24,825 bases of DNA from Abditibacteriaceae bacterium (GTDB lineage Bacteria; Armatimonadota; Abditibacteriia; Abditibacteriales; Abditibacteriaceae): positions 1 through 24,825 of the forward strand of contig JANPJS010000182.1 of NCBI GenBank assembly GCA_031425655.1, read 5' to 3'. Made by a program: the position numbers and the translations under genes. The notes under the pieces were generated by a model that saw only the letters and a list, made by a program, of their open reading frames with translations, made no database searches and was not told the DNA's origin. The first letter of the stretch is position 1. Every line of letters starts with the position of its first letter. Of this stretch, positions 1-24,825 are shown in pieces.

Positions 1-37
1 CCTCTGGGCAGGATCGGCGAAGCCGCCGTGTTCCATT

Positions 38-997
38 TTAACTATCGCGCCCAAATTTCATCTTGAACATCGCGCCGAAGCGACCGCTTTGGAAATAGCG
101 ATAGTAAAGTTTGACCACGGCGGCAGATGCGCGCACGGCGATGCCCAAAACGGCAAAAGGCGCCAAAAGCAGTCCGGCGCCGCGCGCGTAGTGCTTGAAA
201 TAAAAGCGCAGCATCGAAGCGTGATGGCGACGAATCATGGCGCCTTGCGCCCAGTCGCTCGAAGCGCCGATGCGGTGCGTGATGGTGGCTTGCGGCACGT
301 AAAAACGCGGCCAGCCAGCGCTTTTCAGGCGATAACATAAGTCCACGTCTTCGCAATACATGAAATAATCTTCGTCCCAGCCGCCGCCGATGGCTTGCAA
401 AGCCTCACGCCGCACCAACAGCGCCGAGCCGGAAAGCCAATCCACCGGCTGCTCTTTGTCGTGCTGGAAATCCTGCATCAAATAGCCGCGCGACCACGGA
501 TTATTCGGGAAAAGCCGTCCCAGCAGCGTATTGCGAAACAAACCGGCGCCGAACGAGGGAAAAGCGCGGCATGACGGCTGTAAAGTGCCGTCGGAGTTCA
601 ATAATTTTGGCCCGCAGGCGCCAACTTGTGGGTGCGCGTCCATCCAATCCACGAGAATATCCAGCGCGTTTTCGTGAACAATCGTGTCGGGATTGAGAAA
701 AAGCAAATAGCGTCCGCACGCCGCGCGGGCGCCGACGTTGTTACCAGCGGAAAATCCGATGTTGCGCGCATTTTCGATGAGCTTTGCTTGCGGAAAATCG
801 CGTTGCACCATCGCAACGGAATCGTCGAGCAGCGAATGGTTGTCCACCACGAGGATTTCGATGTCGTGCCGCCAATTCTGCTGCACTATCGAGTCGAGCG
901 CCGCCGCTAAATAATCGCGCGCGTTCCAATTGAGAATAACAACCGACAAATCGAGACAATGCGGCTTGTTTTCGAGATCAGGCGCGATAAGAGGCAT
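38..997 (-). CDS. Glycosyltransferase family 2 (WbbL/rhamnosyltransferase-like)
   Basis: 319 aa ORF with GT2 motifs LSVVILNWN, ILVVDNHS, NIGFSAGNNVG, LFLNPDT, VDWLSGSALLVRR and YFMYCEDVDLC. Confidence 0.9.
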   Translation of the reverse strand: MPLIAPDLENKPHCLDLSVVILNWNARDYLAAALDSIVQQNWRHDIEILVVDNHSLLDDSVAMVQRDFPQAKLIENARNIGFSAGNNVGARAACGRYLLFLNPDTIVHENALDILVDWMDAHPQVGACGPKLLNSDGTLQPSCRAFPSFGAGLFRNTLLGRLFPNNPWSRGYLMQDFQHDKEQPVDWLSGSALLVRREALQAIGGGWDEDYFMYCEDVDLCYRLKSAGWPRFYVPQATITHRIGASSDWAQGAMIRRHHASMLRFYFKHYARGAGLLLAPFAVLGIAVRASAAVVKLYYRYFQSGRFGAMFKMKFGRDS

Positions 998-1060
998 GGA
1001 TAAAGGGCGAGCCGGTGCGACCTTGTTATAACCAAATCGCGCGCGGTTTTAACCACAGTT

Positions 1061-1249
1061 TCAGGCGGCGTCCGTCGTCGCGCCGTCTGCGGGCGCTTCG
1101 TTTTCTTCGAGCAGCATGATGGGAAACTCACGAACCGGGTAAGTTCGTTTGCAACTGAGGCAGCGCAACTGCGCTTCTTCTTCGATTAATTCGCCCCGGC
1201 AGGCGGGGCATACTAAAACGGCTTTCAATTGCGCTTCGATCAAGGGCAT
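1061..1249 (-). CDS. Trm112-like small zinc-binding protein (UPF0434/YcaR type)
   Basis: 62 aa from ATG at 1249: LVCPACRGEL...LRCLSCKRTYPV..FPIML, two CxxC pairs in the typical Trm112 arrangement. The ORF-track start at 1306 is probably too long. Confidence 0.8.
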   Translation of the reverse strand: MPLIEAQLKAVLVCPACRGELIEEEAQLRCLSCKRTYPVREFPIMLLEENEAPADGATTDAA

Positions 1250-1397
1250 GACAGTTTCTCCGTGCAAGTTTAAATCTGGTTTAGCCCGCATCGTCGCCGG
1301 GCACAACTGAAGCGCAACGCGCGATGAACTTTAGCATGGCTCATTCGTCACGAGTGCGCCGCAAAATAGACAATAACTTAGAGTTCGGGGGAATAAT

Positions 1398-4226
1398 ATG
1401 CAAACGTCGCGTGTTTCATGGATGTTGGCGCTGCGTCGGGGGCGAGCCTGCCTCGCGACGGCTGTGCTGGTGTTGCTGACCCAGAGCTTGATGGTTCCGG
1501 CCCAATCGCGTCCGGCTGGCGCGCCGGATCAAAGAACACGCAAAAGCGATGGAGACACCGGGCGCGGTGGAAACACTGACACGCCGGCTCCAACGCCTCG
1601 TCCCACCCGCACGCCGCGTCCGACCCCGACCCCGCGTCCAACGCCGGTTCCTGAACCGACAGCCACGCCGCGCCCGGCTCCGCCCAATCCAACGCCCGGC
1701 AACGGCGATAATCCTCATCCAACTCGCACGCCGCGTCCGACGCCCACGCCTCGCGTCGGGCCGCCTTCAGGCCATTCGGGAAACGGCGGGCAAGCCGCAG
1801 CGCCCGGCGCGCCACAAATCATCGCGGTCACTTCAAACAGCGTGACGCTGATCGCTCCTCCGCTGCCCGCCGGCGCGACTTCGTTCATTCTGCGCGGCGG
1901 ACGTGTCGGAAGCATCGGCAGTGTTTTAGGCGACAGGCTGGCCGGCGGCGCGACGACCGTCGTTGACGGCTTGCGCGCCGGCACCGATTATCATTTTGAA
2001 TACGTAACGCGCGGCTCCGCCGGCAATATCCTCGGCGCCTCGGCGACAACGCGCACCGCGGACGGCGGCAATGTGCCGCCGCGCCCCACGCCAACTCCGC
2101 GCGTCACACCGACTCCCACCGCAACGCCGCGCCCGGTTCCCGGCACGCAGGCGCCGGAGGCTCCGGGACGGCCTCGCTTCAGCGATGTGACGCGCTACAG
2201 CGTGACGGTGCGCTCGCCGTCTTTGCCGCGCGGCGCCACGTCGCTGACGCTGCTGCGCAAACGCAGCGACCAAAACGACGGCGCTTATCGCATTGTCGCC
2301 AATAATATCGGCGGGGGGCAAAGCGTCAACGTGACCGGCCTCGACGACGGAACTTCCTACACTTTTCGTTTCATCGCCATCGGGCCGGGAGGCCGAACCG
2401 ACGGCGACGCGTCCACAATTTCCACGCAGCCGGGCGCGCCCAATTCGGCGGGCCGGCCTTCGTTTTATAACGTGTCGCGCAGCAGCGTGACGGTGCGCTT
2501 GCCCGACTTGCCACGCGGCGCCAACTCGCTGACATTGCAGCAAAAAGTTAGTTGGCGCGACGACTACGCTTACCGCGACATCGCGCGTGGCTTGGACGGC
2601 AACGCTACTGTAACCGTCAATGGCTTGCAGGCGGGCACCAGTTACCATTTTCGCGCTGTCGCCGTCGGGCCGGGCGGCTCCATCATCGGGCGCGCCGGCA
2701 CTGTAACCACAGACGGCGGCTATTCCGGCTATCCGCAACCGTATCCCCAGCCTTACCCACAGCCGTATCCTCAACCTTATCCGGTGCCGTATCCCGTTCC
2801 TTATCCTGACAACAGTTATCCTCAACCGTATCCCAACAGCACTTACCCGGCGCCGTATTATCCGCAGCCAAGCCCGGCTTTTCCCGAATACCAGCCGAAT
2901 TATCCCGGCTTGCCTGACACTTCGCCCCAACCGCTTTCACTGCCGCCGGGCGCGCCTGAAGCACCTCGCTTCGGCGCCGTCACGGGCGGCAACGTGACTG
3001 TTACCGCGCCGGGCTTGCCCGAACGCGCGCTCTCGCTGACTTTGCAAGGCAAAGTCGCTGAAGCTGTCGGCGCCGACTGGCAAGACCTCATCGCGGGACT
3101 GGCGGGCGGCGGCAGTGGACGCATCAGCGATTTGCAGCCGGGCACGAATTATCTGTTCCGCTTCGTGGCGATTGGCGCGGGAGGCAACACGGCGGGCGCA
3201 CAAGCGCGCTTCGATGTGCCGGCGAATGCGATTCCAGGCCTGCCCGCGCCGGGCGGCATCGTGACCTTGCCGCCGGACAACCCGTTGCCCGCGCCGCTGC
3301 CGGATGCAGTGTTTCCGCCTGGCGGTGAAGTGCCGCCGAACGTCGTGCCGATTCCGCAATTCGTGCGCGTCGGCGCGACGGGCGCATTGGCCGCTTTGCC
3401 GGCTTTGCCCGCCGGCTGGAACCTTGTCGGCTTGCAAATTCAAGATTGGCAGCCCGCCGAGCAGCCGTTCCGCGATGCGACTTTGGAGACTTTAGTGCGC
3501 GGCGAAGACGGCTATCAAATTGGGTTAGGCGGTTTGCAGGCGGGCGGCACTTACAGCGTGCGCTGGATGGCCGATGGCCCCGCAGGTCGAGTCGCCGGCC
3601 CCGCCGCGACTCTGACTGCCGAGGCCGCCGGAGCCGCGCCGGGCCTGCCCGAAGCGCCGGTCGTGGACGAAATCGTGCCCAACGGCGCGACTTTAACCGC
3701 GCGCCTGACCGCGCCGGCTTTGCCGCCGGGAGCGCGTTATTTGCGTTTGCAAATGCGCCGCGCCGAGGAAGTCGCCGCCGCCTATCGTGATTGGGGCGAC
3801 TTCGAGGCAGGCGCGCCTGTTGAGGTCTGGGGATTGGCGCCGGACTCGAATTCGGTGCTGCGCTGGGTAGCGATAGGCGATCCCGGCGTCGAGAGCGCCG
3901 GCAATGAAGTCGGTCTTCAGCCGAATGCGACCTTGACCAAAACTGTGCCGGCTCCGGCGATTATGGCCGTCGGAACCGACGAAATCTGGATTCAGCCGCG
4001 CGAGGTGCCCGCTGGAGCCATTGCACTGAGTTTGCAAATTAAACCGGCGAACTCGGCCAACGCGATCTGGGTGCCGGCTTCGCTCCTGCCCGGCGCGGAA
4101 AACCAGCCGCTGCGCGCCGGTTTCCTGTGGCCGAACAAAGCGTATCTGCTGCGCTGGGTCGCTCAGACTAACGCCGGCCTTATCGAAGGCACGCCGATTA
4201 CCATTACCACGCGTGTCGCGCCGTGA
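1398..4226 (+). CDS. Secreted/surface protein with about 7 fibronectin type III-like domains and low-complexity linkers
   Basis: 942 aa; basic then hydrophobic N-terminus (signal peptide-like); repeated module P..P.F..VT..SVTV..P.LP.GA.SLTL...V.GL..GT.Y.FRFVAIGPGG, with GLxxGTxY typical of FN3; PTPRPT linkers; YPQP tract. Confidence 0.8.
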   Translation: MQTSRVSWMLALRRGRACLATAVLVLLTQSLMVPAQSRPAGAPDQRTRKSDGDTGRGGNTDTPAPTPRPTRTPRPTPTPRPTPVPEPTATPRPAPPNPTPGNGDNPHPTRTPRPTPTPRVGPPSGHSGNGGQAAAPGAPQIIAVTSNSVTLIAPPLPAGATSFILRGGRVGSIGSVLGDRLAGGATTVVDGLRAGTDYHFEYVTRGSAGNILGASATTRTADGGNVPPRPTPTPRVTPTPTATPRPVPGTQAPEAPGRPRFSDVTRYSVTVRSPSLPRGATSLTLLRKRSDQNDGAYRIVANNIGGGQSVNVTGLDDGTSYTFRFIAIGPGGRTDGDASTISTQPGAPNSAGRPSFYNVSRSSVTVRLPDLPRGANSLTLQQKVSWRDDYAYRDIARGLDGNATVTVNGLQAGTSYHFRAVAVGPGGSIIGRAGTVTTDGGYSGYPQPYPQPYPQPYPQPYPVPYPVPYPDNSYPQPYPNSTYPAPYYPQPSPAFPEYQPNYPGLPDTSPQPLSLPPGAPEAPRFGAVTGGNVTVTAPGLPERALSLTLQGKVAEAVGADWQDLIAGLAGGGSGRISDLQPGTNYLFRFVAIGAGGNTAGAQARFDVPANAIPGLPAPGGIVTLPPDNPLPAPLPDAVFPPGGEVPPNVVPIPQFVRVGATGALAALPALPAGWNLVGLQIQDWQPAEQPFRDATLETLVRGEDGYQIGLGGLQAGGTYSVRWMADGPAGRVAGPAATLTAEAAGAAPGLPEAPVVDEIVPNGATLTARLTAPALPPGARYLRLQMRRAEEVAAAYRDWGDFEAGAPVEVWGLAPDSNSVLRWVAIGDPGVESAGNEVGLQPNATLTKTVPAPAIMAVGTDEIWIQPREVPAGAIALSLQIKPANSANAIWVPASLLPGAENQPLRAGFLWPNKAYLLRWVAQTNAGLIEGTPITITTRVAP
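2730..2906 (+). repeat. In-frame (YPQP/YPVP)n coding repeat
   Basis: 12-nt units tatccgcaaccg tatccccagcct tacccacagccg tatcctcaacct tatccggtgccg tatcccgttcct, followed by degenerate YP units. Confidence 0.9.
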
Positions 4227-4314
4227 AGTTGTTGATAACAACGAGCGGGACTAACGCCCTCGTCCAAACGGTCGGTTACGATGAGAGTGCTGTGGGAAGG
4301 TTCTATTGCTTGCC

Positions 4315-4680
4315 TTAAGACAAAATGCACTCGATGTAGCTTAATACTTCTGCCGGGAAAAAAGGCTTTGTTAAATAAAGATCCGTGCCGCTTTTCCAGC
4401 CCCTAGACATTTCTTCAGAGCTGTCCTGAGCTGTCAGCATGACCACAGGAATATCAGCCGTAGCGACATTGCTCTTCAACTGTTGCAGTGCGTCCAAGCC
4501 ACTCATCACGGGCATGACTGTATCCATCACGATTAGGTCTGGCCTATCCTTGGCAGCGCATTCCAAAGCCTGTTGCCCGTTCTCGGCTGTGGTAACACGG
4601 TAATTTGCTTGTTCTAAAGCAAGGCGCAACAGGCGCACAGTATTCGGTTCGTCATCTACGATTAAAATGTTCTTGGACAT
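4315..4680 (-). CDS. Single-domain response regulator (REC)
   Basis: 121 aa; ILIVDDE, PDLIVMD (phosphoacceptor Asp), VVMLTA, YLTKPF. Confidence 0.92.
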   Translation of the reverse strand: MSKNILIVDDEPNTVRLLRLALEQANYRVTTAENGQQALECAAKDRPDLIVMDTVMPVMSGLDALQQLKSNVATADIPVVMLTAQDSSEEMSRGWKSGTDLYLTKPFFPAEVLSYIECILS

Positions 4681-4749
4681 GAGACCTCAATTTAACGAGA
4701 AAGAATTATCAAATCTTACGGGATAATGCGTTGGCAGCAAGAGCCAGTC

Positions 4750-5823
4750 CTAAAATACGCGGTCCTTGGTTGGTTGCTCTGCCCATTGCGCTAATTCTTC
4801 ATGGGGTAAGCGGAGGAAACAATCTGCTATGTCAGGATCGAAGTGTTTCCCTTTCTGCTGGCTGATCTCAATCAAAGCCTCGTTAACAGACCACGCTGCT
4901 TTGTAAGGACGGTTATGAGTAAGAGCATCGAAGACATCCACAATGGCAAGAATACGTCCCTCTATATCAATATCTGATCCCTTGATGCCTTGAGGATAAC
5001 CCCCGCCATCCCACCGCTCATGGTGTGTTAAAGCAATACGCTCTGCCATCCGGATAATCTCTGAGTGCCCTCCTGAGAGTAGATCGCCCCCAATCGAGGC
5101 GTGCCGTTGCATAATCCTGCGCTCTACATCGGTGAATTTGCCCGGTTTGAGCAGAATAGAATCAGGAATCCCAATCTTGCCCACATCGTGCAACGGTGCA
5201 GCATAGTGGAGGATCTGAACTTGATGGTCGGGCCAGCCCATGTCCTGCGCCAGCAGTGAACAAAAGAGACCTACACGCTGTGTGTGTCGGCCAGTGTCGT
5301 CGTCCCGATGCTCAGCGGCTCGTGCCAAGCGCATAATTGTTTCTAATTGGGCCTCTTTGAGTTCTAATTGATTTTTCTCTAACTCTTGAGTTCGCTTTAG
5401 CACCTCATCCTTCAAATGAAGGGTGCGGAAACGAACCCGTAGCATATTTGTCACGCGCACACACACTTCCTCCGCGACGAAAGGCTTGGTCAAAAAGTCT
5501 GATGCGCCATTAGTCAAAGCTTGGTGCCGTGCCTCATAACTATGTTCCGCAGTAAGCATGAGAACAGGAAGAAAATCCGTGTCTTCCATCAAAGGCTTTA
5601 TCATGTTTAATAACTCGAAGCCATTAATGTGAGGCATATTTAGGTCCATGATAACCAGATCGGGAGCATACTCAATGAAAAGACTGACAAAACCACGAGG
5701 GTCGGTGACACCTTTTAGGTGTTTGTATCCGTTGAAGCACAGCGTGTCTTTCAAGACTTCGACGTTGCTATTATCGTCGTCTACGATCAATATCTTGGCG
5801 TGGAAAAAATTGTCTAATAACAT
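4750..5823 (-). CDS. Response regulator with HD-GYP domain (RpfG-like cyclic di-GMP phosphodiesterase)
   Basis: REC domain (ILIVDDD, PDLVIMDLNMP, FLTKPF) followed by RDDDTGRHTQRV, LHDVGKIGIPD, HHERWDGGGYP and DVFDALTHNRPYK. ATG at 5823 is preferred over the ORF-track start at 5880. Confidence 0.92.
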   Translation of the reverse strand: MLLDNFFHAKILIVDDDNSNVEVLKDTLCFNGYKHLKGVTDPRGFVSLFIEYAPDLVIMDLNMPHINGFELLNMIKPLMEDTDFLPVLMLTAEHSYEARHQALTNGASDFLTKPFVAEEVCVRVTNMLRVRFRTLHLKDEVLKRTQELEKNQLELKEAQLETIMRLARAAEHRDDDTGRHTQRVGLFCSLLAQDMGWPDHQVQILHYAAPLHDVGKIGIPDSILLKPGKFTDVERRIMQRHASIGGDLLSGGHSEIIRMAERIALTHHERWDGGGYPQGIKGSDIDIEGRILAIVDVFDALTHNRPYKAAWSVNEALIEISQQKGKHFDPDIADCFLRLPHEELAQWAEQPTKDRVF

Positions 5824-6025
5824 ATAAAGTTCATCTTCGTTTAGCTTCCAGATGCCACGCGACTTGTCCAGATTGAACAATCGCTGGCTGTTACAACTAA
5901 CGACAATCGGATCATATGCCAGCCCTGACAGTCTAAATTAGCAATTCCCTCGCCTCCATAAATAACCTTCATAAACGGTCGGTTTTATCCCGGCATGATT
6001 AGTAGCATATGCCCCGCTCTTTTGT

Positions 6026-7291
6026 TCAAGGCAAAAGTTGCAGGCACATGAGCTGTTTGTCGTCGCGCAGAAACAGCTTGCCGTCGGAGTAGGCGGGGTT
6101 GCACCAGGTGTCGCCGGAGACTTGCGTTTGCGCGATGGTGCGGCATTCTTTCGGATCGGCGGCGATCAGCAAAAGCTGGCCGCCGTCGGTCAGCACTAAA
6201 ATGGTGTCGCGCATCGTGAGGAATCCGGCGTAGCCTCTCCTGATTGCGGAACCGAAAAACGATTCTTTCATCCACGCCGTTTTGCCGCTTTTGGCGTCCA
6301 CGCAGAACATCATTTTGGCCGGGCCGAGGCCGTAAAAATAGCCTTTGACGGCCACCGGGCTGCAAAAATTGACTGCGACTTCTTTGTTGGTCCAAGCGCG
6401 CTCGGCGCTCCACGTTTCGCCTTGTTTGGTCACGCGCACGCCGACGAGGCCGGCTGTGTGCGACGAAACCAAAACCGTGTCATCTACCACGACCGGCGTC
6501 ATGGCGTGGCGGCCCCACTGCGTTTCGAGCGGCACGCGCCACAGCAATTTGCCGTCGCTGCCAAGCCCGATCACCGATTGCGCTGTAAATATCACGAATT
6601 GACGCACGCCGCCGATAGTCGCCGCAACCGGGGCCGCGTAGCCCGCGACATCGCTTTGCGATTTCCAGACGACTTTCCCGGTGAGCTTATCGAAACACAC
6701 CACGCTGGCTGCCGGCCCGCTCGCGGCGACGATAAGATGCTCGCCTTCCACGAGCGGCGCGCCGGTAAAACCGTGCCGGTTGGCGCCGATGGACGCGCCG
6801 CGCTCGCCCGTAAAGGCCGCGCCGAAATCCTTCACGTAATTGGCGCGCCAGATTTGCTTGCCGTCGGCCACGCTCAGGCATTGCAATTCGCCTTTATACG
6901 ATTGAATGTAAACGCGCTCGCCGTCTACGGTTGGCGTGCAGCGAGGGCCGGGCGCCGACTGCGAATCGCGGAAAACGTCGTCGTAGGCCACGCTCCATAA
7001 TGCTTTGCCGGACGCGGCGTCCAGCGCGTGCAGCGTTTCTTTGCCGCCCTGATTATCGGCGTGAAACACCTTGCCGCCGCTCACGGTCGGCGAGGAAAGT
7101 CCATCAGTGACTTTGATTTGCCACACGATTTTCGGTTCGGTGGGCAAGGTTTTGGGCACTGCGGCGCCGTTTGGCACTTGTCCGGTGTTGTCCGGCCCGC
7201 GCCAGCGCGGCCAATCCGCCGCGAGGCATCCGAATCCCGTCAATAAAAGCGAAGTTAGCAGCAGGCTTTTTTGCAATGTGTTGCTTATCAT
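6026..7291 (-). CDS. Secreted PQQ-binding-like beta-propeller repeat protein (BamB-like repeats)
   Basis: 421 aa; signal peptide followed by ADWPRWRGP; repeated propeller motifs ALDAASGKALW, CLSVADGKQIW, CFDKLTGKVVW, CVDAKSGKTAW. Confidence 0.88.
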   Translation of the reverse strand: MISNTLQKSLLLTSLLLTGFGCLAADWPRWRGPDNTGQVPNGAAVPKTLPTEPKIVWQIKVTDGLSSPTVSGGKVFHADNQGGKETLHALDAASGKALWSVAYDDVFRDSQSAPGPRCTPTVDGERVYIQSYKGELQCLSVADGKQIWRANYVKDFGAAFTGERGASIGANRHGFTGAPLVEGEHLIVAASGPAASVVCFDKLTGKVVWKSQSDVAGYAAPVAATIGGVRQFVIFTAQSVIGLGSDGKLLWRVPLETQWGRHAMTPVVVDDTVLVSSHTAGLVGVRVTKQGETWSAERAWTNKEVAVNFCSPVAVKGYFYGLGPAKMMFCVDAKSGKTAWMKESFFGSAIRRGYAGFLTMRDTILVLTDGGQLLLIAADPKECRTIAQTQVSGDTWCNPAYSDGKLFLRDDKQLMCLQLLP

Positions 7292-7349
7292 AGTGAATTT
7301 GTTGGATGCCCCGGCGCCGCGCGTGTGGCACGACGCTTATACTTCCCGC

Positions 7350-8678
7350 GTGTCCAACGCTGCCGATTCTTTGCTCGAAAAAGCCCGCAACGTCGCTCTC
7401 GCGGCGCGCGAACGGGGCGGTCGCGCGCTTCTGGTCGGCGGCTTCGTGCGCGACGAATTGCTGGGTTTGCATCCTAAAGACGCCGATTCGGAAGTTTATG
7501 GAATCGAAGCGCCGGTTCTGCGTGAATTATTAAAGCGTTTTGGGCGCGTCGAGTGCGTCGGCGAGAGTTTTCGCGTTTATAAATTAGTTTGGTGGGCGCA
7601 TAAAGAGCGTTTTGAACTCGATGTTTCGCTTCCGCGCCGCGACAAAAAAGTCGGCTCCGGCCATCGCGGTTTTGAGGTCGAAGGTGACCCGTTCGCAAGT
7701 CTCGAAGACGCCGCGCGGCGCCGTGATTTTACGGTCAACGCGATTCTCAAAGACCCGCTGACGGGTGAAATTCTCGATCCGTTCGGCGGACGCGCTGATT
7801 TAGAGCAGCGTGTTTTGCGCGTTGTGGATGCCGCGCATTTTGCCGAAGATTCGCTGCGTGTTTTGCGCGCTGTGCAGTTCGCGGCGCGTTTTCAAATGCA
7901 AATTGCGCCGCAAAGCGTGGAAATCTGCCGCGCGATTGATTTGTCTGATTTGCCGCGCGAACGCATTTGGGGCGAATGGGAAAAACTGTTGCTCAAAGCG
8001 CCGCGTCCGTCGCTGGGCCTTTTAGCCGCGCGCGAATTAGGCGTTTTGGAAAAGCTGTTTCCTTACCTTGAAACGGCGCTGGCGCGGCGCGAATCCGAAA
8101 TGTGTGCCACATTCGATAACGCTGCGCGCGAAAAAGAAAGCCTGACTTATCCGCAGCAAGTGACGCTGATGTTAGCCGCGCTCGGCGTGTTTTTGGGTGG
8201 GCGGCGCAGTGAAAAACTGCTCGACGATTTGAACCTTCACAAACTGGACGGCTACGACGTGCGCCATGCCGTGCGCCAATTAGTTAACGACCGCAAGCGG
8301 GTGAGCGACTGGTTTCGCCAAAGCGACGTGCCCGACCGCGAATTTCGTTACCTGTCGGCGCGTCTGTTGCCCGGATTGCCGCGTTTACTGGCGCACTTGG
8401 CCAAAGCGCGCGGCGATCACGAAGCAGCGGCGTGGTTTACGGCAAGAATGGAGGCGCTGGGCATCGCCGACGCACCGCCCGCGCCGCTGTTTCTGGGCCG
8501 TCACTTGCTGGATATGGGCCTCAATCCCGGCCCGCGAATCGGCGAACTCACGCGCCAAATTTACTTTTTGCAACTGCGCGGCGACATCACAAATTTTGAA
8601 GAAGCGCAAACTGCCGCGCGCGATTTACTTCATACGGAATGGATAACTCAAAACTTAAAACTCAAAACTCAAAACTGA
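7350..8678 (+). CDS. cca: tRNA nucleotidyltransferase (class II CCA-adding enzyme / poly(A) polymerase family)
   Basis: LVGGFVRDELLG..PKDAD (DxD), RRDFTVNA, DPFGGRADL, FAEDSLRVLR, ERIWGEWEK. Start tentatively placed at GTG 7350 because the 7071 start overlaps the divergent propeller gene. Confidence 0.88.
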   Translation: MSNAADSLLEKARNVALAARERGGRALLVGGFVRDELLGLHPKDADSEVYGIEAPVLRELLKRFGRVECVGESFRVYKLVWWAHKERFELDVSLPRRDKKVGSGHRGFEVEGDPFASLEDAARRRDFTVNAILKDPLTGEILDPFGGRADLEQRVLRVVDAAHFAEDSLRVLRAVQFAARFQMQIAPQSVEICRAIDLSDLPRERIWGEWEKLLLKAPRPSLGLLAARELGVLEKLFPYLETALARRESEMCATFDNAAREKESLTYPQQVTLMLAALGVFLGGRRSEKLLDDLNLHKLDGYDVRHAVRQLVNDRKRVSDWFRQSDVPDREFRYLSARLLPGLPRLLAHLAKARGDHEAAAWFTARMEALGIADAPPAPLFLGRHLLDMGLNPGPRIGELTRQIYFLQLRGDITNFEEAQTAARDLLHTEWITQNLKLKTQN

Positions 8679-9964
8679 CAATCATCGGCGGCGGTTTGGC
8701 TGGCTGCGAAGCCGCGTGGCAGGCCGCCGAGCGCGGCGTGCGCGTGCGTTTGCACGAAATGCGACCCTCGAAGCCGACAAAAGTGCATCAAACCGGCGAT
8801 TTGGCCGAACTTGTCTGCTCGAATTCGCTGAAAAGCAATCTGCTGGATAAAGCCAGCGGCCTGCTCAAAAGCGAAATGCGCCGATTCGATTCGTTGATTA
8901 TTGCCTGCGCCGACGCTTCGGCGGTGGCGGCGGGCAGTGCTTTGGCGGTTGATCGCGTGAAATTTGCGGCGCTGATTACCGAGAAATTGACGGGGCATCC
9001 CAACGTCGAATTAGTGCGCGAAGAAGCCGAAATTATTCCCGGTTCGCCGTGCATCGTCGCCAGTGGCCCTCTCACTTCGAGCGCGCTCGCCGAGGATATT
9101 CAGCGTGTTTTAGGCGGCGAATTTCTCAATTTTTTCGATGCCGTGGCGCCGATTGTAGACGCCGATTCATTGGATTTCGAGACGCTGTTTTTAGCCTCGC
9201 GCTACGACAAAGGCGAAGCGGCCTATTGGAACGCGGCGCTTTCCGAAGACGCCTACGACACGTTGCGCGAGGCCCTGCTTTCAGCGGAAAAAGCCGAGGC
9301 GCACAACGAAGATGACGTGCCGTATTTTGAAAGCTGCCTGCCAATTGAAGAACTGGCCAATCGCGGTCGTTTAACGATGCGCTACGGGCCGCTACGCGGC
9401 GCGGGCTTAACCGATCCGAAAACCGGGAAATGGCCTTTCGCCTGCGTGCAACTGCGCGCCGAAAACGCCGAATCCACCATGTTCAATCTTGTTGGATTTC
9501 AAACGCGCCTCAAATGGCCCGAACAAACGCGGGTGCTGCGCTTAATTCCCGGCTTGCAAAACGTCGAAATCGTGCGTTTTGGCGTGATTCATAAGAATAT
9601 TTTCATCAATTCGCCCGCCGTTTTGCGCCCGACTTTTCAAACGCAGGCACGCGATGATTTATTCTTCGCCGGGCAATTAACGGGCGTCGAGGGTTATGTT
9701 GAAAGCGCGGCGGCGGGGTTAATGGCCGGTTTCAATGCGGCGCGCTTTTTAGGCGGAAAGCAGCCGCTGGTTTTTCCGCGCGAAACCGTGCTTGGCGCCT
9801 TAGCGCATTACATTACGCACGCCGAAGCGAAGCATTTTCAGCCGATGAACTCGAATTGGGCATTGCTTCTGCCGCTGCCCGATAAGCTGAAAAAAGGCGA
9901 TAAACCGGCGGCGCACGTCGCTCGCGCCCAAGCCGCGATGGATGACTTTCTCAAGGAATTGTAA
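8639..9964 (+). CDS. trmFO: Folate/FAD-dependent tRNA m5U54 methyltransferase TrmFO (Gid)
   Basis: IIGGGLAGCEAAWQAA, HEMRP, AELVCSNSL, FFDAVAPIV, SRYDKG, FESCLPIE, NLVGFQTRLKW, FAGQLTGVEGYVESAA, FQPMNSN. Confidence 0.97.
   Translation: MDNSKLKTQNSKLTIIGGGLAGCEAAWQAAERGVRVRLHEMRPSKPTKVHQTGDLAELVCSNSLKSNLLDKASGLLKSEMRRFDSLIIACADASAVAAGSALAVDRVKFAALITEKLTGHPNVELVREEAEIIPGSPCIVASGPLTSSALAEDIQRVLGGEFLNFFDAVAPIVDADSLDFETLFLASRYDKGEAAYWNAALSEDAYDTLREALLSAEKAEAHNEDDVPYFESCLPIEELANRGRLTMRYGPLRGAGLTDPKTGKWPFACVQLRAENAESTMFNLVGFQTRLKWPEQTRVLRLIPGLQNVEIVRFGVIHKNIFINSPAVLRPTFQTQARDDLFFAGQLTGVEGYVESAAAGLMAGFNAARFLGGKQPLVFPRETVLGALAHYITHAEAKHFQPMNSNWALLLPLPDKLKKGDKPAAHVARAQAAMDDFLKEL
8645..8677 (+). repeat. 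Heptamer tandem repeat (AACTCAA)x4 plus a partial unit
   Basis: aactcaa aacttaa aactcaa aactcaa aactg, inside the cca/trmFO overlap. Confidence 0.9.
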
Positions 9965-11004
9965 TGGCGCGCCCTTCGCCGCTTTCGCCCGACCTCAAAA
10001 CGCTGACGCCCGGTTTGCTGCGGCCTCTGGACGCTTTTATCGCCCATTTGCAGGACAATGCGGCTTCGCGGCACACGATTTCGAGCTACGAAAGCGATAT
10101 TCGACAGTTCGCGGGTTGGCTGCGCGGCGAAGGCGAATTGTCGGCGAGGCAAGGCTGGAAACATGTTTCGCATTTGACGCTGCGGCGCTACGTCACGCGC
10201 TTAAACGAAGATTACTCGCGCCCTTCCACAGCGCGCAAGTTGGCGACATTGAAAGCGTTTTTCAAATGGATGGAACACGAAGGGCGCATCAAAGAAAATC
10301 CGGCGCGCCAAATGCGCGCTCCAAAAACGCCGCCGTCTGCGCCCGATGTGTTGGAAATCGCCGAAATCGAGCGGCTTCTTGAAGCGCCCGATTTGTTGGA
10401 GGCGGCGGGCAAGCGAGACCGCGCTTTGCTCGAAGTGCTTTACGCCACGGGAATGCGCTGCTTCGAGTGCGCGGCGCTTACTTTAAGCGACGTGAACTGG
10501 CGCTCCGGCCAAATCCGCGTGCGCGACGGCAAAGGCCGCGCCGTGCGAACTGTGCTGCTGGGCCGTCCGGCGCAGCGCGCCTTGCGCGATTATTTGCAAA
10601 ACGCACGGCCCGAATTGCTGCGTTACGAAGAGATCGCGCAGGCAAAGTTAAAAACAGACCCGGACGCGGTTTTTCTGCGCCAAGCGCGGCAAAAAGCGCA
10701 AAACAAGGCTCGCCCAACCTGCGATGCGCTGTGGCTGAGCCGTCGCGGCAATCCGATGACGGCGATTGCGCTTTACCACGTCGTGCGCCAATGCGCCCGC
10801 CAAGCCGGCTTGGGCAAATGCGTGACGCCACACACGCTGCGCCATTCGTGCGCGGCGCATTTGCTGCGCAACGGCGCCGATTTGTTCGTGGTGCAGGAAT
10901 TGATGGGCCATCGCACCGTAGCCTCGACGCTGGTTTACGAGCGCGCCAACGCACTGGCCGACACGGCCAAAAGCGCGGCGCTGCGAAAGCGGGCTAAAAA
11001 GTGA
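9964..11004 (+). CDS. xerC: Tyrosine recombinase, XerC-like
   Basis: N-terminal SRHTISSYESD and STARKLATLKAFFKW; catalytic R (TGMR), K (GKG), HxxR (HTLRH), H (MGH), Y (TLVY); TAATG coupling to trmFO, a known trmFO-xerC neighbourhood. Symbol is tentative because the protein is divergent. Confidence 0.72.
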   Translation: MARPSPLSPDLKTLTPGLLRPLDAFIAHLQDNAASRHTISSYESDIRQFAGWLRGEGELSARQGWKHVSHLTLRRYVTRLNEDYSRPSTARKLATLKAFFKWMEHEGRIKENPARQMRAPKTPPSAPDVLEIAEIERLLEAPDLLEAAGKRDRALLEVLYATGMRCFECAALTLSDVNWRSGQIRVRDGKGRAVRTVLLGRPAQRALRDYLQNARPELLRYEEIAQAKLKTDPDAVFLRQARQKAQNKARPTCDALWLSRRGNPMTAIALYHVVRQCARQAGLGKCVTPHTLRHSCAAHLLRNGADLFVVQELMGHRTVASTLVYERANALADTAKSAALRKRAKK

Positions 11005-11103
11005 AATTTCTGCCGACCTGTTCTGTATCGGAACCCTGCGTTTCAACGGGCATGAAAGCTGTTTCGCGTGATGCCCCGGCGTCAAGGCCGACGCATTGGT
11101 CTG

Positions 11104-11278
11104 GATTCCCGGCGACTAAAGTCGCGGCTCTGGGCCGGGAACCCTTTGGGTGCTGCCGGGTGTCCCCTGCCCAGAGGGCACCCGGCGCGGACACAGATTT
11201 TAGCTCGCAACTCAGGCCGCGCAGGCGGCCTGGCGGCGGCAAAGCCGCCACGAGCCGCGACTTCAGTCGCCGGGAATC
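11104..11278. repeat. REP/MITE-like palindromic element, copy 1
   Basis: 27-bp inverted arms at 11104-11130 and 11252-11278 (26/27 match), each containing a GCGACTRAAGTCGC-type palindrome; internal hairpins at 11214-11231 and 11235-11249. Confidence 0.88.
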
Positions 11279-11316
11279 TGCCGGCACCGAAGTTTGTAAC
11301 AACAGCGCGAAATCCT

Positions 11317-11325
11317 TGCTATAAT
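11317..11325 (+). promoter_or_regulatory. Putative extended -10 promoter for the phosphatase gene
   Basis: TGCTATAAT matches TGnTATAAT, about 76 bp upstream of ATG 11402. Confidence 0.55.
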
Positions 11326-11401
11326 GAGCCGATAGATTCCGGCTGAATTTGTAGATTCACTGCCTCGCGCATAAGGGCGCGAGGCGCGTTGCTCACCGGT
11401 C

Positions 11402-13882
11402 ATGGACAACTCTTTTCATCTGTCTTATGTCGTGCTGGGCGTTAGCATCCTCAACCTGATTATGGTTGTGGCGTGCCTGCTGCTGGTTTATTTCGAGTGG
11501 AGCGCCGCGCGCCGCCGCGAACTGCTTTATTTGGTTCTCACCGAGGAAAAGCCGGGGCAAAGCTACTTTGCCGCCGCCCGTCGTCGCCGCGCACTTTATA
11601 CACGCCTTCTTCTCGCGTTTTTAGTTCTCACGGCTCATCAGTTCATCGCCGCCAACCTGTTTGCAACGGTCAGCGAACCTTATTTTTATCGGTCTTACCT
11701 CAACTGGTGGCGCACGCAGGGCGGCAGTGTTTTTCAATCGTTCGAGCAATCGCTGCACGTTCAAGTGTGGTGGAACGTTTCGGAAGTGCTGGCGCTGATT
11801 TTATTAAGCACCGGCTTGCTTTACGAAGTGCGTTCGCAGCGCCGCGCCGCAATTGACTGGATTTCCATCGTTTTAGTGGCGGCATGGGTCGTTTTAGTCG
11901 GATTGGTGCTAAAACACATCGTCGGTTTGGGCGGGGGCGAGTCGTGGTCGCCGCTTGCGTTCAAGGTGCTCAATTGGACGTTTTGGCTGCGCATCGCGCT
12001 AATTGCAGGCGTGCTGGGCGCTTTGCTCACTCAAAACCAGCAGGAACACCGGGAATCGGCTTTTAGCCGCTCGGTTTTGCTGTTGGCTTTTTCGGCGTGG
12101 ATGATCGGCGCTTTGCTCAGCCGGGTTTCGCCGGTGGATTTGGCCGAGTCGGCGAGATTTGTGGCAGCTAAGGACAGGGTCAAAAGCCTGGAAAAACAGC
12201 GAGAATTCGTTCCTCTGACTCAATTGGAGCAAGAAGAGTTAACGCAGAAAAGAGAGCTGGCACGATTCGCTCCTAACCCTCTAACGAATCTATTCTTTAG
12301 CCCCGGCGCTATCAGTCTGGGTTGCACCATCGCCTTCGCCCTGCTGCTGATGATGATCACGCATCATGTGCTGACCGAATACGAGGTCATGGAACGCTCG
12401 CGGCATCGTTTGGGACGCGAGCGCCAAGTCATCATCCAATTTTTGCAGCGCATCGGCAGCGCCTTTTCTTCGGCGCCCGAACTCGAAACTGTGCTGAACA
12501 TCATTCTGGATTCGACCATTGACACGACCGAAGCGCACGCCGCAGCGATTTATCTTTACGACCGCGAAACCAAAAAACTCGGCCCGCCCGTGGTGCGACA
12601 CTTTTTCCCGCCGCTCTACACCGATACCTCGCCCGCTTATGACGAGCATCACGGCGGCGCCACCGAAGTGCTTTTAGCCCAGGCCATGCGCCAAACTTTT
12701 GCCCTCGATGAAGGCATCATCGGCGAAGTCGCCAGCAGCGGTAAGGCGCGTTTAATCGCCGATGTGCGTGCCGAAGGCATCGTGCAGGGCAAAACTACGC
12801 AGTATTTCCGCGATTACTCGATGTTGGTGGCGCCTTTGCGCGTGCGCGATGAGCCTCAAGCGGTCATCGCGGTTTTGCAAAAGCAGCGCGGCTCGTTCAA
12901 CGCCGTGGATCAGGCGCTTTTGCAAGCTTTGGCCGATCAGGGCGCGCTCGGCATCACCCATGTGCGCTTGCTGACCGAAGTGCGCGAACAGGAACGCTTG
13001 AAGCGCGAATTGCAAATCGCGCACGATATTCAGCAGCGCCTTTTGCCCGACCGCTGCCCAAATGTGCCCGGCTTCGAGATCGGCGCCTACGGAGCCGCCG
13101 CGACCGAAGTCGGCGGCGATTATTACGACTTTTTCGAGGTTGACTCCGACCATTTGGGTATCGTCGTCGCCGACGTTTCGGGCAAAGGCGTCCACGCCTG
13201 CCTTGTTGTGGCCATGATGCGCAGCGCTTTTCGCATTCAAGCGAAAAACAATCTGGACGTGAAAGACGTGCTGCAAAGCGTCAACGATTTCATCGGCAAC
13301 GACTTGCCGCGCGATATGTTCATCACTTGCGTTTACGGCATTTTGGAAGTTTCGACGCGCCGCTTCACCTGGGCGCGGGCCGGGCACGAGCCGCTGATTT
13401 TGGCGCATTTAGACGACTCCACCGATGTTTTGGCGCCCGCCGGCTTTGCGCTCGGCGTGCTCGGTTCGCCGGATTTCGATCAAATGCTCGAAGTCAATTC
13501 GTTGATTTTGCAACCCGGCGACCGCATTTTGCTTTTCACCGACGGCCTGACCGAAGCGATGAACGCCGAAGGCGAAGAGTTTGGGATGCAGCGCATTTTG
13601 CGCGTTCTCAGCCACGCCGACCCGGCCTCGGCCCCGGCGCACAGCAACGGTATGAACGGCCACAGCAAAAAGGTGCGCCGGCCCGAACCCGATACGCTCT
13701 CGGCCCGACAGTCGCCGATGTTCTCCACTAAACGCGCAGAGGGCGATCCGACTTCTTGTGACTCGCAGCCGCCCGAAGACGACCCGATTGACCTGCTTTC
13801 CATGGAGCGCGCCGTCGAAAACCACGTAGACGGCGCCTCGCCCTCCGACGACCTGACGATGGTCTTTTTAGCCGTGAAGTGA
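11402..13882 (+). CDS. Membrane-anchored GAF + PP2C/SpoIIE (RsbU-like) serine phosphatase
   Basis: Several N-terminal hydrophobic helices; GAF region (GIIGEVA...LVAPL...FNAVDQALLQALADQ); RELQIAHDIQQRLLP, EVGGDYYDF, VADVSGKG, RAGHEP, FTDGLTEA, SDDLT. Confidence 0.92.
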   Translation: MDNSFHLSYVVLGVSILNLIMVVACLLLVYFEWSAARRRELLYLVLTEEKPGQSYFAAARRRRALYTRLLLAFLVLTAHQFIAANLFATVSEPYFYRSYLNWWRTQGGSVFQSFEQSLHVQVWWNVSEVLALILLSTGLLYEVRSQRRAAIDWISIVLVAAWVVLVGLVLKHIVGLGGGESWSPLAFKVLNWTFWLRIALIAGVLGALLTQNQQEHRESAFSRSVLLLAFSAWMIGALLSRVSPVDLAESARFVAAKDRVKSLEKQREFVPLTQLEQEELTQKRELARFAPNPLTNLFFSPGAISLGCTIAFALLLMMITHHVLTEYEVMERSRHRLGRERQVIIQFLQRIGSAFSSAPELETVLNIILDSTIDTTEAHAAAIYLYDRETKKLGPPVVRHFFPPLYTDTSPAYDEHHGGATEVLLAQAMRQTFALDEGIIGEVASSGKARLIADVRAEGIVQGKTTQYFRDYSMLVAPLRVRDEPQAVIAVLQKQRGSFNAVDQALLQALADQGALGITHVRLLTEVREQERLKRELQIAHDIQQRLLPDRCPNVPGFEIGAYGAAATEVGGDYYDFFEVDSDHLGIVVADVSGKGVHACLVVAMMRSAFRIQAKNNLDVKDVLQSVNDFIGNDLPRDMFITCVYGILEVSTRRFTWARAGHEPLILAHLDDSTDVLAPAGFALGVLGSPDFDQMLEVNSLILQPGDRILLFTDGLTEAMNAEGEEFGMQRILRVLSHADPASAPAHSNGMNGHSKKVRRPEPDTLSARQSPMFSTKRAEGDPTSCDSQPPEDDPIDLLSMERAVENHVDGASPSDDLTMVFLAVK

Positions 13883-13939
13883 ATCCAACCCAAGTTGCTA
13901 CCCATCACATTCAACGTAGTGGAGCCGCATTCAGCCCGT

Positions 13940-14202
13940 CATAGGCATCAAGCTAAGGAAAATTTGAAGCAAAATCGGAGCGGAATAGTGTCATTCCGAG
14001 CGAAGTTGGGCCGAAACGCGGGCGCCCTCTGGGCAGGAAGGCGCAACGCAGTCGAGGAATCTTTGCGGCGGCCCCGTGGGTAAAAGTTTCGTCGCCTGCG
14101 CACGACGGCGCGATAAATCGCGTCGCGCCATCGTTCTTCGCTCGGAATGACACACTCTTTTACCCGCACAACCCCCAATTTGGTCTTAGCTTGATGCCTA
14201 TG
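13940..14202. mobile_element. MITE-like element with perfect 18-bp terminal inverted repeats
   Basis: CATAGGCATCAAGCTAAG at 13940-13957 and its exact reverse complement at 14185-14202; flanked by the direct repeat GTGGAGCCGCATTCAGCCC (13919-13937 and 14202-14220); no credible ORF. Confidence 0.75.
13988..14153. repeat. GTCATTCCGAGCGAAG-type palindromic repeat nested inside the MITE-like element
   Basis: Perfect 18-bp inverted arms at 13988-14005 and 14136-14153; contains GTCGAGGAATCT and the palindrome GCGCGATAAATCGCG near 14108-14122. Confidence 0.8.
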
Positions 14203-14216
14203 TGGAGCCGCATTCA

Positions 14217-14319
14217 GCCCCCATCCAACTTCCCCCGGTGGGGGAAGAGCTACGCTTTTCACGGGCAAAATTCCTTGAGAAACCCGGCTCTTCCCCACCG
14301 GGGGAAGTTGGATGGGGGC
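14217..14319. repeat. Long GC-rich inverted repeat, possibly also a bidirectional terminator between convergent genes
   Basis: Arms 14217-14250 and 14287-14319 are complementary apart from one extra G; each arm is itself a TTCCCC..GGGGAA hairpin. Confidence 0.85.
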
Positions 14320-14365
14320 ATGAGCGACGTAGGCGCTTTTCAAACGATAGGTAGCACCTGATAAA

Positions 14366-17300
14366 TCACGTCCCTACAGTTTGCCACTTTTCTTTTTCAT
14401 GGTGACTTAATTCGTGCAGCGTCTCGTCCAAAGCGCGCAAAAAATCCGCGACGTTTAATGGTTTTGTCAGATAAGCTTTGGCTCCGGCGGCTAAAAGGCG
14501 CTCGATTTGTGGCGGTGTGGCATCGGCGCTGATGATGATGACGGGAATCTCGCCGGTGAGAGGCGATTGGCGCAGGCGAGACAGAACTTCTTTGCCGGAG
14601 ATGTCGGGCAGGTTCAAATCGAGCAGAACGAGATCGGGTTTGTGCTGACGCGCCAAGTCCAAGCCCACGCTGCCTTGCATGGCCGCCAACAGCGTAACTT
14701 CGGGCCGGCTTTGCAAAACGACTTCGAGAAGCCGTAGATTGGACAGATTGTCTTCGATGTAAAGCACCGTGTAAGTGCGCTGCGCCGGGAGTCTTGTGGC
14801 CGCATTGAGGCTTGCCGGCGAATTTTCCAGCGCTTCGATGGGAGCGACGGCCTGCGCGAACTCGACGGAAAAGATGCTGCCCTGACCGACAACGCTTTCC
14901 ACTTCTAAAGTGCCTCCCATCGCTTCCACCAGCCGTTGCGAGAGCACCAAACCGAGTCCGCTGCCTTCGATTTCGGATTTTGCGGCGTCCAAACGCTCGA
15001 AGGGCGTGAAGAGTTTGGCCAAACCTTCGGGCGAAATTCCCGGCCCGGTGTCATGCACGGCAATGCGAATTCGGTTATCGGGCTGATGGGTGCAGGAAAC
15101 CGTGACTTGCCCGCCGGAACGATTGTATTTGATGCCGTTAGACAACAAGTTGATAAGCACCTGCTTGAGCTTTTGACGGTCGGCTAAAACATGGATGTCG
15201 CCCAGCGAAGCTGCGTTGTCGTCCAGACGAATGCTGCGCTGCGCCGCCAGAGGTCGCACCAGAGAGCAGGATTCCGGCACTACGTCGGATAAGTCAATCG
15301 GTTCGATGGAAAGTTCGATGTGCCCGGATTCAACGCGGGCAATATCCAAAATCTCATTGATAAGCGTGAGCAGATGGCGCCCGCCCTTGAGAATATGCTC
15401 CACGCTTTCTTTTTCCAACGGCGCAAGATCGTCAGAATCGAGAATTTGACCGAAACCGAGGATGGCATTAAGAGGTGTGCGCAATTCGTGGCTCATGCGC
15501 GAGAGGAATTCGCTTTTGGCCAGATTCGCGGCGTCGGCTTCCTGTTTCGCTTTTTCCAGAGCGTCCGCAGCCTGATGCAAAGTCGCCATCATCACCTGAC
15601 GCTCGGCGTTTTCGATTCGCAGGGCGGCGTTGGCTTTTCCCAGTTCGGAGGTGCGCGCTACAACGTGCAATTCCAACTCGTCATTGACCTTGAGCAGGGC
15701 CGTTTCCGCTTTTCTCTGCTGGCTCACATCACGGAAGCTCCACACCCGGCCTATGCTGCGCCCGCCGATGAATTGCGGTCTCGAATGGCGCTCGAAAAAC
15801 CGGCCATCTTTAAAAACCAGCAGGTCATAACTTTCGGCTTCGGGATGAGCGTATAATTCCTGCACTCTGGCCAAAAAATCATCGCCGTTTTCAAGCTGAT
15901 CCATTACGAAACTCAGCATCTGCTTGTCGTCCTGCGATTCCATGATCTCAGGCGGAATACGCCACAATTCGACGAACTTACGATTGAAACTGGCGACGTG
16001 ACCTGCTTCATCCACGGCCAAAATGCCGTCCACCGTCGCTTCCAACGTGGCTTGAAGCAGCGACAGCGACCTTTCGACCTCGGTCTCGGCTTCTTTGCGC
16101 GCCGTAACATCCATCAATACGCCGTCCCACAGAGTGCCGCCGCTTGACAGCCGCCGGGGACGAGATGCGCCCTCAAGCCATTTGGTTCGACCCGAAGGCA
16201 GCACGAAGCGCCCTTCCCATTTCCACGGCGTCAAAGTTTGCTCGGATTGGGCGGCTAAGGCGTCAAATGCCGGGCGATCATCGGGATGAATCATCTCGAT
16301 AGGGCGAAGCGGATTCTGCTGAATTTCTTCCGGCTCCATTTCGCAAATTTCGCGGCAGCCTTCGCTGATAAAAGGCCATTCAATCGAGCCGTCGGGCTGC
16401 ATAACGAATTGATAAACCATGCCCGGCACGTTGGCCACGATGCTGAAAAACCGTGCATCGCTGGCGCGTAGCTCCTGCTCGGCCTGCTGGCGTTCGGTAA
16501 TGTCCTGCGTTGTGCCGACAGAGCGCAGAGGCCGGCCTTCGTCATCGTAAAATGTCCAGCAGCGCTCGTGGACGATCTTGATCATGCCGTCTTCCATCAG
16601 CACACGGTGGTCAATCTCGTAAGGCATACGGTTGGCGACCGATTCGCGGTAAGCCCGATTTACCGCCAGTCGGTCGTCAGGGTGGACTCTTTCCAAAAAT
16701 ACCTCGCGGGAAACCCCGGATTCGCTGCGGCTCATGCCGAAAATGCGGTAATTTTCGTCCGACCATGTCAGCACGTTGGTGCGTAAATCCAATTCCCAAC
16801 TTCCAACTTTGGCGACCATCTGAGCTTCGGCCAAGCGCGCTCTTTCGATTTCCAGATGCTCCGCGAAGCGACGTTGCTCCTGCTCGCTTTTGCGGAGCGC
16901 TGCTTCGGTCTGCTTGCGCTCTGTGGCGTCAATCGAAACACCGATAATGCCGGTCAAGTTTCCAGACGCATCATAGATCGGTTCATTGGTTATGAAAGCC
17001 GGAAAGGTAGTGTCATTGCGGCGTTGCACGATGAATTCTCCCGACCAACTCTCGCCACGGCTGATGGTTGCCATAATTTTAGCGGCGTGTTCCCGCGAAA
17101 TCTCAGGAACGGTGACCGAGGCAATGTGCTGGCCGAGGACTTCAGGCGCCGGCCAGCCATAAAGCGTTTCCGCAAAATGATTCCAATAAACGATATTGCC
17201 GTGCAGATTGGTGGCGATAACTGCCTGTCCTACGGTATCCAGCAGGCGGGCTTGAAAACGAATTTGCTCGTCGGCGCGCGAGCGTTCGATAGCTACCGAC

Positions 17301-18658
17301 GCCAAACTGGCAGCGGTTTCGATAAGTCGCACATGATACGGCTCCGGGCCGCGCGGTTCGTGGTAATAAAGGGCGAAAGTGCCCAAAACCTGGCCCTGAC
17401 GCGCGAAAATCGGCTCTGACCAGCAAGCACACAGGCCGTGTTCGCGCGCAAGATCACGATAGTCTGCCCACAGAGGGTCGGTAGCGATGTCGGTGACGAT
17501 GACGCGGCGTTTCTCGTAAGCTGCCGTGCCGCACGAACCGACGGCAGCGCCAATTTTTACGCCGTTGATGGCAGCCATGTATTGCGCCGGCAGGCTGGGG
17601 CCGGCTCCATGTTGAAGTTGTTGGCTGCCCTCGTCCAGCAGCAAAATTGAGCAAAGCAAGCCGGGCGATTGCGCTTCTACCATGCGCGCCAGCTCGTTCA
17701 AAACCGCCGGAAGCGGTTCTCCCGTAGCAATCTTTTCCAACACGAAGGCTTCGCCGGCCAGCAAGTTCTCGGATAATTTGCGTGCTGTAATATTCTCGTG
17801 CGCTACGACCACGCGCACCGGCCCCGCATCGGCGAAACGCGTGACGCAAACGCTAAACCAGCGCTGCTCAACGGGGCTGTGGCACGGATATTCGAGGCAA
17901 AAATCGTGGCGCTGACCGGCGATGATTTCTCGAATGCCTTCGGAAACCGCAGGCGCTTCCTCAGCCCACAGACCAGAAGCCCTCTCGCATACTTCGATGT
18001 AATTCGCGCCTATCTCGCAACAAAGGGCCGAGCCTTCGTTTTCTCTTAAAAATTGCCGCCATGCTTCGTTGACGGCGATAATTTTGCCGCTCTGGTCAAG
18101 AACGGCGATGTGCGACGACAAAGCATCCAATGTCGAATGCAAAAAGCGCTGCGCTTCCAACGCCGCCGCTTGTGCCTGCCGCCGCTCCAATTGCGTGACA
18201 ACTTGCCGGCTTAATCTTCGCAGCGCATCCTGCTGCGCCGCATCTAAATGGCGAGGCACGATGTCAATGACACAAAGAGTGCCGAGATTCTGGCCTTCTG
18301 ATGTTTCCAAAGGCATTCCTGCGTAAAAGCGCACGCGCGGATCGCAAATCACCAACGGATTGTCGGCGAAGCGCGCATCGGTAGTGGCATCCGGCACCAA
18401 TAGCAGATCATGGTCTAAAATGGCATGAGAGCAGAACGAAATATCGCGGGGAGTTTCGCTAATGTCAAGGCCGACTTTCGACTTGAACCACTGCCGTCCT
18501 TCGTCAATCAGGGTAATCAGCGCAACGGGAGTGCCGCATATCTGCGCGGCTAAATGCGTGAGATCGTCGAATTCTTGTTCCGGCGGTGTGTCGAGGATGT
18601 GATACTGCCGTAGAGCGTCTAAACGCTTTGCTTCTTGCGGAGGTAATGCAGCTTTCAT
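14366..18658 (-). CDS. Soluble hybrid sensor histidine kinase (GAF-PAS-GAF-PAS x4-HisKA-HATPase-REC)
   Basis: 1430 aa; GAF motifs (FCSHAI, RFYAGMPL; VGSCGTAAY); repeated PAC ends (ENITARK, DATERK, DITERQ, DVTARK, DVSQQRK); H-box SHELRTPL, N-box NLLSNGIKY, DTGPGI, GSGLGL; REC YIEDN...LLDLNLPD...LTKP. Confidence 0.95.
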   Translation of the reverse strand: MKAALPPQEAKRLDALRQYHILDTPPEQEFDDLTHLAAQICGTPVALITLIDEGRQWFKSKVGLDISETPRDISFCSHAILDHDLLLVPDATTDARFADNPLVICDPRVRFYAGMPLETSEGQNLGTLCVIDIVPRHLDAAQQDALRRLSRQVVTQLERRQAQAAALEAQRFLHSTLDALSSHIAVLDQSGKIIAVNEAWRQFLRENEGSALCCEIGANYIEVCERASGLWAEEAPAVSEGIREIIAGQRHDFCLEYPCHSPVEQRWFSVCVTRFADAGPVRVVVAHENITARKLSENLLAGEAFVLEKIATGEPLPAVLNELARMVEAQSPGLLCSILLLDEGSQQLQHGAGPSLPAQYMAAINGVKIGAAVGSCGTAAYEKRRVIVTDIATDPLWADYRDLAREHGLCACWSEPIFARQGQVLGTFALYYHEPRGPEPYHVRLIETAASLASVAIERSRADEQIRFQARLLDTVGQAVIATNLHGNIVYWNHFAETLYGWPAPEVLGQHIASVTVPEISREHAAKIMATISRGESWSGEFIVQRRNDTTFPAFITNEPIYDASGNLTGIIGVSIDATERKQTEAALRKSEQEQRRFAEHLEIERARLAEAQMVAKVGSWELDLRTNVLTWSDENYRIFGMSRSESGVSREVFLERVHPDDRLAVNRAYRESVANRMPYEIDHRVLMEDGMIKIVHERCWTFYDDEGRPLRSVGTTQDITERQQAEQELRASDARFFSIVANVPGMVYQFVMQPDGSIEWPFISEGCREICEMEPEEIQQNPLRPIEMIHPDDRPAFDALAAQSEQTLTPWKWEGRFVLPSGRTKWLEGASRPRRLSSGGTLWDGVLMDVTARKEAETEVERSLSLLQATLEATVDGILAVDEAGHVASFNRKFVELWRIPPEIMESQDDKQMLSFVMDQLENGDDFLARVQELYAHPEAESYDLLVFKDGRFFERHSRPQFIGGRSIGRVWSFRDVSQQRKAETALLKVNDELELHVVARTSELGKANAALRIENAERQVMMATLHQAADALEKAKQEADAANLAKSEFLSRMSHELRTPLNAILGFGQILDSDDLAPLEKESVEHILKGGRHLLTLINEILDIARVESGHIELSIEPIDLSDVVPESCSLVRPLAAQRSIRLDDNAASLGDIHVLADRQKLKQVLINLLSNGIKYNRSGGQVTVSCTHQPDNRIRIAVHDTGPGISPEGLAKLFTPFERLDAAKSEIEGSGLGLVLSQRLVEAMGGTLEVESVVGQGSIFSVEFAQAVAPIEALENSPASLNAATRLPAQRTYTVLYIEDNLSNLRLLEVVLQSRPEVTLLAAMQGSVGLDLARQHKPDLVLLDLNLPDISGKEVLSRLRQSPLTGEIPVIIISADATPPQIERLLAAGAKAYLTKPLNVADFLRALDETLHELSHHEKEKWQTVGT

Positions 18659-18763
18659 TAAACAGCGTCCTGATGTGTAGCCTGCTTAATTATATATCAG
18701 TGCGCAAAGCCCAAAACCGATTGCGTTTGAGCCTCTGACCGATGGAGATTGCTGAGGAGTTTT

Positions 18764-21136
18764 ATGAAACAAGTGATTTTTCTGTTGACAATTTTGGTGA
18801 CGTTGGCAAGTTTTGCCATGACCGCGTCCGCGCAACTCGCCGGCACACCGGGCGCCAATGATTTAATCATCGCGCAGAACCGACAAAGCGCGGCCAGCGT
18901 TGTCGTGGCCGCCAACGCCGGAACGTGGGAAAAACAGGCCGCCGCCGATTTGGTGAAATACATCGAGATGATGAGCGGCGCCAAAGTGCAACTCGTAAAC
19001 GGTGCAATTCCCGCCGCCGGCCCGGTGCTCGTTGTCGGGCGCACGGCGCTTGAAGCCGAGGCCTCTCTGGTGCCGGCATTAGCTAAAATAACGAAGCAAA
19101 ATCCAATCGTGCGCGCCGATGCCGTCGTGGCGCGGCGGGTTGGCAATCGCGTTTATTTGGCCGGGTCGAACGACGAATCGCACTATTTCGCCGTGTCGTG
19201 GCTTTTGCAGCAATGGGGCTGCCGCTGGTATTTACCGACCGATTTCGGCGAGTGCATTCCCGAACAGCCGGTGCTGAAAATCGGCGCATTGGACATGGCT
19301 TACGCGCCGCCTTTTGAAATTCGTCACTATTGGCTGAGTTGGAACGCCGACGGCACCGGCGCCAATGAATTTCGGCGCCGCAACTTCATGACCGAAACCA
19401 GCTTGGCCGGCATGGGCCACGCTTTGGGCAAATATACGGAAAAATTGGCGCCTGCGGGCAAAACGATGTTTAATATCTCGTTTTCCGACCCGGCCACGGC
19501 GCAGGAAGTGGCCCGGCAAATCGAATCGGAATACGCCAAAGGTGTGCCCGCCATCTCGCTGGCCATTGAAGACGGCAATTACGTCAACGATTCGCCCAGC
19601 GACAAGGCGTTGCAAGTCGAATACGACCGCTACACGCTCAAGCCGTCGCTGACCGACGCCATGATGACGCTTTATAACAACGTCGCTAAAATTCTGCGCG
19701 AAAAGTATCCGAATAGTCCGACGAAAATCGGCGGCATGGCCTACGCCAATGTCACGCTGCCGCCGAAAAAAGTGACGACAATCGAGCCAAATCTCGTGAT
19801 GTGGATCGCGCCGATTGACATAGACCCGAATCACGGCATGGACGACGCGAAATCGCCGCCGCGCCGCGAATATCGCGCCATGATGGAGCGTTGGGCGCAG
19901 CTTATGAATGGGCGTCTCGCCGTCTACGATTACGATCAGGGAATGCTGGTCTGGCGCGATTTGCCCAACCCTTCGCAGCACGCTTTTGCACAGGACGTGA
20001 AGCATTACGCCAAAGCCGGCATTTTAGGCGTCGGCACGGAAAGCAGGGGCGCAGCGGCCACGACGTTTCTCAATCTGTTCTTTCGCGGCCAACTGATGTG
20101 GAACCCGAACGCCGATGTGGATGCCTTGACAGCCGAGTTTTATCCGAAGTTTTATGGCCCGGCAGCGGCGCCGATGTCGGCTTATTGGAACGCGATTTTC
20201 GCGGCCTGGAAGAACACCGCCGTAACCGAACACGAATACATGGCCGCGCCCGCGATTTACACGCCCGAACTCGTGGCCGCGCTGCAAAAGCATCTGGAGC
20301 AGGCCGAAGCGCAGATGAAAGCCACCGGTGCCCAGTTAGGCAGATTGCCGCGCGATTGGAAAAAATATCAAGAGCGCATGAGATTCACGCGGCTCAGTTT
20401 CGACATCATCCAAAACTATACGACGATGGTGAAAAGCGCCGCGCAGGACGGCGATTACCACACAGCGGCGGCCTTCGGCGACAAAGCTCTCGCGGCGCGT
20501 GAAGCGTTGACGACGATGAATGCGACGTTCACGACTTATAAAAACATCGGCGAAAACGGCCCGGCGTGGTTTCCCGGCGAAGTGCAGCAGATGAAAGATT
20601 TGGCAACGCTCACGAACGGCGCCAAAGGCACTTTAATTCAAAAAACGCCGCTGCAATGGTCGTTTCACCGCGATGCTCCGGTTCCGGCGGGCTGGACGTA
20701 TATCGGCATGGAAGGCGGCACGCCCAAAGACGCTACGCTTGCCACGCAAGCGCCGACTGAGGCTAATGGTTGGAACCCAATACGCACCGATTTATATTTG
20801 CAAGCGCAGGGCATTTTCAACCCGGACGGCCAAAGTTACAGCGGCCATTATTGGTATCAAACCGCGCTGGATTTGAAGGCCGAGCAAACAACCGGCAAAG
20901 TTCACCTGATGTTTCCCGGTTTATTCAATGAAGCGTGGCTTTACGTCAACGGCGAATTGGCTGCGCATCGTGATTACAGCGAACCGTGGTGGCTCAGCGA
21001 CTATAAATTCGAGTGGGACGTAGATTTAACGGGCAAGCTGAAGCCGGGCAAAAACGTGATTGCGTTGCGCGGCTTCAATCCTCATCATTTCGGCGGCCTA
21101 TTTCGGCGCCCGTTTCTTTATCGGCTCAACGGGTAG
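18764..21136 (+). CDS. Secreted DUF4838-type protein with glycoside-hydrolase-like N-terminal domain and C-terminal sugar-binding-like domain
   Basis: GAGGAG RBS before ATG 18764; signal peptide; AAADLVKYIEMMSGA, GCRWYLP..FGE.IP, MAYAN, LMWNP; C-terminal WYQT...HLMFPG...LYVNGE...DLTGKLKPGKNVIALR resembles GH2-type sugar-binding domains. Confidence 0.7.
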   Translation: MKQVIFLLTILVTLASFAMTASAQLAGTPGANDLIIAQNRQSAASVVVAANAGTWEKQAAADLVKYIEMMSGAKVQLVNGAIPAAGPVLVVGRTALEAEASLVPALAKITKQNPIVRADAVVARRVGNRVYLAGSNDESHYFAVSWLLQQWGCRWYLPTDFGECIPEQPVLKIGALDMAYAPPFEIRHYWLSWNADGTGANEFRRRNFMTETSLAGMGHALGKYTEKLAPAGKTMFNISFSDPATAQEVARQIESEYAKGVPAISLAIEDGNYVNDSPSDKALQVEYDRYTLKPSLTDAMMTLYNNVAKILREKYPNSPTKIGGMAYANVTLPPKKVTTIEPNLVMWIAPIDIDPNHGMDDAKSPPRREYRAMMERWAQLMNGRLAVYDYDQGMLVWRDLPNPSQHAFAQDVKHYAKAGILGVGTESRGAAATTFLNLFFRGQLMWNPNADVDALTAEFYPKFYGPAAAPMSAYWNAIFAAWKNTAVTEHEYMAAPAIYTPELVAALQKHLEQAEAQMKATGAQLGRLPRDWKKYQERMRFTRLSFDIIQNYTTMVKSAAQDGDYHTAAAFGDKALAAREALTTMNATFTTYKNIGENGPAWFPGEVQQMKDLATLTNGAKGTLIQKTPLQWSFHRDAPVPAGWTYIGMEGGTPKDATLATQAPTEANGWNPIRTDLYLQAQGIFNPDGQSYSGHYWYQTALDLKAEQTTGKVHLMFPGLFNEAWLYVNGELAAHRDYSEPWWLSDYKFEWDVDLTGKLKPGKNVIALRGFNPHHFGGLFRRPFLYRLNG

Positions 21137-21215
21137 AAGGCCACACGCCTAATCCCGTAAGGGCACCTGGCGCCACTACGAGCATGGAGCCGTCGCCAAT
21201 TTAATGCAAGATGCT

Positions 21216-21944
21216 TCAAACGCCCACAAAATACTTCAGCGCATCCGCATTACGCACGGCGTTTCCGTCGCCATCGTTATTGAAATAAGCCCAGACTTCT
21301 TTTCCGGTGCCCCGCCATTCGTGGATGCGCTCGGCCCACCAGCGCAAGTCGTCGTCCGAATAGGAACCGGCGTATAAATGATTCCAATCCGGCCCGTGCA
21401 AACGCACATAAACGAACGGAGCCGTGGCGCGCAGCACGCACGGCAGCCCGGCGCCGCTCATGATGCAATAAGCTACGCCGTGCGTTTCCAATAAGCCAAA
21501 CACTTCGTCGCAATGCCAACTCGGATGGCGAAATTCGATAGTGGTTTTCAACCCAGCCGGGATTTGGCCCAGAAAATAGGCCAGGCGAGGTAAATCGCAG
21601 GCGAAAGCGGGCGGCAATTGCACCAGCCAGACGCCCAACTTATCGCCCAGATAATTCATGCCGCGCGCCATGCGCTGCGTCCAAACTTCCGGTGCATAAA
21701 GCCGCTTGCTGTGCGAAAGCGCCCGCGAAGCCTTGACGGTCATGCGAAAGCCGCTGGGCAGACGATTGTGCCATGATCGGAAAACCGCGTCGTAAGGCCA
21801 GCGATAAAAAGGACTGTTGACTTCAACGGTGTTATAACGCGCCACGCAGCACGCAAAGCGTTCCGGCCCCGAAGCGCCGTGCGGATACAAAATGCCCCGC
21901 CAGTGGTCGTAGCTCCAGCCCGAAGTGCCGATGTGAATTGCCAT
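21216..21944 (-). CDS. DUF72 (YecE-like) family protein
   Basis: IGTSGWSY, VEVNSPFY, VKAS, LVQLPP, IEFRHPSW, FVYVRLHG, AYFNND; ATG at 21944. Confidence 0.9.
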   Translation of the reverse strand: MAIHIGTSGWSYDHWRGILYPHGASGPERFACCVARYNTVEVNSPFYRWPYDAVFRSWHNRLPSGFRMTVKASRALSHSKRLYAPEVWTQRMARGMNYLGDKLGVWLVQLPPAFACDLPRLAYFLGQIPAGLKTTIEFRHPSWHCDEVFGLLETHGVAYCIMSGAGLPCVLRATAPFVYVRLHGPDWNHLYAGSYSDDDLRWWAERIHEWRGTGKEVWAYFNNDGDGNAVRNADALKYFVGV

Positions 21945-22009
21945 GAAAAACGTAACCCGCAACTTCGAGACCGCTTTATGAAGGCAGATTTAGAGTGAAT
22001 TTTGGTCAC

Positions 22010-22044
22010 GAAAAACGACCGCTTCGGGGAAGCGGTCGTTTTTC
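22010..22044. terminator. Rho-independent terminator (symmetric), downstream of the DUF5679 gene
   Basis: GAAAAACGACCGCTTC-GGG-GAAGCGGTCGTTTTTC: perfect 16-bp stem with A and T tails. Confidence 0.85.
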
Positions 22045-22063
22045 ATTGCCAGACGGTTACGGC

Positions 22064-22207
22064 TTATTTGGCGGCGCCGATTTTGAACATCTTGGTGCCG
22101 CAGGTCGGGCAAATTCCCTGTTGGGCCGGCTTGCCGTTTTTCATGGTTACGGCTTCCACGTTTTTGGCTTCGCGCTTTTCCTTGCACTTCATGCAATAGG
22201 CTTCCAT
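22064..22207 (-). CDS. Small zinc-ribbon protein, DUF5679-like
   Basis: 47 aa MEAYCMKCKEKR...MKNGKPAQQGICPTCGTKMFKIG; AAGGAG RBS upstream of ATG 22207; followed by a terminator. Confidence 0.82.
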   Translation of the reverse strand: MEAYCMKCKEKREAKNVEAVTMKNGKPAQQGICPTCGTKMFKIGAAK

Positions 22208-22323
22208 GTCGAGTCTCCTTGAGTCAATAAAATTGAAGCTTCCCGCGATGGGCCTCAAGGGCCGTTTTGCAGAGGAGCCTCAAAGAATATACCTGTTTTC
22301 ACAGTGCTTTGTATAGCAAGAGG

Positions 22324-24495
22324 CTAAAAACGGCGGCCAATGCTCAATCCGAACGTCATGGGCGCGCCCGGCTCTCCGATGAAACCGGATGGCGCGAGGC
22401 CCGGATAAGGCAGCGCGATAGGCACGTAATTGGTGTTGAAAGCGTTGCGCAGCCAGCCTTCGGCGAACCACTTTTCGCTCCGCACACCGGCGCGAAAGTT
22501 GGCGATGGTGTAAGCGCTTTGCCCGGCCATGTTTTGGTCGTCGTAGCGATAATTTCCGTAAAGAATCGCTTCGGCGCGCCCGTAAAACGTGCGGTCTTTG
22601 CCCATCGCGCGCGAGTATTGCACGCCGGCATTGGCCGTGTAATTGGGCGAAAACGGCAGCTTGTTGCCGCCGACATTGGCGCCGCCGGACGTGCTGCCAT
22701 TACTAAAGCGCGCGTTCATCAGTCCGCCGCCCGCGAAAAGGTCAAGGCCGGGACGCGGACGAGCGTTGAGTTCGAGTTCGACGCCTTTGCTGGATGCGTT
22801 GCCGACGTTATCAATGAAAAACTGGCCGGGAGCGCCAAAAGGCACGTTTAACTGCAAGTTTTGCCAGTCAATTTTATAAGCGGCGAAGTTGGCGGTCAGG
22901 CGGTCGCTTAACCACGAGGTTTTGGCGCCGATTTCGTAGTTGCGGCTTTTTTCCTGCCCGTATAACTCGGTTCCCGCCGGCGATGCCGGATTGAAGCCGC
23001 CCGCTTTAAAGCCCTGACTAAACGTGCCGTAAAGCAAATGCGAGGGCGTGAGGCGATAAGCAACGCCAAACTGCGGCGTGGTTTCGGAAAAGCTGTCTTT
23101 GAGATTCTGCACGTTGGGCGGGCCGAACGCGGGATTGGTGAAGGCGGTCAGGAGCGCTTTTTTGCGCTCGTAATCGCCGCGCACGCCGACGATGAAATCG
23201 AGTTTCTCTTTCGCCGTAAAAGTCGCCTGGCCGTAAGCGCCGATGCCGCTGTCGTTGAGCGCTGCCTGCGAATGGCTCTCGAAGCCGGGCAGCGGGCCAA
23301 TCGGCGGATTGAGCACGTTAAAGGCGTCCTGATCGTAATTTTGCTTGAAGTAAGAAACGCCTGCCTGCCATTTGAGACTGAGATTTTCGGACAAGCGCAG
23401 CGGCGCGTTTTTCGCCGACGCCAGACGCAATTCGTGGCTGATTTGCGTGTCGCGTTCCTTGTTGTTGCGCGTGGCGAACGGCAGAGGCGTGTAATCGAGG
23501 TCGGTCGAATCTTCGGTTTTCCAGTTCACGAGGCCGGAAATCAGCGTCATGTCTATTTTTTTGCCGTATTGGCTGGCAATCAGCGTCGGCGCTAAAATAT
23601 CGCGGTTGGTGAAGCCCTCGAAATCGCGCGAAACGTGAAAGCGATTGGCGCGCGTCGCGGCCAAATCGTTCAGCGCGTAATCGCCGTCGCGGGCGCGCTC
23701 GCCGGTTAAAAGCAGGCGCACTTCGCGGTTCTTCGCCGGTTTCCACAAGAGTTGGCCTTTGCCGAAAAACGCGCCCCGGTCGTCCAAAGTGTTGCCGGTC
23801 ACGTCGTTTTTGGTGTAACCGTCGCGCCGCGAGTAGCCAAAGCCCAAACGGTAACCCAATATGCCTTCTTTGAGCGGCGCCGAATACGAGCCACGCAAAT
23901 CGCCGAAGCTGTGATTGCCCAATGTGCCGATAAAATCGCCCGACGATTTCCACAGCGAAGGGCGCGTGCTGGTGATGCTAATCAGGCCGCCGACCGTGTT
24001 GCGTCCGAAAAGCGCGCCCTGCGGCCCGCGCACGAACTCGATTTGATCCACGTCCAACAATTCGAGGCTCGACGAGTTGGCGTTAAGCTGCGGCACGCCG
24101 TCAATGTAAGTCGTGACGCCGGGATTATTGGGGCTGGAGCCGATGCCGCGAAAGCGCGGATTGCTCAGCTTGCGCGCTGAAAACTCGTTGATAAAGACGT
24201 TGGGCGCGTAAACCGAGGCTTCATTGATCGAGCGAATTCCGGCGTCCTCTATCGTCTTTTTGGTGACAACCGTATCGCTGAGCGGCAGGTTTTGCAGATT
24301 TTCCGGCTGCTTTTGCGCCGTCACGGTGACGGTGTCGGGAGCAGCCGCGTCGTCGGTTGTTTCGTCGGCGGGCTTCGGTTCCTGCGCGCCGGCTTGAAAA
24401 CTCAACGCCAGCAATAAAGCGGGGCTGATTCGTGAAATCGTGGCGTAGCGCGCGACTTTCGGCTTGGTGGTGAAGGGGGAAATCGAATCTTTCAT
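22324..24495 (-). CDS. TonB-dependent outer-membrane receptor
   Basis: 723 aa; signal peptide, TonB box DTVTVTA, plug motifs YIDGVP and IEFVRGPQGALFGRN, GFKAGGFN, NYEIGAK, C-terminal Phe. Confidence 0.93.
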   Translation of the reverse strand: MKDSISPFTTKPKVARYATISRISPALLLALSFQAGAQEPKPADETTDDAAAPDTVTVTAQKQPENLQNLPLSDTVVTKKTIEDAGIRSINEASVYAPNVFINEFSARKLSNPRFRGIGSSPNNPGVTTYIDGVPQLNANSSSLELLDVDQIEFVRGPQGALFGRNTVGGLISITSTRPSLWKSSGDFIGTLGNHSFGDLRGSYSAPLKEGILGYRLGFGYSRRDGYTKNDVTGNTLDDRGAFFGKGQLLWKPAKNREVRLLLTGERARDGDYALNDLAATRANRFHVSRDFEGFTNRDILAPTLIASQYGKKIDMTLISGLVNWKTEDSTDLDYTPLPFATRNNKERDTQISHELRLASAKNAPLRLSENLSLKWQAGVSYFKQNYDQDAFNVLNPPIGPLPGFESHSQAALNDSGIGAYGQATFTAKEKLDFIVGVRGDYERKKALLTAFTNPAFGPPNVQNLKDSFSETTPQFGVAYRLTPSHLLYGTFSQGFKAGGFNPASPAGTELYGQEKSRNYEIGAKTSWLSDRLTANFAAYKIDWQNLQLNVPFGAPGQFFIDNVGNASSKGVELELNARPRPGLDLFAGGGLMNARFSNGSTSGGANVGGNKLPFSPNYTANAGVQYSRAMGKDRTFYGRAEAILYGNYRYDDQNMAGQSAYTIANFRAGVRSEKWFAEGWLRNAFNTNYVPIALPYPGLAPSGFIGEPGAPMTFGLSIGRRF

Positions 24496-24694
24496 ATGGA
24501 GGCATCAAAAAGCGCACTTTTGAGCAATAATGCGCGAAAACTCATTCTATGATACCGAATTTGGAAGCATTGAGCCGCAGAAAAGTTTTGCCGCAAGTGC
24601 GATTATCACGCAAGAAAACCGCTTCGTGAGTAGCGCGGCGGGGCCGTTTGCTGCGAAACTGACCAAGCGCTGAGAACCTGAAGTGACAGGGCAA

Positions 24695-24825
24695 ACGCAT
24701 TGCTCCTGGTGCCGGGCGACTGAAGTCGCGGCTCAGAGCCTACGGCTGATTCTGCCCAGAGGGCGCCCGGCCTGCGCCGACACAAGATTTAGCTCGAAAT
24801 TCAGTCCGCGTAGGCGGACTATCGG
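24695..24825. repeat. REP/MITE-like palindromic element, copy 2 (truncated by window end)
   Basis: Shares in order with 11091-11231: ACGCATTG, GGCGACTRAAGTCGCGGCTC, CTGCCCAGAGGGCRCCCGG, GACACA..ATTT..AGCTCG and TCAG.CCGCG.AGGCGG.CT. Confidence 0.85.

Follow-up and report, generated by a model that had tools for sequence, protein, structure and literature searches.

A candidate mobile micro-element of about 20 nt in Abditibacteriaceae, with five nucleotides replaced at its insertion sites

The window, i.e. the whole stretch of DNA analysed here (24,825 nt), is one contig (C182) of a 5.98-Mb assembly that is 97% complete. It contains copies of a very short hairpin element, in the following denoted micro-element, together with the repeats that host them. 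The features are:

1..13, plus strand: micro-element of subfamily A, 3' part only, the rest cut off by the contig end; CCGTG replaced in a host repeat of the CCGTGTCGTTT type
11135..11154, plus strand: micro-element of subfamily C, with an extra 5' C, stem ACCC/GGGT and a TTT loop
11165..11184, minus strand: micro-element of subfamily A, 20 nt; AGGCG replaced in a repeat of the GTCCGCGCAGGCGGAC type, with empty homologues
13988..14153, no strand assigned: host REP-like repeat of the GTCATTCCGAG type, with inverted arms at 13988-14005 and 14136-14153
14019..14038, plus strand: micro-element of subfamily A, 20 nt, boundaries from the genome-wide comparison of filled and empty sites; 18-nt core (14019-14036), then G, then a variable last base (here A); stem GCCC/GGGC, loop TCT
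24751..24769, minus strand: micro-element, 19-nt form (core plus A); CGACA replaced, with three empty homologues

The repeat at 14 kb is flanked by a SpoIIE/GAF gene and a hybrid histidine kinase gene (open reading frames and Pfam matches). The core reported in a preliminary description of this DNA is found exactly at 14019-14036 (+), 11167-11184 (-) and 24752-24769 (-), three matches compared to 0.08 expected from shuffled sequences. A truncated copy is present on the plus strand at 1-13, and a fifth copy in the window, the subfamily C element at 11135-11154 (+), had been overlooked. The four copies reported at that time are indeed intergenic and located inside other repeats, and these host repeats are unrelated in sequence. 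We note that the window also encodes a tyrosine recombinase (9964-11004, Phage_integrase and SAM-like domains) right after a GidA/TrmFO-family gene; in this arrangement it looks like the housekeeping recombinase XerC.

Empty homologues, i.e. related repeats that lack the micro-element, exist for three of the four core sites of the window, each with 5 nt replaced (CCGTG, AGGCG and CGACA, respectively). For the site at 1-13 both filled and empty homologues are present. The junction at 24751-24769 occurs in 6-8 copies in the genome, multiplied together with its host repeat, and its CGACA departs from the rule, described below, that the fifth replaced base is G. At the 14 kb site, five paralogous repeats extend the left flank of the element with CAGT, from which we infer that the element at 14019-14038 would have replaced CAGTG; an empty version of this site was found neither in the genome nor in the five relatives examined. 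The preliminary description had proposed a 21-nt insert with a 3-bp duplication of GAA at this position. The empty site predicted by this proposal is absent, also when one mismatch is allowed. Of 133 junctions, 8 have a 3-nt duplication in the same register, compared to 3.1 in shuffled sequences; such a duplication is not a general signature. The contigs of four sequencing runs include no empty allele for 14019 or 11167. At 24752-24766, 14 nt are missing from one of them, which is probably a paralogous empty repeat. No present-day movement of the micro-element was seen in these runs at the level of contigs. As a separate observation, an 18-nt direct repeat (13920-13937 and 14203-14220) encloses the entire repeat cluster at 14 kb, and one contig of run X1 connects position 13934 directly to 14219.

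The micro-element is abundant in the source genome (G000). The pattern of the preliminary description has 174 exact matches; 223 exact cores are obtained when position 11 is either C or T, 299 cores within one mismatch and 330 within two, and a reversed-pattern control has no match in this genome. The element consists of the 18-nt core plus one or two tail bases, usually 20 nt in total, with a 5' CGGG tail and a hairpin of 4-5 bp. Sequence conservation ends abruptly at both sides of the 330 cores, with at most 0.27 bits over 14 upstream positions and at most 0.19 bits past position 20; position 19 is G in 278 of the 330 cores, and position 20 is free (A 154, T 94, G 70, C 10; n = 328). Exact counts for the subfamilies are A 211, B 36, C 10 and D 6, in addition to 26 long-loop forms. 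Elements of subfamily A are 20 nt and those of subfamily B 19 nt long, and the forms together range from 19 to 24 nt. Across subfamilies the stem changes in a compensatory manner (GCCC/GGGC to ACCC/GGGT) and the loop is extended (GCTTGC and ACTTGT), with the 5' CGGG and a 3' GG retained throughout all stem changes. The hairpin itself is weak and ordinary for its composition (-3.2 kcal/mol, z = -0.16); the structural evidence is therefore covariation, not energy. A comparison with Rfam gave just two sub-threshold miRNA matches, located on a hairpin that neighbours the element, which we attribute to chance. In repeats of the source genome that contain GAATTTATTCGCC, some copies have, at one position, a segment of 23-24 nt with CCGAAAAATC at its end, and others lack it; this segment, which exists in two sequence versions, is possibly another small insertion.

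The micro-element inserts at many unrelated sites, and it replaces exactly five nucleotides, nearly always NNNNG, without duplication. A total of 327 sites were typed in the source genome (321 with flanks) and grouped into 202 junction classes. An empty homologue exists for 82 of these classes and for none of the other 120. Exactly 5 nt are replaced in 71 of the 82 classes, again without duplication, the remaining 11 classes showing 0, 4, 4, 6 (five classes), 7, 10 and 11 nt. In 70 of the 71 classes, G is the base at the fifth replaced position; when related sites are strictly merged, this applies to 29 of 30 (p = 3e-12, for a G content of 36%). A second, independent count based on exact 10-nt flanks yields 5 nt at 68 of 103 sites and 6 nt at 16, where many of the 6-nt readings are 19-nt forms aligned one base off. 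The net gain of the 20-nt form is +15 nt; reading frames are therefore kept. The preliminary description had called for a search for empty and filled host sites, and had named a small number of copies or an identical, integral position within one repeat family as evidence against mobility. Both types of site exist (82 junction classes), the copies are many rather than few, and they occupy 202 different junctions.

Beyond the G, the target shows little consensus: C at the first and a pyrimidine at the fourth replaced position look enriched before merging, and not clearly so thereafter (10 of 30 and 16 of 30, respectively). A is scarce at replaced positions 1-2. There is no support for position 19 being a base kept from the target, nor for a guiding role of position 2 of subfamily C elements for the fifth base, where the data are ambiguous. 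A model in which the element is swapped against donor sequence, leaving scars, was also rejected: foreign 5-mers are found at none of 397 insertion positions, compared to 33 of 2881 controls. The absence of scars argues for copying rather than swapping. A bias with respect to the replication or transcription strand was not observed in the source genome (104 versus 118 and 65 versus 68, respectively), and GC skew is weak there and in genome G011.

The variants at positions 5, 11 and 20 are independent of each other across 117 junctions (p = 0.27, 0.85 and 0.13) and mostly uniform within one junction, hence many separate insertions took place and were followed by hitchhiking. A single host repeat receives insertions at several positions. 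Inside a REP-like or heptamer repeat, the micro-element is also multiplied passively together with its host: one junction has been multiplied to 23 copies in the source genome, and all 9 copies examined in genome G086 represent one junction within a longer repeat. The latter (L264-L271) is about 160 bp long, has long terminal inverted arms and carries one fixed micro-element. In one of its copies, which adjoins a RAYT-like gene (L268:4229-4762, assigned by eye), there is also a diverged second element in opposite orientation.

The surroundings of the insertions are highly repetitive. A thrice-repeated 16-mer occurs within 30 nt of 275 of the 321 sites, compared to 28% of random non-ORF positions and 12% of random genome positions. 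Copies are enriched in repeats and IS genes, and likewise in spare tRNA genes and phages; we ascribe this mainly to hitchhiking and to insertions surviving where the DNA is dispensable. Alternatively, the element may have a genuine preference for DNA that is repeated or mobile. Hairpins, which the preliminary description regarded as the target, are not preferred. In 59 rebuilt empty sites the target G is paired at 0.68, compared to 0.64 for control Gs in the same windows, and hairpin or loop targeting was rejected for this lack of a fold preference. Copies are also found in heptamer tandem repeats and in IS, housekeeping, tRNA and phage genes, and hairpins are therefore not the target. REP-like and heptamer repeats of many unrelated families are present in the source genome. 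The genome also has paralogous small genes, presumably of a GxxExxY type (9) and a four-helix-bundle type (7) as judged from motifs (for example C228:10649-11035 and C193:18542-18934).

The statement that no copy lies in coding DNA holds for the window, but not for the genome, in which 13 of 311 near-exact copies are located inside genes (simple gene caller). For 11 of 12 genic copies checked, the host gene has a Pfam match. The labels comprise AlaRS, TyrRS, a cobalamin-independent methionine synthase domain, an AIRS/ThiL-type protein, a radical SAM protein of the CofH/MqnC type, an aminotransferase, a glycosyltransferase, GlnE, two Calx-beta proteins and a DDE transposase. The TyrRS gene is 15 nt longer than in three of three relatives of the genus, and the copy of G002 represents the 5-nt empty site. 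In the Calx-beta domains the peptide PAQGAP stands in place of one or two residues of the paralogues. The 19-nt copy in the DDE transposase gene causes a frame shift. Most genic copies have a REP or heptamer repeat around them that is in frame in its own right. Such REP-like hairpins and runs of the heptamer GGATGAG are found in frame at L276-L284 (contigs C13, C51, C109, C114, C128, C150, C202 and C267 of the source genome) in housekeeping genes (AlaRS, GlnE and others); these repeats are RPE-like and separate from the micro-element they carry.

The 5-nt replacement is likewise seen outside repeats, namely in the TyrRS gene, a phage portal gene, the Calx-beta paralogues and tRNA genes. Five contigs of IMG/VR match the core. 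The portal gene is filled in L114 and has CAACG at the same position in L115, and CGACG, CAAGA and TCACG in relatives. Three copies in genome G013 interrupt tRNA genes that belong to one array. Here 5 nt, starting with C on the tRNA strand, would have been lost in the two cases that can be rebuilt, as implied by the pairing of the D-stem and the anticodon stem. The array (L093, G013:C45, 303-3518) consists of 19 called tRNA genes and two interrupted ones, one of which has a UCA anticodon. It includes several Leu tRNAs without a long variable arm, and similar short Leu tRNAs are found in a small array of the source genome. Further copies interrupt genes that we take to be IS1-, IS3-, ISAs1- and IS110-like (labelled by eye from motifs), as well as an IS256-like gene (L018, from the unpublished genome G068).

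The distribution of the micro-element is patchy and extends over two phyla, Armatimonadota and Chloroflexota, including their phages. Exact cores occur in 17 of 26 genomes of the family Abditibacteriaceae and in one of 34 other genomes of the phylum. Within Thermomicrobiales, 25 of 121 genomes contain exact cores, 11 of them with at least 20 copies; the carriers include the unpublished genomes G068 and G072 (at least 20 copies) and G175 (3 copies). Two other Chloroflexota genomes contain 28 and 45 copies, and 7 of 401 genomes in an even sample of Chloroflexota have a core. Single matches in other phyla look like chance. The tails are more variable in Chloroflexota. The last base there is A 23, T 5, G 4 and C 1 (n = 33). 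An empty homologue was found at 10 of 58 Chloroflexota junctions, with two clean cases of 5 nt and G and five cases that read as 6 nt, and the sites in G105 would have A as the fifth or G as the sixth base. The empty sites being few and mixed, the rule is not established for this phylum.

Taken together, we consider it likely that these sequences represent a non-autonomous mobile micro-element, with an 18-nt core and one or two tail bases, that inserts at unrelated sites and replaces 5 nt. The counts, the empty sites and the 202 junctions support the original suggestion of an SDR-like, non-autonomous element that moves independently of its host repeats. No coding parent has been found, and action in trans is therefore presumed. 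Specifically, no coding parent that carries the two ends of the element within 15 kb was found on the contigs of the source genome, except for the IS110 split described below, and contig breaks could hide one. The genes adjoining the copies appear ordinary by eye (152 listed of 419 adjacent genes), and the proteins with atypical codons number at least 513. A linked enzyme was found neither in the low-copy genomes nor in the 1.5-Mb carrier G086, and the related phage contigs showed no candidate enzyme by eye. DUF559 has matches in 4 of 5 carriers, the profile having been run on carriers only. NucS was rejected as the mobilising enzyme, with a match in none of 5 carriers.

We tentatively favour, at slightly less than even chances, a mechanism in which a dedicated enzyme opens a gap of 5 nt and a hairpin oligonucleotide, single-stranded, is transferred into it. 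The micro-element would be copied as such an oligonucleotide, and an enzyme encoded elsewhere, other than RVT_1, Y1-HUH or NucS, would recognise its hairpin and tails. The target would be cut just 3' of the G and a second time 5 nt upstream, the 5 nt would be discarded, the oligonucleotide would be joined in the gap, and the filled strand would become fixed by replication. A ragged or untemplated end may then account for the free last base (A>T>G>>C). Since no enzyme has been found, we infer every one of these chemical steps. In its broadest form the proposal would amount to an undescribed DNA-writing reaction, in which an enzyme outside the reverse transcriptase, HUH, DDE and IS110 families exchanges a G-ending patch of 5 nt for a hairpin oligonucleotide, without homology or duplication; this is conceivable, and we hold it with more reserve still.

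The same element could also be written by a different chemistry, namely templated synthesis, in which two nicks 5 nt apart (or a nick and a flap) provide a 3'-OH that is extended on a small RNA or DNA template, with one untemplated base added. This would resemble R2-like, target-primed reverse transcription with deletion at the target. The composition of the last base in the source genome and in Chloroflexota, its independence of positions 5 and 11, the fixed length of the deletion and the absence of donor scars are all consistent with this explanation. However, a polymerase outside RVT_1 would be needed. The source genome (97% complete) has no RVT_1 match, and its called ORFs contain no RT-like motif. 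The co-occurrence with reverse transcriptases that the preliminary description proposed to examine is not seen in 60 genomes, many of them incomplete assemblies and the related ones not independent: RVT_1 is missing in 10 of 24 element-rich genomes, among them the richest and including G000, G001, G002, G074 and G081; of 36 genomes without the element, 14 contain it. In this absence from 10 of 24 carriers, incomplete assemblies included, the micro-element differs from a retroelement that uses target-primed reverse transcription. A template locus with conserved flanks was not seen either, and we regard templated synthesis as rather unlikely, though worth keeping in mind.

It is considerably less probable that a Y1-HUH transposase (RAYT or the TnpA of IS200/IS605) uses the micro-element as a REP-like substrate, with the 5' CGGG acting as guide. 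A tetranucleotide followed by a hairpin resembles the layout of REPs, a cut 3' of a fixed base is HUH-like, and the source genome contains six Y1_Tnp matches. HUH insertion, however, keeps the target, a guide-to-target rule could not be demonstrated, and no micro-element is located beside the Y1 genes of the source genome. The co-occurrence with HUH/RAYT transposases suggested earlier is not observed: among Chloroflexota, 9 of 13 element-rich genomes lack a Y1_Tnp match and 20 of 23 genomes free of the element have one, with the same limits of incomplete and related assemblies. The micro-element thereby differs from REP/REPIN-RAYT systems, as it neither co-occurs with Y1_Tnp genes nor flanks them.

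A search for elements with a long middle revealed micro-elements that a longer element interrupts at positions 9-10 (CT). The ORF of this passenger encodes an IS110 recombinase of the DEDD type (PF01548, E = 3e-17; PF02371, E = 4e-23). The source genome has 10 left and 10 right junctions with the IS, the body of which is mostly unassembled (contig ends, e.g. C65, C70 and C101). All 10 IS copies in G016 (L189, L210 and L244-L251) are complete, with 1282 bp, CT on both sides and a location in subfamily B elements. Further copies are found in G003 (L195, with a variant left half of the micro-element) and G018 (L185). These four genomes are the only carriers among 69 searched; the IS was found in none of the other 65, and in no Chloroflexota searched. 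On contig C64 of the source genome, a truncated left end of the IS (about 21 nt) is left in a micro-element without its right half.

The left end of the IS contains a 9-nt word identical to positions 2-10 of the micro-element, a stem and the complement of positions 9-15; further along, words match the joined ends, the right one being discontinuous. The 1.28-kb IS is therefore predicted to encode a bridge RNA that spells positions 2-15 of the core, as read from its sequence. The predicted guides are conserved in G000, G003, G016 and G018, and the loop between them differs. The right guide of the predicted pair has 5 nt and tolerates a T/C change. Boxes resembling -35 and -10 are joined across the circle junction, as read from the sequence. 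IS621 reportedly targets REPs. The arrangement follows the layout described for IS621, with a left-end RNA and guides for target and donor (PMC11208160, in the parts of that source used here): like IS621 and IS110 elements, the passenger has a DEDD recombinase, a CT core on both sides, a left-end RNA and a 9-nt left target guide, and, like IS621 in the same source, a right guide with core complement and a discontinuous right donor guide. Unlike in IS621, the target is a 20-nt mobile element, usually within a REP, which results in three nested layers. The 14-nt target string has no match in the searched parts of seven supplement files of PMC11208160.

It is highly improbable that, conversely, the 20-mer is a footprint of this IS, which would bring the ends and later excise. 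Every located IS copy does lie between two halves of the micro-element (10 left and 10 right in G000, 10 of 10 in G016), and the predicted guides match positions 2-15. The halves, however, are polymorphic. In G016 they read CTGGG (6), TTGGG (3) and CCGGG (1), and in G000 position 5 is C or T. They also match the subfamily present locally, which is B in G016 and mostly A in G000; the IS therefore inserts into pre-existing micro-elements. In addition, the IS was found in 4 of 69 genomes and is absent from the Chloroflexota searched, its guides miss positions 1 and 16-20, the circle junction lacks the target sequence, and the element-rich genomes G009 and G011 suggest carriage without any trace of the IS. 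The IS110 element hence came after the micro-element and is not its source. Finally, the sequence might not be mobile at all and either belong invariably to a single repeat family or be a GC-rich palindrome that arose by chance. This would agree with the junctions that were multiplied with their hosts (23 copies of one; 9 of 9 in G086), but it can safely be set aside, refuted by the filled and empty pairs and facing 202 junction classes, insertions in unique genes, tRNA genes and phages, and reversed-pattern controls with zero matches.

We also compared the micro-element with known systems. SDR1-8, the small dispersed repeats of Nostocaceae, are said to go back to Elhai et al. in 2008; SDRs reportedly have lengths of 21-27 nt and nest in other repeats. 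By description, these cyanobacterial SDRs appear to be the closest known kind, and the micro-element seems to behave like an SDR: very short, mobile, nested and with a mobilising enzyme that has not been found. In the parts of PMC4390886, PMC5861425 and PMC3116915 used here, SDRs are very short, dispersed, mobile and non-coding, with no known mobilising enzyme, and the same applies to the micro-element, which likewise lies inside other repeats, also next to itself, with filled and empty sites and 19-24 nt. SDR5 inserts precisely between nucleotides 3 and 4 of HIP1 (PMC4390886, same limitation); it is loss-free and specific for HIP1, whereas the micro-element deletes 5 nt (71 of 82 classes) and needs only a G. 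As far as described in the part of PMC5861425 considered, SDRs are confined to Nostocaceae, in contrast to the micro-element, which is found in Abditibacteriaceae, Chloroflexota and their phages and serves as an IS110 target.

REP/REPIN sequences with RAYT (PMC3116915, in part) share with the micro-element a size of about 20 nt, a hairpin with a short 5' tail, hundreds of copies and non-autonomy. Unlike these, the micro-element moves singly and not as a doublet, replaces 5 nt, and has REPs as its hosts. Rickettsia palindromic elements of about 150 bp are MITE-like and found in frame in unrelated metabolic genes (PMC10969869, in part); the micro-element is likewise an in-frame palindromic insertion in unrelated genes, but adds 5 codons instead of about 150 bp. 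It also differs from a MITE of a DDE transposon, as neither a target-site duplication nor a coding parent with shared terminal inverted repeats was found. A description of the sequence or of the 5-nt rule was not found in the full-text literature searched, the coverage of which leaves out the original SDR paper and most subscription journals.

The micro-element bears on the question, raised with the description of SDRs, of how dispersed repeats of 20-30 nt move. It offers a sharp and testable signature (5 nt out, G as the fifth base, 19-20 nt in, a free last base), and its hundreds of sites in many genomes, with carrier and non-carrier relatives, provide material for a comparative search for the responsible gene. 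The results speak against the enzymes that come to mind first. A dedicated enzyme, should there be one, would be a compact tool for writing short sequences into DNA without homology. The proteins of the host are altered as well, with in-frame peptides in two aminoacyl-tRNA synthetases, and REP, micro-element and IS110 form a chain of parasites with three layers, including a natural guide-target pair of a bridge RNA (the RNA being predicted). If the reading as a DNA-writing reaction is true, few known replicators would be as small as the 20-mer, and the recognition needs of the enzyme would have kept it conserved in both phyla; it would add peptides of 5 residues to proteins and provide landing pads for programmed bridge-RNA IS elements.
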